A stretch of DNA of 64,000 nucleotides from Lysobacterales bacterium (GTDB lineage: Bacteria; Pseudomonadota; Gammaproteobacteria; Xanthomonadales; SZUA-36): assembly GCA_036351115.1 (NCBI GenBank), contig JAZBOL010000033.1:1404-65403 (forward strand), read 5' to 3'. The position numbers and the translations under genes are program-made. Shown here one piece after another: positions 1-64,000 of this stretch. Positions within the stretch are counted from its first letter, which is position 1, and each line of letters begins with the position of its first letter. Below the pieces are notes generated by a model, which was not told where the DNA came from, ran no database searches, and saw nothing but the letters and a program-made list of their open reading frames with translations.

Positions 1-345
1 GGGGCGTGATCCGCTTTGCTCCAGTTTGCGAACGCCTTCCTCGACATAAATCGAGCGCAGCATCTCTACCAGAGCAGGGAACGAGATCGTTCCTACCAGT
101 AGTCGGACGACTTTTCGAAGCAATAGCGGTAGGACTTCCGCTATCGATCTAGCGTCCCCAGAAAGGGTGATTTTGTTTTCCAGTGGTCTGCCCGTTTTGG
201 TTGCTCAACACATCATTCAGCCGTGTTGGCTTTTCGCTGGGCGCGCGAACAGGTGTGCGCGGCAGCGATTGCCTCGACCGAACTCCATTTCGTGCAAGCC
301 TCAGTGCCGCAGACCACCGAGGAGGTAGTACCGGTGACGCCCGAT

Positions 346-399
346 CAAAGTTCCGCTGAGATCAGGTCACCAGGGTGTGCGGCCAAAGTTCCGCTGAGA
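346..399 (+). repeat. Perfect 16-nt direct repeat CAAAGTTCCGCTGAGA x2 (346-361 and 384-399)
   Basis: Read directly. Two identical 16-mers lie 38 nt apart in a lower-GC stretch with no convincing coding frame. Confidence 0.8.
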
Positions 400-525
400 C
401 CACAACACCTGAACGACAGGTTAATCACTTAATCAAAGGCTTGCACCTGCTTACTTAGGGTCTTTCGCTCCTTCTTCCCTCAAAAAGACCGGCCCGGGCG
501 TCCGCTGTGATCACCTGGGCTGGTG

Positions 526-560
526 AAAAAAAACGGTGCCCCCACTCCATCGAAGGCACC
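526..560 (-). terminator. Rho-independent terminator of the long GGA-rich sRNA
   Basis: On the minus strand, GGTGCC (560-555) pairs with GGCACC (540-535) around a GGA-containing loop, followed by eight U (plus-strand A-run 526-533). Confidence 0.75.
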
Positions 561-860
561 AATCGCAGGGCGGGTTAAAAAGGCTCCCGCATTTGTCGAG
601 CGTCCTTGCTCCTCGACCTGGCCCCTCGGCTCGGGTCTCGTAGATCGTTGTTTCCCAACAACTAACCTGGAAATGGTTCCGCACAGGCCATCCTGGCCTC
701 GGCATGGTTGGCGCGTCCTTGCGCCTCGATCAATCCCTTGTCATTTCCATGGTCTGTTTCTTTGCCCGCCGATCCTGGCAGGACTTTCCGGGCTCGCCAT
801 TCCCTGGTGGCCCCGCCACTGCAAATTTCCGGGAAATTTCCGGAGACTCCTGTGACGTTG
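526..860 (-). ncRNA. Long GGA-rich sRNA candidate, CsrB/RsmX-like CsrA/RsmA sponge (~335 nt)
   Basis: The minus strand has 16 GGA triplets by hand count. Several sit in loops of short hairpins: GGCGC-AAGGAC-GCGCC (710-725), GGCCA-GGA-TGGCC (686-698), GTTGTT-GGGA-AACAAC (647-662) and GTCGAG-GAGCAAGGACG-CTCGAC (595-617). CCGGAAATTT occurs twice near the 5' end. It ends in a GC stem plus U8 and has a TATAGT -10 at 867-872. Overlapping track ORFs have no recognisable protein features. Confidence 0.6.
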
Positions 861-876
861 AAATAGACTATATCAG

Positions 877-898
877 CTATAGACATGCGGGTCTATAG
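877..898. promoter_or_regulatory. Perfect 8-6-8 palindrome CTATAGAC-ATGCGG-GTCTATAG, a candidate dimeric regulator site
   Basis: Read directly. It overlaps the -35/spacer of the minus-strand sRNA promoter and lies about 95 nt upstream of the plus-strand sRNA start. Confidence 0.6.
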
Positions 899-910
899 CC
901 AATTTTGTTT

Positions 911-949
911 TTAGACAAAAAAGAATTTAGACAAAAAAGTGAATAGACA
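911..949 (+). repeat. Phased direct repeats: TTAGACAAAAAAG x2 (911-923, 927-939) plus a third TAGACA (944-949)
   Basis: Read directly. TAGACA starts at 912, 928 and 944, a 16-bp phase. Further TAGAC copies lie at 864-868 and 879-883, and an inverted copy at 891-895. Confidence 0.8.
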
Positions 950-950
950 C

Positions 951-979
951 TTGTGCATTTAGCCAAAAGTGGCTATAGT
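951..979 (+). promoter_or_regulatory. Sigma70-type promoter TTGTGC-N17-TATAGT for the short GGA-rich sRNA
   Basis: -35 TTGTGC (951-956), a 17-nt spacer, and -10 TATAGT (974-979). Confidence 0.5.
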
Positions 980-985
980 GTCTTC

Positions 986-1170
986 AACGAGGGACGAAAA
1001 GGGCATGGATTGGCCCTTTTCACAGGCAAAAGGATTTGCCGGATAGCAGAAGGATCTGCGCAGCGTAAGGAAGCGCTTTGACCTCGTCGCAAGGAAGCAC
1101 TTAGCGGGTGGCGACACGTCCGCAGGGCGGCTCGGAACATCAAGGACGATGTTCCAGCCGCTTTTTTTTT
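986..1170 (+). ncRNA. Short GGA-rich sRNA candidate, RsmY/RsmZ/CsrC-like (~185 nt; 5' end inferred)
   Basis: It has 9 GGA triplets, and every predicted hairpin presents GGA in its loop. These are GAAAAGGGC-AUGGAUUG-GCCCUUUUC (996-1021), GGCAAA-AGGA-UUUGCC (1025-1040), CAGA-AGGA-UCUG (1047-1058), AGCG-UAAGGAAG-CGCU (1062-1077) and GUCGC-AAGGAAG...-GCGAC (1086-1115). The terminator loop is AAGGAC. It ends in U9. Confidence 0.7.
1127..1170 (+). terminator. Rho-independent terminator of the short GGA-rich sRNA
   Basis: GCGGCUCGGAACAUC pairs with GAUGUUCCAGCCGC around an AAGGAC loop, followed by nine U (1162-1170). Confidence 0.85.
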
Positions 1171-1284
1171 GTGCGTTCGAAACTGGCGACACCGCGGATG
1201 CGTCGTCGCGCACCGGGCGCTGCAGCACCTGCATCACGGTGAAGGTCGCCAGGTGGGGTCGGGTTTCAGTTCCGAGCGGGGAAT

Positions 1285-1800
1285 TCAATCCCGGCCGGGA
1301 TTGAGATGGCCGCAGCGAGCGCAGGTGCGGTGTTCCTCGCTGCTGAAATAGCGGTCGAAGACCGGGCCAAACTGCGATTCGATGTCCACCAGCTCGAAAT
1401 ACTCCTCGTAGAGCTTGTGGTGGCACTGTTCACAGAACCAGATGAGTCCGTCCAGTTCGCCGGGACGGCGCTGACGTTCGATCACGAGCCCGACCGTATT
1501 CGCGCCGCGCTGGGGCGAATGGGGTACACCGGAGGGCAACAGGAAAATTTCGCCCTCAGTGACGGTAACGTCCCTGACGGCCCCATCCTCGAACACGCGG
1601 AGGACCAGGTCACCCTCGACCTGGTAAAAAAACTCGGGACCCTCCTCGACGTGGAAATCCGTCCTTGCGTTCGGTCCGCCGACCACCATGCAGATGAATT
1701 CGCCGTTCTCCCAGATGACCTTGTTGCCTACCGGAGGTTTGAGCAGGTGGCGGTGTTCCTCGATCCAGGTGGCGAAATTGATCGGCGGCAGCAAAGACAT
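1285..1800 (-). CDS. nbaC: 3-hydroxyanthranilate 3,4-dioxygenase
   Basis: 171 aa. Cupin core [17 protein letters not shown]-terminal [19 protein letters not shown], and C-terminal Cys pairs FCEQCHH...CARCGH typical of bacterial HAAO. Confidence 0.9.
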
Positions 1801-1813
1801 GCTTGGTTCGGTC

Positions 1814-3214
1814 TCAGAAGTCAGCGCGGCCGGGAACGCGGGGGTAGGGGATCACGTCCCGGATGTTGCTCATGCCGGTGACATAGCTGACCAGGCGTTC
1901 GAAACCGAGACCAAAGCCGGCGTGCGGCACCGTTCCGTAGCGGCGCAGATCCAGGTACCAGTCATAGGTCTCCTTGTCGAGCTCCAGTTCGTCCATGCGG
2001 CGCTCCAGCACCTCGAGCCGCTCTTCACGCTGGGACCCGCCGATGATCTCCCCGATGCCCGGCGCGAGCACGTCCATCGCGGCCACCGTCCGCTCGTCAT
2101 CGCTCAGACGCATATAGAAAGCCTTGATCTCCGTGGGATAGTTCTTGACGATCACCGGCGCCTTGAAGTGCTGCTCGGTCAGGTAACGCTCGTGTTCGGT
2201 CTGCAAGTCGAGGCCCCACTGGGCGGGAAACTCGAACTTTTTGCCGGACGCCACGAGGATGTCGATGGCTTCCGCGTAGTCGATGCGGACGAATTCGGTG
2301 TTCAGCACGGACTCCAGCCGCGTGATGGCCTCCGGCTCGATGCGCTGGGCGAAAAACGCCATGTCGTCCGGGCATTCCTCCAGCACGGCCTTGAAGATGT
2401 ATTTGAGAAAGTCCTCGGCGAGATCGGCCAGGTCGTCCAGGTCGGCGAAGGCGATTTCCGGCTCCACCATCCAGAATTCCGCCAGGTGGCGGGCCGTGTT
2501 CGAGTTTTCCGCGCGAAACGTGGGTCCAAAGGTGTACACCTTGCTCATGGACAGGCAGTAGGCCTCCACGTTGAGCTGGCCCGACACGGTCAGGAAGGTC
2601 TCCCGGCCGAAGAAATCCTCGCTGAAGTCCACCTCGCCACTGTCGGTCCGGGGCAGGTTCGCCAGGTCCAGGGTGCTCACCCGGAACATGTGGCCGGCGC
2701 CCTCGGCGTCCGAGGCCGTGATGATCGGGGTGTTGATCCAGTAGTAGCCGCGCTCATGGTAGTAGCGGTGAATGGCCTGCGCGCAGGCGTTCCGCACCCG
2801 GGTAACGGCCCCGAAGGTGTTGGTGCGCGGACGAAGATGGCCCACGTCGCGCAGAAATTCGAAGCTGTGCTGCTTGGGTTGGATGGGATAGGTATCCGGA
2901 TCGCTCACCCAGCCCAGTACTTCCACGTCGCTGGCCTTGACCTCGAAGGCCTGGCCGCGACCGCGCGACTCCACCAGTTCCCCGGTGCAACGCACCGCGC
3001 AACCCGTGGTGAGTTTCTGCACCTCGTCGGCGTAATTGTCCAGTTCCCCCGGCGCCACGACCTGGATTGGGTGGAAACCCGAGCCATCGGCCACGTGAAT
3101 GAAGGAGAAACCGGCCTTGGAATCTCGGCGGGTTCGCACCCAGCCTTCGATCGTGACGGTATCGCCCACCGGTACTTCGCCGGCGAGGCATTGTTTGATG
3201 CTACTGGGAGACAT
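1814..3214 (-). CDS. asnS: Asparagine--tRNA ligase
   Basis: Class II aaRS motifs [29 protein letters not shown] and GFGLGFERL. The start is set at ATG 3214 (MSPSSIKQ), giving 466 aa; the track ORF begins 51 nt further upstream. Confidence 0.95.
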
Positions 3215-3322
3215 GTGGCTCTGGTTGAATCGATGACGGAAGGCCACAGATAATAAAGCACGCACCGGGGTGCGTCAGCACCCGTGCGTGATTGCTTTCA
3301 AGCACACCGCCAGGAGAGGAAC

Positions 3323-3646
3323 ATGTCCATCCAATTGACCCCCGTCGCAGCCGAGCGCGTTCACCAGTTCCTCGAGAAGGAGGGTGGGGTGGCGCTGCGC
3401 GTCGGCGTCCGCAAAACCGGGTGCTCCGGCTGGGCCTACGTGGTCGAACTGGCCAGGGACATCCCCGCGGACGACCACCTCTTCGAAGACCGGGGCGTTC
3501 GCGTGGTCGTCGATGCGACGAGCCTGCCGCTGGTGGATGGATCCACCATCGATTTCGTCACCGAGGGGCTCAACCGAACCTTCAAGTTCGACAACCCCAA
3601 CGCCACGGAAGAGTGTGGCTGTGGCGAGTCCTTCACGATCCAGTGA
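3323..3646 (+). CDS. HesB/IscA-family iron-sulfur cluster carrier protein
   Basis: 107 aa. Conserved Cys in KTGCSGWAY and C-terminal CGCGESFTIQ. SD GGAGAGG lies upstream of ATG 3323. Confidence 0.85.
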   Translation: MSIQLTPVAAERVHQFLEKEGGVALRVGVRKTGCSGWAYVVELARDIPADDHLFEDRGVRVVVDATSLPLVDGSTIDFVTEGLNRTFKFDNPNATEECGCGESFTIQ

Positions 3647-4914
3647 GCGAAGTCTCCCACGACCCCAGCCCCAATGAAATCAGTCGTGAATCCCTGGTGC
3701 AGATCCTCGAGATCATGCACCGGCTCGCTGCGCCCGAGGCCATGCCTGAGCTGCTGCGGGAAATCATGGAGGTCGGCAAGGTCGCCATCGTCGCCGATGC
3801 CGGCGTTCTCTGGCTAAAAGACCGCGCGACCGGGCGACTGCGCCGGGTTGTTCCGTCTCTCGAACAGCGAACGGAACTGGAGTTGGGGCAGGGCTGGGCC
3901 GGGCTCTGTGCCGAGTCCCGCGAGATGTCGAACATTCCCGACTGCCGCAAGGACGAACGTTACCGGTCCCATCCACTGACCCTTCCCGGCCTGGAGCCGC
4001 TGTCACTCCTCAATGTGCCGATCCTGGGCCAGGATCTCGAGCTGCTGGGGGTGATGCAGTGGCTGGGCAAGGCGCCCGGGCAGTTCGACGAGCACGATGA
4101 ATGGGTCGGCCCGGCGCTCGCAGCTCAGGCAGCGGTGGCCATCCAGCATGCCTACATGACGGACGAGCTGCTGGCCAACGCCATCCTGGCCCGCGAGGTT
4201 GCGGTGGCGCGGGAAATTCAACAGAGCACGCTGCCGGACGCCATGCCGGAGGTCCCCGGCTACGAGGTATGCGGCCGGTTTCTGCCGACCGATCACACCG
4301 GTGGAGACCTCTATGACGTGGTGTTGCTGGACGGGCGGCTGTTCCTCCTGCTGGGTGACGCCACGGGTCACGGCTTTGGCCCGGCACTCTCGGCGACCCA
4401 GCTGCAAGCCATGTTCCGTGTGGCCTTTCGACTTGGGGCGGACCTGGACGAAGCCTATCGCCACGTCAACAACCAGATGGTCGAGGATCTGCCGGATGAC
4501 CGCTTTATCACGGCATTCATGGGATTCCTCGATCCGGAGCGCCACGAAGTGGCATTTCACTCCGCGGGCCAGGGGCCCATCCTGCACTACCGGGCGGCGG
4601 AGCGTCGCTGCGAATGGCACAAACCGACGAGTTTCCCGGTCGGCATCATGGACCTCGACGGATCGGGCCGGTCCCAGCGGCTGGCCCTCGCGCCGGGCGA
4701 TATTCTGGGCCTGATCTCCGACGGCATCTACGAGTTTCCCGATGACGCCGGCAAGGGCTTCGGGGAACAGCGGGTGGCACAAGTCTTCGAACGACTCCAT
4801 GGGGCTTCGGTGCACACCCTGGCCGATCGATTGATTCAGGCGGCCGCGGCCCATGGCGGAAGCGAAGGGCAGGTGGACGACATCACGCTGGTGCTGCTTC
4901 GACGGCAGCCCTGA
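3643..4914 (+). CDS. GAF-domain PP2C (SpoIIE/RsbU-type) serine phosphatase
   Basis: N-terminal GAF-like region (ILEIMHRL...VLWLKDRATGRL). PP2C motifs GGDLYDV, LLLGDATGHG, SDGIYEF and DDITLVLL. GTG 3643 overlaps the upstream stop (GTGA) and is the only in-frame start upstream of the GAF region. Confidence 0.8.
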   Translation: MSEVSHDPSPNEISRESLVQILEIMHRLAAPEAMPELLREIMEVGKVAIVADAGVLWLKDRATGRLRRVVPSLEQRTELELGQGWAGLCAESREMSNIPDCRKDERYRSHPLTLPGLEPLSLLNVPILGQDLELLGVMQWLGKAPGQFDEHDEWVGPALAAQAAVAIQHAYMTDELLANAILAREVAVAREIQQSTLPDAMPEVPGYEVCGRFLPTDHTGGDLYDVVLLDGRLFLLLGDATGHGFGPALSATQLQAMFRVAFRLGADLDEAYRHVNNQMVEDLPDDRFITAFMGFLDPERHEVAFHSAGQGPILHYRAAERRCEWHKPTSFPVGIMDLDGSGRSQRLALAPGDILGLISDGIYEFPDDAGKGFGEQRVAQVFERLHGASVHTLADRLIQAAAAHGGSEGQVDDITLVLLRRQP

Positions 4915-5066
4915 ACCGGGTCCGCCGGTTCGCCAGGGCACGCTCACTTTTCTGTCCGGAGACAAACCGGAACACGAAAAGCCTTCGCGGCGCTTGGAGT
5001 CCGGCCCCCGAACTCATTACACTGTGCCCCGCGTGTGGGCAGGCTGCCGCGCAGAAGGGACCACCC

Positions 5067-5477
5067 ATGAAACAACGCTTCGCTCGCAACCTGAACGAGC
5101 TGTCCGCCATCGTGGCGTCGACGGAAGCTTTTTTTGCCCGCGAAGGCCTGCCTTCCTCACTGCGAAACCGCGCGGATCTGTGCATCGAGGAACTGTTCGT
5201 CAACATGGTGACCTACAACACGGAATCGAACGAGGACATCCAGCTGGAACTCGAAGCCTGCGATCCCGGGCTTCGCATTCGACTGGTGGACAGGGACGTG
5301 GACCGTTTCGACCCGCGTATGGGGCCGGCCGTGGACACGGAGGCCTCCATCGAGGAGCGCGAGCCGGGCGGACTGGGGCTTTACCTGGTCATGAAAATGG
5401 CGAGTGAAATCCGCTACGCCTATCGCGACCGGGTCAGCACCATCACCCTGGACCTGGAGGCCGACGACCATGTTTGA
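5067..5477 (+). CDS. RsbW-like anti-sigma factor / serine protein kinase (HATPase_c family)
   Basis: 136 aa. N-box-like EELFVNMVTYN and G-box-like EPGGLGLYLVMKMA. SD GAAGGGA upstream. Confidence 0.75.
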   Translation: MKQRFARNLNELSAIVASTEAFFAREGLPSSLRNRADLCIEELFVNMVTYNTESNEDIQLELEACDPGLRIRLVDRDVDRFDPRMGPAVDTEASIEEREPGGLGLYLVMKMASEIRYAYRDRVSTITLDLEADDHV

Positions 5478-5772
5478 AATCACCGCGGAAGGCGACGGTC
5501 GAGTCGTGGTCAAGGGCCGCCTGGATGCGGCGCGGGCGCCCCGTGCCCAGGAATTTCTCGACCGCATCGAGGGGGCATGCATCATCAACATGGCGCAACT
5601 CGAATACATTTCGAGCGCGGGTCTCGGCGTGCTGCTGCGCACGCACAAGCGTCTTCTCGAAAAGGGCGAAGGGGTGCGCCTGGTCGAGGTCAATTCCCAT
5701 ATCTACGACATCTTTACCTACTCGGGTTTCGATCGGCTTTTTCATATCGAATCCCGGGCCGCATCGGACTGA
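5470..5772 (+). CDS. STAS-domain anti-sigma-factor antagonist (RsbV/SpoIIAA-like)
   Basis: 100 aa. STAS signature LEYISSAGLGVLLR with a candidate phospho-Ser. The ATG overlaps the upstream gene by 8 nt. Confidence 0.8.
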   Translation: MFEITAEGDGRVVVKGRLDAARAPRAQEFLDRIEGACIINMAQLEYISSAGLGVLLRTHKRLLEKGEGVRLVEVNSHIYDIFTYSGFDRLFHIESRAASD

Positions 5773-5810
5773 ATGTGAAGCCCACACTCCCCACCAACCG
5801 CTCTGCCGGC

Positions 5811-5837
5811 GGAACCGTACCTTTTTCGGCAACGCTA
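5811..5837 (+). promoter_or_regulatory. Candidate ECF-type promoter GGAAC-N17-CGCTA upstream of the ECF sigma gene
   Basis: GGAAC (5811-5815), a 17-nt spacer, CGCTA (5833-5837), about 44 nt before GTG 5881. Pattern match only. Confidence 0.3.
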
Positions 5838-5880
5838 TCGGCGACTTTTTGGGCAACTTTTTTCGCGGAGACCGGTAGTT

Positions 5881-6423
5881 GTGGGTAAGGACCAGGATCA
5901 GGCGCTGATCGAGGACTGCCGAAATGGCGATCGACGCGCGCTGGGCTCCCTGGTCCGGCGGTACGAGCGGCCCATCTACAACGCCGCCTATCGCATGCTC
6001 GGTACGGCGGACGAGGCAGCCGATGTCGCCCAGACGACCTTCCTGAAGGCGTTTGAGAACCTTCATCGCTACAACCCGCAGTACAAGTTTTTCAGCTGGA
6101 TTTACCGCATCGCGGTGAACGAGTCCATCAACCAGCTCAATCGGCGCAAGCGCCTGGATGAGCTGGGGGACAACGAGGTGGCGTCGGGCCCGGGGCCGGA
6201 CGCAACCTTCGACGCAGACCAGGTGAGCGAGGAACTGCAAAAGGCCCTCATGACCCTGACGCAGGATCACCGTGCGGTGATCGTGCTGCGGCACTTCACC
6301 GAGATCAGCTACCGGGAGATCGGGGAGATTCTCCAGATTCCGGAGAAGACGGTGAAATCCCGGCTGTTTTCGGCCCGCAAGGCCATGAAGGCGCAGTTGG
6401 AGCGCAAGGGGTATACCCCATGA
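5881..6423 (+). CDS. ECF-family RNA polymerase sigma factor
   Basis: Region 2 (DVAQTTFLKAF, FFSWIYRIAVNESIN) and region 4 HTH (SYREIGEILQIPEKTVKSRLFSARK). GTG start. Confidence 0.9.
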   Translation: MGKDQDQALIEDCRNGDRRALGSLVRRYERPIYNAAYRMLGTADEAADVAQTTFLKAFENLHRYNPQYKFFSWIYRIAVNESINQLNRRKRLDELGDNEVASGPGPDATFDADQVSEELQKALMTLTQDHRAVIVLRHFTEISYREIGEILQIPEKTVKSRLFSARKAMKAQLERKGYTP

Positions 6424-7196
6424 TGGATGAAATGGACAAAGAACGGATCCAGGAGCTGGTCCAGGCGGGCGTCGACGGAGAACTCGACGCCGAAGGCCGG
6501 CAGCGTCTCGCTGCGCTGCTGGACGAGTCCGCGGAAGCGCGCGCGCTCCATGAAGACCTGGAGCGGCTCAAGGCGTTTATCGACCGGGCGCCGGAATTGC
6601 CGGTACCGGACAGCCTGCACGATGCGATCGTGCGCGGCGTAACGCTGCCCAGTCCGCCGGCCTGGAAACGCTGGCTCCGGTTTTCCGAGCTGCCCGGATT
6701 TGTTCGCTACGGGATGGCCGGCGCGGCAGCAATGGTGCTGACCGTGGTGGTGTATCAGGCGGGCGAACAGCTCGATCCGGCGCAGGGCTATGACGACCTG
6801 GTGGGCACCATCGCCGCGAGCGGCCCTGATGCGCGCAAGGTGGACGAGGTTAAATTCGGGAGCGCGGACGCACGGGGTGAGGCCCGGCTGCTTGCCAAGC
6901 CGGAAGGCTACGCGCTGGCCGTGGACCTCGACCTCGCGGCGCCGACGGAACTCGCGATCACCCTGCCCGGGGAGGCCTACCGGTTCAACGCCTTTGCGCA
7001 GGGCGCGGATTCGCTGTCCGCCGTTTCCTGGTCCGGAAACCGGCTTACGGCGACGGCCGACGGCAAGCAGCGTTTCGTGGTGCTGCTGAGTGAGTCCACC
7101 GGCGACCCGTCCCCCGGTGAGATCACGCTCAGCCTGTCACGCAATGGCACCGTACTCCTTGCCGGCGCGCTCGATCCCTCGACTGCAAGGGACTGA
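6420..7196 (+). CDS. Putative membrane-spanning anti-sigma factor
   Basis: The start overlaps the sigma stop (ATGA). It has a helical N-terminal segment, one TM (GMAGAAAMVLTVVVY) and a ~140-aa extracytoplasmic domain. No HxxxCxxC zinc motif. The assignment rests on position and architecture. Confidence 0.6.
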   Translation: MMDEMDKERIQELVQAGVDGELDAEGRQRLAALLDESAEARALHEDLERLKAFIDRAPELPVPDSLHDAIVRGVTLPSPPAWKRWLRFSELPGFVRYGMAGAAAMVLTVVVYQAGEQLDPAQGYDDLVGTIAASGPDARKVDEVKFGSADARGEARLLAKPEGYALAVDLDLAAPTELAITLPGEAYRFNAFAQGADSLSAVSWSGNRLTATADGKQRFVVLLSESTGDPSPGEITLSLSRNGTVLLAGALDPSTARD

Positions 7197-7219
7197 TTCC
7201 GCAGGTCGGGGCACCGGGT

Positions 7220-8239
7220 ATGACGGAGGGACTGGCCGTACTGGCGCCGGTAGGTTTACTGCCGGTCCTGTTCTACCTGGTCATGCTGGTGTTCATGGAT
7301 TCCTACAAGCTCGTGACCCTGCGCGGCGTGGTCTCGGCGATCCTGGCCGGCGCGGCCCTCACCGGGCTGGCCTATCTCCTCAACTCCCTGTTGCGCGAGG
7401 CGTTCGACCTGTCGTTCATGGAAACCTCGCGCCTGGTCGCACCCATCACGGAGGAGGTGCTCAAGGCGCTGGTGGTGATCTGGATGTTCCGGACGCATCG
7501 GATCGGATTCCTGGTCGATAGCGCCATCTTCGGATTTGCCGTCGGTGCCGGCTTCGCCGTGGCGGAGAATTTCTTTTACCTGGCCAGCGATACGGAACAG
7601 AACCTGGCCGTCTGGATCGTACGGGGCTTCGGAACGGCCATCATGCACGGCTCGGTGACAGCGATTTTCGCGATCGCGTCGCAGGCGCTGACGGAGCGCA
7701 ACGTGCGCATCAATCCGTTGCGATACCTTCCCGGACTGCTGCTCGCCATTTTCCTGCACGGGATATACAACCAGTTCCTCGTTCATCCGATCGTTTCCAC
7801 CCTGGCGCTCATGGTCGTGGTGCCGCCCCTGGTGCACACCGTGTTTCGTCTCAGCGCGGCCCGGATTCACCGGTGGCTGGAACTGGACTTCGATGCGGAT
7901 GCGCTGCTTTTGGAGCAAATCAATTCGGCGGAGTTTTCCAGCAGCCGCATTGGGCGCTTTCTCAACGATCTGCGCCAGGCCTTCGACGGGCCCGTGGTGG
8001 TGGACATGCTCTGCTATCTGCGCCTGTACACGGAACTCGCCATGCGGGCCAAGGGTATGCTCATGGCGCGAGCGGCGGGGCTGGACATCCCGGCGGGAGA
8101 AAGAACGCGGGAGAAATTTGCCGAACTCCAGTACCTGGAGAAAAGTATCGGCAAGACCGGCATCCTCGCCATGAGCCCCTTCCTGCACATGGAGCGAAAG
8201 GACCTCTGGCAACTCAAGGTGCTGGCTGCGGCGGACTGA
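7220..8239 (+). CDS. PrsW-family intramembrane metalloprotease
   Basis: Multi-pass membrane protein with the family hallmarks ITEEVLKALVV and FGFAVGAGFAVAENFFY plus a conserved IMHG segment. Confidence 0.75.
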   Translation: MTEGLAVLAPVGLLPVLFYLVMLVFMDSYKLVTLRGVVSAILAGAALTGLAYLLNSLLREAFDLSFMETSRLVAPITEEVLKALVVIWMFRTHRIGFLVDSAIFGFAVGAGFAVAENFFYLASDTEQNLAVWIVRGFGTAIMHGSVTAIFAIASQALTERNVRINPLRYLPGLLLAIFLHGIYNQFLVHPIVSTLALMVVVPPLVHTVFRLSAARIHRWLELDFDADALLLEQINSAEFSSSRIGRFLNDLRQAFDGPVVVDMLCYLRLYTELAMRAKGMLMARAAGLDIPAGERTREKFAELQYLEKSIGKTGILAMSPFLHMERKDLWQLKVLAAAD

Positions 8240-8332
8240 GGACATTGGCGTGAAACGCCGGCAACCCGGGCGCACGGGCTGACAGGAACAGCGATGGCGA
8301 CCTGGCCGGTCCGGGGACTGCAGATGGCGGGC

Positions 8333-8363
8333 AAAAAAAAGGCCGGAATCGCTTCCGGCCTTT
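8333..8363 (-). terminator. Rho-independent terminator, strong on the minus strand and weak on the plus strand
   Basis: GGCCGGAA-TCGC-TTCCGGCC (8341-8360), flanked by A8 on the plus strand (U8 on the minus strand) and TTT on the other side. Confidence 0.75.
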
Positions 8364-8726
8364 CCAGCGACCCGTCGGTCGCTCCCCTTGCAGTCTGAAA
8401 TTCGTCAGACACCCCTCATTCCTACTGATACAACCGTATTTCCAGGCGAATTCGTATCACAGGAATACAAAGTTCTCTGGAGGACTGCTTCTGCGGGGTC
8501 TCACCCGTGGCCTTTTCCCCGAGTCGATGATCTGATTTGACCCGGGTTGCCGTAAGTACAGGTAAGGGAGATGCCCGGCAGGATGTCGGGTAACGGGTCA
8601 CGATCCACCGCGTGATCCACCAAGGGACTGGATAACAAGGCCTGGGGCCGGCACTCGAAAGGGTGTCGGCCCCAGTGCTTTCTGGCCGAACGCCAATGCA
8701 GTCATCCGTCTCGTACGGAGCGGTTG

Positions 8727-11579
8727 TCAGTAGCGGGACGTGAGGGGCGGAGGGCGCCGATCCAGGCGCAGGGTCTCGACCGCCGCCCGGCTGCGCTGTA
8801 CGTCCGGGTGCGTGTCGGGATACAGACCCCGGCGGATCGACAGGGCGCGTTCGAGGTAAGTGAGCGCGTCTTCCTTGTCTCCCAGGTGCCAGCGAATCAG
8901 GCCCAGGTAGTGCAGTGCGCGCGCCGTGCTTCGGTGTTTCGGGCCGCGGATGCGTTCAAAGGTCACTTCCGCCTGGAGCATCAGGGGGTCGGCAGCCTCG
9001 AAATCCCCGAGGCTGCCCAGCGCCAGGGCCGTGTTGAAGCGACTGAAGGCCGTCAGCAGGTGACCGGACCCGAAGGCTTCGAGGCGCACGTCGAGCAGGG
9101 ACTGGTGAATGTCCAGGGCCCGCTCGTAGTCGCCGCGCTGCCAGGCCAGCCAGCCGAGCGTGTCCCAGACGGCGCGGGTCTGCCGGTCCTCGGGTCCGTG
9201 CCAGAATTCCGCCAGCTCCAGGGCACGCAGCAGGGATTGCTCGGCGGGTTCGTGATCGCCGGCGAAGCCCTGGTTGATGCCCAGGGCGACCAGGGTGGGT
9301 ACGAGGTCCGGGCTTTCCCGTCCTTCCGCGCGTTCCCGCAGCGCCACGGCCCGCTGGCCGGCGATGATGCCCTCGCTGTAGCGGCCCCAGCGGGTCAGGG
9401 CCCGGACGAGATTTTCCAGGGCCCGAATCGCATTGGGGTCATCCGGCGACTCGATGGCGGACCAGACTTCGTAGGCCTCGCGCAGGTGCACCTCCGCCTC
9501 TTCGAGCTGGCCGAGTTCCTCTTCCGCGGCGGCCAGGTTTTCGAGCGCGTTGGCCGTGCGCTGGCTGTTGCCGAGGACACGCCGGTACAGGTCCGTGGCC
9601 TGGGCGAAATACACTTCCGCGTCGGCAAACTGCCCCCGGTCCAGATTGATCAGGCCCAGGTCATACTGCGAATCGGCCAGGGCCCGGTCGTCCAGGCCGC
9701 TCATCTCCAGCTCGCGGATCTCCAGGGCCCGTTCATAGGCGTCCACCGCTTCGTCGAGCCTGGACTGGTCGCGGTAGAGCTCGCCCAGGCGGCTCCAGAG
9801 GTCTGCGGTCACCTCGAGTTTTCTTGGCTGCGCATTGCGGGCGATCTGCAGGGCCTCGAGCAGCATGGGTTCGGCCTCTTCGTAGCTCATGCGGGTGCGA
9901 TAGACGCTGGCGAGCTGGCCCATGCTCTCCGCCACGTCCGGGTGGTTGGGGCCGAGGAGTTCGCGGCGCGTTTCCAGCGCGTCGAGAAACATCCGTTCGG
10001 CCTCGTCCAGCATGTAAACGTCGCGGTAGATTCCTCCCAGCAGCTGGCGCAACCGCGCCCGGGCGATGGGATCGAGCGCATCCATGTTGTCCAGGTTGTT
10101 CGCGCCGACGGCGAGAAGTTCCTCCGTGGTCATGCGTTCCGGGGTCCCCGTGGCCTCGCCGGTCAGCTGGAACAGGCTGGTCATGAAATTGGCCAGTTCC
10201 CGGGATTCGGACAAGGCTTCCTGGGCCGCGAGGGCTTCGCGGTTGGCGCGTTCCGCTTCGAGATTGGCCCGCCGTGCTTCTCCGGACCAGGCGATGAGAC
10301 CGAGCAGCAGGGCGACCACCAGGAGCAGGCCGGCGCCCACCAGGCCAAGGTGACGCTGGACGAACAGGTTGGCGACGTAGGTAAAGTCCTGCGGGTGGGC
10401 GTTGACCGGCTTGCGGTCGAGATAGTTCAGCAGATCATCATGGAAGGCCGCGACGGTGGGATAGCGCGCTTCCCGATCCCGCGCGATGGCTTTCATGATG
10501 ATGGCGTCGAGGTCGCTGCTCAGGGTCTTCGCCAGACGCGCGGGCCGGGTGTTTCTGACGGCAGCGATGCCCTCGGCCTGGTCGGTGGCCATGGCCGTGA
10601 TCTGCTGAGCCGGATGCAGGGGCGTGTCCTCGTTGATTTTGCGCCACACCTCTTCCATGGAATCCCCGGGCTCGTCGAAGGGACGCCGGCCGCAGACCAG
10701 CTCGTACAGCACGATGCCGAGCGTGTAGACGTCCGCACGGGTATCCAGCCCAAGGTCGTCGCCCCCGGGCTCGAGGGACTCGGGGGAGGAATACCCGGGG
10801 GTGCCGGCTCGCTGGCCTTTCTGGCGCGCTTCGCCCAGGGCCTCGTCGATGCCGAGGGAGATGCCGAAGTCGATGACCTTGACCAGGGGAATGTTGTCGA
10901 TTTCCGCGACGAGGATGTTCGAGGGCTTGAGGTCGCGGTGGAGCAGCTGCCGCTGGTGGGCGTGCTGCACCGCGAGCAACACGTCCATGAAGATGTGCAG
11001 GCGCTGGTAGATGTCCAGGTTGTTGCTGTCGCAGTAGCGGGTGATCGGCTTTCCCCGGACCAGCTCCATGGCGAAGAAAAGCTTGCCGTCATCGGTCGAT
11101 CCGGCTTCGAACATCTGCGCGATGTTCGGGTGGCTCAGCCGGGCCAGGGAACGTCGCTCGGCGTCGAAGCGCGCTTCGTCGGCACTGCTGGACAGGCCGT
11201 GCCGCATGATCTTCAGGGCCACCTGCCGCTGTATCGGCTCCTTCTGGTAGGCCAGGTACACACGACCCATGCCGCCCTCGCCGAGCACTTCCTCGAGCGT
11301 GTAGTGCCCGATGGTTCGGCGGATGGGTTCTTTCGTGTCCTGTTCCCGGGCTTGCTCGAGGGCATCGAGATCCAGGTCCATGGTGGTCATGAGCGGATTG
11401 TCGAGCAGCTTTTCGCTGTCGCTTTCGCCCTCGATCAATTCGATGACCCGTCGAATGACGTCGGGATCGTCCGTGGCACCTTCGAGGTGCGCACGCCGGG
11501 CGTCCGGTTCCAGGTCGATGACCGCGTCGAGCAGCTCGGCGATGAGCTGGTCCCGACTGATTTGCGACTTGGCATCCAT
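8727..11579 (-). CDS. Ser/Thr protein kinase with a TM segment and a long TPR-repeat C-terminal region
   Basis: Hanks motifs GEGGMGRVYLA, VALKIM, HRDLKPSNILV, DFGIS and TPGYSSPE. One TM (LVGAGLLLVVALLLGLI), then repeated TPR-like units (YERALEI, LENLAAA and similar). Confidence 0.9.
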   Translation of the reverse strand: MDAKSQISRDQLIAELLDAVIDLEPDARRAHLEGATDDPDVIRRVIELIEGESDSEKLLDNPLMTTMDLDLDALEQAREQDTKEPIRRTIGHYTLEEVLGEGGMGRVYLAYQKEPIQRQVALKIMRHGLSSSADEARFDAERRSLARLSHPNIAQMFEAGSTDDGKLFFAMELVRGKPITRYCDSNNLDIYQRLHIFMDVLLAVQHAHQRQLLHRDLKPSNILVAEIDNIPLVKVIDFGISLGIDEALGEARQKGQRAGTPGYSSPESLEPGGDDLGLDTRADVYTLGIVLYELVCGRRPFDEPGDSMEEVWRKINEDTPLHPAQQITAMATDQAEGIAAVRNTRPARLAKTLSSDLDAIIMKAIARDREARYPTVAAFHDDLLNYLDRKPVNAHPQDFTYVANLFVQRHLGLVGAGLLLVVALLLGLIAWSGEARRANLEAERANREALAAQEALSESRELANFMTSLFQLTGEATGTPERMTTEELLAVGANNLDNMDALDPIARARLRQLLGGIYRDVYMLDEAERMFLDALETRRELLGPNHPDVAESMGQLASVYRTRMSYEEAEPMLLEALQIARNAQPRKLEVTADLWSRLGELYRDQSRLDEAVDAYERALEIRELEMSGLDDRALADSQYDLGLINLDRGQFADAEVYFAQATDLYRRVLGNSQRTANALENLAAAEEELGQLEEAEVHLREAYEVWSAIESPDDPNAIRALENLVRALTRWGRYSEGIIAGQRAVALRERAEGRESPDLVPTLVALGINQGFAGDHEPAEQSLLRALELAEFWHGPEDRQTRAVWDTLGWLAWQRGDYERALDIHQSLLDVRLEAFGSGHLLTAFSRFNTALALGSLGDFEAADPLMLQAEVTFERIRGPKHRSTARALHYLGLIRWHLGDKEDALTYLERALSIRRGLYPDTHPDVQRSRAAVETLRLDRRPPPLTSRY

Positions 11580-11595
11580 GCGTCGGCGCTGGGCT

Positions 11596-12171
11596 TCAGT
11601 CTTCCTGGTCGGCGGACAACCAGTCGTGGAGCAACATGCGCGCCACCCGCCAGTCCCGGGCCACGGTCGGAACGGAGATGCCGAGCACTTCCGCGACTTC
11701 CTCCTGGGACATGCCGCCGAAATAGCGCAATACCACGACCTGCTCCTGCCGGGGGTTCACCGCCTTGAGGCGGGCGAGGGCGTCGTCCAGGGCCAGGATG
11801 TCGACGTCGTCGGGACCGGCGGAAATCGCGCCTTCGACGAGGGTGACCCGGTCCGCGGGATCGAAACGTTTGTCCGCGTTCTTTTTCCGCGCATGGTCGA
11901 TCAGGAGGTGCCGCATGGCCTGGGCCGCCGCCGCGAGAAAGTGGGAACGGTTTTTGAAGGGCGTGTCCGTCGGCGCGTTCATGCGCATGAGTGCTTCGTT
12001 GACCAGGGCCGTGGGCTGCAGCGTGTGGCCGGCGCGCTGCTGGGCCATGTAGGCACCGGCGGTTCGATGCAGTTCGTGGTAGAGCAGGGGCAGCAGCGCG
12101 TCCAGCGCCTTGGCGTCGCCGGTGCTCCAGCGGTCGAGAAGCAGGGTGATTTCGCTGTCCGTGTCGGTCAT
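11596..12171 (-). CDS. ECF sigma factor of the kinase-associated type (TIGR02999-like)
   Basis: 191 aa from ATG 12171. N-terminal ITLLLDRWSTGDAKALDALLPLLYHELHR and region 4 MSQEEVAEVLGISVPTVARDWRVAR. It lies 16 nt upstream of the kinase gene. Confidence 0.85.
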   Translation of the reverse strand: MTDTDSEITLLLDRWSTGDAKALDALLPLLYHELHRTAGAYMAQQRAGHTLQPTALVNEALMRMNAPTDTPFKNRSHFLAAAAQAMRHLLIDHARKKNADKRFDPADRVTLVEGAISAGPDDVDILALDDALARLKAVNPRQEQVVVLRYFGGMSQEEVAEVLGISVPTVARDWRVARMLLHDWLSADQED

Positions 12172-12233
12172 GGGTTGCCCGTTGGCTGTACCGGCGGCGC
12201 CTGCTCCGCCGGGTTGGTCTTGTTGTGCTTCAT
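12168..12233 (-). CDS. 21-codon upstream ORF (MKHNKTNPAEQAPPVQPTGNP) coupled to the sigma gene
   Basis: A strong SD, GGGAGGGG (plus-strand 12241-12248), sits 7 nt before ATG 12233. Its TGA overlaps the sigma ATG (ATGA). The sigma gene has no SD of its own. Confidence 0.4.
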   Translation of the reverse strand: MKHNKTNPAEQAPPVQPTGNP

Positions 12234-12417
12234 CGTCATACCCCTCCCAGTCCGTGCCGGCCCGGTGGAAGGCCGACGACACGATTGTACATGGGCGGAG
12301 CGGGGCGGGAAAAAGTGCGCTGATACGAAAACCCCGCGGGTCTCGTGCGTAGGAATAAGGAGGGCAAGGATTGCCCAAGCGATAAAGCCACGATGCGTTA
12401 CACAGAGAATCCAGGGA

Positions 12418-12693
12418 ATGGATCGAAACCATAAAACGCCAGGCAGAGCTGCTCCTGCGGAACCTCGACAAGACCGCCTCCTGGCGGTCTTGCTCGAAGG
12501 TGTTCTGGACCTCGAGCTCGCCGCCGCCCGAAGCTGGCTCGAAGCCTCGAGCGCACCACCCCCGCTGGTCGAACGAACCCTGCGCCTTGTGCGCGAGGGG
12601 AGATTGCCGGACCACTTCCTCGCCAGCCCGTTCAAACCGAGCCGCTACGAGCGGCTTTTACCTGTCGCCACCCGTTCCATGTCGAAACCCTGA
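12418..12693 (+). CDS. Small ORF (91 aa) resembling the N-terminal pre-kinase segment of ECF-linked Ser/Thr kinases
   Basis: DRLLAVLLEGVLDLELAAARSWLEASSAPPPLVERTLRLVREGRLPDHFLASP parallels the kinase N-terminus DQLIAELLDAVIDLEPDARRAHLEGATDDPDVIRRVIELIEGE. The SD is weak, so coding status is uncertain. Confidence 0.35.
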   Translation: MDRNHKTPGRAAPAEPRQDRLLAVLLEGVLDLELAAARSWLEASSAPPPLVERTLRLVREGRLPDHFLASPFKPSRYERLLPVATRSMSKP

Positions 12694-12840
12694 GCCTTTC
12701 CCCTCGCCGGGGCGGTTCCGTCCCGGGCCTGAAAAGCGCCTCTGGTCCCCGCATCCTTCGCGATGGAATTTCCGAAGAGTGCCGGTCCCGATTTGCTGTT
12801 AGACTGAAAAGTCCCCTAGAACGCAGATTGGGAAAAAACC

Positions 12841-13419
12841 ATGTTCGACAAGCGCAAAGACGGAAACCAGGAAGGTCCGAAGGCCCACTTCGACGCGGGT
12901 CTTAACGATCTGTCGGCCAATACCCAGGCGCGACAGACTCAAGCCAGTGGAAGGGCGGCCGTGATCGGCCCGCGCATCAAGATCAACGGCGATGTCAGCG
13001 GTGAGGAAAACCTCGTCATCGAAGGCCGGGTCGAAGGCAGCGTGCACCTGAAGGAATATCGGGTGGACGTGGGGCCCTCGGGCATTGTCAAGGCCAACAT
13101 CGACGCCAAGGTCGTCAAGATCGACGGTACGGTGCAAGGCGATGTGGTGGCCAGTGAAATGGCCACGATTTCCCGCACCGGCAACGTGCGCGGCAACATC
13201 ACGGCCCCGCGCATGACCCTTGAAGACGGCGCCAAGTTCAAAGGCAGCATCGATATGGATCCGGGTGATGCCGCCAAAGGCGATGCGTCCAAAAAGGATT
13301 CCAAGGTCGAGCCGAAGGCCGACAGGAATCCCGCTCAGGAGGCCAAGTCCACCAGCAATGGCGCCGCTCCCGTTCCCGACAAGGGTAAGGGCGAACAAGG
13401 CCTGCCGCTGAAAAGCTGA
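12841..13419 (+). CDS. Bactofilin-family cytoskeletal protein
   Basis: Repetitive beta-helix core (IGPRIKINGDVSGEENLVIEGRVEGSV, IDGTVQGDVVA, GNVRGNITAPRM) with disordered N- and C-terminal tails. Confidence 0.85.
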   Translation: MFDKRKDGNQEGPKAHFDAGLNDLSANTQARQTQASGRAAVIGPRIKINGDVSGEENLVIEGRVEGSVHLKEYRVDVGPSGIVKANIDAKVVKIDGTVQGDVVASEMATISRTGNVRGNITAPRMTLEDGAKFKGSIDMDPGDAAKGDASKKDSKVEPKADRNPAQEAKSTSNGAAPVPDKGKGEQGLPLKS

Positions 13420-13489
13420 GGTTGATCGGCAGTTGTCCCGCAACGCCCGGCACTGACCGGGCGTTGCGCTTCCTCGGGGAGATATTTTC

Positions 13490-14143
13490 TTGATTCAGCA
13501 CGTGTCATCGGACGCCGGCGATCGGTCCGGAACGGTCCGGCCGCGGCCCGAACTCCCGCCCATGGAGCGACAGCAGAGTCTGTTGTTTCCGGCGATATTC
13601 AAGAAGCTCGACCTGGGCGGGCGCCTGCGCGTGCTCGATGTCGGGCCGGCGCACAACGAGACCATTCACTTCTTTTCCGGCGTCCGGTGCCGGCTGAATT
13701 TCGCCGACCTCTACTCCGAGCCGATCACGCTCGAGGGACCGGAGGACCGGGACCCGGCGGCCATGAGGCGGGCCTTCAGCGACGCGCTTGCCATCCCTGC
13801 AGGAGAACAGTTCGATCTTTGCCTGCTCTGGGATTATCCGAACTATCTCGACGACGACGCGTTGCAGGCCTTCGGCGCCGCCCTCGCGCCGCACCTGCAC
13901 GCGCGGTCCCGGGCTCATGGCTTCGCCGTTCGCGCCTCGGGCACGAAGATTCGTAACCAGTGGTACGGTATCGACGAGGAACACCTGTTCACCCTGCGTC
14001 CCCCCCGGGTGGAGCAGCCTCGCTTTTACCCCCACCCCCAGGCGATTCTCATCAACCTGCTCACCTGCTTCAGCATCGAGCGGGGCATGCTGCTGCCCGA
14101 CGGCCGCCTCGAGGTGTCCATGACGGCCAACCTCGGGGACTGA
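13490..14143 (+). CDS. Hypothetical protein, possibly a degenerate methyltransferase-like fold
   Basis: 217-aa ORF with a TTG start 8 nt after GGGGAG. VLDVGPAHNE and DLCLLWDYPNYL loosely recall class I methyltransferase motifs. An alternative ATG lies at 13562. Confidence 0.5.
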   Translation: MIQHVSSDAGDRSGTVRPRPELPPMERQQSLLFPAIFKKLDLGGRLRVLDVGPAHNETIHFFSGVRCRLNFADLYSEPITLEGPEDRDPAAMRRAFSDALAIPAGEQFDLCLLWDYPNYLDDDALQAFGAALAPHLHARSRAHGFAVRASGTKIRNQWYGIDEEHLFTLRPPRVEQPRFYPHPQAILINLLTCFSIERGMLLPDGRLEVSMTANLGD

Positions 14144-14189
14144 TCCCCGCGGATTCCTTGCCGCGGACCCGGCGGCAATCTGCCTGCAC

Positions 14190-14203
14190 TTGACCCCGGT
14201 CAA
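14190..14203. promoter_or_regulatory. FNR/Anr box TTGAC-CCCG-GTCAA upstream of hemN
   Basis: A perfect palindrome matching the TTGAT-N4-ATCAA consensus at 8 of 10 positions, 71 nt before the hemN ATG. The fnr gene lies just downstream of hemN. Confidence 0.65.
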
Positions 14204-14273
14204 TCGACCTGCGCGTCACAGGGCCTAGAGTGGCACCATTCCACGGCCCTCCGAGTTTCACAGGCAGCCCACC

Positions 14274-15665
14274 ATGCAGACCATCGCCCGCTTCGATGCC
14301 GACCTGATCCAGCGCTATGGATTGAACGGCCCCCGCTACACCTCCTACCCGACGGCGGTGAGTTTCCACGAGGGTTTCGACGAAGTGGCGTATCGCCAGT
14401 ACGCCGTGAAGACCAACGAGGACTTTATTCCCAAGCCCCTGTCCCTGTACGTTCACCTGCCGTTTTGCCACTCGCTTTGCTACTACTGCGGTTGCAACAA
14501 GAAGATCACGCGGCACAGCCGCCACGGTGAGGATTATCTGTACTGGCTGGATCGGGAGATTGCCCTCCAGGGACCGCTGTTCGACCGGGATCGCGAGGTC
14601 ATGCAGCTGCACTTCGGCGGCGGAACGCCGACGTTCTTCGACGACGACCAGCTGGAGCGGCTCATGGGATGGCTGGGCCGGGATTTCCGGCTGTCGGAAT
14701 CCGAGGAACGGGAATTTTCCATCGAGATCGACCCGCGCACCGTCGATCCGGCGCGCCTGGAACGGCTGGCCGGCCTGGGGCTCAACCGGCTGAGTCTCGG
14801 GGTGCAGGATCTCGATCCCGAGGTCCAGGCCGCGGTCAATCGCATCCAGGGCGCGGAAGAAACCCTCGCGCTCATCGATGCATCGCGGCGGGCCGGCTTC
14901 GGCTCCGTGTCCATTGACCTGATCTATGGCCTGCCGAAACAGACCCTGGAGAGTTTCTCGCGGACCCTGGACACGATCATCGAGGCGGCGCCCGATCGCC
15001 TGTCGGTCTACAACTACGCGCATCTGCCGGATCTGTTCCGGTCCCAGCGGCTCATTCGCGAGGAGGACCTGCCCGAGCCGGCGGTCCGGCTCGAATTGCT
15101 CCAGTGCACCATCGAGCGCCTGGGCGCCGCAGGCTACGTCTATATCGGCATGGATCATTTTGCACTTCCGGACAACGAACTGGTGGCGGCGCGGGACACG
15201 GGCCAGCTGCAACGAAACTTCCAGGGGTATTCGACCTTTGCCGATTGTGACCTCGTGGGCCTCGGCGTCAGCGCCATCGGCAAGGTGGGCGACACCTATT
15301 CCCAGAATCGCAAGGACATCCGGTCCTGGCGCCGATCCCTCCAGGACGGCGCCCTGCCGGTCTGGCGCGGGGTTCAGCTGACCTGGGAGGATCGCCTGCG
15401 GCGGCGCGTGATCGAGCAGATCATGTGCCACGGCGCGCTCGACTTCGAATCGATCGGCGAGGCCTTCGATATCGAGTTCAGCGAACACTTCGCCCCGGAG
15501 CTCGAGGCCCTTGACCTGCTGCATCGGGACGGATTGATCGTGCTGGATGACGACGGCTTCCAGGTCACCCCGGGAGGCATGTTGCTGGTGCGCGCCATTG
15601 CCATGGTCTTCGACGAGGCCCTGCAGGCTGCCCGGGCCACGCCGAAGTTTTCGAAGGTCATTTAA
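14274..15665 (+). CDS. hemN: Oxygen-independent coproporphyrinogen III oxidase (radical SAM)
   Basis: CxxxCxxC in HLPFCHSLCYYCGC, GGGTPT, and the C-terminal HemN domain. 463 aa. Confidence 0.95.
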   Translation: MQTIARFDADLIQRYGLNGPRYTSYPTAVSFHEGFDEVAYRQYAVKTNEDFIPKPLSLYVHLPFCHSLCYYCGCNKKITRHSRHGEDYLYWLDREIALQGPLFDRDREVMQLHFGGGTPTFFDDDQLERLMGWLGRDFRLSESEEREFSIEIDPRTVDPARLERLAGLGLNRLSLGVQDLDPEVQAAVNRIQGAEETLALIDASRRAGFGSVSIDLIYGLPKQTLESFSRTLDTIIEAAPDRLSVYNYAHLPDLFRSQRLIREEDLPEPAVRLELLQCTIERLGAAGYVYIGMDHFALPDNELVAARDTGQLQRNFQGYSTFADCDLVGLGVSAIGKVGDTYSQNRKDIRSWRRSLQDGALPVWRGVQLTWEDRLRRRVIEQIMCHGALDFESIGEAFDIEFSEHFAPELEALDLLHRDGLIVLDDDGFQVTPGGMLLVRAIAMVFDEALQAARATPKFSKVI

Positions 15666-15711
15666 TCCGCCGTAGGCCGACCTGCTCCCTGCGAGCGCGT
15701 GACCGACGAAT

Positions 15712-15740
15712 CTGACCGTCGCTGAAAGCTGGGCTATACT
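15712..15740 (+). promoter_or_regulatory. Candidate sigma70 promoter CTGACC-N17-TATACT upstream of fnr
   Basis: Pattern match only: -35 at 15712-15717 and -10 at 15735-15740. Confidence 0.3.
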
Positions 15741-15771
15741 TGCCGTTCAGTTGGGTGAAGGGTCAGTAGCT

Positions 15772-16518
15772 ATGGGAACCCCGGCTTGCGAAGCCAGCAG
15801 CGCCAGTGGCGCCCTCAAGGGGCGCAGCCAGGTCGCTTGCAGCCAGTGTTCACTCGGGCAACTCTGTCTTCCGAGAAACCTGGACGAGGAGGACATTCGC
15901 GCCTTCGAGCGTATCGTTCAGAAACTCAGGCCCCTGCAGCGGGGAGAATACGTCTTCCGGGCCGGCGAGCCGTTTCGCGCCATCGTGTCGGTCCGGTCGG
16001 GCAGCTTCAAGAGTTACGTGATCAACGAAGAGGGTGAGGAACAGGTCCTCGGGTTCCATTTGCCCGGTGAGCTGATCGGCCTTGACGCCATCCACGCGAC
16101 GACCCACACGGCGAACGTCGTGGCGCTCGACACGTCCAGCGTTTGCGCACTCAATTTCGAATCCGTTTCCGACATGGCCCGGCACCTGCCTGAGCTCCAG
16201 TCCGAGCTGTTTCGCATCATGAGCCGGCACATCGCCGAACTCGAGGCCAACGCCGCCGACCTGACCGCGGATCAGCGCATCGCCCGTTTTCTCCTGTCCC
16301 TGTCCGAGCGCTTCAGCCGGCGAGGATACTCACCCAACGAGTTCAACCTGTCCATGGCCCGGCGCGATATCGCCAGTCACCTGCGCCTGGCGACGGAAAC
16401 GGTCAGCCGCGTGCTCGCGCGCTTCCAGGATGCCGGCATGATCACGGTGAACCGCAAGAACATCGTCATCGACGACTTCGACGCCCTGCAGACCGCCGGC
16501 CACCCGCCGAGCGACTGA
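15772..16518 (+). CDS. fnr: FNR/Anr-type oxygen-sensing Crp-family transcription factor
   Basis: N-terminal Cys cluster CSQCSLGQLC plus an internal Cys (SSVCAL), a cNMP-binding-like fold, and the C-terminal HTH RRDIASHLRLATETVSRVL. The start is set at ATG 15772. Confidence 0.9.
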   Translation: MGTPACEASSASGALKGRSQVACSQCSLGQLCLPRNLDEEDIRAFERIVQKLRPLQRGEYVFRAGEPFRAIVSVRSGSFKSYVINEEGEEQVLGFHLPGELIGLDAIHATTHTANVVALDTSSVCALNFESVSDMARHLPELQSELFRIMSRHIAELEANAADLTADQRIARFLLSLSERFSRRGYSPNEFNLSMARRDIASHLRLATETVSRVLARFQDAGMITVNRKNIVIDDFDALQTAGHPPSD

Positions 16519-17691
16519 TCAATCCCGCCGCAGTTTGCGGTTCAGGGCCACCGGGGTGGGGAAGTTGAACACCACGATGGACGATGAGCCCATGATCGTG
16601 AGCACCGTGGCGACCTGGATCAGGATGATCACGTCCGCACTGAACGCGGGCACCTGCATGGCCATGAAAGTGACGAGCAGGGAAAACTCGCTCATCTGGC
16701 CGAGCCGCCAGCCCGTTTCCCAGGCCAGGTCCCGGGACTCGGCGACCTGCTGGAACGCGTAGCGATACACCAGTGGCTTCAACACCAGCATCAGGATCGC
16801 CAGCCCCGCGGCGGGGAGCAGCACACCCGGCACCACGTCGAGGTTCAGCTGGGCGCCGAGCGCGAAGAAGAACAGCACGAGGAAGAAGTCCCGGAGGGGA
16901 TGCAGGCGATTGGCGATGAATTTGGCGATGGGGCTCGTGGCGAGAATCACGCCGCCGATGAAGGCGCCCAGTTCGTAGGACAAGCCGGCGGCGTGGCCGG
17001 CCCAGGCCATTCCCAGGCACCAGGCCAGGGTGACCAGGAAGATATACTCCTGCACCTGGTCGAAGCGGCGAAAGAGCGGCAGCAACACGTGACGTTCGAC
17101 GGCATAGCCCCCCAGGGCGAGCACCGGCAATGCCAGCAGGGGCAGCAGGATGTCCGAGGTTTCCGCCCCGGCTTGCCCCATCGCCTGGAGCGTCATGATC
17201 ACGGCGATCGCCACGAGATCCTGCAGCAGAAGCACGGAGATGATGACTTCCCCCGTATGGCGGTGATGCAGAACCGTGGTCGGCAACAGTTTGATGCCGA
17301 TAATGGTGCTGGAAAACATACAGGTCGCGCCGACGAGTACGGAATCCATCCAGCTGAATCCGACCGCGAGGCCGAACAGCGCGCCCGCCACGGCGAAGAC
17401 CACCGATGTCATCAGCGTAACCAGGGCGGTCTGACGGAACAGGGAGAACAGCTTCTGGGGCGTCAGGTCCAGGCCCAGCAGGAACAGCAGGAAAATGATG
17501 CCGGCCTCGGACAGTTCTCCAATGACCCGGGTATCCGCCACCCAGCCAAGCGCCCAGGGTCCGACGGCAATACCGGCAAGGATGTAGCCGATGATGAGCG
17601 CCTGCCGCGCCCAGAGCATGAGCGTCCCCAGCAGGGCGGACCCGGCAAGAATCAGGAAAAGCACGAAAATCAGATCGGTGTCGCTGTTCAT
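16519..17691 (-). CDS. Cation:proton antiporter (CPA2/Kef-like membrane domain)
   Basis: 390 aa, multi-pass. The N-terminal GYILAGIAVGPWALG motif is typical of Na+/H+ exchanger family proteins. Confidence 0.8.
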   Translation of the reverse strand: MNSDTDLIFVLFLILAGSALLGTLMLWARQALIIGYILAGIAVGPWALGWVADTRVIGELSEAGIIFLLFLLGLDLTPQKLFSLFRQTALVTLMTSVVFAVAGALFGLAVGFSWMDSVLVGATCMFSSTIIGIKLLPTTVLHHRHTGEVIISVLLLQDLVAIAVIMTLQAMGQAGAETSDILLPLLALPVLALGGYAVERHVLLPLFRRFDQVQEYIFLVTLAWCLGMAWAGHAAGLSYELGAFIGGVILATSPIAKFIANRLHPLRDFFLVLFFFALGAQLNLDVVPGVLLPAAGLAILMLVLKPLVYRYAFQQVAESRDLAWETGWRLGQMSEFSLLVTFMAMQVPAFSADVIILIQVATVLTIMGSSSIVVFNFPTPVALNRKLRRD

Positions 17692-17754
17692 GACGCAGGA
17701 TTCAGAAGCACTGCCCTAGTGTGACAGGTTGTGAATCATCGTGGAGCGTGTCGC

Positions 17755-17946
17755 ATGGCCTGGGCCGTGGAAACCGTTGAATCGCACTGCCCCTACTGCG
17801 GGGAGCCCGTGCAGCTGATCGTGGATACGACGGCAGGCGCCCAGCAATATGTCGAGGATTGCCAGGTGTGCTGTCGCCCCATGCTGGTGGACGTGCTCGA
17901 TACGGTGCCGGCGTCCGTGCGCCTGCGTGACGAGGATGAAGCCTGA
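17755..17946 (+). CDS. CPXCG-motif cysteine-rich small protein
   Basis: HCPYCGEP...EDCQVCCRP motif pair. The start is set at ATG 17755 (MAWAVE). Confidence 0.7.
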   Translation: MAWAVETVESHCPYCGEPVQLIVDTTAGAQQYVEDCQVCCRPMLVDVLDTVPASVRLRDEDEA

Positions 17947-17965
17947 AGTCGTCCCCCTGGATTGC

Positions 17966-18331
17966 TCAGGCCAGGCGCTTGAACCGGTCCCAGAAGGTCT
18001 TGTGCACGAGATCCGTGAATTCGCCCGCGTCGAGGAAGGTGCCGTGTCCTTCGGGGCACTGCTCGTACATGATATGAGGTTGGTCCGCGTCGAACTCCTC
18101 GTTCATGAGGGATCCGCACTGGGGACACTTGATGTGGTCCACCCGATTGAAGCGTTTGCCCACCTTGGCATCTCCCGTGTCCAGCACGTAGTCGGCCATC
18201 CAGGTGTCCTGGCGCAGCTCGGCCAACTCGCCGGAGTCGAACCAGAGGCCACCGCATCCCTGGCATCGGTCCACCTTCACTTCATCGTAAACCGCCAGTT
18301 CGGTTTCACCTGCACATTTCGGACAGATCAT
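17966..18331 (-). CDS. Zinc-ribbon protein with two TFIIB-type zinc fingers
   Basis: CPKC...CQGCGGLWFDSGEL and CPQC...CPEGHGTFLDAGEF. ATG 18331 has GAGGAG 7 nt upstream. An alternative upstream ATG lies at 18370. Confidence 0.75.
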   Translation of the reverse strand: MICPKCAGETELAVYDEVKVDRCQGCGGLWFDSGELAELRQDTWMADYVLDTGDAKVGKRFNRVDHIKCPQCGSLMNEEFDADQPHIMYEQCPEGHGTFLDAGEFTDLVHKTFWDRFKRLA

Positions 18332-18667
18332 TGGTTGCTCCTCGCGTTCTGCTTTTTTCGTCGTGATCATGGGGTGACACCCTGAGTCTAGGCGCTACTT
18401 CGTCATTTGTACGCTAATCACGGACCTGAAACGCCCTGTTTTCAATATTCTTTTTAAGAAAGTTTTATAAGCTATTGTAATTACGAAAAACATGCGTTAG
18501 GGTTTGTCTCGTCTCGGCGCAATTGAACGGCTGGCCGCGAGGCCGGTGGACCGGAGGTCCCGCCACCAAAGGGAAGCGCCCGGGACCATGTCCTCGTCAG
18601 GAATCTCGTTTGGGCCGGGCGCCGCACTGCGGTAACCTTGCGCCTTTCCGACGTTCACCGAGCGCTC

Positions 18668-20053
18668 ATGCCCCCGTCCCGCTTCCTCCGCGTTCCGCAC
18701 ACCCTCGTTCTCCTGTACGCCATGATCGTGCTCGCCTGGATACTGACCCTGGTGTTGCCGGCGGGCCAGTTCGAGACCGTGCTCAACGACCACGGTCGCG
18801 AGGTGGTCGTCCCGGGGACCTACGCTCAGGTCAAGGACGCGCAAGCGCCGTCCTTCACGGCCCTGTTCACCGTCATTCCCCGCGGCCTGGCGGAAGCCCA
18901 GGGCATCATCTTCTTCGTCTTCCTTATCGGGGGTGCGCTTGCCGTGATCCGCGCGACGGGCGCGCTGGATTCGGCCCTGGCCGGCGTCCTGGACCGTTTC
19001 GGGGGCCAGCCGGCCCTGCTGATCTTCATGGGAATGCTGGCCTTCGGCGTCGGCTCTTCGACCATCGGGATGGCCGAGGAGTACATACCGCTGATCGCCA
19101 TACTCATCACGTTGTGCACCGCCATGCGCATGGATACGGTGGCAGCGCTGGGCATCATGACCGCCGGTTACGCGGTGGGCTTCGGAACGGCAGTGATCAA
19201 TCCCTTCACCGTGCTGGTCGCCCAGGAGGTGGCCGGCCTCGATCCGACGTCCGGCAGTGGTTACCGTGCTGCGCTGTTCCTGCCCTTTCTCGCCATCGCC
19301 TTCTTGCATGTCTGGCGCTACGCCAGCCGCGTGCGGCGTGATCCGGAAGCTTCCCTGGTGGCCGACATTCCGGAGGCCCAGCCGCCGGCTTCGCCCGAGT
19401 ATCAGCCGCTCACCGGTTCTCAGCGCGTGGTACTCCTGCTTGTGGTCGCGACGCTGGGTCTGCTCGTGTGGGGTATCAAGTCGCAGGGCTGGTATCTCGT
19501 CGAGCTTGGTGGCGTCTTCGTGGCGCTGGCGATCGCCGTGGGACTCATCTCCGGTCAGTCCTTCGACACGATGGCGCGCCATTTCACCGCCGGTGCGGCG
19601 GAGCTCACGGGCACGGCGCTGCTGATCGGTTTCGCCCGGGCCATCGAGCTGATGCTGAGCGACGGCGTGGTGCTGCACACCATTGTCAATGCGCTGGCGA
19701 CGCCCCTCGAGGCCGCAGGCGGCGAGGTGGCTGCCGTCGGTATGCTACTGATCCAGAGCGTGCTGAACTTCTTCATCCCCTCCGGTTCGGGGCAGGCCTA
19801 CGTGACCATGCCGCTCATGGCGCCCATCGCTGATCTCGTGGGGGTTTCCCGCCAGGTCGCGGTGCTCGCCTACCAGATGGGCGATGGATTCATGAACATC
19901 ATCGTACCGACGAACGCGGTGCTCATGGGGATGCTCGGGATTTGCGGCATTCCTTACGGTCGCTGGTTTCGCTTCGTCTGGCCGCTCATCGTCCAGTTTC
20001 TGCTGGCCGGCGCCGTGGCGATCATCATCGCCGTTTCCATCGGATACCAGTGA
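18668..20053 (+). CDS. YfcC-family (C4-dicarboxylate anaerobic carrier-like) membrane transporter
   Basis: Multi-pass protein with FIPSGSGQAYVTMPLMAPIADLVG and MGDGFMNIIVPTN, characteristic of the YfcC family. The start is set at ATG 18668. Confidence 0.8.
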   Translation: MPPSRFLRVPHTLVLLYAMIVLAWILTLVLPAGQFETVLNDHGREVVVPGTYAQVKDAQAPSFTALFTVIPRGLAEAQGIIFFVFLIGGALAVIRATGALDSALAGVLDRFGGQPALLIFMGMLAFGVGSSTIGMAEEYIPLIAILITLCTAMRMDTVAALGIMTAGYAVGFGTAVINPFTVLVAQEVAGLDPTSGSGYRAALFLPFLAIAFLHVWRYASRVRRDPEASLVADIPEAQPPASPEYQPLTGSQRVVLLLVVATLGLLVWGIKSQGWYLVELGGVFVALAIAVGLISGQSFDTMARHFTAGAAELTGTALLIGFARAIELMLSDGVVLHTIVNALATPLEAAGGEVAAVGMLLIQSVLNFFIPSGSGQAYVTMPLMAPIADLVGVSRQVAVLAYQMGDGFMNIIVPTNAVLMGMLGICGIPYGRWFRFVWPLIVQFLLAGAVAIIIAVSIGYQ

Positions 20054-22050
20054 GAGGGGCGACCGCGCTTGCCCTGGGCCTCGCGCTCACGCTCACGGGC
20101 TGCGGCCAGCAGGCGTCCGGTCCGGATTCATCTTCCCGGAACGCGCAGCAGGAGCAAACCACGACCTCGCCTTCGACGGAAAGCGCCGATTTTCCCCGGC
20201 TTGGGCGGGTCCGGCTGAGGGAGCCTGGGGACCTGGCGGCGGTGGCGCCCGGAAGCATGATGCGCATCACGGTCGCCGAACGTTCGCCGGAAACCGGACT
20301 GAGCTTTCGCCACGCCCGGGTCAGGGAATCACCGGACCTGCTACTGAACGTTCGCGGCGGGACTGGATGGGCCGATGGGGCCGGCGGCGCGCCATCGTCG
20401 ATTTCCTCCGACTCCGGGCGGGAGGGCGTCGCCGCCAGTCCGGGGCGGCTTGTCGCGCTTCTGCCGGGCCAGGGCCTCGTCGCCGAGGCGACCGTGCGGC
20501 AACGACTCGCGGCCTATCGCCTGACGGTGGCTCCGGGAGAATCACTGGAACTTCGTTTTGCCTGGGGGTCGGCGACGGCAGTCGAGGGTCAGTGGATGTC
20601 GACCCGTGGTCGGCGTGCACTCAACGGAGCACTCGAGCTGGACTCGGGACTGGCGCTTCACGCCGCCGTACGTTTCAACCACGCTCATGTTGAGCTCGCC
20701 CGGTCGCGGGATGGAGTCGTGGTGCGCTTCACGCCGCCCGACGGTGTCCTCGAGGTGCGGCTGGCCATGGCGACCACGGACCTTGCCGGGGCCCGGGGTA
20801 ATCTCGCTGATGGCGAGGGGCTGGGATACGAGGCCCTGCTGCAGGCCACGCGGGCCGACTGGAATCGCGCGCTGGGGCGCATCCGCGTCACCGCCCCGGT
20901 ATCGACGCAAGCCCGCGTGGCGACGGACTGGTACCGGGTGCTCGCCCATTACGGAAACGTCGCGGACCGGGACGGGCGGTTTCGTGCCGCGGATGGCAGT
21001 GTGCGGCAGGTTGGCGAGGGCAGGGCTTACGTGGGCAACCTGGACCTTGCCCGGGACCAATGGGCGCTGATTCCCCTGCTGGCGCTCCTTGCGCCGGAGC
21101 AGATGCACGGCTTCGCGGAATCCCTGTTGCTGCACCAGCGCGTCACGGGACGATTCCCCCATCGGACCGCCTGGGGCGCGGTGGTGAATGACGGGGCGAC
21201 AGCGCCGGACGATCCGGCAGCGGCGCCGGCCATCCTCGCGGGATGGGTAAGTCGGGGGGAATCCGATACCGAGGCCGACCGCGTTTTGCCGCCGCTGATC
21301 AAGGCGAGCCGCGAAACCGGCCTGTGGACCGGCTACCAGCCGGAGCGCGCCGGGGCCCAACCGCTGACTCGCATCCTGACCGCCAGTCGACTCGCCCAGG
21401 CTGTTGCCGTGGTGGCGGCGGCGGCCGGTGACCGGGAAACGGCCGGTGCCTATGCCGCGCGAGCCGTGTTTTACCGTCCGCACTTCGACCCGCAGTGGGC
21501 GGAGACGCTCTGGACCGCAGCGCTGTTCGATATCGATGGGCTGCTGGAGCTGATCGGCGGCCGAACCCTCTTGGCGCAACGACTCGATGCCGCCTTCACG
21601 GTCGGCGCCGGATCCGGGCGCCTGGACGCGACCGCGTCCGCCACGCAACACACCCCCTGGCTCTACGGTTTCAGCAATCGTCCGGAGCGCATGCGGCCGG
21701 TGCTGAACGAAGTCCTGGCTGCCCGGGGTGGGGTCACAGCCCAGGACGCTGCCTGGCGACTGTTCGGTGTCATGGGGCTGTACCCGGTGCTGCCGGCGGA
21801 CGGTGACTACATGCTCGCCCCGCCGGCCGTGGAACAGGTCACGCTGGCGCTCGGCGAGGAATTGCTGACGCTGACGGCCCGGCTCGATGATTCCTGGCCG
21901 GGTACGGTCTGGATGGACGGTCAGCCGCTCCCGGGCCGTCTCGTCAGTCATGGCCGCCTTGAGCGTGGCGGCAAGGTGGACTTCCGGGAGCCCGATCCAG
22001 CGCGCGGATCCGTAACGGGGGAAGGGGTCGGGAGCGAGCCCGGAGGCTGA
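20050..22050 (+). CDS. Lipoprotein with a GH92-like (alpha-mannosidase family) architecture but degenerate catalytic motifs
   Basis: GTG 20050 overlaps the yfcC stop. Lipobox LALTLTGC. Central blocks run parallel to GH92 (ARGNLADGEGLGYEALLQATRADWNRALGRIRV, LLALLAPEQ, YPVLPADGDYMLAPP), but the FSLWDTYR-, GNEPSHH- and GNDDxGQ-type motifs are not conserved. Confidence 0.55.
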   Translation: MRGATALALGLALTLTGCGQQASGPDSSSRNAQQEQTTTSPSTESADFPRLGRVRLREPGDLAAVAPGSMMRITVAERSPETGLSFRHARVRESPDLLLNVRGGTGWADGAGGAPSSISSDSGREGVAASPGRLVALLPGQGLVAEATVRQRLAAYRLTVAPGESLELRFAWGSATAVEGQWMSTRGRRALNGALELDSGLALHAAVRFNHAHVELARSRDGVVVRFTPPDGVLEVRLAMATTDLAGARGNLADGEGLGYEALLQATRADWNRALGRIRVTAPVSTQARVATDWYRVLAHYGNVADRDGRFRAADGSVRQVGEGRAYVGNLDLARDQWALIPLLALLAPEQMHGFAESLLLHQRVTGRFPHRTAWGAVVNDGATAPDDPAAAPAILAGWVSRGESDTEADRVLPPLIKASRETGLWTGYQPERAGAQPLTRILTASRLAQAVAVVAAAAGDRETAGAYAARAVFYRPHFDPQWAETLWTAALFDIDGLLELIGGRTLLAQRLDAAFTVGAGSGRLDATASATQHTPWLYGFSNRPERMRPVLNEVLAARGGVTAQDAAWRLFGVMGLYPVLPADGDYMLAPPAVEQVTLALGEELLTLTARLDDSWPGTVWMDGQPLPGRLVSHGRLERGGKVDFREPDPARGSVTGEGVGSEPGG

Positions 22051-22056
22051 AGTAAA

Positions 22057-22092
22057 CCCGCCCGGACGGGACCGGGTCCTCGTCCGGGCGGG
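22057..22092 (+). terminator. GC-rich 12-bp hairpin after the GH92-like gene (possible terminator, no U-tract)
   Basis: CCCGCCCGGACG (22057-22068) pairs with CGTCCGGGCGGG (22081-22092). Confidence 0.35.
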
Positions 22093-22282
22093 GGCCAGTC
22101 AACGGGCTTTCTGCTGGGGGAGAAAAACGCCGGACCGGAGGAATTGGCCCGGCGCTGAACCCGCTGTCCTTACTCTTAAGAACGCAGGGCGTCGAGGCGC
22201 CGTATCACCCGGTGAATTTCCCGGTCGATTCTCCACCGGGGATGCGCTTCCACGACTCGTCATACGTTACACTTCACGGAAC

Positions 22283-23347
22283 ATGACCCTCCTGATCATC
22301 TACGTCGCCGTCGCGCTCGGTTTCTCGTTCCTGTGCTCTATCGCCGAGGCCGTATTGCTCAGCGTGACCTCCGCCTACGTCGCCCTGAAAGAGGAGGAGG
22401 GGCACGCTTCGGGCGCGATTCTTCACAAGCTGAAGGACAACATCAACCAGCCCCTGTCGGCGATCCTGACCCTCAATACCATTGCCCATACCGCTGGCGC
22501 CGCCGGCGCCGGTGCGCAGGCCGCGGTGGTGTTCGGCAGTAACTACCTCGGCGTCGCCTCTGCCATCCTGACCCTGCTGATCCTGGTGTTCTCGGAAATC
22601 ATCCCGAAGACCCTCGGCGCGACCTACTGGCGCCAGCTCGCACCGGCCACGGCTTACGGATTGAAATTCCTGGTCTGGATCCTCTATCCCTTCGTCAAGA
22701 TGTCCGAGTGGTTGACCCGGGGTATGACGGAAGGACCGACCCTGAGCGGCTTCAGCCGCCAGGAATTCGCGGCCATGGCGGATCTGAGCGCGGAAGAGGG
22801 AGAATTGGGGCAACAGGAGTCCACGGTGGTGAAAAACCTGCTGGCGCTCCAGGACACGCCCGTGCATGCCGCCATGACGCCCCGGACGGTCATCTTCTCC
22901 CTGTCGGACCAGACCACGGTGGAGGAGTTTTTTCACCGCTACGAGCAGGAACCCTTCTCCCGCATTCCGATCTATGCCGGGGACGAGCCGGACAACGTCA
23001 CCGGATTCGTTCTGCGCAGTGACCTGCTGCTGGCCCAGGCCCGGGGCAACAACCGGAAGCTGTTGGAAAAATACCGGCGCGACATGCCGTCGGTGCCCGA
23101 AACGCTGACCTTGCGCCGCGCCTTCAACCGGGCCCAGAAAACCCGCGCCCACATGATGCTGGTGGTGGACGAGTACGGCGACATGCAGGGTATCCTGACC
23201 CTCGAGGACATCATCGAAACCCTGCTCGGGCTCGAAATCGTCGATGAGAGCGACTCCACCATCGACATGCAGGAACTGGCGCGGCGCAAGTGGCGGCGTC
23301 GTGCGAGAGACATGGGACTGGACCCGGAGGACCGGGAAACTCCCTGA
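22283..23347 (+). CDS. CNNM/DUF21 plus CBS-pair membrane protein (hemolysin/CorC-related family)
   Basis: N-terminal 4-TM CNNM domain (LCSIAEAVLLSV, LNTIAHTAGAAG) and a CBS pair (RIPIYAGDEPDNVTGFVL, MMLVVDEYGDMQGILTLEDIIE). Confidence 0.85.
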   Translation: MTLLIIYVAVALGFSFLCSIAEAVLLSVTSAYVALKEEEGHASGAILHKLKDNINQPLSAILTLNTIAHTAGAAGAGAQAAVVFGSNYLGVASAILTLLILVFSEIIPKTLGATYWRQLAPATAYGLKFLVWILYPFVKMSEWLTRGMTEGPTLSGFSRQEFAAMADLSAEEGELGQQESTVVKNLLALQDTPVHAAMTPRTVIFSLSDQTTVEEFFHRYEQEPFSRIPIYAGDEPDNVTGFVLRSDLLLAQARGNNRKLLEKYRRDMPSVPETLTLRRAFNRAQKTRAHMMLVVDEYGDMQGILTLEDIIETLLGLEIVDESDSTIDMQELARRKWRRRARDMGLDPEDRETP

Positions 23348-23479
23348 CGTCGTTCCTGGCTGCTCCTTGGGAGCTTTACGCGAGGTTCACGGGTGGTTGA
23401 TTGGGCGGCTCGTAAGGTTTTCCCCCGAAGACCGGTCTTCCTGTACGCCACCCCGTCAAATGCCGAGCCAGACAACACC

Positions 23480-24445
<966 letters not shown>

Positions 24446-24447
24446 TC

Positions 24448-25137
24448 ATGCGCCCGGGCAGCCGGGAATTTTACCGCTGGACCAAGCCGCCGCTCTGGCT
24501 GCTGGGGTTGGCGCCCCTGGCATGGATGGTGCTCGGCGCCTTCGGGCTGGCGGGTGTTTCCCTGGGGGCCAACCCCGTGGAGAAGCTGCTCGACGAAGCC
24601 GGACTCTGGAGCCTGCGGATCCTGCTGCTGACGCTTGCCGTGACGCCGCTGCGGGTGTTGACCGGCTGGACCTGGCTCCTGGGCTATCGGCGACTGCTTG
24701 GCCTGTTCGCGTTTTTCTACCTGTGCCTCCACCTGACCGTCTACCTCGCGCTGGATCGCGCCCTCGACCTGGGCCTGGTGCTGGAGGACGTGGTCGAGCG
24801 GCCCTTCATCACCCTGGGGGCTCTGGCGTTTCTGGCCATGGTGCCGTTGGCGGTGACGTCGACCCGGGGATGGATGCGCCGGCTCGGCAAGCGCTGGCAG
24901 AAATTGCACCGGCTGGTCTACGTGATCGCCATCCTCGGCGTCTGGCACTACTACTGGCAGGTCAAGCTCGACACGGTGGAGCCGACGATCTACGCCCTGA
25001 TCCTGGCGGTGCTGCTGGCGTTTCGCGCGCGCGAGACCTGGCTCCGGCGACGCCGGCAGCGGGAACGCCTGGCACGCAAGGCACAGGCACGCAAGGCCGC
25101 GGCCTACTCGGCGACGGAGACCGCCAGTTCCAGCTGA
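24448..25137 (+). CDS. msrQ: Protein-methionine-sulfoxide reductase heme-binding subunit
   Basis: It starts 3 nt after msrP. Ferric-reductase-like TM protein (LRILLLTLAVTPLR, LHRLVYVIAILGVWHYYW) with a basic ~30-aa C-terminal tail. Confidence 0.9.
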   Translation: MRPGSREFYRWTKPPLWLLGLAPLAWMVLGAFGLAGVSLGANPVEKLLDEAGLWSLRILLLTLAVTPLRVLTGWTWLLGYRRLLGLFAFFYLCLHLTVYLALDRALDLGLVLEDVVERPFITLGALAFLAMVPLAVTSTRGWMRRLGKRWQKLHRLVYVIAILGVWHYYWQVKLDTVEPTIYALILAVLLAFRARETWLRRRRQRERLARKAQARKAAAYSATETASSS

Positions 25138-28100
25138 ACCGTGCCGTCATCCCCGGGCTCCACGGCCTTGGGTTCGACCTGCATGACCGCGAGGGCCAGC
25201 TCCGCTGAGCCTTCGGTGGGCGGGGGCAGCGTATCCCCATCTGCCTCGGCACCGGCACCAATAGCCGGGGTCTCCGCATGGGCCGCGAGCGCTTCCGCCA
25301 CGGCAGCCGACCGGGCGCGGGCCAGCGCCTCGAATTCGGCGAGGCCGACGTCGACGCTGTCGATCAACCGTTTCCGAAGGTCCGCCAGGTAGGCCGTTTC
25401 GTCGAATACGACATCACCTTCCGGGTCATCCGGGGGCGGCGCTTCGTGGGTCGCGGCGATCTGGGCGAGGTCGGTTTGCGGAAACTCCTCCTGGTGCAGT
25501 GCCTCGAGCGCGGCCCGGTCCCGTTCCGTGGAAAGCTCCCCCCCGGTGTCCGGATTGGCCGTCTCCCAGGCGGCGATCCGCTCGTCCACGGCCTGCTCGC
25601 GGAGGGCCTGTGCGTCCACGGTTTCCGACCAGACGCCGGGTATTTCTAGGGCCAGTTCAGGCCGCTGTTGCATGGCTTCCGCGAGCTTGAGCAGCTTTTC
25701 CCGGTCCGGTGGCGAGATTTCGGCGCTGCCGGGTTCAAAGGCGATGATGCCGAAGTCTTCGGACTCGATGCCCACGAGGCTGCCCAGCAGCCGGAAGGGC
25801 GCCGTCACGGCCCGGGTGATCAGGTTGCCCAGTACCTGCATGATGACGCCGCCGATGCGGAATTCGGGGTTGTTGAGGTCGCCCTCGACGGGAACGTCCA
25901 GGTCGATGACGCCTTCCGAGTCCTTCAGCAGTGCGATCGCAAGACCCAGGGGAAGACTGCCCGCATCGGGGTGATCGATTTTCTCCCCCAGTTCGATTTC
26001 CCGTATGACCACGCCGTTTTCCCCGGCCAGTTGACCCTCCTGGACGACGTAACCCAGGTCCGCGTCGAGCCTTCCTGCCGCGATCTCGTAGCCGGCGAAC
26101 TGGACGGAGTAGGGGGACAGGCGAGAGATTTCGAGGTTACGGAACACGACATCGATGTCCGTTTGCCGAACCGGGTCCCAGGCGTTGATGGTGCCGTTGA
26201 TGCGCGCCTGGCCGAATTCGTTGACCTGGCCCTCGAGGTCGACGGACGCCGGCTCCCTGGAGCGTGTCGCCAGGGTGGAGATGTCCCCGTCCATGTCCCG
26301 GATAGCGGCTGCGAAGGGCAAGGGCAGGGAGGCGTCGGAAAAATCGAGCGCCGCATCATCCAGGCGCACTCCCCCAACGGTGATGTCCGGCAGGGGTGCG
26401 CCGTCTTCGCTGCCGGCGGCATCACCCGCCTCGCCAGGGTCTTCGTCGGTCACCAGCACATCGCTCACGTTGGTCGTCAGGTCCTCGGCGATATGAAACC
26501 GGCCATAGAGGCCCTGGAGCTGAGCGGTGGAGGTTTCGATGCGCTCGGCGGACAGGTCGGCTTCAAAGCGATCCAGGGTCAGCGCGGTCCAGGACACGAG
26601 CCGTTCCTCGCGCCCCCGGTCCACGACATCCAGGTCGGTCAGCTGAAGATTGCCGGCGGCCTCCAGAAGCTGATCCGGGCCATGCCGGATGTCGGCCGTC
26701 AGATCCAGGGTTCCCCCGGCGAGGTCCACGTTGGCCAGGGCGTTCACGTACGGCTGCGCGAGGGGAATGGCCAGTCCGGTGATGTCGATCCGCCCGGTTG
26801 CGGTCAACTCGGGAAAGGCCGTGACGGCGCCCTGGAACGCCAGGTCCCCGCCGGATTCGAGCCGTGCATTGACCGCGAGGGGAAACTCGGACCCGTCTTC
26901 GAGATCGATGCCCTCGATCTCGAGCGCCAGGCCCTGGATCTCCGCCGTCAGGGCGGGTTCGACGGTGCGGTCTTCGACGGAAAACCCGCTGTCCGCCACG
27001 GTGAAGCGGTCAATGGCGGCGGACCAGGTGTCCTCGGCCGCCCCCGGGGGGGCGATCGCCTCCGGGTCTTCCGTGCCGGCTGCCGGAAGGAGGTCGAGCA
27101 GGTTCATTGAGCCGTCCTCGCGCAGCACGATCTCGGCATCGAAGTCCGTCACGTCGATGGCCGCGAGGCGAGCGCTTCGGGACAGCAGGTCGAAGGTCCC
27201 ACCGGCCCACTCCGTGCGCTCCACGCGGATCAGTTCCTCGTTGGTATCGTCCGTGAGGAGGGCGAGGTCGCGGACATCGCCCCGGATGTTTTCGAGCACG
27301 AGATCGAGGCCGGCTTCCGTGATCCTGGTGTGGTAGGACACGTCGAGATCGACGCCGGAAAAGTCGATGTCGAGGGGCAGGTAATAGTCCAGGTAGGGCC
27401 GGATGTTGGGCATGGCGTTGCCCCGGAAGACGATTTCCCCGTCGCTTCGAAAGGGCACGATCTGGATGTCGCCACGCCAGCTCAGCGAATCGGTCTCATT
27501 GAGCAGGATCGAGACCGCCTGCTGCCCGGCATGATCCGGCAGGGTCCGCACGTCGTCCACGTCCACGGTGATCGGTCCCAGGGTGTAGGTGAACCGGTCC
27601 GCGGGGCCATCGATCACCCGCACGCTGGCGTCCCGAACGCGAAGTTCCTGGACAATCGCTCGCGGCGGCAGGTCTTCTTCCGCTTCAGCCGATGCTTCCT
27701 CGGCCGGAGCCAGGTCAGCCAGGAAACGCACCAGCCGGGTGTCCGTTCCTTCGAAGCGTTCCTCGAACAGGTAAAGCTGGTCGAGTTCAATGCGCTTGAA
27801 ATTGAGCGCCCAGTCGATCAGGGAACGCGTCTCGAAATCCACGAAGAGACGGTCGTAGGCGATAAGCGGTTCGCTGTCCGTGTCGCGAAGCTCGAACCCG
27901 GTCATTTCGAGGGTGAGCAGGTAGGGGTTCGTGCGGGTCTCCTCGATCGTCAGGGAGCGGCCCACGGCCTCCATCTGCCCGGTGAGCACGCGTTCCACGG
28001 CCCAGGGCGCCACCAGGAAGCCGAGCAGCGTATAGGTCACCAGGGCGATGAGCAGCCAGCATCGTTTGCGACGATAGTCCAGCCACGGCTGCAGCCAGCC

Positions 28101-28139
28101 CGGCAGGGCAGTGGGTCGGGATTCGGTGCTGTCTGTCAC
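25104..28139 (-). CDS. DUF748-domain (AsmA-like) large envelope protein
   Basis: 1011 aa with an N-terminal TM anchor (CWLLIALVTYTLLGFLVAPW), then a long repetitive beta-rich region. The N-terminal block RSLTIEETRTNPYLLTLEMTGFELRD is typical of DUF748. Confidence 0.75.
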   Translation of the reverse strand: MTDSTESRPTALPGWLQPWLDYRRKRCWLLIALVTYTLLGFLVAPWAVERVLTGQMEAVGRSLTIEETRTNPYLLTLEMTGFELRDTDSEPLIAYDRLFVDFETRSLIDWALNFKRIELDQLYLFEERFEGTDTRLVRFLADLAPAEEASAEAEEDLPPRAIVQELRVRDASVRVIDGPADRFTYTLGPITVDVDDVRTLPDHAGQQAVSILLNETDSLSWRGDIQIVPFRSDGEIVFRGNAMPNIRPYLDYYLPLDIDFSGVDLDVSYHTRITEAGLDLVLENIRGDVRDLALLTDDTNEELIRVERTEWAGGTFDLLSRSARLAAIDVTDFDAEIVLREDGSMNLLDLLPAAGTEDPEAIAPPGAAEDTWSAAIDRFTVADSGFSVEDRTVEPALTAEIQGLALEIEGIDLEDGSEFPLAVNARLESGGDLAFQGAVTAFPELTATGRIDITGLAIPLAQPYVNALANVDLAGGTLDLTADIRHGPDQLLEAAGNLQLTDLDVVDRGREERLVSWTALTLDRFEADLSAERIETSTAQLQGLYGRFHIAEDLTTNVSDVLVTDEDPGEAGDAAGSEDGAPLPDITVGGVRLDDAALDFSDASLPLPFAAAIRDMDGDISTLATRSREPASVDLEGQVNEFGQARINGTINAWDPVRQTDIDVVFRNLEISRLSPYSVQFAGYEIAAGRLDADLGYVVQEGQLAGENGVVIREIELGEKIDHPDAGSLPLGLAIALLKDSEGVIDLDVPVEGDLNNPEFRIGGVIMQVLGNLITRAVTAPFRLLGSLVGIESEDFGIIAFEPGSAEISPPDREKLLKLAEAMQQRPELALEIPGVWSETVDAQALREQAVDERIAAWETANPDTGGELSTERDRAALEALHQEEFPQTDLAQIAATHEAPPPDDPEGDVVFDETAYLADLRKRLIDSVDVGLAEFEALARARSAAVAEALAAHAETPAIGAGAEADGDTLPPPTEGSAELALAVMQVEPKAVEPGDDGTVQLELAVSVAE

Positions 28140-28242
28140 GGGGGGCCCTCGAACGCGCGGTCAGCCTGAGTATAGGAAAGGGTCGTCAGCGATGGAACGG
28201 TGGATGCGGTTTCCACGGCCGGATCGCGAATCGTTGGGCGTT

Positions 28243-29601
28243 TCAGTCCGCAAGGCGGCGGAGCAGGCGCGGATACCAGAGCGCCTGGGTCAGGCCCCGC
28301 ACCGCCATGAAAACGAGCACGGCGCCCCACAGGCCGGCCAGTCCCCAGCGTGTCGTCATGGGGCCGAGGATCAGCACGTAGACCACGAACGCCACGGCCA
28401 TGGTGCCGAGCATGGCCCGGGCCGCGGTCGCGCCGATGAAGACCCCGTCGAAGTGGTAGCAGGCCACCGCGACCACGGGAAGGGCCGCCACCAGGGGCAT
28501 GACGGCGGCGGTGGCCCGGCGCACGGCTTCGATGTCCGTGAGCATGGCGGTGATCCCGTCGCCCGCCCACCAGAACAAGGCTGCGTAGGCGAGGCTGGCG
28601 ACGAAGGCCCAGGCGCCGGAAACCCGGACCCAGCGCCGAAACTCCGTCTTGCGGCCGTGCCCCCAGGCGGCCCCGGCCTGGGCTTCCGCCGCGTGGGCGA
28701 AGCCGTCCAGGCCCAGGGAAATGAGCAACAGGTACTGGTTGAGAACGTGGCTCGCCGCCATGGCGGTTTCGCCGAGGCCGGCAGCCTCGCGCATGATCAA
28801 CGTGAGGGCGATCATGAGGAGGATGGTCCTCAGGAAGATGAAGCCGTTCAGCACCAGCAGCGGACGGAACGATGACAGTATCCAGGTCGCGCGATCGCGC
28901 AGGACGCCGAGCCCGCGGGAAACCGCCGGGATGCGCCACAGCAGCCACAGGCCGAGCAGCGCCGCCAGCCACTGGGCGATGAGGGTGCCGAGTGCCACGC
29001 CGGGCACGCCCAGCTCCAACCCCACGACGAACCAGACGTTCAGCACCGCGTTGCCCAGATTCAGGGCGACCTGCAGCACCAGCACGGCCGTGGTTTTGCC
29101 CAGCCCGAACAGGACCCCCGAGATCGCGAAGACGAGCAGGCTCGCCGGCGCCGCCCAGATCCTGAGGTCGTAGTAGGCCTCGGTCACCGTCACGACGTCG
29201 GCCGGGGGCGCCAGCGCCGCGAGGCCGAGGCGCCAGATCGGCTCCTGCAGGACCCAGAGCAGTGCGCCGAACGCCAGGGCCAGGGCGCAGGATCTCGCCA
29301 CGACCCGACCCAGCTCCTGGCTGTCGCCGCGACCGTGGGCCTGGGCCACGAGTCCGGTGGTGCCCATGCGCAGGAAACCGAAGGCCCAGAACAGGAAATT
29401 GAAGATGACGCTGCCCAGTCCCACCGCGGCCAGGTGCACCGCGCCGGGCAGATGGCCGACGGCCCAGGTGTCCACGAGGCCCACGAGCGGGGCGGAGGAA
29501 TTCGCGAGAATCGCCGGAAACGCGATGGTCCACACGCGGCGATGGACTCGACGGGTCGACAGGTTGGCGGGGGCGGCGGCCTGGCTTTCGGTGTGTGACA
29601 A
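28243..29601 (-). CDS. MATE-family efflux transporter
   Basis: 452 aa, 12-TM pattern. The N-terminal IAFPAILANSSAPLVGLVDTWAVGHL is typical of MATE/DinF-like proteins. Confidence 0.85.
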   Translation of the reverse strand: MSHTESQAAAPANLSTRRVHRRVWTIAFPAILANSSAPLVGLVDTWAVGHLPGAVHLAAVGLGSVIFNFLFWAFGFLRMGTTGLVAQAHGRGDSQELGRVVARSCALALAFGALLWVLQEPIWRLGLAALAPPADVVTVTEAYYDLRIWAAPASLLVFAISGVLFGLGKTTAVLVLQVALNLGNAVLNVWFVVGLELGVPGVALGTLIAQWLAALLGLWLLWRIPAVSRGLGVLRDRATWILSSFRPLLVLNGFIFLRTILLMIALTLIMREAAGLGETAMAASHVLNQYLLLISLGLDGFAHAAEAQAGAAWGHGRKTEFRRWVRVSGAWAFVASLAYAALFWWAGDGITAMLTDIEAVRRATAAVMPLVAALPVVAVACYHFDGVFIGATAARAMLGTMAVAFVVYVLILGPMTTRWGLAGLWGAVLVFMAVRGLTQALWYPRLLRRLAD

Positions 29602-29604
29602 ACC

Positions 29605-30492
29605 TCAGGGGCCGGCGGCTTTCAGCACGGACTGCGCCCGGGCGCGGCCGCGCAGGGTGATGAACAGGATGCTGGCCAGGATGATGGAACCGCCGATCCA
29701 CAGTTTCGGGCCGGGGCTGTCCCCCCAGACCAGCACGCCGAAGCCGGCGGCCATGGGCGTCATCATGAGCATGTAGGGCATGACCAGCGGCACCGGGTGG
29801 CGCTGCACGAGCAGGTAGAACACGCCGTGGCCCACGAGCGACGCCACCACCGTGGTGTAGGCCAGGGCGGCCCAGTGCCATCCCGACGCGTTCTGAATGG
29901 CGAGCCACTGGTTTTCCTCGAACAGCAGCGTTCCCACGGCCATCACCGGCAGACAGATGATGGCGCTCCAGCCCTGGAAACTCATGGGCGTCAGTCCGCT
30001 GAGCTTGCGCATGAGCACGGAAGCCAGCGCCTGGGAAAACGCCGAGAACAGGATCAGGGCCAGCGCGGCCGGCTGGCGAAGCACCAGGGGGTCAAAGGCG
30101 ATCACCATGACGCCTGCGAAGGCGGTCGCGGTCGCCGCCAGGGTCCGCCAGCCCGTTCTTTCCCGAAGGACGAACAGCGCCAGGAGCACGGCGAAGGGGA
30201 TGTACATGATCTGCAGCACCGCGATCGACGTCACGTCCTCGGACACCCGCAGGGCCCAGAAGAGAAACGTGAAATGCAGACCACCCATGCACAGGGCGAC
30301 GGCGATCAGGCGCGGCCACTGCCCCGCCGGTGGACGATGCAGCAGGGGCAGGGTGAGGAGGATCACGCCGGTGAAGCGCAGCACCATGAAGAGCAGGGGT
30401 GGAAAGCCCTCCATGCCCTTGGCGCCGGCGGTGAAATTGAAACCCCAGGCGGCGCACACCAGCACCACCAGCATAAGGTCTCGGGTCGGCAA
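29605..30492 (-). CDS. EamA/DMT-family transporter
   Basis: 295 aa with 10 TM in two EamA-like halves (VCAAWGFNFTA..., LFSAFSQALASVLM). Confidence 0.8.
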   Translation of the reverse strand: MPTRDLMLVVLVCAAWGFNFTAGAKGMEGFPPLLFMVLRFTGVILLTLPLLHRPPAGQWPRLIAVALCMGGLHFTFLFWALRVSEDVTSIAVLQIMYIPFAVLLALFVLRERTGWRTLAATATAFAGVMVIAFDPLVLRQPAALALILFSAFSQALASVLMRKLSGLTPMSFQGWSAIICLPVMAVGTLLFEENQWLAIQNASGWHWAALAYTTVVASLVGHGVFYLLVQRHPVPLVMPYMLMMTPMAAGFGVLVWGDSPGPKLWIGGSIILASILFITLRGRARAQSVLKAAGP

Positions 30493-30498
30493 GGAGGG

Positions 30499-33219
30499 TC
30501 AGCCCGTGTTCTGGATGGCCAGGGCGATCCCGGTCACCGTGGATTTCAGGGCCCGGAGGAGTTCGTCATCCTCCCGGTTCGAAGCACGCCAGCGTTGCAG
30601 CAGGTCGATCTGCATGAGATGCATGGGATCCGCGTACGGATTGCGCAGGCGGATGTTGCGCTGCAGGGTTCGCTGGTCGTCCAGCAGCTCTTCCGTGCCC
30701 TTCAGGGCAAGAATATGACGGGTCGCCAGGGCGAACTCGGCATCGATGGCGTCGAACACCGGGCGGCCTTCTTCGCCCGCCAGCGCCGCGTAGCGCTGGC
30801 CGATCTCCAGCGTGGATTTGCCCAGGACCATTTCCACATCGTTGATCATGCCCCGGAAAAAACTCCAGCGCTGCAGCATGTCCCGAAGCGGCTCGATGCC
30901 GTGTTTCCCGATCAGTTCGTCCAGGGCGGTGCCGATGCCATAGACCCCGGGAAAGCCCACGCGCACCTGCGCCCAGGAAAACACCCAGGGTATCGCGCGG
31001 AGGTTTTCAATGCCCTGGCCGCTGCGACGGGACGCGGGCCGTGAACCGATGTTCAGCTGCTCGATCACGTCGATTGGCGTGGCGGTTCGGAAGGTGTGGA
31101 TGAAGGCCGGGTCGCCGTAAACCATGTCCCGGAAGGTGCGCCGGGCCGTGGCCGCCAGCTGCTCCATGAGGCCGCGCATGTCGTCGTCGGCATGTTGCCC
31201 CGTGTCCGCCAGGTGGTGGCGAAGAACGGCGCCGGTCATGAGTTCCAGGTTGCGCAGGGCGATGGGGCGAATGCCGTATTTCTGGTTGATCACTTCGCCC
31301 TGTTCGGTCACGCGAAGGCAACCGCCGATGCTGCCCCCCGGGGCCCCCTCGATGCCGTTGACGAGGTTTCCCCCGCCGCGGCTAACGGTGCCGCCGCGCC
31401 CGTGGAAGAAATGTACCGTGACGTCATGGCGCCGGCCAATCTCCACCAGTTGCCGTTGTGCCTCGTAGAGCCCCCAGCGGGCCGCGACGATGCCGCTGTC
31501 CTTGCTGCTGTCCGAGTAACCGACCATGATCACCTGGCGGTCGCCGCGACGCGCGAGATGCGCCCGGTAGGCCGGTTGAGCGAGCAACTGCCCGAGAATC
31601 TCCGGACCTGCGTCCAGGTCGTCCACGGTTTCCAGCAGCGGCGCGACGTCCAGGGGCACCTCGTCATCGTGCGCCAGTCCGCCGAAACGGGCGAGGGCCA
31701 GGGCCGAGAGCACGTCGTCTGCACCCTGGGTCATGCTGATGATGAACAGGCCGGTGGCCTCCAGGCCGAACCGTTCGCGGCCCTCGCGGATCGCCTCGAA
31801 CACCCGGAGGGTTTCCTGGGCCTGGTCTGACAGGGGTGCCCGGGGCAGGGCGGGCATGGGGCCCTCCAGCAGATGGGTCAACCGTTCCGCGCGGGTGTGC
31901 ACGTCCAGTTCGGCCCAGTCCGGTGTCTCGAGCAGTTCCGCCAGCACGTGGCGATGCACCAGGGCGTCCTGCCGCGAGTCCAGGGTCGCAAGGTGGAACC
32001 CGAAGGTATCGATTTTTCGAAGCAGGCGTCGCACCCCGAACAGGCCGGCGTGTCGTCCTTTCCCGGCCTCCAGGCTGCGCGCAATGCAGGCCAGGTCTTC
32101 CCGGAATTCGTCCGGCGTCGCGTAGCCAGGCTGCACGTCGCGCGCGGTGTTCGAAAGCTTGCCGGCGATGAATTTCAGCATGCAGCGATAGGGCATCTCC
32201 CGGTGGCGGGCGGGTATGCGCGCATCCACGTCCGGCAGCTCGGCCGCCAGTGCCGCGAGGCGTGGCTGAATGTCTCCGGCGAAGCGGGCCACGCCCTCGC
32301 TCTGGCTCAGGTAGCGCGCGAGGCGGTTCACCTCGGGCAGGTAGCAGCGGATGATGGCCTCGCGTTGCGTGGCCAGCGATTCGAGCAGGGTCTCGCCGGT
32401 GACGTTGGGGTTGCCATCCATGTCGCCGCCGACCCAGGAGCCGAAGCGAAGCAGGTCGCGATAACTGGCCTTTGCGGCCCCGGCGCCATAGGCCGCCTCC
32501 AGGGCCTGTTCGAGAGACTCGTGGAATGGCGGGACGATGCGATAAAGAATGTCCGTCAGGTAAAACAGCACGTTGTCGAGCTCGTCGGATACCTGGGGTT
32601 TCACGCCCGGCACCGTGGCGGTTTGCCAGGCGCTGTTGATGGCGTCGCGGATCCGATCGAGGACCTGCTGGTCCTCCTGTGGCGTCAGGTCCCCGGTCAC
32701 CCGTTCCGTCAGGCGGTGAATGATGGAGTATTCCTTTTCCAGAAAGCTGCGCCGCGTGGCCTCGGTCGGGTGCGCGGTGAAGACGGGTCTGATGCGCAGT
32801 TCTTCGAGCAGGCCGGCGAGCCGGTCCGCGTCGACGCCCTCCGCGGCCAGGGAGCTCATGACCTCCTGGAGGCTGCCGGCCTGGGCGGCGGCCTGGTCCT
32901 TCTGGTAGGCGCGCCGTCGCCGGATGCGGTGGGTTTTCTCCGCCAGGTTCGTCAGGCGCAGGTACGTCGAAAAAGCCTTGATGATGCGTAGTGTCGCCGG
33001 CACGTCCAGGCTGGCAAGCAGTTTCTCCAGTTCTTCCGGGTTGGACTCGTCATCTTCCCGCCAGGTGATGGCGGCGGTGCGGATTGCCTCGACCTGATCG
33101 AGCAATTCCTGGCCATGCTGTTCCACGAGCGCCTGGCCGAGCAGCTGGCCCATGAGACTGACGTCCGCCCGGAGGGGCAGGTCTTTCTCGGGAAAATCGA
33201 TCTGGCGGATTTCGGTCAT
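30499..33219 (-). CDS. ppc: Phosphoenolpyruvate carboxylase
   Basis: Motifs VFTAHPTEATRR, GYSDSSKDSG, FHGRGGTVSRGGG and C-terminal AIQNTG. The start is set at ATG 33219 (MTEIRQ), giving 906 aa. Confidence 0.95.
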   Translation of the reverse strand: MTEIRQIDFPEKDLPLRADVSLMGQLLGQALVEQHGQELLDQVEAIRTAAITWREDDESNPEELEKLLASLDVPATLRIIKAFSTYLRLTNLAEKTHRIRRRRAYQKDQAAAQAGSLQEVMSSLAAEGVDADRLAGLLEELRIRPVFTAHPTEATRRSFLEKEYSIIHRLTERVTGDLTPQEDQQVLDRIRDAINSAWQTATVPGVKPQVSDELDNVLFYLTDILYRIVPPFHESLEQALEAAYGAGAAKASYRDLLRFGSWVGGDMDGNPNVTGETLLESLATQREAIIRCYLPEVNRLARYLSQSEGVARFAGDIQPRLAALAAELPDVDARIPARHREMPYRCMLKFIAGKLSNTARDVQPGYATPDEFREDLACIARSLEAGKGRHAGLFGVRRLLRKIDTFGFHLATLDSRQDALVHRHVLAELLETPDWAELDVHTRAERLTHLLEGPMPALPRAPLSDQAQETLRVFEAIREGRERFGLEATGLFIISMTQGADDVLSALALARFGGLAHDDEVPLDVAPLLETVDDLDAGPEILGQLLAQPAYRAHLARRGDRQVIMVGYSDSSKDSGIVAARWGLYEAQRQLVEIGRRHDVTVHFFHGRGGTVSRGGGNLVNGIEGAPGGSIGGCLRVTEQGEVINQKYGIRPIALRNLELMTGAVLRHHLADTGQHADDDMRGLMEQLAATARRTFRDMVYGDPAFIHTFRTATPIDVIEQLNIGSRPASRRSGQGIENLRAIPWVFSWAQVRVGFPGVYGIGTALDELIGKHGIEPLRDMLQRWSFFRGMINDVEMVLGKSTLEIGQRYAALAGEEGRPVFDAIDAEFALATRHILALKGTEELLDDQRTLQRNIRLRNPYADPMHLMQIDLLQRWRASNREDDELLRALKSTVTGIALAIQNTG

Positions 33220-33343
33220 GGGTTCGGTCGGTGGGAGGCGGCGCGGTACGTCCGATGGTTTCCCATAACGGCGGCATGTGCAAGGGCGCGTGCTTCGCCG
33301 GTGACGGTGCGCGTAGCTCGTCGCCCGACTTTGCCGGGGCGGT

Positions 33344-34513
33344 TTACTCGAAATACACCGGATCACCGGGAACCAGGCGAAGACCATCGGCCCGGTCCAG
33401 CCCGTTGAAGCGCATGATGCCCTGGAGGTCATCCACGTACGCCTGGCGGCGTTCCGAGTATTCCTGCAACGTCCCTGCCAGGGCGAGGCCGTCAAACTCG
33501 ATCGGGCCCGGTTTCCCGGCGCGTTGCCGTTCCCGTTGGCGCCGGAAGTCCTCGTAAACCCGGTGCGTATTCAGGTTGAACAGGTAAGCCCGGACCGACT
33601 CGATGGGACTGTCGAAAGCGCGCACACCGTAACTGCCCAGGGATTCCCGCTGGTTCTCAGGCCGCAGGGCACTGTCATCCCAGGCCCACTGGCCGAACAA
33701 CGCGTTTCCCGTGGTGGCGAAGCGCGAGGTGCCGTAACCGCTCTCATAGGCCGCCTGGCCGAGGGCGAGGGAGGGCGGTACCGTGTCCACGCGTCGCAGC
33801 AGTTCCTCCAGGTCCCCCGGTTCGAGGGAAGCCTGGCTGTCCGCCGGCAACACGCCGTAGCGGACGGCGAGGGACCGGGCGTCTTCGTGTTCGGCCGGCG
33901 AAATCGGTGCACGGTTGAGCCGCTTCCGACGGTAGGACTCGAGGCGTTCCCGGTCGTTGAGCACGGCCTCGTTCTCCAGCAGGACCAGGGGCAGTACGGC
34001 CCGGTAGAACACGCTTTTCTTGAGGGGCACGGAGATGCCGTCGGCCCAGCCCGGCTGAATCGACAGGGCGACCACCGGGGGCACGACAACAGCCTCCCCT
34101 TGTTCAATCTGTTCGGCCGTGTAGCCCACCGCTTCGAAGAACCAGGTCAGGTAGTCAAGGGTCACGCCTTGCACGACATCGAATTCCGGGTGGTCGAGCC
34201 GTTCCGGCGCAGGCTGGGGCGCGGCGGACAGATCGATGCCGGCCACCAGCCGGTCGAATTCGGTGGGCTCCGGCGGATTGATCTCCGCATCCTGCGCCAG
34301 CGTTTCATGCAGGTTCTCGGCCCGCAGCACGGCGTCCGCGGTTGCCGTTTCCTTGCGTGTTTCTTTCTGGAACAGCGGAAGCAGCAGGCCGGCGCCGAGT
34401 AAAAGAACGCCGGCGACCAACAGCAGCCGCCGGCTCACCGGCGTGTCGGTGGTTTGCAGCAGCGTCTCGCGCCGACGACGGCCGGATGAGGAATGAGGGT
34501 CCTTCGGTGACAT
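33344..34513 (-). CDS. Bax-like glucosaminidase-domain protein with an N-terminal membrane anchor
   Basis: TM LLLVAGVLLLGAGLLL. Glucosaminidase block LGQAAYESGYGTSRFATTGNALFGQWAW. Confidence 0.75.
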   Translation of the reverse strand: MSPKDPHSSSGRRRRETLLQTTDTPVSRRLLLVAGVLLLGAGLLLPLFQKETRKETATADAVLRAENLHETLAQDAEINPPEPTEFDRLVAGIDLSAAPQPAPERLDHPEFDVVQGVTLDYLTWFFEAVGYTAEQIEQGEAVVVPPVVALSIQPGWADGISVPLKKSVFYRAVLPLVLLENEAVLNDRERLESYRRKRLNRAPISPAEHEDARSLAVRYGVLPADSQASLEPGDLEELLRRVDTVPPSLALGQAAYESGYGTSRFATTGNALFGQWAWDDSALRPENQRESLGSYGVRAFDSPIESVRAYLFNLNTHRVYEDFRRQRERQRAGKPGPIEFDGLALAGTLQEYSERRQAYVDDLQGIMRFNGLDRADGLRLVPGDPVYFE

Positions 34514-34529
34514 GCGAAATCCAGTAAGG

Positions 34530-35408
34530 CTAGTGCGCCCCGGCCGCTGCCCGCAGGACCGACCGGATGGAGCGCTCGACCCGGCTCGCCCAGCCGGGTC
34601 CGAACAGGTTGAAATGATTCAGCAAGTGATACAGCTGGTAAAGCGTTCGCCGATCGTCCGCACCCGCGGGCAAGGGCCAGGTCGTCTCGTAGGCCTGGAA
34701 CACCGCGCGGTCGAAACCGCCGAACAGTTCCATCATGGCGAGGTCGGTCTCGCGATCGCCGAAGTAGGGCGCCGGGTCGAAAATGACCGGCGATCCATCG
34801 GCCAGGTAGCCGTGATTGCCACCCCACAGATCGCCGTGAACCAGGGATGGTGCGGGTGCATGGCCCAGGAGCCGCGCGCTGGCGGCTTCGAGTTCGGGCA
34901 GGGCGATCCCCGGATCCAGGCCGGCGACCCGGGCGCGGTCCAGCTGGGGGGCCAGGCGCCGGGACCACCAGAATTCGGGCCAGGAAGTCCCCGGGCGGTT
35001 GTCCTGGGGAGAGCCGCCGAGAAAATTGTTCTCGTGCCAGCCGAACCGTCGGTGCGATTGGCGGTGAAGTCGCGCGAGCCGACGTCCGAAATCGGCGGCA
35101 TCCCCGTCGCGTGCGAACGCGAGCCACTCGGTGACGAGCCAGGCGTGTTCTTCGCTGCCGCCGGCAGTGACGGCGCGGGGCACGACCGGGCCGCCCGCCA
35201 CGGCCAGGGCGGTCAGGGCGTTCATTTCCGTTTCGAAGAAGGGTCGGCAGGCGGCGGTATTCCACTTGACGAACCAGCGCCTGCCATCGCTTTCGAGCCG
35301 CGCGGCGCGGTGCGAGTCGCCTCCGCCGACCGGTGTGAGGCTTGCCGATCCGGGTTCGACGTCCAGCGCGAGACAGAGATCGGTCAGGAGATCGTCGGAA
35401 ACCGACAC
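34530..35408 (-). CDS. Fructosamine/ketosamine kinase family protein
   Basis: GGGDSHRAARL, WFVKWN and the catalytic LVHGDLWGGN. 292 aa. Confidence 0.88.
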   Translation of the reverse strand: MSVSDDLLTDLCLALDVEPGSASLTPVGGGDSHRAARLESDGRRWFVKWNTAACRPFFETEMNALTALAVAGGPVVPRAVTAGGSEEHAWLVTEWLAFARDGDAADFGRRLARLHRQSHRRFGWHENNFLGGSPQDNRPGTSWPEFWWSRRLAPQLDRARVAGLDPGIALPELEAASARLLGHAPAPSLVHGDLWGGNHGYLADGSPVIFDPAPYFGDRETDLAMMELFGGFDRAVFQAYETTWPLPAGADDRRTLYQLYHLLNHFNLFGPGWASRVERSIRSVLRAAAGAH

Positions 35409-35425
35409 GGTTCAGCCGGTGCGCT

Positions 35426-36058
35426 TCAATTGCTGGCCGGACCTTCGCCGCGCGCGGGGAGGTTGATGCCGGGCCGGTCCTTGACCGGCAGGGAAACGGG
35501 TCCGAGCCGTTCGCGCTGGTCCAGGGCGTAGGCCGTGTAGTCGCCGTTCGCATCGACGTAATGCAGAAACACCTGGATCCAGAGTCCCTTCTCCAGGGGC
35601 TCGCGCCAGTGAGGGACCTCGGCGCCGCGATAGGCCAGCAGGTCTCCGGGCTTGAGGTCCACCGGGATGTTCTGCCCCGCGCTTTCGACCCAGATGGGCC
35701 AGCTGTCCACCGACCGGTACTGCCCCACGGGCAGGGTGACGCTGATTTCGCAGCTCGGCCGGTCCAGGTGGCTGGGCAGCCGGGACTCGGGCGTATAGCA
35801 GCGCAGGTAGGAGTAGCAGGGCAGTAACTCCAGGCCGAGGCGCCGCTGAAGGGGTGCGTGCAGCATGATCAGCAGCGCTTCGCCCATGGCGTCGCAGTAG
35901 CGGCCCCAGGCCTGGGTGCGCTTGTCCCAGATCATGTAGCCCTCGTGGGCGCGATTGAGCAGTGTGGCCTCGAACATGAGCCGCAGGGCATGGGGCGGCA
36001 CCAGGTGCCTGAGCACGGCATAGCGCTGGGCTTCGAAAGACTGGGCGATGTCGGACAT
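35426..36058 (-). CDS. Putative Fe(II)/2-oxoglutarate-dependent oxygenase-fold protein
   Basis: 210 aa. HxD-like SHLDRP and a distal His in GAEVPHWRE are consistent with a 2-His-1-carboxylate facial triad. No family name recognised. Confidence 0.5.
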   Translation of the reverse strand: MSDIAQSFEAQRYAVLRHLVPPHALRLMFEATLLNRAHEGYMIWDKRTQAWGRYCDAMGEALLIMLHAPLQRRLGLELLPCYSYLRCYTPESRLPSHLDRPSCEISVTLPVGQYRSVDSWPIWVESAGQNIPVDLKPGDLLAYRGAEVPHWREPLEKGLWIQVFLHYVDANGDYTAYALDQRERLGPVSLPVKDRPGINLPARGEGPASN

Positions 36059-36170
36059 GGCGAGGTGGCAGGTCGTGGTTACGCTCGGGTTTACGGCCGC
36101 GTGACCGGTCCGCTGGCGCCGGTGAGGAGCGGGTTATAATTCCGGCGAATTCTAGCAAACCCGGCCGCGC

Positions 36171-37529
36171 ATGACGCCAGAATCCCTTCGACAAGCTGCC
36201 GAGCAGGGGCATGCCGATGCCCAGTTGAAGCTCGGTATCGCGTGCCTGACCGGCGACGGCATGCCGGCCCAGGATGTCGTGCAGGGCCGGGAATGGCTGG
36301 GAAGAGCGGCCGATAATGGCCAGGTAGAGGCCGCGCGCTTCCTGGGCCTGATCCTGCTTCGTGGCATGGATGTCGTGCCGGAGCCCGAGCGTGGCGAAGC
36401 CCTCCTGGCCCAGGCTGCCGAAGCCGGCGACCTCGAGGCAACCTGGTGGCTGGCATGCTACCGCGCCGGAGACCGTTCCGCCGCGCCGCGACTCGCGGAA
36501 GCCCGGCCCCTGCTCGAGCGGGCCGCTGCCGCCGGGCACCCCCGCGCCATGACGCATCTGGCCTATTCACTGGATGGGGTCCTGGGTCCCGGGTCCCCGG
36601 TGCACGAGGGAACGCTCGAAGCCGGCCACTGGTTGCTGAAAGCGGCGCGGGCCGGCGATGGGGGCGCGCTCCTGGCGCTGGCCGAATGGTGTCACACGGG
36701 TCGCGGGCTGCCGCGGGATGCGGGGCGTGCCCGCGCCCTCGCAGAGGCTGCCGAACGCCGGGGATGGGAGATTGCCGGGGAATACGCCCGCGGCCTCCCG
36801 GACCCGGTCGGAGCGGCCGGGGCCAACGCCTTTCCCGCACCCGCGGAACTTTCCCTCGCCAACGACGGCACCTTGCCGGCGCCGCGCCTCGAGGCCCGGA
36901 GCTGGTCGCCCCGCGTCCTGTTCATGCATGACCTGTTGACGACCTTCGAGTGCGCGGAAGTGGCCAATGCCGCCCGCGAGCATCTCATGCCGTCCTTCAT
37001 CGTCGACCAGGACGGGCAACACAGCATGAACGATATCCGCACCAGTCACGAATTCCGCCTGCGCCCGGCCTTTCGGAACCTGGTCATCGACACCATCGAA
37101 CGGCGCATGGCGGATTGGAGCCACTATCCCATGGCGCATGGTGAACTGCCCCTGGTGCTGCGCTATGAACGATCACAGAGTTTCGAGCAGCATTTCGACT
37201 ACTTTATTCCCGAGCGCTTCGGTCGGGGCGAAGGGCCCATGGCCGAAGGGGGGCAGCGTGTCGCGACGCAACTGGTGTACCTGAACGAAGACTTCGAGGG
37301 CGGCGAAACCCGCTTCGACCGGGCCGACCTGGTCGTGACGCCCCGGCGTGGCCTGTGCATGATGTTTCACAACGTCGGCCCCGATCACAATGTCGATCCC
37401 CTGACCCGTCACACCGGGGTGGCGGTCAACCGGGGCGTCAAGTGGCTGTTGTCCCGCTGGATCCGTGAATTGCCCGCAGACCAGCTGGCTGCTGACCATG
37501 TGCGTGACCGCTACCTGGGCGAAGACTGA
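36171..37529 (+). CDS. Sel1-repeat N-domain fused to a prolyl 4-hydroxylase-type 2OG-Fe(II) oxygenase
   Basis: Sel1-like repeats (AAEQGHADAQLKLGIACLTGDG, AADNGQVEAARFLG, AAAAGHPRAMTHLA, AARAGDGGALLALAEW). The C-terminal P4H core has HFD, LVYLNEDFEGGETRF, HTGVAV and KWLLSRW. Confidence 0.8.
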   Translation: MTPESLRQAAEQGHADAQLKLGIACLTGDGMPAQDVVQGREWLGRAADNGQVEAARFLGLILLRGMDVVPEPERGEALLAQAAEAGDLEATWWLACYRAGDRSAAPRLAEARPLLERAAAAGHPRAMTHLAYSLDGVLGPGSPVHEGTLEAGHWLLKAARAGDGGALLALAEWCHTGRGLPRDAGRARALAEAAERRGWEIAGEYARGLPDPVGAAGANAFPAPAELSLANDGTLPAPRLEARSWSPRVLFMHDLLTTFECAEVANAAREHLMPSFIVDQDGQHSMNDIRTSHEFRLRPAFRNLVIDTIERRMADWSHYPMAHGELPLVLRYERSQSFEQHFDYFIPERFGRGEGPMAEGGQRVATQLVYLNEDFEGGETRFDRADLVVTPRRGLCMMFHNVGPDHNVDPLTRHTGVAVNRGVKWLLSRWIRELPADQLAADHVRDRYLGED

Positions 37530-37749
37530 CGTGTCGGGATGGGCGTCTCGAGCGCCATTCCGGTTGAAATAGCCGAGAAGTGCCGGTTAAACGGGAATTA
37601 AATTCCGAGTGGTCATTTGCGGAGGCTTGCGCTAATATATGTATTGATAAGGGTACTATTTTCTGTAAGTCCTTGATCCTGCAAGCGGTAACACGCAAAG
37701 CGGGGCCTGACTTGAGAGAAAGGGGAGCCGTCAGCCGACCCACTCAGGC

Positions 37750-38094
37750 GACCGGCAGACGGCAACAATGCAGACAGTCGCTCATCAGCAGCGGCCTCGG
37801 GAGAGTCTGCATCCTCATCTTGAGGCGGTCTTCTGCCGTCACAGCAAATTGGATTCCTTTGCAGGTCACGTCCGCGTGGCCAGATCACCAACTTATCGGT
37901 GATACCGTTGTAGGTCCTTACACGTATGTAGTCAGTGAACGGAAAGCTACAACGGAGAAAATGACAGGGAATTGCCATCCAGGGAATATTGGATAGCGAA
38001 GTCTCCTCGGATCGGTTCGAATGGCTCACAGGACGTGAGGCTCTAGGACCAACCACACGGCAGGGGAACCGGTCGTGGTTAAAGGAGATACAAC
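37750..38094 (+). other. Helix-rich candidate structured 5' leader or cis-regulatory RNA upstream of the small membrane-peptide gene
   Basis: Nested complementary segments: 37758-64/37834-40 enclosing 37768-75/37805-12 and hairpin 37813-25. Also hairpin 37884-37903, a 9-bp helix 37905-13/37947-55, and helix 38051-56/38075-80 abutting the SD. TCTCCT (38002-07) is complementary to the SD AGGAGA (38083-88). Confidence 0.4.
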
Positions 38095-38316
38095 ATGTTG
38101 GAAATCATCTTGATCGCCTCCGGCGCATTCCTCGCAGCTCTGTTCTGCGTTTGGGTGTACCGAATCGCGAAATCAATGCATGACTCCAAGTTCCGCCAGG
38201 TCAAACTGGCAGGTCAGGAAGAGGCCATGAACATCGGCCGGGGTTCCGGTACGGTGGAACTCAAGGTTTCCGGCTCCAACGGCGCGGGCAACGCTCGCAA
38301 GCCCTGGGGCTGGTAA
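38095..38316 (+). CDS. Small single-TM protein (73 aa), function unknown
   Basis: Strong SD AAAGGAG 7 nt before the ATG. N-terminal TM IILIASGAFLAALFCVWVY, a Gly-rich soluble tail ending KPWGW, and a terminator downstream. Confidence 0.6.
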   Translation: MLEIILIASGAFLAALFCVWVYRIAKSMHDSKFRQVKLAGQEEAMNIGRGSGTVELKVSGSNGAGNARKPWGW

Positions 38317-38402
38317 GCAACAGGGCAATACTGGCCTGGTTGTGACCGACTGACTCGAAGGATCGCTTGGGGGGATCGGGACGCGCGTCCCGAACCAGAA
38401 AG

Positions 38403-38449
38403 AACGCTGAATGGCCTGCGATGATTCGCTTGCCACTCAGCGTTTTTTT
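38403..38449 (+). terminator. Rho-independent terminator after the small peptide gene
   Basis: AACGCTGAATGGC pairs with GCCACTCAGCGTT (one mismatch), followed by T7 (38443-38449). Confidence 0.75.
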
Positions 38450-38542
38450 GTGCCTTTCTGTTTCGGTTTGCCGGCACGCGGTTGGTCGCCGCGATTCGTG
38501 GCGCCGCGCTGGGCAGGCCTGCCCGGATTCAGTCGGCCCGGG

Positions 38543-38884
38543 TCAGTCGAGCAGGGCGCTGATCTTGGCGGCGCAGATGAAGTCGTTCTCCGAGAGGCCG
38601 TCGATGGCGTGGGTGGTGAACCCCACCTCGCAGTAGTTGTAGCCCGCGGAAAAATCCGGGTGGTGGTTTTCCTTGTTCACCACCCACGCCATGGCGTTGA
38701 TGAAGGCCACGGTGCGGTAGAAGCCCTTGAATTCGAAGCGGCGGCTGATCATCTTGCTGTCGTCGCTCAGCTCCCAGCCAGGCAGGTCCGCCAGCAGGCG
38801 TTTCGCTTCCTCGCGGTCGATGGGGTCCACGCCGCCCTCGCAGGGCACGCAATGTTTCTCGGTCAGGTCACACGCGGTGGCCAT
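38543..38884 (-). CDS. phhB: Pterin-4-alpha-carbinolamine dehydratase
   Basis: 113 aa. NHHPD motif in KENHHPDFSAGYN, with EGLSENDF-type (here DGLSENDF) and CVPC near the N-terminus. Confidence 0.92.
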   Translation of the reverse strand: MATACDLTEKHCVPCEGGVDPIDREEAKRLLADLPGWELSDDSKMISRRFEFKGFYRTVAFINAMAWVVNKENHHPDFSAGYNYCEVGFTTHAIDGLSENDFICAAKISALLD

Positions 38885-38934
38885 GGTCGCTCCTTGCCCA
38901 TTTCGGGCAGTGATGTTTCAGGCAATGATGGCTG

Positions 38935-39729
38935 TCAGGCGCTTTGCTTGACAGGATAAGTGGGTTCGAACATGCCCAGTCGGCGTGCTTCGCTGATCAT
39001 GCCGACCAGGTCCGACTGCGCCAGCTCGAACAGCGTGTCGAAGGATTCGAGGGTGTAGTACACCGTTTGATAGATATCGATCCGGTAAGGCGTTCTCAAG
39101 ACATCGACGGGATCGAAGGGGCGCCGGTCGGGCACGTCGCTGTGCAGGGCGTACTCGAGTTCGCCGGGGCTGCTGACAATGCCGGCGCCGTAGCTGCGCA
39201 GGCCTTCCGGCGTTTCGATGAGTCCGAATTCGACCGTGAACCAGAACAGGCGCGCCAGCATGGCGTGATCTTTCTTGTCCGCCGCCAGGCCGGCCTTGCC
39301 GTAGGCCTCGGTGAAGGCCGCGAACCGGTAGTCGGTCAGCAGCGGTGTGTGTCCGAAAATCTCGTGGAAAATGTCGGGTTCTTCGAGGTAGTCCAGGTCT
39401 TCGGAGTCCCGGATGAACGTCGCTGCCGGGAATTGCCGGTTCGCCAGCAGCTCGAAGAAGCTTGTGAAGTCGATCAGTGCCGCTACCGGTGCGACGGACC
39501 ACCCCGTGTGCTCCTGCAGCACGGCGGAGATGTCCGGGAGCTGGGGGATGCGGTCCCGGGGAAAGTCCATCAGCGCCAGCGCGTCGATGTACTCCTGGCA
39601 GACCTGCCCCTCGAGACGGGGCAGCTGGCGCTCGATGAGCGTCGCCCAGGTGGCGTTTTCCTCGTCGGAATAGGCGATGGTGCCATCGGCGTCCGGCGTG
39701 TGGGAAACGTACTTGGTCGACTTCGGCAT
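38935..39729 (-). CDS. phhA: Phenylalanine 4-monooxygenase
   Basis: Iron-ligand block EEPDIFHEIFGHTPLL and FWFTVEFGL. The start is set at ATG 39729 (MPKSTKY). Confidence 0.93.
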   Translation of the reverse strand: MPKSTKYVSHTPDADGTIAYSDEENATWATLIERQLPRLEGQVCQEYIDALALMDFPRDRIPQLPDISAVLQEHTGWSVAPVAALIDFTSFFELLANRQFPAATFIRDSEDLDYLEEPDIFHEIFGHTPLLTDYRFAAFTEAYGKAGLAADKKDHAMLARLFWFTVEFGLIETPEGLRSYGAGIVSSPGELEYALHSDVPDRRPFDPVDVLRTPYRIDIYQTVYYTLESFDTLFELAQSDLVGMISEARRLGMFEPTYPVKQSA

Positions 39730-39861
39730 GGACCGCTCCTTGAAGAGTTTGTCGTTACAGTTTACCCGAGAGCCGAAAAAAATGATTATCAATTTTTTCT
39801 CAGGAGCTTAAAAAATGATATAAATATTCTAATCTAACCTGAATTAGCGCATAAAATTACC

Positions 39862-40347
39862 GTGAAAATCGATTCCATAGACCAAAAAATCCTCGACGCA
39901 CTCCAGGCCGATGGACAGCTGTCCAGCCAGGCGCTGGCGGAACGCGTTGGTCTGTCCACGTCGCCATGCTGGCGGCGTGTCCGTCGATTGCAGGAGCAGG
40001 GGGTGATTCGCGCCACGGTCGCCCTGGTCGATGCGGAGCGCGTGGGTTTGATGGTGACGGCCCTCGCCATGGTGACCCTCGAGGACCACCATCCCGACTC
40101 GGTCCAGGAGTTCACCCGCATGGTGCAGGAGCGCCCGGAAATTCTCGAGTGCCATGCGACCAGCGGGCAGCATGACTACACCCTGAAAGTCGTCTGCGAA
40201 AGCATTCACGCTTACGACGATCTGCTGTCCCGCTGGATCATGCCCTGCAAGGCGGTGAACATGGTCAACACGAGCTTCGTATTGCGCAGTACGAAGAATA
40301 CAACGGCACTTCCGATACCTGCGCGAGACTCCTCGAGCGTGACTTGA
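39862..40347 (+). CDS. Lrp/AsnC-family transcriptional regulator
   Basis: N-terminal [47 protein letters not shown] and a C-terminal RAM/AsnC_trans_reg domain. GTG start. Divergent from phhA. Confidence 0.9.
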
Positions 40348-40424
40348 CCCAGGTCGTTGCTTCCTCCGGGTCAAGCACGTATAAACTGCTTTTCAGCATG
40401 CGCTGCAAGGCGCGGGAAGCCATC

Positions 40425-41546
40425 GTGAAACCCTCTCTCAAGCCGGCCAACCCCCGGTTTTCTTCCGGTCCGTGCAGCAAGCGGCCCGGCTACGACGTTC
40501 AAAATCTGGACACGCGCGCGCTCGGGCGCTCCCATCGCTCGGCCCTCGGAAAAGCGCTTCTGGGCTCGGCATGCCAACGCACCGCCGAGATCCTGGGCCT
40601 GCCTCCCGGCTACCGGGTCGGCATCGTGCCCGCCTCCGACACGGGCGCCTTCGAGATGGCCATGTGGTCGCTCCTCGGCGAGCGCCCGGTGGACGTGTTC
40701 TTCTGGGAGTCCTTCGGCAAGGGCTGGAAGGTCGATATCGAGCAGCAGCTGAAGCTCGGGAACACGCGCTATTTCGATGCGCCCTATGGCCAGCTTCCGG
40801 ACCTGTCCCAGGCCGACCCCGCCCACGACATCGTGTTCACCTGGAACGGCACCACTTCCGGGGTGCGCGTACCGGACGGTAACTGGATCGACGACGATCG
40901 CAGCGGCCTGACCCTGTGCGATGCGACCTCCGCGGTTTTCGCCCAGGATCTGCCCTGGGAAAAGCTCGACGTGGTCACCTACAGCTGGCAAAAGGTGCTG
41001 GGTGGCGAAGCGGCGCATGGCGTGCTGATCCTGAGCCCGCGGGCCGTGGAGCGCCTGGAATCCTGGACGCCCCCGTGGCCCATGCCCAAGATCTTTCGCC
41101 TGACCAAGAACGGTGCGCTGAACGAGGGCATATTCCAGGGCGCGACGATCAACACTCCTTCCATGCTGTGTGTCGCGGACTATCTCGACGCCCTCGACTG
41201 GGTGGAGTCCCTCGGCGGGGTGGCGGAGGCCCGTGCAAGGTGTGATCGCAATGCCCGGATCGTCGCGGATTTCGTGGCGGAAACTCCCTGGCTTTCTCAC
41301 CTGGCCGACGTGCCGGATACCCGCTCCAACACGTCGGTCTGCCTGACCGTGGACCTGCCGGCCGACGACGTCAAGCGCATGGTGAGCCTGCTGGCGGACG
41401 AGGGCGTTGCTTACGACATCGGCGCTTACCGCGATGCGCCTCCCGGGCTTCGTCTGTGGTGTGGCGCCACCGTGGAAGCCAGCGACCTCGAGGCCCTCAT
41501 GCCCTGGCTGGCCTGGGCCTACGGCACCGTCAAATCAAAATCCTGA
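40425..41546 (+). CDS. serC: Phosphoserine aminotransferase
   Basis: The N-terminal [17 protein letters not shown] signature and the [16 protein letters not shown]-Lys block. GTG 40425 has GGGAAG upstream. An alternative ATG lies at 40398. Confidence 0.85.
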
Positions 41547-41555
41547 AGGACCTTT

Positions 41556-42725
41556 ATGTTCAATATCCGCACGTATAACCGCATTTCCGAGAAGGGGCTG
41601 GGCCTCTTCGAACCCGATCGTTACCGCGTCGAACAGGGGCTCGACGACCCCGACGCCTTCGTCCTGCGGAGCCAGAAGCTCCACGGCGAACCGCTGCCGG
41701 AAACCCTTCTTGCCATGGCCCGGGCCGGCGCGGGCGTGAATAACATTCCCGTGGACGCCTGCACGGAGCAGGGCATCGTGGTGTTCAACACCCCCGGAGC
41801 GAATGCGAATGCGGTCAAGGAGCTGGTGCTCGCCGGCCTGTTGCTCGGTTCCCGGGATATCTACGGCGGCCTGGCCTTCGTGCAGGGACTGACCGACGAG
41901 AAAGACCCGGCCGCTCTGTCCAGGTTGCTCGAGGCGGAAAAAAAGCGCTTCGCCGGCAATGAGCTCTATGGCAAGACCCTGGGCGTGGTTGGCCTGGGCG
42001 CGATCGGCGCCATGGTCGCCAACATGGCGCTCGAGCTCGGGATGAAGGTCGCCGGCTATGACCCGGCCATTTCCGTCGAGGCCGCCTGGCGCCTCTCGAG
42101 CCAGGTGCAGAAGGTCGAATCCCTGCAGGATTTGCTGGGTATCTCCGACTACCTGACGCTGCACATTCCCGCCAACGAGCACACGGCGGGGCTGATCGGC
42201 CCCGAGGCCTTCGCCGCGATGAAGCCCGGTGCGTGCCTGCTGAACTTCGCGCGGGAGCAGGTGGTGGACCAGGAGGCCCTGGTCGAGGCGCTGAACAGCG
42301 GTCCGCTGCGCCGCTACGTGGCGGATTTCCCGCGCCCGGAACTCATTGGCAACCCCGCCGCCGTGCTCATGCCACACATCGGCGCCAGTACGGCGGAGGC
42401 CGAGGAGAACTGCGCGGTCATGGCGGCCACCCAGCTGAAGGACTTCCTGGAGAACGGCAACATCGTGAACTCGGTGAACTTCCCGCGCACACGGATGGCG
42501 CGAAACGGGGGGCACCGCATTACCTTCGCCAACCGCAACATTCCGAAGGTGCTGGGGACGGTGCTCGGCGTGCTGGCGGACCGGAACATCAACGTCATCG
42601 ACCTGGTGAACAAGAGTCGCGGCGACATCGCCTATAACATCCTCGATCTCGAGACCCCGGCGGGTCCCAACGCCCTGGAGGAAATCCGCCAGGCCGAGGG
42701 TGTGATCCGGCTGCGGGAGCTCTGA
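41556..42725 (+). CDS. serA: D-3-phosphoglycerate dehydrogenase with a C-terminal ACT domain
   Basis: NAD-binding GVVGLGAIGAMVA, catalytic HIGASTAEA, and C-terminal ACT-like HRITFANRNIPKVLGTVLGVLADRNINV. Confidence 0.9.
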   Translation: MFNIRTYNRISEKGLGLFEPDRYRVEQGLDDPDAFVLRSQKLHGEPLPETLLAMARAGAGVNNIPVDACTEQGIVVFNTPGANANAVKELVLAGLLLGSRDIYGGLAFVQGLTDEKDPAALSRLLEAEKKRFAGNELYGKTLGVVGLGAIGAMVANMALELGMKVAGYDPAISVEAAWRLSSQVQKVESLQDLLGISDYLTLHIPANEHTAGLIGPEAFAAMKPGACLLNFAREQVVDQEALVEALNSGPLRRYVADFPRPELIGNPAAVLMPHIGASTAEAEENCAVMAATQLKDFLENGNIVNSVNFPRTRMARNGGHRITFANRNIPKVLGTVLGVLADRNINVIDLVNKSRGDIAYNILDLETPAGPNALEEIRQAEGVIRLREL

Positions 42726-42773
42726 GGCGCGCGCGGCGCTCAAAAGGCCGTCCATCGCCCGGAGAAAGCATCC

Positions 42774-42881
42774 ATGGCGCACCTCGCCCAGCTGAACATC
42801 ACTCGCCTTGCGCGTTTCCGCCGGCACGACGCCACGGCGGAGGCCTTCGGCTTCAGTGAGCGCTTTCCGCCACCGGCCTGA
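42774..42881 (+). pseudogene. Possible truncated remnant of a DUF3291-family gene (35 codons)
   Basis: MAHLAQLNITRL matches my recollection of the DUF3291 N-terminus (HLAQxNIARL). The frame ends after 35 codons. GGAGAA lies 7 nt upstream. Confidence 0.25.
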
Positions 42882-42939
42882 CGCCCATGCTATGCTCCGG
42901 GGCCCCTGCAGCGAACGGCAAAACGTCCGGAGGCCGGTC

Positions 42940-43317
42940 ATGATTGGATACGTCACGGTGGGCACCAACGATCTGGAACGAGCGGTCGCGTTTTACGACG
43001 CGCTCTTCGCCGAGCTCGGCGCCAAGCGGTTCATGGAGCACGAAGGCACCTTCGTCGCCTGGGCCGTCTCGCCGGACCAGGCCGGCTTTTCCGTGACCAA
43101 ACCTTTCGATGGCAACCCGGCCACCGTGGGGAACGGCTGCATGACCGCCCTTGCCGTGGATTCCCCGGACGCGGTCGATCGCGTCTATGCGAAGGCCATC
43201 GAGCTGGGGGCGGCCTGCGAGGGTCCGGCTGGTCCGCGGGAAAGCGGCTTTTATGCCGGCTACTTCCGGGACCTGGACGGCAACAAGCTCAACGTATTTC
43301 ATTTTGCGGGCGTTTGA
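42940..43317 (+). CDS. VOC/glyoxalase-family protein
   Basis: 125 aa. N-terminal IGYVTVGTNDLERAVAFYDALF and C-terminal GYFRDLDGNKLNVF. SD GGAGG upstream. Confidence 0.85.
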   Translation: MIGYVTVGTNDLERAVAFYDALFAELGAKRFMEHEGTFVAWAVSPDQAGFSVTKPFDGNPATVGNGCMTALAVDSPDAVDRVYAKAIELGAACEGPAGPRESGFYAGYFRDLDGNKLNVFHFAGV

Positions 43318-43372
43318 CCCGCCAACGCTGAACGAGACGGGCAAACGAACCCGTCCGAGATGAGGAGGTGAC

Positions 43373-43765
43373 ATGAAGCGAATCCGATTGTTCATTCCGT
43401 TTTCCGTGTTCGGCCTGGCCCTGGGCGCCAGCGCCCTGGCGTTCGCGCAGGAGGATGGTTCCCAGATCATCCTGCCGCTCGAGGCCCAGACCTGCGATCT
43501 GCCCTCGGCCCCGTCGCGGATTCCCGAGGAAGCCACCTACGAGGAGCTGGTGGCGGCCAAGGGGCGTGTTTCCGACTTCCAGGCCGAGCTCGCCGTGTAC
43601 CGCGAGTGCCTCGAAAATGCCGCACCGGAAGAGGAACTGACCGAGGGTAACCGCATCGCCCTGAACCAGGCGCACAACTACTCCGTGGAAATGGAGGAGC
43701 GGGTTGCCGAGGCTTTCAACACCGCCGTGCGCGCCTACAAGGCCCGCGAGGCGGAGGGTGGCTGA
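43373..43765 (+). CDS. Secreted hypothetical protein
   Basis: Signal peptide MKRIRLFIPFSVFGLALGASALAFA-QE, then a helical ~100-aa mature part with two Cys. SD GAGGAGG upstream. Confidence 0.65.
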   Translation: MKRIRLFIPFSVFGLALGASALAFAQEDGSQIILPLEAQTCDLPSAPSRIPEEATYEELVAAKGRVSDFQAELAVYRECLENAAPEEELTEGNRIALNQAHNYSVEMEERVAEAFNTAVRAYKAREAEGG

Positions 43766-43889
43766 ACCCCCGGCGCCGGCGGCGGGAAGTCGCCGGCCCC
43801 CACCCGCGCTGGCGGCGCGCCTGCAGCGCTTAAACCAGTGGGCCTCCCAGGATCTCGGCGGTGGCCCGCGGCCCTGGAAGCTGGCCTGG

Positions 43890-44507
43890 GTGGTCAACTT
43901 CCAGAAGGCCGGCACGTTCGTGTTTCTCGGTCTGCTCATGGCCTGGTACGGCAACACCACCACGGCCGCGTGGATCTACCTCGCCCTCCACGGCAGTTAC
44001 GGCATCGTGTGGATCATCAAGGATCTCGCCTTTCCGGACCCGGCCTGGCAGCAGCGGGTGACCATCGGCGGCGGGATCATGGCGTTCCTGGCGGTACTCG
44101 GCTGGTACTGGGTCTTTGGCTGGCTGCTGATATCCAGCGGTGAAATACCCGCCTATCCGCTGCCGGCAAATGCCTGGTATGCGCTGTGCATCAGCCTGTG
44201 CGTCATCGGCTGCGTGATCATGGTGGCCGCGGACGCCCAGAAATATTTCACCCTGCGGGTTCAGCGCGGCCTGATCACCGACGGCATGTTCCGGTACGTG
44301 CGCCACCCGAACTACCTGGGCGAAATGATGATTTACGGCGCCTTCGCCCTCATGGTCTGGCACTGGCTGCCGTTCCTGGTCCTCGCCGGGGTCTGGGGCC
44401 TCCTGTTTGCCGTGAACATGGTCATGAAAGAGGCCAGCATGAGCCGCCACGAGGGCTGGGCCGAGTACCGCGCCCGCACGCGCTGGCTCATTCCCGGCGT
44501 TCTCTGA
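43890..44507 (+). CDS. DUF1295/ICMT-like membrane protein (methyltransferase/reductase-like fold)
   Basis: Multi-pass protein with FRYVRHPNYLGEMMIYGAF. The 5' end is uncertain; GTG 43890 was chosen because the upstream in-frame part is low-complexity and overlaps the previous gene. Confidence 0.6.
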   Translation: MVNFQKAGTFVFLGLLMAWYGNTTTAAWIYLALHGSYGIVWIIKDLAFPDPAWQQRVTIGGGIMAFLAVLGWYWVFGWLLISSGEIPAYPLPANAWYALCISLCVIGCVIMVAADAQKYFTLRVQRGLITDGMFRYVRHPNYLGEMMIYGAFALMVWHWLPFLVLAGVWGLLFAVNMVMKEASMSRHEGWAEYRARTRWLIPGVL

Positions 44508-44544
44508 ACCCACCTGCCGCGCGTTTCCGCGCGACCTTCCCGCC

Positions 44545-44573
44545 TTGAGGCACGGCCTCGGTGCTGGTATACT
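44545..44573 (+). promoter_or_regulatory. Sigma70 promoter TTGAGG-N17-TATACT upstream of rpsF
   Basis: -35 at 44545-44550 and -10 at 44568-44573, about 140 nt before the rpsF ATG. The leader contains hairpins CCGAGCGTGCTCGG and GGCCCGGTCTTCGGGCC. Confidence 0.6.
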
Positions 44574-44711
44574 CCGCCGGCTTCGCGTCGGGGTTAGCCC
44601 GCCTGCGAAGAAAATCCTTGTTTCACCCGGACTTTCCGAGCGTGCTCGGCTCCGTACCGGGGAGACTTTGAAGGCCCGGTCTTCGGGCCGCCAAATCCGT
44701 AGGGAGTCACC

Positions 44712-45146
44712 ATGAGACATTACGAAATTTGCTTCCTGGTCCACCCGGACCAGAGCGAGCAGGTACCCGCCATGCTGGAGCGGTACCAGAGCCTGATCGA
44801 AGAGAACGGTGGCAAGATCCACCGCCTCGAAGACTGGGGCCGTCGCCAGCTCGCCTTTTCCATCGCCAAGCTGCACAAGGCGCACTACGTGCTCATGAAC
44901 ATCGAGTGCGACGCCGAAACGCTGGCCGAGCTGGAAGGTGTTTTCCGCTTCAACGACGCCGTTCTGCGCCACCTGACGATTCGTCGCCAGTCCGCCGTGG
45001 AAGAGCAGTCACCGATTCTCAAGGCCAAGGAAGAGAAAGACCGCGCGCAGAACGACCGCGACGGTGGCCGCTCGGGCGACAAACCCGAGAAGCAGGTCGA
45101 GAAGAAGGAAGCCGCCGAGGAAACCACCAGTGAGGAGAGCGCATAA
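44712..45146 (+). CDS. rpsF: 30S ribosomal protein S6
   Basis: [19 protein letters not shown]-terminus and an acidic C-terminal tail. Confidence 0.97.
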
Positions 45147-45370
45147 TGGCCCGTCATTTCCGTCGCAGAAAATATTGCCGCTTCACTGCCGAGGGCATTG
45201 AAGAGATCGATTACAAGGACCTGAACCTGCTCAAGCAGTACGTGGGTGAGTCCGGCAAGGTGGTGCCGAGCCGCATCACCGGCACCAAGGCCCGTTACCA
45301 GCGCCAGCTCGCCACTGCGGTGAAGCGCGCCCGGTTCCTGGGTCTGCTGCCGTACACCGACAACCACTGA
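45146..45370 (+). CDS. rpsR: 30S ribosomal protein S18
   Basis: [28 protein letters not shown]. The ATG overlaps the rpsF stop (TAATG). Confidence 0.97.
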
Positions 45371-45386
45371 GCGGGAGGAACGCACC

Positions 45387-46037
45387 ATGAAACTCATCCT
45401 GCTGGAAAAAATCGCCAACCTCGGTGATCTCGGCGAAACGGTGGAAGTGAAGTCCGGCTACGGACGCAACTTCCTCATGCCCCAGGGCATGGCCGTGGCC
45501 GCCACCAAGGACAACGTCGCCATGTTCGAAGAGCGCCGCGCCGAGCTGGAAGCCGCTGCAGCCGAGAAGCTGTCCACGGCGGAAGCCCGGGCCGCGAAGC
45601 TCAACGAGGTGGTACTGAAAATCGACGCCAACGCCAGCGACGAAGGCAACCTGTTCGGCTCCATCGGGCCGCGCGAGATCGCCGACGCCGTGACGGAAAC
45701 GGGCGTGGAGCTGGAGAAGAGCGAAGTGATCATGGGCGAGGGCCCGATCCGCGCCAACGGCGCCTACGACATCCCGATTCAACTGCACGCCGACGTGGTG
45801 GCCGAGATCAAGGTCATCGTCAACGAGGCCGCGATCATCGCCGAGGCCGACACCAAGGCCGAAGCCGAGGAAGTGCTCGACTACGACGCCGACGACGCCC
45901 AGGTGGTGGAGACGGTCATCGACGACGATGCCATGGAGAATCCGACGGCCGAAGCCGTGGAAGCGATCGAAACCATGGAAGCGGTCGAGGAAGCCATGGA
46001 CAGTGAAGAGCCGGAGGCGAAAACGCCGGCTTCCTGA
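45387..46037 (+). CDS. rplI: 50S ribosomal protein L9 with a ~65-aa acidic C-terminal extension
   Basis: [31 protein letters not shown]-domain. The canonical ~150-aa body is followed by an E/D/A-rich tail. Confidence 0.95.
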
Positions 46038-46056
46038 GCTGCGAGAACGCCCCGTC

Positions 46057-46090
46057 GAACGCCCCGGCCTGCCGGGGCGTTCGTGTTTCC
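46057..46090 (+). terminator. Terminator hairpin after rplI
   Basis: An 11-bp perfect stem, GAACGCCCCGG-CCTG-CCGGGGCGTTC (46057-46082), followed by GTGTTT. Confidence 0.6.
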
Positions 46091-46198
46091 GGGCTGTGCT
46101 ATCCTGATTTTCCGGCGCCCGGAACGCGCACCCGAGACGTGGTCGCGGCCGAATGCAACAACGAACCCAAGCGAAGCCTTCACAGGCGGTGAAACTCC

Positions 46199-47578
46199 AT
46201 GGCCGAACCCAGACTGGCGAGCGTCGAACAGCTCAAAGTCCCTCCCCACTCCATCGAGGCGGAGCAGTCCGTGCTCGGCGGCATCCTGCTGGCGGAGCGA
46301 GGTTTCGAGGAAGTGGCCGACCGCATCAGCGAGGAGGACTTCTACCGGGAGGATCACCGGCTGATCTACCGCGCCATCTGTGAGCTCAACGACCTGGGCA
46401 GCCCCCTCGACGCGGTCACGGTGACCGAGTGGTTCGAGAACAACGGCCACATCGACCGGGTGGACGGTGGCGCGTACATCGTACAGCTCACCAACACGAC
46501 GCCCAGCGCGGCCAACATCACCGCCTACGCGGACATCGTCCGGGAGAAAAGCATCCTGCGTTCCCTGATCGACGTCGGCACGCTGATCACCAGCAAGGCC
46601 TTCGGTTCCGAGGGCCGGAACAGCAAGGAGCTGCTGGAAGAGGCGGAAAAGGCCATCTTCGCCATTGCCGACCGCGGCCAGCGGGCGGGGCAGGGTTTCG
46701 TCTCCGTGCAGGACACGCTGGACGAGGCCTTCAAGCGCATCGAGGAGCTCGTGGCGCACGAGGGCGACATCACCGGCATCCCCACCGGCTTCCTGGACTT
46801 CGACAGAAAAACCGCCGGCCTGCAGGACTCCGACCTGGTGATCGTCGCCGGCCGTCCGGCCATGGGCAAGACCACCCTGGCCATGAACATCGCGGAGAAC
46901 GCCGCCATCAAGAGCAAGGTGCCGGTCGCCGTGTTCAGCATGGAGATGTCCTCGCTCCAGCTGGTCATGCGCCTCTTTTCGTCCCTGGGCCAGATCGAAC
47001 AGGGCCGCCTGCGCACCGGCAACCTGGATGACCTGGACTGGCCCAAGCTCACCTCGGCCATGAACATCCTGCGCAGGAGCAAGATCTTCATCGACGAAAC
47101 GCCGGCCCTGTCGCCCTCGGAACTGCGGGCCCGGGCGCGACGCCTGAAGCGTGAGCACGATATCGGCATGATTGTCATCGACTACCTGCAGCTCATGCAG
47201 GTGCCCGGCAACAACGAGAACCGCGCGAACGAAATCGCCGAGATTTCGCGCTCCCTCAAGGCCCTGGCCAAGGAGCTGCACCTGCCGGTGATCGCCCTGT
47301 CCCAGCTCAACCGCTCGCTGGAACAGCGTCCGAACAAGCGGCCCATCATGGCGGATCTGCGTGAATCGGGCTCCATCGAGCAGGACGCCGACCTCATCGT
47401 TTTCATCTACCGGGACGAGGTCTACAACGAGGACTCGCCGGCGAAGGGCAAGGCGGAGATCATCATCGGCAAGCACCGCCACGGTTCCACGGGCACCGTC
47501 GAACTGAACTTCCAGGGCCCCTGGCTGCGCTTCGCCAACCTGGCGCCCGATTATTTCCAGGATGAGGGGTTAGACTGA
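46199..47578 (+). CDS. dnaB: Replicative DNA helicase
   Basis: PPHSIEAEQSVLGGILL N-terminus, Walker A GRPAMGKTT, SLEMS-type (here SMEMS), VIDYLQLM and IIGKHRHG. Confidence 0.97.
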   Translation: MAEPRLASVEQLKVPPHSIEAEQSVLGGILLAERGFEEVADRISEEDFYREDHRLIYRAICELNDLGSPLDAVTVTEWFENNGHIDRVDGGAYIVQLTNTTPSAANITAYADIVREKSILRSLIDVGTLITSKAFGSEGRNSKELLEEAEKAIFAIADRGQRAGQGFVSVQDTLDEAFKRIEELVAHEGDITGIPTGFLDFDRKTAGLQDSDLVIVAGRPAMGKTTLAMNIAENAAIKSKVPVAVFSMEMSSLQLVMRLFSSLGQIEQGRLRTGNLDDLDWPKLTSAMNILRRSKIFIDETPALSPSELRARARRLKREHDIGMIVIDYLQLMQVPGNNENRANEIAEISRSLKALAKELHLPVIALSQLNRSLEQRPNKRPIMADLRESGSIEQDADLIVFIYRDEVYNEDSPAKGKAEIIIGKHRHGSTGTVELNFQGPWLRFANLAPDYFQDEGLD

Positions 47579-47660
47579 GTTCCTTCGCCTGACCGGGACG
47601 CCGCTGCACCTTCCGGCCCGCCGGGCCACCGTTTTCCCAGGAACCTGAACTGACCCGATC

Positions 47661-48734
47661 ATGAGTCGCGAAACCCTCGCACGAATCGACGCCGACGCCC
47701 TGCGTCACAACCTCGACGTGGTGCGCGGTCTCGCGCCCGACAGCCGGGTGGTCAGCGTGGTCAAGGCCGATGCCTATGGCCACGGGGTCGACCTCGTGCT
47801 TCCGGGGCTCGACGCCTCGGACGTGCTCGCCGTTGCCACCGTGGAAGAACTCCAGGCCGTCCGCCAGGCCGGCTGGACCGGTCGCCTGCTGCTCCTGGAA
47901 GGGTTCGCGGGTTCCAGGGAATTCGACGTGGCGGCCCGCACCGGCGCTGAAACGGTCATTCATCACGAGACGCAGCTCGAACTGCTCGAAGCCCGCGGTG
48001 CTTTGCCCGGGCCCCGCTGCTGGCTGAAGGTCGATACGGGCATGCATCGCCTGGGCTTTCCCGAATCGTCCTTTGAGGACGCCCTGGCCCGGCTGCAGGC
48101 CCTCGATGACGGGCGCCCTCCCATCCTCATGTCCCACTTCGCTTGCGCGGACGAGCCGGCCTCCGGCGCGACGGCGCAGCAGCTGGAACGGTTCCAGGCG
48201 GTGTGCGACCGGGACGACCTGCCCGTATCGCTCGCCAACTCCGCCGGACTGCTGAATTTTCCCGAAAGCCGGCGGGACTACGTGCGTCCCGGCATCCTGC
48301 TGTACGGGATCTCACCCCTGGCCGAGGCGACCGGCGAGGACCATGGCCTGCGTCCGGTCATGACCCTGAGCACGCACCTGCTGGCCATCAACACGGTGCC
48401 GGCGGGGGAGCGGGTCGGTTACGGCGGGCGCTTCGAATGTCCGGAGACCCTGCGCATCGGCGTGGCCGGTATCGGCTACGGCGACGGCTATCCCCGGGCG
48501 GTGCCTGATGGCACGCCGGTGCTGGTCAACGGTCGCCGGGCAGCCATCGCCGGCCGCGTGTCCATGGACATGATCACCATCGACCTGCGCGGCCACGACG
48601 ATGCCCGGGTCGGCGACGAGGTCATTCTCTGGGGGCGCGGTCTGCCCGTCGAGACGGTCGCCCGGGCGGCGGGCATGATTCCCTACGAGCTGGTGTGTGG
48701 CATTACGGGGCGTGTCAGGCGGGTGCGAGCCTGA
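47661..48734 (+). CDS. alr: Alanine racemase
   Basis: PLP-Lys motif VVKADAYGHG, and C-terminal YGDGYPR and GRVSMDMITIDL. Confidence 0.93.
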   Translation: MSRETLARIDADALRHNLDVVRGLAPDSRVVSVVKADAYGHGVDLVLPGLDASDVLAVATVEELQAVRQAGWTGRLLLLEGFAGSREFDVAARTGAETVIHHETQLELLEARGALPGPRCWLKVDTGMHRLGFPESSFEDALARLQALDDGRPPILMSHFACADEPASGATAQQLERFQAVCDRDDLPVSLANSAGLLNFPESRRDYVRPGILLYGISPLAEATGEDHGLRPVMTLSTHLLAINTVPAGERVGYGGRFECPETLRIGVAGIGYGDGYPRAVPDGTPVLVNGRRAAIAGRVSMDMITIDLRGHDDARVGDEVILWGRGLPVETVARAAGMIPYELVCGITGRVRRVRA

Positions 48735-48817
48735 AACCGGTGATTTTGCTTGCGGCCGCCCCAGGAAGGCTTACAGCCCGGGGTTCTGGCGACCGAACAG
48801 GCAACGGCCGCAAGGAG

Positions 48818-49279
48818 TCAGGGCGCAAGGGCCCGCTGCCACGGCGGCCCGTCCGTGAACTGTCGAAAGTTGACGACCTTGCCATCCACCAGTTGCCAAA
48901 CGTGCACAAACGGCGCCTCGACACTCCGTCCCGTGGCCTTGTAAGTGCCCCGGTAGGTTCCCAGCGCGATGACCCGGTTGCCGTCGGCAACGAATGCCTC
49001 CGGGCTCACCTCATAGCCGTCCCACTCCGCGCCGATGCGCGAAATCAAGCCCTCGAGGAGGGCGTCAGGCCCGACGTACGTACCCGCGTAGGGGTAGCCC
49101 TCGGCGTCGGTCCAGGTCACCTTCGGATCGAGGATGGCGATGAAGGCGTCGACGTCACCGCTGGCGAAGTCATCATAGGCCTGCTCGACGAGAGCGCGAT
49201 TCGCCTCGACGGGACTTTGCACCAGAGCACACGCGGGAAGAAGAGCAAGCAGGAATGTAAGAACGAACAAGCGGGTCAT
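48818..49279 (-). CDS. SnoaL/NTF2-like lipoprotein
   Basis: Lipobox LLALLPAC. NTF2-like core NRALVEQAYDDFASGDVDAFIAILDPKVTW. The start is set at ATG 49279. Confidence 0.7.
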   Translation of the reverse strand: MTRLFVLTFLLALLPACALVQSPVEANRALVEQAYDDFASGDVDAFIAILDPKVTWTDAEGYPYAGTYVGPDALLEGLISRIGAEWDGYEVSPEAFVADGNRVIALGTYRGTYKATGRSVEAPFVHVWQLVDGKVVNFRQFTDGPPWQRALAP

Positions 49280-49492
49280 GTGTGGAAAGGACTCCAGAAT
49301 TGGCATCAGGTACAGGGCCTCCAGGTTGCGTCCGGCCGCGCCGGAATCACGATCATCCGCTATGGGTTACCGGAGGGGGCGACGTAAGGAAGGGGGCCAG
49401 AAAAGCGATGAGCATCCCTCCTGCGGCCTCAATCGATAGCTGGGGGCAAAGGTACAGCAAAAATCAACCAGCGTCCGCTTTCGGCATTCCCT

Positions 49493-50515
49493 TCATCCGC
49501 TTTCCGCCTCGCTGTCCGTGAGCTCGTACTTGCGCAGGTAACCGCGCAGCTGGTGGTAGGTCAGCCCCAGGTACTCCGCGGTCTTTTTCTGGTTGAAGCG
49601 GTTCTTCTCGAGCGCCGCTTTCAGCAGCGCGATTTCCTGGTTCTGCACGTGTTCCTTGAAGTCATAGGGGCCCTCCGGTGCGGCTGGCTGCTCATCCCTG
49701 TCCCCGACCGTCGCAGCGTCTGCCCGATGCGGTCGCCAGGGCGAATCAAAGGGGTCGAACACGATGCGCGAAACCTCGGTTTCCGGGTCCTCGCGGGAAT
49801 ACACGGCGCGCTCCACGACGTTCTTGAGCTCCCGCACGTTGCCGGGCCAGGAGAAGTTCATGAGCGCGTCCCGGGCCGACTCGTCGAAGCCGGGAAACAG
49901 TTCGTGGCCGAGTTCTCCCGCCATGCGCACGGCGAAATGCTCCGCCAGGGGCAGGATGTCCTCTGGCCGCTCACGCAGGGGGGGCAGGGTGATCACGTCG
50001 AAGGCCAGGCGGTCGAGGAGGTCGGCCCGGAACCGGCCCTCGTCGGCCAGGCGCGGCAGGTCCTCGTTCGTCGCGCCGATCAGCCGGACGTCCGTCTGCA
50101 GGGTCTCCGTCCCGCCGACGCGCTCGAATTCGCCGTATTCGATCACGCGCAGGATCTTTTCCTGGACCCGGGACGAAGTGCTCGCGAGCTCATCGAGAAA
50201 CAGGCTGCCCTCGTGCGCCAGTTCGAAGCGGCCCGGCCGCCGCTTGTTCGCCCCGGTAAAGGAGCCGGCCTCGTGTCCGAAGAGTTCGCTCTCCAGGAGC
50301 GAGTCGGTCAGGGCGGCGCAGTTGAGCTTGACGAAGGGCTTGTCCCAGCGGGCGGACAGGTAGTGGATCCGGGCGGCGATGAGCTCCTTGCCCGTGCCGC
50401 GCTCGCCGATCACCAGCACCGGCCGGTCCAGGGGTGCGATTCGCGAGACATGCTCGAGCACCTCCAGGAAGCCGGGAGACTCGCCGATCAGTGGTTGTTC
50501 CTGTTGCTGGCGCAC
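49493..50515 (-). CDS. pspF: Sigma54-dependent activator of the PspF type (AAA+ plus HTH, no sensory N-domain)
   Basis: Near-collinear with my recollection of E. coli PspF: LIGESPGFLEVLEHVSRIAPLDRPVLVIGERGTGKE, ESELFGHEAGSFTGA, RADLLDRLAFDVITLPPLRER and C-terminal LGLTYHQLRGYLRKY. Confidence 0.88.
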   Translation of the reverse strand: MRQQQEQPLIGESPGFLEVLEHVSRIAPLDRPVLVIGERGTGKELIAARIHYLSARWDKPFVKLNCAALTDSLLESELFGHEAGSFTGANKRRPGRFELAHEGSLFLDELASTSSRVQEKILRVIEYGEFERVGGTETLQTDVRLIGATNEDLPRLADEGRFRADLLDRLAFDVITLPPLRERPEDILPLAEHFAVRMAGELGHELFPGFDESARDALMNFSWPGNVRELKNVVERAVYSREDPETEVSRIVFDPFDSPWRPHRADAATVGDRDEQPAAPEGPYDFKEHVQNQEIALLKAALEKNRFNQKKTAEYLGLTYHQLRGYLRKYELTDSEAESG

Positions 50516-50726
50516 GGCCTGGGTCCCTCGTTTTCAGCACGGTCGAGGCGTCCCTGTCGCCTCTCCGTCGCCGCCATGTCGGCTTTCATTGTAGGAAATG
50601 CGCGGCGGCGCTGCCCGGGTGAATGGTCACGGGCCACCGGGCGGCGGTGAGGCGGTATCATGCCCGCTATCCCGCGTGAATCGGTCCGGTCCACGGGCCC
50701 TCGGAAACGGAGCAAGGCAGCCCGGC

Positions 50727-52103
50727 ATGGCGAAGAGCAAGGTGGTGTACCAGTGCGACGATTGCGGCGCACGCCTCAGCAAGTGGGCCGGTCAGTGTCC
50801 GGAATGCCAGGCCTGGAACACGGTTCGCGAAGCCGTCGCGGCGTCCCGCCCCTCCCTGCAGCCGGTGGGCAGCCGCCGCGACGGCTATGCCGGCGCCGGC
50901 GGCGGGGCCGACGTGGTGTCCCTGGCGAGCGTCGCCCTCGACGAACAGGAACGTCGCGCCACGGGCCTGCCCGAACTGGACCGGGTGCTCGGCGGGGGTC
51001 TCGTGCCCGGTTCCGTCGTTCTCCTCGGGGGCGATCCGGGCATCGGCAAGTCCACCCTGCTGTTGCAAAGCCTCGCCGCCATGTCCTCGACCACGGACAC
51101 GCTCTACGTCACCGGTGAAGAGTCGCTCCAGCAGATCAGCCTCCGAGCCCAGCGCCTGGGACTTGATGCGGGCCGCCTGAACTGCCTGACCGAGACCTGT
51201 GTCGAGCATATTCTCGGTGCCGTGGAGGCGCGGAAGCCGTCCCTCGTGGTCATCGATTCGATCCAGACGCTCTTTTCCGAACAGGTGCAGTCCGCCCCCG
51301 GCTCGGTCAGCCAGGTACGAGAGTCCGCCGCGGCGCTCGTGCGCCACGCCAAGCGGGCCCAGTGCACCATGCTGCTCGTGGGGCACGTCACCAAGGAAGG
51401 CGCCCTGGCCGGGCCCCGGGTGCTCGAACACATGGTGGATGCCGTGCTCTATTTCGAGAGCGACAGCGGCAGCCGCTATCGCATCGTCCGATCCGTGAAG
51501 AATCGCTTCGGCACGGTCAACGAACTGGGCATCTTCGCCATGACCGGCGAGGGACTGAAACAGGTGAAGAACCCGTCCGCCATTTTCCTGTCGGGTTCCG
51601 AGGCCCTGCCGGGCAGCTGTGTCACCGTGGTGCGCGAGGGTACCCGGCCCATGCTCCTCGAGTTGCAGGCCCTGGTGGACGACAGTCACCTGTCCAACCC
51701 ACGCCGGGTCGCCCTGGGCCTGGACGCCAATCGCCTGGCGATGCTGCTGGCGGTGCTGCACCGCCACGGGGGCGTGTCCTTCTCGGACCAGGACGTGTTC
51801 ATCAACGTGGTGGGTGGCATGCGCCTGGCGGAGACGGGCAGTGATTTGCCCCTGGCCCTGGCGCTCCTGTCCAGCTTTCGCCATCGTGCGCTGCCGGAAG
51901 GGCAGGTCGTGTTCGGCGAGGTGGGTCTCGGCGGTGAAATCCGTCCGGTTTACAACGGCGAAGAGCGCCTGAAGGAAGCCGCCACCCACGGGTTTCGCCG
52001 GGCCGTGGTGCCGAAGGCGAACCGGCCCCGCAAACCCATCGAGGGTCTGGAGGTCATCGCGGTGAGCACCCTGGCGGACGCCCTGGACCGGGCGTTCGAA
52101 TAG
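50727..52103 (+). CDS. radA: DNA repair protein RadA/Sms
   Basis: Zinc finger CDDCGARLSKWAGQCPEC, Walker A GDPGIGKST, KNRFG, and a Lon-like C-domain. Confidence 0.96.
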   Translation: MAKSKVVYQCDDCGARLSKWAGQCPECQAWNTVREAVAASRPSLQPVGSRRDGYAGAGGGADVVSLASVALDEQERRATGLPELDRVLGGGLVPGSVVLLGGDPGIGKSTLLLQSLAAMSSTTDTLYVTGEESLQQISLRAQRLGLDAGRLNCLTETCVEHILGAVEARKPSLVVIDSIQTLFSEQVQSAPGSVSQVRESAAALVRHAKRAQCTMLLVGHVTKEGALAGPRVLEHMVDAVLYFESDSGSRYRIVRSVKNRFGTVNELGIFAMTGEGLKQVKNPSAIFLSGSEALPGSCVTVVREGTRPMLLELQALVDDSHLSNPRRVALGLDANRLAMLLAVLHRHGGVSFSDQDVFINVVGGMRLAETGSDLPLALALLSSFRHRALPEGQVVFGEVGLGGEIRPVYNGEERLKEAATHGFRRAVVPKANRPRKPIEGLEVIAVSTLADALDRAFE

Positions 52104-52130
52104 TCGATTCGCGGCCTGCCGGCCGCTGTA

Positions 52131-52940
52131 TCAACCCCAGCTGCGGCCGAGCACGGCCTCCAGGACCAGCTTGCTGCCGAAGTAGGCCAGGATCAGTACG
52201 AGCACGCCCCCGAGCGTCAGGCGCACGGCGGTGCGGCCGCGCCAGCCCCAGAACAGCCGGCCGCAGAGCAGGGCGCCGAACAGCAGCCAGGCGGCGATGG
52301 ACAGCACGGTCTTGTGCACCAGGTGCTGGGCAAAAAGGTTGTCGATGAACAGGAAGCCCGTGAGCAGGGAGACGGTCAGGAGGGCGAAGCCGAGCGCCAC
52401 CAGTGTGAAGAGCAGGGACTCGAGGATGTCGAGGGCCGGCAGCGCGCGCACCATTCGACTCAGGGCATGTTTGCGCAGGGCCTGGTCGATGACGGTCACG
52501 AATACGGCATACACGCCGGCAAGGGCCAGGAATCCGAAAGCCATGACCGAGCTGACGACGTGTGCGCCGACTGTCGGGGTCACGTTTTCCAGCATGTTGC
52601 CCGGCGCATCGATGGCCCATTCCGCGACCAGCATGAGGCCGGCGAGGGGCAGGGCGACGAGCCCCGCCGCGAACAGCCGGTTGGGATTCACCGCCGCGAA
52701 CAGCACCAGCAGAACGATCACCAGTGCGCAAAGGCTCAACACGTTGAGGAAACTGATCTCCACCGGGGAGTTCACGAACCAGTGCTGCGCCTGGGCCGCC
52801 CCGTGCAGCACCACGCCGGCGGCGGCAAGCACGGCCGGCGCCCGCGGACGGGCGTCCGCATCGGACATCAGGCCGCGGTAGAGCAGGAAAGCCGCCAGCA
52901 GGTAGCAGGCGGCGGCGCTCAGCAGAAAAATGTCATGCAT
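52131..52940 (-). CDS. CcsA/YpjD-like cytochrome c assembly family membrane protein
   Basis: 269 aa, 8 TM. It holds the conserved position divergent from ffh, and has the C-terminal WGWRGRTAVRL-type block. Confidence 0.8.
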   Translation of the reverse strand: MHDIFLLSAAACYLLAAFLLYRGLMSDADARPRAPAVLAAAGVVLHGAAQAQHWFVNSPVEISFLNVLSLCALVIVLLVLFAAVNPNRLFAAGLVALPLAGLMLVAEWAIDAPGNMLENVTPTVGAHVVSSVMAFGFLALAGVYAVFVTVIDQALRKHALSRMVRALPALDILESLLFTLVALGFALLTVSLLTGFLFIDNLFAQHLVHKTVLSIAAWLLFGALLCGRLFWGWRGRTAVRLTLGGVLVLILAYFGSKLVLEAVLGRSWG

Positions 52941-53005
52941 GGTCGAGGGCGCCGTGGCGTCTGATCGACGGCTATAATACCCGACCTACTCAACGGGAGC
53001 AGGGA

Positions 53006-54391
53006 ATGTTTTCCAATCTCAGTGACCGGCTTTCCGGCACCCTGACGCGACTGCGCGGCAAGGGCCGGCTGACCGAGGATTCCATCAGCGAAGCGCTGCG
53101 CGAAGTGCGCGTGGCCCTGCTCGAGGCGGACGTGGCCCTGCCCGTCGTCAAGGACTTCATCGCACAGGTGAAGGAACGCGCCCTGGGCCAGGAGGTGCTC
53201 AAGAGCCTCACGCCGGGCCAGGCGCTGGTCAAGATCGTCAACGACGAGCTGGTCCGCGTCATGGGCGAGGAGAACGAATCCCTCGACCTGAACGCCGCGC
53301 CGCCGGTCGTGGTCATGCTGGCGGGCCTGCAGGGCTCCGGAAAAACGACCACCACGGCCAAGCTGGCCCGGCTGCTGGGCAAGGAGCAGGGCAAGAAGGT
53401 CATGGTGGTGAGCTGTGACGTGTACCGGCCCGCCGCCATCAAGCAGCTGGAAACGCTGGCTGGCCAGGTGGACGCGACCTTCCAGCCGTCCCGGCCGGAC
53501 CAGAAGCCCGTGGACATTGCGACCACCGCCCTCTCGGAAGCCCGGCGCCAGTTCATGGACGTGCTGCTGGTGGACACCGCCGGTCGCCTCGCCATCGACG
53601 AGGCCATGATGACCGAGGCCCGGCAGATTGCCGAGGCGGTCAACCCGAAGGAAATTCTCTTCGTCGTGGACAGCATGACGGGCCAGGACGCCGCCAACAC
53701 GGCGCGCGCCTTCGACGCGGCCCTGTCCCTGACCGGCGTGGTGCTCACCAAGACCGACGGTGATGCCCGCGGCGGTGCGGCCCTGTCCGTTCGCCAGGTT
53801 ACGGGCAAGCCCATCAAGTTCATCGGCGCCGGTGAAAAGGTGGACGCGCTACAGCCGTTCTACCCCGACCGCATCGCCTCCCGCATCCTCGGCATGGGTG
53901 ACGTGCTGTCCCTGGTCGAAGAGGTCCAGGCCAAGGTCGACCAGGACAAGGCCGAGAAGCTCGTCAGGAAGATCCGCCGCGGCGCCGGCTTCAGCCTCGA
54001 GGATTTCAAGTCCCAGATGGAGCAGATGGACCAGATGGGTGGCCTGACCAGCCTGGCCGACAAGCTGCCGGGCATGGGCCAGTTGCCGGACCACGTAAAA
54101 AGCCGCATGGACGACGGGCAGACCCGGCGCATGGTGGCCATCATCAATTCCATGACGCCGCAGGAGCGGGAATTCCCGGACGTTATCAAGGGCTCGCGCA
54201 AGCGCCGTATCGCCAACGGTTCCGGAACCACCATCCAGGAAGTCAATCGCCTGCTGAAGCAGCACGGCCAGATGCAGAAAATGATGAAGAAATTCGGCAA
54301 GGGCGGCATGGCGAAGATGATGAAGAAGCTCGGCCGCATGCAGGGCGGCATGGGCGGCATGGGTGGTCCGCCGGGAGGCTTCCGGCGCTAG
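53006..54391 (+). CDS. ffh: Signal recognition particle protein
   Basis: GLQGSGKTTT, DTAGR, TKTDGDARGGAALS, and a Met-rich M-domain tail. Confidence 0.97.
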   Translation: MFSNLSDRLSGTLTRLRGKGRLTEDSISEALREVRVALLEADVALPVVKDFIAQVKERALGQEVLKSLTPGQALVKIVNDELVRVMGEENESLDLNAAPPVVVMLAGLQGSGKTTTTAKLARLLGKEQGKKVMVVSCDVYRPAAIKQLETLAGQVDATFQPSRPDQKPVDIATTALSEARRQFMDVLLVDTAGRLAIDEAMMTEARQIAEAVNPKEILFVVDSMTGQDAANTARAFDAALSLTGVVLTKTDGDARGGAALSVRQVTGKPIKFIGAGEKVDALQPFYPDRIASRILGMGDVLSLVEEVQAKVDQDKAEKLVRKIRRGAGFSLEDFKSQMEQMDQMGGLTSLADKLPGMGQLPDHVKSRMDDGQTRRMVAIINSMTPQEREFPDVIKGSRKRRIANGSGTTIQEVNRLLKQHGQMQKMMKKFGKGGMAKMMKKLGRMQGGMGGMGGPPGGFRR

Positions 54392-54394
54392 GCG

Positions 54395-54970
54395 TCAGCG
54401 ATGCAGGAAGTCGTCGAGGAAGCGTTCCCTGCTGACGGCGTAGATCAGCCAGAATTCGCCGTCCGCTTCGATCATTTCGCGATAGGTCATGCCCAGTTTT
54501 TGCAGGACCGAGATCGAAGGGCCGTTTTCCCGCATGACCCGGCCGGTGATCAGCGCCAGGCCGAACCGCTCGAAACCCGCCTGTAGGCAGGCTTTACCCG
54601 CTTCGGTCGCGTAACCTGCGGCCCAGTGCTGGCGGAACAGGCGAAATCCCAGGTCCACGTCACCGTCCGCTTCCGCTCGCTTCAGGCCGCAGAATCCCAT
54701 GAACTCCCCGGTTTCCCGGAGCGTGACGGCCCAGCGGCCGAAGCCCTCCGGTTCATAGCTGTAGTGTTTGAGAAAGTGCCGCGCCGCGGCCGGATCGACG
54801 AAGGGGGCTTCCCCGGTGTAGCGCATGACGTCAGGGTCGGTGTTCAGCCGGTAGAGCGCCTCCGCATCGCCGGGACGGAACTGCCGCAGCCGGAGGCGCG
54901 GGGTTTCGAGCATGAAGTCGCTCTGCGGCAAGTCCAGGGCTCCTGTGCGGGAAAATTGCAGAGTAGCCAT
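54395..54970 (-). CDS. GNAT-family N-acetyltransferase (RimJ/RimL-like)
   Basis: TPRLRLRQFRPGDAEALYRLNTDPDVMRY and QHWAAGYATEAGKA. The start is ATG 54970 or 54913. Confidence 0.8.
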   Translation of the reverse strand: MATLQFSRTGALDLPQSDFMLETPRLRLRQFRPGDAEALYRLNTDPDVMRYTGEAPFVDPAAARHFLKHYSYEPEGFGRWAVTLRETGEFMGFCGLKRAEADGDVDLGFRLFRQHWAAGYATEAGKACLQAGFERFGLALITGRVMRENGPSISVLQKLGMTYREMIEADGEFWLIYAVSRERFLDDFLHR

Positions 54971-55294
54971 TCCTTGAAAATGCGGCAAGTGCTTGATTCT
55001 TCGTTCTCCCGGCCGCGAAAGCGCCCTGTCGGCAGGCAAGCGTTCCCCGGCGCGGGTTCCTGTGCAAGTTCTTGTTTTCTTTTGCTTCGATTCGCGTTAG
55101 AATGCGCGGTTTCCTGAAGCCGGTTCAGGGTGTTCGCGTGCGCGCCGGCTTCCTGCGTCGGCCTGAACTTGCGAGGAGCGGGTTTGGACTCGATACAGGC
55201 AGGTTTTCATCATTTTGGCGGACGGTTCGATGCCGTACGCCGGGAACAGCGGCTCGCCCCTGGGGGGCGGGTTTGAGAGAAAGGTCAACAACAC

Positions 55295-55552
55295 ATGGTC
55301 AAGATTCGTTTGTCGCGCTCCGGCGCCAAGAGGAAGCCGTTCTACCATATCGTGGTGACGGATAGCCGTAACAAGCGTGATGGTCGCCGTATCGAGCGCA
55401 TCGGCTTTTTCAACCCCGTGGCCCGCGGCCAGGAAGAGCGCCTGCGTCTCGACCTGGAGCGCGTGGATTACTGGACGGGCGTTGGCGCCCAGCTCAGCGA
55501 GCGCGTGCGTCACCTCGTGGGCGAAGCCCGGGGAGCCGCCGCGGCCTCCTGA
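55295..55552 (+). CDS. rpsP: 30S ribosomal protein S16
   Basis: [21 protein letters not shown]. Confidence 0.97.
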
Positions 55553-55584
55553 GCCGTTGCCTCAGCGGCGCAGGTCGGCGGTGA

Positions 55585-56130
55585 ATGGTTGTGCCGCAAG
55601 ACGACGCTGAAGTCACGCTCGGATATATCTCGGGCGTGCACGGTCTCAAGGGGTGGGTCAAGGTGCATTCCTACACCGACCCCCGCGAGGCCATCCTGGA
55701 GTATCAGCCCTGGCGCCTTGCTGCGCCGGGCGACGGGAACATCGCTCAGGCTGGGGGTGGTCAGGTTCGTGAGGTTTGCATCGAGCGCGGTCAGCCCCAC
55801 GGTAAAACCCTGATCGCAGCCCTGCCCGGCGTGTCGACGCCGGAACAGGGCCGGGCCCTGGTGGGACAGGAGATCCGCGTGCCGCGCAGCGCCCTGCCCG
55901 ACAGTGGCGAGGACAGCTGGTACTGGCGGGACCTGATCGGCCTGTCGGTGGTGAACGAGGAGGACATTCCCCTCGGCACGGTGAAGCAGATGATCGAAAC
56001 CGGCGCCAATGACGTGATGGTGCTGGAGGGCGAACGGGAACGACTGGTCCCCTTCGTCAACGGACAGGTGGTCAGGTCGGTGGACCTGGACGCGCGGCAG
56101 ATTCGCGTGGACTGGCATCCGGATGACTGA
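55585..56130 (+). CDS. rimM: Ribosome maturation factor RimM
   Basis: [21 protein letters not shown] and a PRC-barrel C-domain. Confidence 0.93.
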
Positions 56131-56959
56131 CCCGGAGACGTTCGCAACCGGAAGGGTGCGGCGTTTCGACGTCGTGACGCTCTTCCCCGAGGAGCTGTGC
56201 GCGATGGTGCGCCTCGGCGTCACCGGCCGGGCGTTCGACGAGGGCCTGGCGGAACTGGTGACCTGGAACCCGCGCGACCGGGCCCGGGATCGCCATCGCA
56301 CGGTGGACGACCGCCCTTACGGCGGCGGACCGGGGATGGTGATGGCGGTGGAGCCGCTCGGTGAGACGGTGCGGGCGGCACGAGCCGCCAACCCGGAGGC
56401 AAGCGTCTGCCTCATGAGCCCCCAGGGGCGCAGGCTGGACCAGGCCGGGGTCCGGGAACTGGCCGACCGCCCGGGACTGATTCTCCTGTGCGGGCGTTAC
56501 GAGGGCATCGACGAGCGCCTGGTGACGCAGGAAGTGGACGAAGAATGGTCCATCGGGGACTACGTCCTCAGCGGTGGCGAATTGGCAGCCGCGGTGTTGA
56601 TGGACGCGGTGTTGCGGCTGGTGCCCGGTGTTCTGGGCGACGCGCAGTCGGCGGAGCAGGACTCCTTCATGGAGGGGCTGCTGGACCATCCGCACTACAC
56701 GCGGCCCGAGACGCACGCGGGCCACACGGTTCCGGAAGTGTTGTTGTCCGGCGACCACGCGGCCATCGCGCGATGGCGGCGGAAAGAGGCGCTGGGACGG
56801 ACCTGGCGGCGCCGTCGCGACCTGCTCGAGGGCAGGGAGCTGGACCAGGAGTCGAGGCATCTGCTGGAGGAATACCTCCGTGAGCACGGCCTCGGTGAAC
56901 GGGAAGAAGAACAGGCAGCGGTAGAAGAAGCAGACGAACCGCAAGATCACGCAGTATGA
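56123..56959 (+). CDS. trmD: tRNA (guanine37-N1)-methyltransferase
   Basis: [33 protein letters not shown] and [11 protein letters not shown]. It overlaps rimM by 8 nt. Confidence 0.95.
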
Positions 56960-56999
56960 ACCGGGGCCGGCGGCCCCACTTGTTGGACAGGACAGAGCA

Positions 57000-57344
57000 A
57001 TGAACATCATTGACGAAATCAACCAGGAACAGATGCAGAAGGAACTTCCCAAGTTCGCGCCCGGCGACACGGTCGTCGTGAACGTGAAGGTGAAGGAAGG
57101 CAACCGCGAGCGTCTGCAGGCCTTCGAAGGCGTGGTGATCGCCATTCGCAACCGCGGCCTGAACTCCGCGTTCACCGTGCGCAAGATGTCCCACGGCACC
57201 GGGGTCGAGCGCGTATTCCAGACCTACAGCCCGCTGATCGACTCCATCGTCGTCAAGCGCCGTGGCGACGTGCGCCGCGCCAAGCTGCACTACCTGCGCG
57301 GTCGCGAAGGCAAGAGCGCCCGGATCAAGGAAAAGCTCAACTAG
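57000..57344 (+). CDS. rplS: 50S ribosomal protein L19
   Basis: [30 protein letters not shown]. Confidence 0.97.
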
Positions 57345-57396
57345 GCGATTTGCCGTTCTGCGCCCGGACTTCGTCCCGGCGTCGAAACGAAATCGG

Positions 57397-57437
57397 ACCC
57401 CGGTCATCACGAGCGCTTCGAGGTGGCCGGGGTTTTT
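57397..57437 (+). terminator. Rho-independent terminator after rplS
   Basis: ACCCCGGTCATC pairs with GAGGTGGCCGGGGT (a ~12-bp stem including G-U pairs), followed by T5 (57433-57437). Confidence 0.6.
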
Positions 57438-57487
57438 CGTGCCCGGGTGTTTCGCCGGCGCGCCGGCGGCCCCGTCTCCGCCGGGTG

Positions 57488-57515
57488 CTTGAATCTCTCC
57501 GCTGCTCCCCCTATT
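57488..57515 (+). promoter_or_regulatory. Sigma32-type heat-shock promoter CTTGAA-N13-CCCCCTAT upstream of htpG
   Basis: CTTGAA (57488-57493) and CCCCCTATT (57507-57515), compared with the consensus CTTGAAA-N13-15-CCCCATNT. It lies about 35 nt before the htpG ATG. Confidence 0.5.
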
Positions 57516-57549
57516 TCACCGGACAGTCAAAGCTTCTCCGGATGGGACC

Positions 57550-59466
57550 ATGAGCGAAACGACCGAATCAACCAACCAGGAACACCCCGCAGCGGAAGAA
57601 GGCGCGAGGCGCCAGGCCTTCCAGGCCGAGGTGCAGGAAGTGCTCAACCTGATGACGCACTCCCTGTACTCCAACAAGGAGATTTTTCTCCGGGAGCTGA
57701 TTTCCAACGCGTCGGACGCCTGCGACAAGCTTCGCTTCGAAGCGCTCGGCGACGATAGCCTGCTTGCCGAAGACCCGGAGCTGCGGATCGAGATCGAAGT
57801 CGACGAGGAAAAGCGCCTGCTGACGATCCGCGACAACGGCATCGGCATGAGCCAGGACGAAGTCGTCGAAAATATCGGCACCATTGCCCGTTCCGGCACG
57901 CGCCGTTTCCTGGAAAAGGCCCGCGGCGACGCCGAGTTCGACGAGCAGCTGATCGGCCAGTTCGGCGTGGGCTTCTACAGCTCCTTCATCGTGGCCGACG
58001 ACGTCACCTTGCTCACCCGCCGCGCCGGCGCCCCCGAGGCCGAGGGCGTGCGCTGGATGTCCGCCGGTGACGGCACCTTCGAGGTCAGCGCCGCGTCCCT
58101 GCCGCGCCGCGGCACGGAAGTGATCCTGCACCTGAAGGAAGGCGAGGACGAGTTCCTGCAGACCTGGACGCTGCGCAGCCTGGTGCAGCGCTATTCCGAT
58201 CACATCGGTTTCCCGATCCGCCTCAAGGAAACGAAGCCGGCGGAAGAAGAGGGGGGCGAGCCCACGGTCGAATGGACCACCGTCAACCAGGCCTCGGCCC
58301 TCTGGACCCGTCCCAAGTCCGAAATCAGTGACGAGGACTACACGGCCTTCTATCAGCACCTGACCCACGACAATGACGAGCCGCTGGCCTGGGCCCACAA
58401 CGCCGTGGAAGGCGCGCAGAACTACACGTCCCTGCTGTACCTGCCGGGCAAGGCGCCCCTCGATTTCATGATGCAGCGCGACGAGCGCCATGGCCTCAAG
58501 CTTTACGTCAAGCGCGTCTTCATCATGGACGCGGCGGAACAGCTGCTGCCCCACTACCTGCGCATGATGCGCGGCGTGCTGGATTCCAGCGATCTTCCCC
58601 TGAACGTGTCCCGCGAGCTGCTGCAGGAAAATGACGGCGTGCGCAAGATCCGCGCCGCCGTGGTCAAGCGCAGCCTCGACCTGCTGGCAAAGGTGGCGAA
58701 CCAGCAACCCGAAAAATACACGACCTTCTGGTCCGAGTTCGGCACGGTGCTGAAGGAAGGCATCGTCGAGGACATGGGCAACCGGGAAAAGATCGCGAAG
58801 CTGCTGCGCTTCACCTCCACGGCCGATACCGAGGCCGGGGACAGCGTGAGCCTGGAAGACTACGTCGCCCGGATGAAGGACGACCAGGAGTCGATCTGGT
58901 ACATCACCGCTGACAGCCTGAACGCGGCGAAAAACAGCCCGCACCTCGAGCTGTTCCGCCAGGAGGGCATCGAGGTGCTGCTCATGCACGAACGCGTCGA
59001 TGAATGGATGATGGGCTACTTCCCGGAATTCGACGGCAAGCCTCTCAAGTCCGTCGCCAAGGGCGATCTCGACCTGGGTGACGTTGCCCCGGAAGCGGAC
59101 GACGCTGAAAAGCCGGAAATCCTTGACCGCATGAAGGCGGTGCTCGGCGATGCGGTGCAGGACGTGCGCGCCAGCCGTCGCCTGACCGACTCTGCATCCT
59201 GCCTGGTGCTCGGCGAGCACGACATGGCGCTGCATCTCAAGCGCATGCTTGAGCAGGCCGGCCAGGCCGTCCCGGACAGTTCGCCGGTGCTCGAGGTCAA
59301 CCTCGACCACCCGCTGCTGCAGCGCCTGTCCGAGGCCGGGGAGGGGGATTTCGAGGAGTGGACCCGCATTGTTCACGAGCAGGCCGTGCTGGCCGAGGGC
59401 GGGCAGCTCGACGACCCGGCCGCCTTCGTTGCGCGAGTCAACCGCCTGATCCTGGGCAGCACCTGA
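57550..59466 (+). CDS. htpG: Molecular chaperone HtpG (Hsp90)
   Basis: ELISNASDA, IGQFGVGFYS and LNVSRELLQ. Confidence 0.97.
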   Translation: MSETTESTNQEHPAAEEGARRQAFQAEVQEVLNLMTHSLYSNKEIFLRELISNASDACDKLRFEALGDDSLLAEDPELRIEIEVDEEKRLLTIRDNGIGMSQDEVVENIGTIARSGTRRFLEKARGDAEFDEQLIGQFGVGFYSSFIVADDVTLLTRRAGAPEAEGVRWMSAGDGTFEVSAASLPRRGTEVILHLKEGEDEFLQTWTLRSLVQRYSDHIGFPIRLKETKPAEEEGGEPTVEWTTVNQASALWTRPKSEISDEDYTAFYQHLTHDNDEPLAWAHNAVEGAQNYTSLLYLPGKAPLDFMMQRDERHGLKLYVKRVFIMDAAEQLLPHYLRMMRGVLDSSDLPLNVSRELLQENDGVRKIRAAVVKRSLDLLAKVANQQPEKYTTFWSEFGTVLKEGIVEDMGNREKIAKLLRFTSTADTEAGDSVSLEDYVARMKDDQESIWYITADSLNAAKNSPHLELFRQEGIEVLLMHERVDEWMMGYFPEFDGKPLKSVAKGDLDLGDVAPEADDAEKPEILDRMKAVLGDAVQDVRASRRLTDSASCLVLGEHDMALHLKRMLEQAGQAVPDSSPVLEVNLDHPLLQRLSEAGEGDFEEWTRIVHEQAVLAEGGQLDDPAAFVARVNRLILGST

Positions 59467-59470
59467 GGCG

Positions 59471-60433
59471 TCAGTCGCTGGCGGTCGGGCTCCCGGCCGC
59501 CAGGGCTTCACACAAGGCCACGTTGTCCGGAACCACGCGCGTGATGGGGATCACCCCGGAAACGCCGGGGCCGGGCAGGTCATAGCGGACCGCGCCCCGC
59601 GCGCAGCTCTCGAAGCTCAACTCGACGGCGCCATAGGTCTCGTTGACCGCCTCGGGCGCTCCGCGATCGAAGCGGCCTCCGCGCGTGTTGGTCACCTCCA
59701 GCATGGCGCGGGTTCCGTCGAAGAGGCCGAAGGCCGTCAGCCAGCGTTGCCCGGGAGCACCCAGTACGGCAGGCGCGGTCGGATCTTTCTCCGTGTCGAA
59801 GGTGAACCAGGCCAGGAAGACCTGTCCTGACTCACCGAAGACATTGATGAAGAAACCCTGGCCGGCCGTGTCCGCGTTGAACCAGGCATCGTTGAGTCCC
59901 GGGTTGATGATGGCCGCGTCACCCTGTCCCTCCGGGCAGGTCCCGGGATCATCATCATCTCGCGGCAGCGAGAGCGTCTCCATGGCGAGTCCGATGTTGT
60001 TGCCCGGGTTCGGGTCCTCGGGCTCGACGTCCGTGACGCGCCCCAGGATTCGCCAGTCCCCGAGTTCCAGGTCGCAGGTGTCCAGGGCGATTGTGTTCTC
60101 CTGGAAGGAGTTGCCGATGAACAGGTTCACGGAACGGAATTCCCCGAGCAGGCTGTCCTGGTCATCCAGGCTGTCGTCGCGGGAGGCGTAGAACTCGATC
60201 CGGTAGCGGAACACCTCCACGGTGGTCGGATTGGCGGCCACGAAGTTGACCGTCAGGGGCTCTCCCCGTAACCGTTCCTCCTCGGCCAGCGCCAGCTGAA
60301 CCGACAGGTCCTGGGCCACGACGGGTCCGGACAGGAGGCACGCAGCGGCCCCGATCCAGCAAGCCCACAAGCCGAGAGCGCCTGAAGTGACGGGCCGGAG
60401 GAGCGTGAGCCATGGATGGGACCAGCGAGTCAT
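59471..60433 (-). CDS. Secreted hypothetical two-domain protein
   Basis: A signal-like N-terminus ending VVA-QD. The N-domain has a CARDB-like DPNPGNN motif. The C-domain has NPGLNDAWFNADTAGQGFFINVF...VFLAWFTFD. Confidence 0.6.
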   Translation of the reverse strand: MTRWSHPWLTLLRPVTSGALGLWACWIGAAACLLSGPVVAQDLSVQLALAEEERLRGEPLTVNFVAANPTTVEVFRYRIEFYASRDDSLDDQDSLLGEFRSVNLFIGNSFQENTIALDTCDLELGDWRILGRVTDVEPEDPNPGNNIGLAMETLSLPRDDDDPGTCPEGQGDAAIINPGLNDAWFNADTAGQGFFINVFGESGQVFLAWFTFDTEKDPTAPAVLGAPGQRWLTAFGLFDGTRAMLEVTNTRGGRFDRGAPEAVNETYGAVELSFESCARGAVRYDLPGPGVSGVIPITRVVPDNVALCEALAAGSPTASD

Positions 60434-60638
60434 GTGCGAAGCCTAACGGCACCGCTTCCAGCGGCCGTGAAATTCAACGGTCCGGAGGGTCGGCAACATC
60501 CCCGGCACGGGTGACCGCGCGCCGTCCCGGGCGAGCCTGATACCATCCCTCGTCTACGATCAGGCGATAGGCAGGCGCATGCCTGCCGGTCGCCTGCCCG
60601 ACTGTTCGCAGCCTGTTGAATGACACCGGGATGAAAGG

Positions 60639-61022
60639 TTGACCGTTCGCATCGACAAGTGGCTCTGGGCCGCCCGCTTCTTCAAGACCCGCTCCCTGGC
60701 GCGCACGGCCGTGCAGGGCGGCAAGGTGCGCCTGAACGATGCGCGGGCCAAGCCGGCCAGGACCCTCGAGGTCGGTGACGAGCTGCGCATCCAGCGGGGC
60801 GAGGAAACCTGGATCGTCCACGTCGAGAAGCTCTCGGATCGGCGCGGGCCCGCGACCGAGGCGCAAACGCTGTACCGGGAAACCGAGGAAAGCCGCGTGA
60901 ACCGGGAGGCGCAGCTCGAACGCCGCAAGGCCGAGCGGGCCGCCCTGGGGGACCGCCACCGTCGCCCGGACAAGCGCCAGCGGCGCCAGATCATCCGCTT
61001 CCGGCAGGAGCGGGACGGCTAG
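60639..61022 (+). CDS. hslR: Ribosome-associated heat shock protein Hsp15 (S4 domain)
   Basis: RIDKWLWAARFFKTRSLARTAV and a basic C-terminal tail. TTG start. Confidence 0.88.
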   Translation: MTVRIDKWLWAARFFKTRSLARTAVQGGKVRLNDARAKPARTLEVGDELRIQRGEETWIVHVEKLSDRRGPATEAQTLYRETEESRVNREAQLERRKAERAALGDRHRRPDKRQRRQIIRFRQERDG

Positions 61023-61037
61023 CCGGCGTCCGCGGCG

Positions 61038-63644
61038 TCAGGGGTCCGGCTTGGCGAGGTCCTTGATCCGGTACAGGGCCTCGAGGGCTTCCCGGGGGGA
61101 GAGATCGTCCGGGTCCAGCGCGTCGATGGCGGCCTGGAGTGCTTCCATCGATTCGTCGGCTTCCTTATCCACCCCGTCATCCAACCCGGGCGAGGCCGCG
61201 CCGGAAAACAGGTTCATCTGAGGCCCACCGTCGCCCTGCGCCTCCAGTAGGGCCAGGCGGCGGCGAGCGGCGCGCAGCACCGATTTCGGTACGCCCGCCA
61301 GGGCGGCCACCTGCAGCCCGTAAGACTGGCTGGCCGGACCATCCTCGACCGCGTGGAGAAAGACGATGCGCTCACCGTGTTCGACGGCGCGCAGGTGCAC
61401 GTTCGCGACACCCTCGCGCTCGGCGGCGAGCTGGGTGATTTCGAAGTAGTGCGTCGCGAACAGGGTGAAGGCCCGCACCCGGGTGGCCAGGTGGTCGGCG
61501 CAGGCCCAGGCCAGGGCGAGTCCGTCGTAGGTGCTCGTGCCCCGTCCGATCTCGTCCATGAGCACCAGGGAATGTTCCGTGGCGTTGTGCAGGATGTTGG
61601 CCGTCTCCGTCATCTCGAGCATGAACGTGGATCGGCCCCGGGACAGGTCGTCGCCGGCGCCGATGCGGGTGAAGATGCGATCCACGGGTCCGAGCCGGGC
61701 TGCCGTGGCGGGCACCCAGCTGCCGGCATGCGCCAGGAGCACGATCAGGGCGGTCTGGCGCATGTAGGTGCTCTTGCCGCCCATGTTGGGGCCGGTGACC
61801 ACCAGCATGCGCCGTTCCGCATCGAGCGAGATGTCGTTCGGCGTGAAGGGCTCGTCCTGCACCGCCTCGATCACCGGGTGCCGCCCGCCGGTGATGGCCA
61901 GGCCTGGTTCGTCGATCAACGAAGGCTCGCTGTAGTCCAGCGCCAGGGCCCGTTCCGCGAACGCGCACAGGACATCGAGGCGCGCCAGGCCGGCGGCCAT
62001 GGCCTGCAGTCCGGGCAGACAGGCCTGGAGCTCGGTGATGAGCTGCTCGTAGCAGTGCAGCTCCCGGGTGAGGGCCCGCTCCCGGCTCGAGAGCACCTGG
62101 TCCTCGAACTCTTTCAGCTCCTCGGTGATGTAGCGCTCCGCCGCCTTCAGGGTCTGGCGTCGCGTGTAATGCGTCGGCGCCTTGTCCGCGTGTAGCTTGC
62201 TCAGTTCGATGTAGTAGCCGTGCACGCGGTTGTAGCCAACCTTGAGGTTGGCGATCCCGGTGGCTTCCTTCTCCTTCTCTTCGTAGGCCAGCAGGAAGTC
62301 GTTGGCGTTTTCCGACAGGCCGCGCAACCGGTCCAGCTCCTCGTCGAAGCCGGGCGCGATGACGCCGCCATTGCGCGCGAGCACCGGCGGCTCGTCGACC
62401 AGCGCCTGCTCGAGCAGGCCGAGCGTGTCCGGAAAATGCTGGATGGCCTGCCGGAGTTGCCGCAACTCGTCTTTGCCCGAGGCTTCGAGCAGATGGTGCA
62501 GGCCGGGCAGGGCGGCCAGGGTGCCGCGCAGCGTCGTCAGGTCCCGGGGGCGGGCCGAACCGAGGCCCACGCGGCTCAGGATGCGCTCGGCGTCGCCGCA
62601 CCCGCGCAGCGTTTCACGGATGTCCTCGAGCACACCGGCATTGATGAGCGCGCCGATGGTCCGGTGGCGGGCGCCGAGGCGATCCCGGTCCCGGATCGGG
62701 TTGACCAGCCAGCGCCGCAGGAGACGGCCGCCCATGGGCGTGATGGAGCTGTCGAGCACCCCCACCAGGGTGTGGGCGTCATTGCCTTCCGGGTGGGTGA
62801 GGATTTCCAGGTGGCGCCGCGTCGCCGCGTCCAGGTGCAGGGTGGCATCGACCTGCTCGAGCTGGAGGCCCTGCAGGTGCGGCAGGGCGCCGCGCTGGGT
62901 TTCCTGCGCGTACTGCAACAGGGCGCCGGCCGCGGCAATCGCCGCCGGTTTGTCGTCGAGGCCGAAGCCGGACAGGTCGTGGGTGCCGAATTGCTCGTTC
63001 AGCAGCTTGGCCGCGGACGGCGTTTCGAAATGCCAGGGGGCGCGGCGGCGCAGTCCGCCCCGCCGGTCGAGGGTTTCACAGGCCGGATCGTCTTCCGCCG
63101 CCAGCAGTTCCGCCGGTTGCAGGCGTTCGAGCTGGGCCTCCAGCTCCCGTTCATCGGCCAGCTCCCGCACGCTCACCTGCCCGGCAGCCAGGTCGAGCCA
63201 GGCGAGGGCCAGCTGCTTGCGGTGCCGGGCCACGGCGGCGAGGAGGTTTTCGCGGCGCTCCTCCAGCAGGGCTTCGTCCGTGACCGTGCCCGGGGTCACG
63301 ATGCGCACGACCTCGCGTTCGACCGGGCCCTTGCTCGTGGCCGGGTCGCCGATCTGCTCGCAGATGGCCGCGGATTCACCTTTCTTCAGCAGGCGCGCCA
63401 GGTAGCCGTCCACGGCGTGGTGGGGCACGCCGGCCATGGGAATGGGCTGTCCGTTCGATTCACCGCGGGTGGTCAGGGTGATGTCCAGCAGCTCGGCGCT
63501 GCGCCGGGCGTCGTCGTAAAAGAGTTCGTAAAAATCGCCCATGCGGAAGAACAGCAGCGTGTCGGGGTGGTCGGCCTTGATGCGCAGGTACTGCTGCATC
63601 AGGGGGGTGTGGCCGCTGAGGGCTTCGCTGGCTGGCGCTGACAT
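61038..63644 (-). CDS. mutS: DNA mismatch repair protein MutS
   Basis: [30 protein letters not shown], Walker [10 protein letters not shown] and [13 protein letters not shown]. Confidence 0.97.
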
Positions 63645-63710
63645 TCGCGGAAGTGTAACGTACGGCGCTGGACCGATGAAGGCGGCCGCACGGACCGGAC
63701 GGATTTCTGC

Positions 63711-64000
63711 ATGAATTCACAGAGCGTGGAAGCGCTGGACCAGGAAATTGCCGAGGTGGTGGACCACCTGGCGGAGGCCCTGCGGGACAGGGGCTGGATG
63801 CTGTGCACCGCCGAGTCCTGCACCGGCGGCTGGATGTCCAAGGTCTGCACCGACGTTGCCGGCAGCTCCGACTGGTTTTACGGCGGCTTTGTCTGTTACA
63901 GCTATCCCGCCAAGGAGCACCAGCTCGGCGTCATCCACGACGACCTCGTCCAGCACGGCGCGGTCAGCGAGGAAATCGCCTCCCAGATGGCCCTGGGCGC
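63711..64000 (+). CDS. CinA C-terminal domain / nicotinamide-nucleotide amidohydrolase PncC-like (5' part; runs off the window)
   Basis: Hand translation from ATG 63711: [64 protein letters not shown]. The TAESCTGG motif is diagnostic. It holds the usual position divergent from mutS. Confidence 0.8.

Follow-up and report, generated by a model that had tools for sequence, protein, structure and literature searches.

The sequence of this locus points to two independent, divergently transcribed small RNAs (sRNAs), most likely decoys (sponges) of CsrA/RsmA, and they are best read as two new families of CsrA/RsmA-titrating sRNAs served by one non-canonical control region. CsrA/RsmA is a master post-transcriptional regulator whose activity is set by decoy sRNAs. 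This interpretation, already put forward in a preliminary description of the sequence, is supported by the conservation of GGA motifs in hairpin loops, by covariation, by the terminators, by a control region common to both genes and by a conserved head-to-head layout. The region is non-coding, and its structures, GGA loops, terminators, promoters, operator array, divergent layout and linkage to a DUF6502 gene are conserved. We refer to the two RNAs by their strands, as the plus sRNA and the minus sRNA; their parts are listed in Table 1, with positions in the window, i.e., the whole stretch of 64,000 nucleotides that was analysed.

Table 1. Features of the sRNA locus and their positions in the window.
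Feature	Position	Strand	Description
DUF6502 (PF20112) gene, N-terminal part	1..183	−	Pfam assignment; runs off the window
Spacer/leader from minus sRNA terminator to DUF6502 gene	184..525	−	conserved in relatives; 8 GGA vs 1 TCC
Minus sRNA	526..860	−	~335 nt
Minus sRNA 3' domain	517..639	−	GAGC-AAGGAC-GCUC hairpin, GCGGGAG...CCCGC hairpin, CUGCGAUU, terminator
Minus sRNA terminator	stem 561-534, U8 533-526	−	11-bp stem, loop AUGGAG; found by terminator scan
Minus sRNA promoter	867..895	−	-35 TAGACC 895-890, 17-nt spacer, extended -10 TGnTATAGT
Shared control region	861..984		125 bp, between both sRNA genes
Plus sRNA promoter	951..979	+	-35-like TTGTGC 951-956, 17-nt spacer, -10 TATAGT 974-979
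Plus sRNA	985..1170	+	~185 nt; 5 short GGA-loop hairpins, 1 invariant hairpin without GGA, terminator
Invariant hairpin	1104..1123	+	GCGGGUG-GCGACA-CGUCCGC, no GGA
Plus sRNA intrinsic terminator	1126..1170	+	stem 1126-1161, loop AAGGAC, then T9 (1162-1170)

Two structured RNAs with GGA in their loops

The GGA motifs are concentrated on the sense strands. The counts given in the preliminary description are exact (16 on the minus strand of 526-860 and 9 on the plus strand of 986-1170), the antisense strands carry 4 and 2, respectively, and seven of the nine motifs of the plus sRNA stand in an ANGGA context. The hairpins that it quoted (GGCAAA-AGGA-UUUGCC, CAGA-AGGA-UCUG, GGCGC-AAGGAC-GCGCC and GGCCA-GGA-UGGCC) are present, as are the two strong terminators, T9 on the plus strand and U8 on the minus strand, each with GGA in its loop. 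Its view that the region is non-coding also holds: the reading frames of the open reading frames (ORFs) are not kept and are broken in relatives by indels of 1, 2 and 21-22 nt. The pair is intergenic, flanked by the DUF6502 gene, which runs off position 1, and by the 3-HAO gene (1285-1800); since the convergent gene comes after the plus sRNA, the latter is not a leader.

Raw GGA density is moderately unusual: among windows of the same size, the plus sRNA ranks in the top 2% and the minus sRNA in the top 0.5%, several coding stretches of this GC-rich genome equal them, and the comparison with dinucleotide shuffles gives P ~0.04. A naive count of GGA hairpins also flags coding regions, e.g., 14531-14713. 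The density of GGA or [AT]GGA and such hairpin counts were thus rejected as finders, being unspecific (many coding regions score equally), and masking ORFs to locate intergenic GGA clusters in relatives was defeated by the spurious long ORFs of GC-rich genomes. The placement of the motifs in loops is far beyond chance. In the minimum free energy (MFE) structures, hairpin loops hold 6 of the 9 GGA of the plus sRNA, against 0.6 in shuffles, and 8 of the 16 of the minus sRNA, against 1.4, and none of 200 shuffles reached the observed value in either case. The plus sRNA folds with an MFE of -80 kcal/mol (z = -5.4) and the minus sRNA with z = -2.5.

We found 76 full-length homologues of the plus sRNA, in Marinihelvus fidelis, in Xanthomonadales metagenome-assembled genomes and in marine and sediment metagenomes. 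The covariance model of this RNA (R1) scores 208 bits at 984-1171, its sole match in the 64 kb, and finds none in other asnS loci that total 925 kb. Searches with window sequences (nhmmer and blastn) against the first 80 asnS loci matched only locus L001, and the asnS loci of Wenzhouxiangella, Lysobacter and others have no such RNA adjoining asnS. In the alignment of the 76 homologues (A4), 87.5% of the cells are paired, a share that falls to 41-47% once the partners are slid, and changes on both sides occur in 37 of 54 pairs. The loop GGA are invariant columns and the stems around them vary (GGCAAA/UUUGCC, GGCAG/CUGCC, GGCAC/GUGCC, CGCAA/UUGCG). Members are ~150-185 nt long and carry 4-11 GGA (mean 6.9, vs 2.7 TCC), of which a mean of 4.0 per RNA lie in loops, 7-fold above the 0.57 of shuffles. 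The terminator corresponds to helix 8 of the alignment, in which 92.9% of the cells are paired and 12 of 17 pairs are changed on both sides; the consensus of its loop across the family is CAnGGAUG. The hairpin without GGA is the same in all nine sequences obtained by synteny, apart from a single loop base in L001; it was also the search pattern of the metagenome scan, so its invariance in A4 comes partly from selection.

The minus sRNA is conserved in the same way. The model R2 scores 78 bits at its 3' domain and has 50 matches (E <= 0.01), all on the strand opposite the plus sRNA. The head-to-head arrangement is conserved across loci, the 3' domain being found opposite the plus sRNA in 50 of the 66 loci with sufficient upstream sequence. 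Within this domain, 87.4% of the cells are paired, vs 36-49% once the partners are slid, and both sides have changed in 23 of 25 pairs; pairing stands at 98.5% in the terminator stem, which covaries across the family. Members have a median length of 340 nt and a mean of 13.6 GGA vs 4.2 TCC, and the loops of the 3' domain contain on average 2.35 GGA against 0.43 in shuffles (5-fold). The structure was set by hand and the sequences were then realigned by Infernal; RNAalifold on a MAFFT alignment recovered the terminator only, because differences in loop length misalign the hairpins. In both RNAs, the loop GGA and the hairpins are kept with compensatory changes.

A phased control region and a linked DUF6502 gene

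That the two genes share a single control region, as had been suggested, is borne out by the conserved array between them. It comprises seven TAG(A/C)C boxes (at 864, 880, 896, 912, 928, 944 and 960) with a spacing of exactly 16 bp, inverted half-sites at 891 (GTCTA) and 971 (GGCTA), and the palindromes TAGAC-N6-GTCTA (880-895) and TAGCC-N6-GGCTA (960-975). The phased 16-bp unit G(T/G)CTATAG(A/C)C is kept in 65 distinct upstream regions, with up to 2.0 bits per column, and the motif has no other occurrence at 0 mismatches in the window. The canonical GacA/UvrY box (TGTRAG-N6-CTYACA) has no match in 860-985 at up to 3 mismatches.

The preliminary description had noted a TATAGT -10 in both units, followed by near-identical starts, and had taken this as a sign of paralogy. 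The -10 elements are present, with CAACG 5-6 nt later in each case. The paralogy did not fare as well: the two RNAs have in common CAACG at the 5' end and a comparable arrangement of the 3' part, and the cross-matches of R1 are only weak. At the putative plus sRNA promoter, the whole family keeps TAGACACTTGYG and GGCTATAnT unchanged; the consensus promoter scan made no call there because the -35 matches at just 3 of 6 positions. The same scan matched the predicted minus sRNA promoter at 9 of 12 positions, with TG ahead of the -10 (872-867), and relatives carry equivalent TGATAGT or TGATAAAT elements. The operator units overlap the spacers between -35 and -10, a position no less suited to a repressor than to an activator, in which the locus differs from Gac-type activation.

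The DUF6502 gene lies 500-1030 nt from the plus sRNA wherever the latter was located, always downstream of the minus sRNA and in the same direction, a linkage that holds strictly in at least 75 loci. A tblastn search with the DUF6502 protein of locus L083 matched the window (192-1, minus strand) and 74 other loci. In its predicted model, the protein is similar to regulators that bind DNA (HetR, MarR-type winged helix) and not to RNA-binding folds; its likeness to HetR comes from a low-confidence model (pLDDT 63, TM 0.22) and may serve as a lead. The DUF6502 profile had no match among PDB sequences, and our literature search returned nothing on this family.

The stretch that precedes the gene includes three predicted hairpins with CAGCGGA(A/C) loops (TCCGCTG on the plus strand at 352-358, 390-396 and 501-507) and a promoter-like block at ~447-418 on the minus strand. 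In ~30 loci, a sigma70-like block, (G/T)TGCAA-17-TATCCT, lies at a constant ~95-115 nt past the minus sRNA terminator, and its conservation implies a separate DUF6502 transcript. The gap between this terminator and the start of the gene exceeds 330 nt. The order RNA, terminator, protein gene is that of type III toxin-antitoxin systems, a candidate that we rejected: the minus sRNA is devoid of tandem sequence repeats, a long stretch with a promoter of its own separates it from the gene, and the locus occupies a stable chromosomal position with conserved synteny.

Decoys of CsrA or something else

Each RNA presents numerous GGA motifs, in the loops of its short hairpins and of its terminator, and production of the two RNAs would titrate CsrA off its mRNA targets. 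CAnGGAUG or AAGGA loops are the form, in sequence and structure, that is best bound by CsrA dimers, and the conserved CAnGGAUG loop agrees with the CsrA consensus reportedly obtained by Dubey et al. in 2005. Sigma70-type promoters would start both RNAs from within one 125-bp array of 16-bp-phased TAGAC/GTCTA units. Because one operator-bearing control region serves both promoters, one DNA-binding factor would switch both RNAs. Such a factor would not be a reader of canonical GacA/UvrY boxes, and the adjoining DUF6502 protein is a candidate for this role. A tentative and rather doubtful extension is that the locus is a self-contained Csr-type module working without GacS/GacA, where DUF6502, as a DNA binder that might be HetR-like or have a winged helix, would polymerise on the array and switch both RNAs, and where CsrA would control DUF6502 through its GGA leader, the GGA sites of which would close a feedback loop.

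Other readings account for parts of these data. The minus unit could serve the DUF6502 mRNA as its 5' leader or attenuator and make DUF6502 expression respond to CsrA in cis, leaving the plus sRNA as the only true sponge. The gene is indeed always downstream and co-directional, the intervening stretch is conserved and has further GGA hairpins, and the U-tract of the terminator is imperfect in some relatives (e.g., locus L085). Yet, in the window this terminator has an 11-bp stem and U8, its stem is almost always paired and covaries, the sigma70-like block beyond it implies a separate transcript for DUF6502, and the gap to the gene is long, all of which makes a leader unlikely. The strict linkage is also what one would expect if the RNAs had another protein partner, for instance DUF6502, perhaps bound through the invariant GCGGGUGGCGACACGUCCGC hairpin, the GGA being incidental or meant for another reader of Shine-Dalgarno-like sequences. 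The most conserved element of the plus sRNA is a hairpin without GGA, and the searches for csrA in the lineage of the window count for this reading and against the decoys: tblastn found no csrA in the 64-kb window or in the 207 fetched loci, protein searches returned only Xanthomonadaceae-type clusters, and the cluster look-up gave no member assignable to Marinihelvus or to the lineage of the window. The presence of CsrA throughout Xanthomonadaceae favours the decoys; the literature search gave nothing on Wenzhouxiangella together with CsrA. Nevertheless, the model of DUF6502 resembles DNA-binding rather than RNA-binding proteins, the CAnGGAUG loop fits the preferences of CsrA, and the GGA are invariant, not just the odd hairpin, so that we consider a different partner quite improbable.

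The AAGGA and AGGAG loops have complementarity to CU-rich sequences, and the RNAs might thus be base-pairing sRNAs that use Shine-Dalgarno-like AGGA loops to pair with CU-rich mRNA or sRNA targets instead of sequestering a protein. This is very improbable, as the 4-16 repeated short loops, where only GGA is fixed and flanks and stems vary, are typical of protein titration and not of a seed, and we saw no long conserved single-stranded stretch that could be a seed. Finally, mechanically called ORFs span the region and comparable GGA counts occur in some coding regions, as would be the case for a chance GGA-rich spacer or for small protein-coding ORFs. We give practically no credence to this last reading, which the alignments of homologues already refute: the helices covary in 76 and 50 homologues, respectively, the indels are not multiples of three, and promoters and terminators are conserved.

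The locus offers two strong candidate decoys, backed by covariation, for a lineage that is widespread in marine and sediment settings and counts the named species Marinihelvus fidelis among its members, and two covariance models (R1 and R2) with which these RNAs can be annotated. Its upstream logic departs from the Gac/Uvr paradigm, with a phased array common to two divergent promoters and a strictly linked DUF6502 gene, which suggests that the Csr system receives another kind of sensory input here and provides a testable hypothesis on the function of DUF6502. Should the self-contained module prove true, it would define a new family of regulators of Csr/Rsm sRNAs and give DUF6502 a function.

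Comparison with known Csr/Rsm systems

The sequence criteria of Kulkarni et al. 2006 for such sRNAs are an intergenic position, richness in AGGA/ARGGA, a rho-independent terminator, GGA in loops and an upstream site of the csrB/csrC/rsmY type (PMC1488887). The locus shows four of these five: it is intergenic and non-coding, the AGGA/ARGGA motifs are on one strand, both RNAs have rho-independent terminators, and GGA is repeated in loops. The place of the UvrY/GacA-type upstream site is taken by the 16-bp-phased TAGAC-N6-GTCTA array. Searches of the whole window with Rfam models, those of Csr/Rsm RNAs included, gave no match at gathering score, and the weak matches of the plus sRNA and its homologues all belong to the Csr/Rsm clan. 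The best one for the plus sRNA is RsmW (RF02809; 30.3 bits for a gathering score of 52), and its relatives match PrrB_RsmZ (RF00166) with 20-21 bits for a gathering score of 44. By gathering score, the RNAs thus fall outside RsmW, PrrB_RsmZ and the other families of clan CL00106.

RsmY, RsmZ (PrrB_RsmZ) and RsmW of Pseudomonas, members of this clan, are sRNAs of 110-190 nt that titrate RsmA. The plus sRNA is similar to them in size, in its several short GGA-loop hairpins and in its intrinsic terminator. It differs from them by scoring far under gathering, by having no TGTAAG-N6-CTTACA GacA box and by its invariant hairpin without GGA, the GGA in its terminator loop and its head-to-head partner sRNA. 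The minus sRNA, with ~340 nt and ~14-16 GGA that are mostly ANGGA, is more like CsrB and CsrC (RF00018 and RF00084) of Enterobacteria and Vibrio, and, as with these, the cell would hold one long and one short decoy. Here there is no sequence or model match and no UvrY box, and while the csrB and csrC genes are unlinked, the two genes of this locus are linked and have a common control region.

In the wider Xanthomonadales, homologues of CsrB and RsmXYZ have been reported absent, and RsmU of Xanthomonas campestris is the only RsmA-binding sRNA described (PMC7694677). RsmU arises by processing of the comEA mRNA in its 3' UTR, carries 3-4 GGA, is restricted to Xanthomonas and functions independently of its GGA (PMC7694677). 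In contrast, the sRNAs described here are free-standing genes with their own predicted promoters and 9-16 GGA.

GGA placement in the two divergent RNAs

The preliminary description had read the two divergent non-coding units of the window, here the + RNA and the - RNA, as a pair of sponges, i.e., RNAs that present many GGA motifs in hairpin loops and titrate the RNA-binding regulator CsrA/RsmA. Its GGA counts are exact (16 in the - RNA and nine in the + RNA); the antisense strands hold four (opposite the - RNA) and two (opposite the + RNA). The hairpins that it quoted are all present, a strong intrinsic terminator with GGA in the loop ends each unit, and both have a TATAGT -10 element with CAACG 5-6 nt further on, which matches the shared start context it had claimed.

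Features of the locus in window coordinates
Feature	Position	Strand	Details
+ RNA	985-1170	+	GGA counted over 986-1170
RNA	860-526	-	GGA counted over 860-526
+ RNA terminator	stem 1126-1161	+	loop AAGGAC, then T9
RNA terminator	stem 561-534	-	loop AUGGAG, then U8
+ RNA hairpin without GGA	1104-1123	+	GCGGGUG-GCGACA-CGUCCGC; most conserved + RNA element
RNA 3' domain		-	AGGA-loop hairpin; GAGC/GGAC/GAAC-ANGGAY hairpin; GCGAAAG...CUUUCGC hairpin; CUGCGAC; terminator
TAG(A/C)C boxes	864, 880, 896, 912, 928, 944, 960		exact 16-bp spacing
Inverted half-sites	891, 971		control region
+ promoter		+	last phased unit includes -10 (GGCTATAnT); weak -35 TTGYGY; 17-nt spacer
promoter		-	TAGACC, 17 nt, TGnTATAGT
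Sigma70-like block	418-447	-	(G/T)TGCAAGYnnTTGAwAAAnnn(G/A)CTATCCT; window -10 degenerate (TTAACC)
Three CAGCGGA(A/C) hairpin loops	352-358, 390-396, 501-507	-	TCCGCTG on +

By itself, the density of GGA stands out only moderately (top 0.5-2% of windows, at a GC content of 65%; P ~0.04 against dinucleotide shuffles), and several coding stretches are as dense. It is the placement of the motifs, not their density, that lies far beyond chance: in the minimum free energy structures, hairpin loops contain 6 of 9 GGA in the + RNA and 8 of 16 in the - RNA, where 0.6 and 1.4 are expected, and none of 200 shuffles attains these values. The + RNA folds with unusual stability (z = -5.4), the - RNA less so (z = -2.5). 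A naive count of GGA hairpins also flags coding regions, e.g., 14531-14713 (+) and other stretches with up to nine GGA-in-short-hairpin matches. Such clusters lie within long ORFs of this GC-rich genome, so a raw count of GGA hairpins is not specific by itself.

Conservation and covariation in relatives

The neighbouring asnS gene (1814-3265, -) encodes a protein with a 100% identical counterpart in a 'Xanthomonadales bacterium' MAG, and the nearest named relative by asnS is Marinihelvus fidelis (85% identity; Wenzhouxiangellaceae in the NCBI taxonomy). The relatives' loci fetched by way of asnS homologues (77-92% identity; L001, L081-L087) all keep the gene order asnS, (3-HAO; 1285-1800 in the window), a gene-free gap of 0.9-2 kb, and DUF6502; nhmmer found the + RNA in 8/8 of them, and in the three closest the - RNA as well. 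Beyond asnS, L081, L082 and L085 (~1000-4900) encode a partner-switching set (GAF-SpoIIE phosphatase, HATPase_c_2 kinase, STAS protein) whose neighbours are an ECF sigma factor and a PrsW protease. The same set appears to be present in the window from about 3284, where the ORF 3284-3646 and the next ORFs look equivalent. In Marinihelvus fidelis (L083), the gene after DUF6502 (8758-9762, +) encodes a highly repetitive protein (GTGIEKS, then ~20 AGGGTGV) without Pfam match.

The hairpins of the + RNA are conserved in these relatives. In an alignment of nine sequences, the loop GGA triplets are invariant columns and the stems vary in a compensatory manner, one of them occurring as GGCAAA/UUUGCC, GGCAG/CUGCC, GGCAC/GUGCC and CGCAA/UUGCG. 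A 21-nt invariant stretch, used as a search pattern, retrieved 120 metagenome contigs (marine, sediment and saline samples). With the nine + RNA sequences as its basis, covariance model R1 identified 76 full-length copies (86-212 bits); the window has a single match, at 984-1171, and 925 kb of asnS loci from other bacteria have none. Fitting the 76-sequence alignment to R1 biases it toward structure, but the margin is large nonetheless: 87.5% of cells are paired versus 41-47% with partners slid, the covariation score is 0.224 versus 0.05-0.09 slid, and 37 of 54 pairs have two-sided changes versus 22.4 +/- 1.9 in shuffles (attained by 0/500). The + RNA is structured, and its structure is conserved.

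The + RNA family has on average 6.9 GGA versus 2.7 TCC per 160 nt, and 4.0 loop GGA per RNA versus 0.57 in shuffles. The SELEX consensus of CsrA is RUACARGGAUGU, displayed in a hairpin loop, and we take the loop consensus of the family (AnGGAU, GAAGGA, CAnGGAnG; CAnGGAUG in the terminator) to be close to it. None of the GGA hairpins is as conserved as the hairpin without GGA. The family varies in copy number, since one metagenomic contig (L155) holds a second, diverged copy (2171-2318, -; 32.5 bits) in tandem beside the other (2360-2528, -; 97 bits).

The 5' half of the - RNA diverges fast and keeps its richness in GGA hairpins; the 3' domain is recognisable family-wide, has covarying helices and ends in a terminator with the loop CACAAGGAGUGUG. 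The covariance model of this domain (R2) gave 50 matches (E <= 0.01), all upstream of the + RNA on the opposite strand. They cover 50 of the 66 loci with at least 750 nt upstream of the + RNA, and 287-689 nt separate the + RNA 5' end from the - RNA 3' end. Here 87.4% of cells are paired versus 36-49% slid, 23/25 pairs have two-sided changes, and the score is 0.468 versus 0.06-0.17. The median length of full-length members is 340 nt, and they average 13.6 GGA versus 4.2 TCC. The head-to-head arrangement is also conserved. The two RNAs have a 5' CAACG in common and resemble each other in 3' layout; some - RNAs are also matched weakly by R1. The two are possibly paralogous.

The shared control region and the DUF6502 gene

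The most striking part of the locus is the 125 bp between both start sites. The phased unit G(T/G)CTATAG(A/C)C, which could just as well be described as abutting TAGAC-N6-GTCTA palindromes, is repeated 5-6 times in 65 distinct upstream regions (<= 2 bits per column), and the weak -35 of the + promoter sits within the invariant TAGACACTTGYG. The operator motif has no other occurrence in the 64 kb at 0 mismatches, and no GacA/UvrY box (TGTRAG-N6-CTYACA) was found in the control region with up to three. Because the conserved array is common to both promoters, a single DNA-binding factor very probably controls them jointly; its units overlap the core promoters, so that an activator and a repressor are both conceivable.

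The comparative evidence supports the sponge-pair reading. We consider it likely that the pair represents two new families of putative CsrA/RsmA-titrating sRNAs, co-regulated from a shared operator array of non-Gac type. No csrA was found in the window or the fetched loci, and the clusters retrieved in a CsrA search were all from Xanthomonadaceae; the gene is likely present in this lineage, because CsrA is near-universal in Gammaproteobacteria.

The main alternative is that the - unit is chiefly a leader of DUF6502 (PF20112), a gene found downstream of the - RNA in at least 75 loci, with the same orientation, and represented in the window by just its first ~60 codons. We regard this as improbable: a conserved sigma70-like block, (G/T)TGCAA-17-TATCCT, faces DUF6502 at a constant distance of ~95-115 nt past the - RNA terminator, and the - RNA is for this reason best seen as a transcription unit of its own. 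The DUF6502 leader has additional GGA motifs. In the closest clade only (window, L081-L086), CAGCGGA(A/C) hairpins lie between the terminator and DUF6502, and leaders of distant clades have GAUGGA, AGGGA and a CAGGAGA Shine-Dalgarno sequence. We infer that this leader has the layout of a CsrA-controlled mRNA.

Two of the CAGCGGA(A/C) hairpin copies in the window, at 347-360 and 386-399, form the direct repeat AAAGTTCCGCTGAG. The conserved DUF6502 N-terminus (GRPLEN..., ~170-200, -) is without a canonical upstream start codon in the window, L081 and L082, where AAAACG or AAATCG stands in place of the ATGTTG of L084 and L086. A conserved GGGCAGACCACUGGAAAA includes a GGA; translation may start at CUG, or this stretch may be a regulatory site. 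A literature search found no paper mentioning DUF6502, and its profile had no similarity to PDB chain sequences. Its AlphaFold model is of modest confidence (mean pLDDT 63; 80-90 at residues 100-180), and the best PDB match by Foldseek is the cyanobacterial transcription factor HetR (whole length, E = 2e-4, TM 0.22), followed by MarR-type winged-helix regulators. These matches hint weakly at DNA binding by DUF6502, which could be the factor that reads the TAGAC array.

Relation to known CsrA/RsmA sRNAs

The comparison with Rfam proposed in the preliminary description gave no family assignment: no Rfam 15 model matches any part of the window at its gathering score, and the resemblance to the Csr/Rsm clan is weak. 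The best match of a permissive search was RsmW (30.3 bits, gathering 52, E = 0.005) at 1054-1167, and 20 relatives' loci matched only PrrB_RsmZ at E <= 1 (20-21 bits, on the + RNA). These matches all stay below gathering; the RNAs resemble this clan alone and belong to no catalogued family. In Xanthomonas, homologues of CsrB and RsmV/W/X/Y/Z are reported absent, and the sole known case is RsmU, which is 3'-UTR-derived and genus-specific (PMC7694677).

Among the five sequence features defining CsrA-regulating sRNAs (Kulkarni et al. 2006, PMC1488887), four are found here (intergenic location, high AGGA/ARGGA density, terminator, GGA in loops), whereas the locus lacks an upstream site of the csrB/csrC/rsmY type. 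The + RNA is RsmY/Z-sized and the - RNA CsrB-sized. The pair appears decoy-like, yet falls short of the Rfam thresholds and has no such upstream box. Its conserved differences from Csr/Rsm decoys are the divergent pairing, the phased operator array and the linkage to DUF6502.
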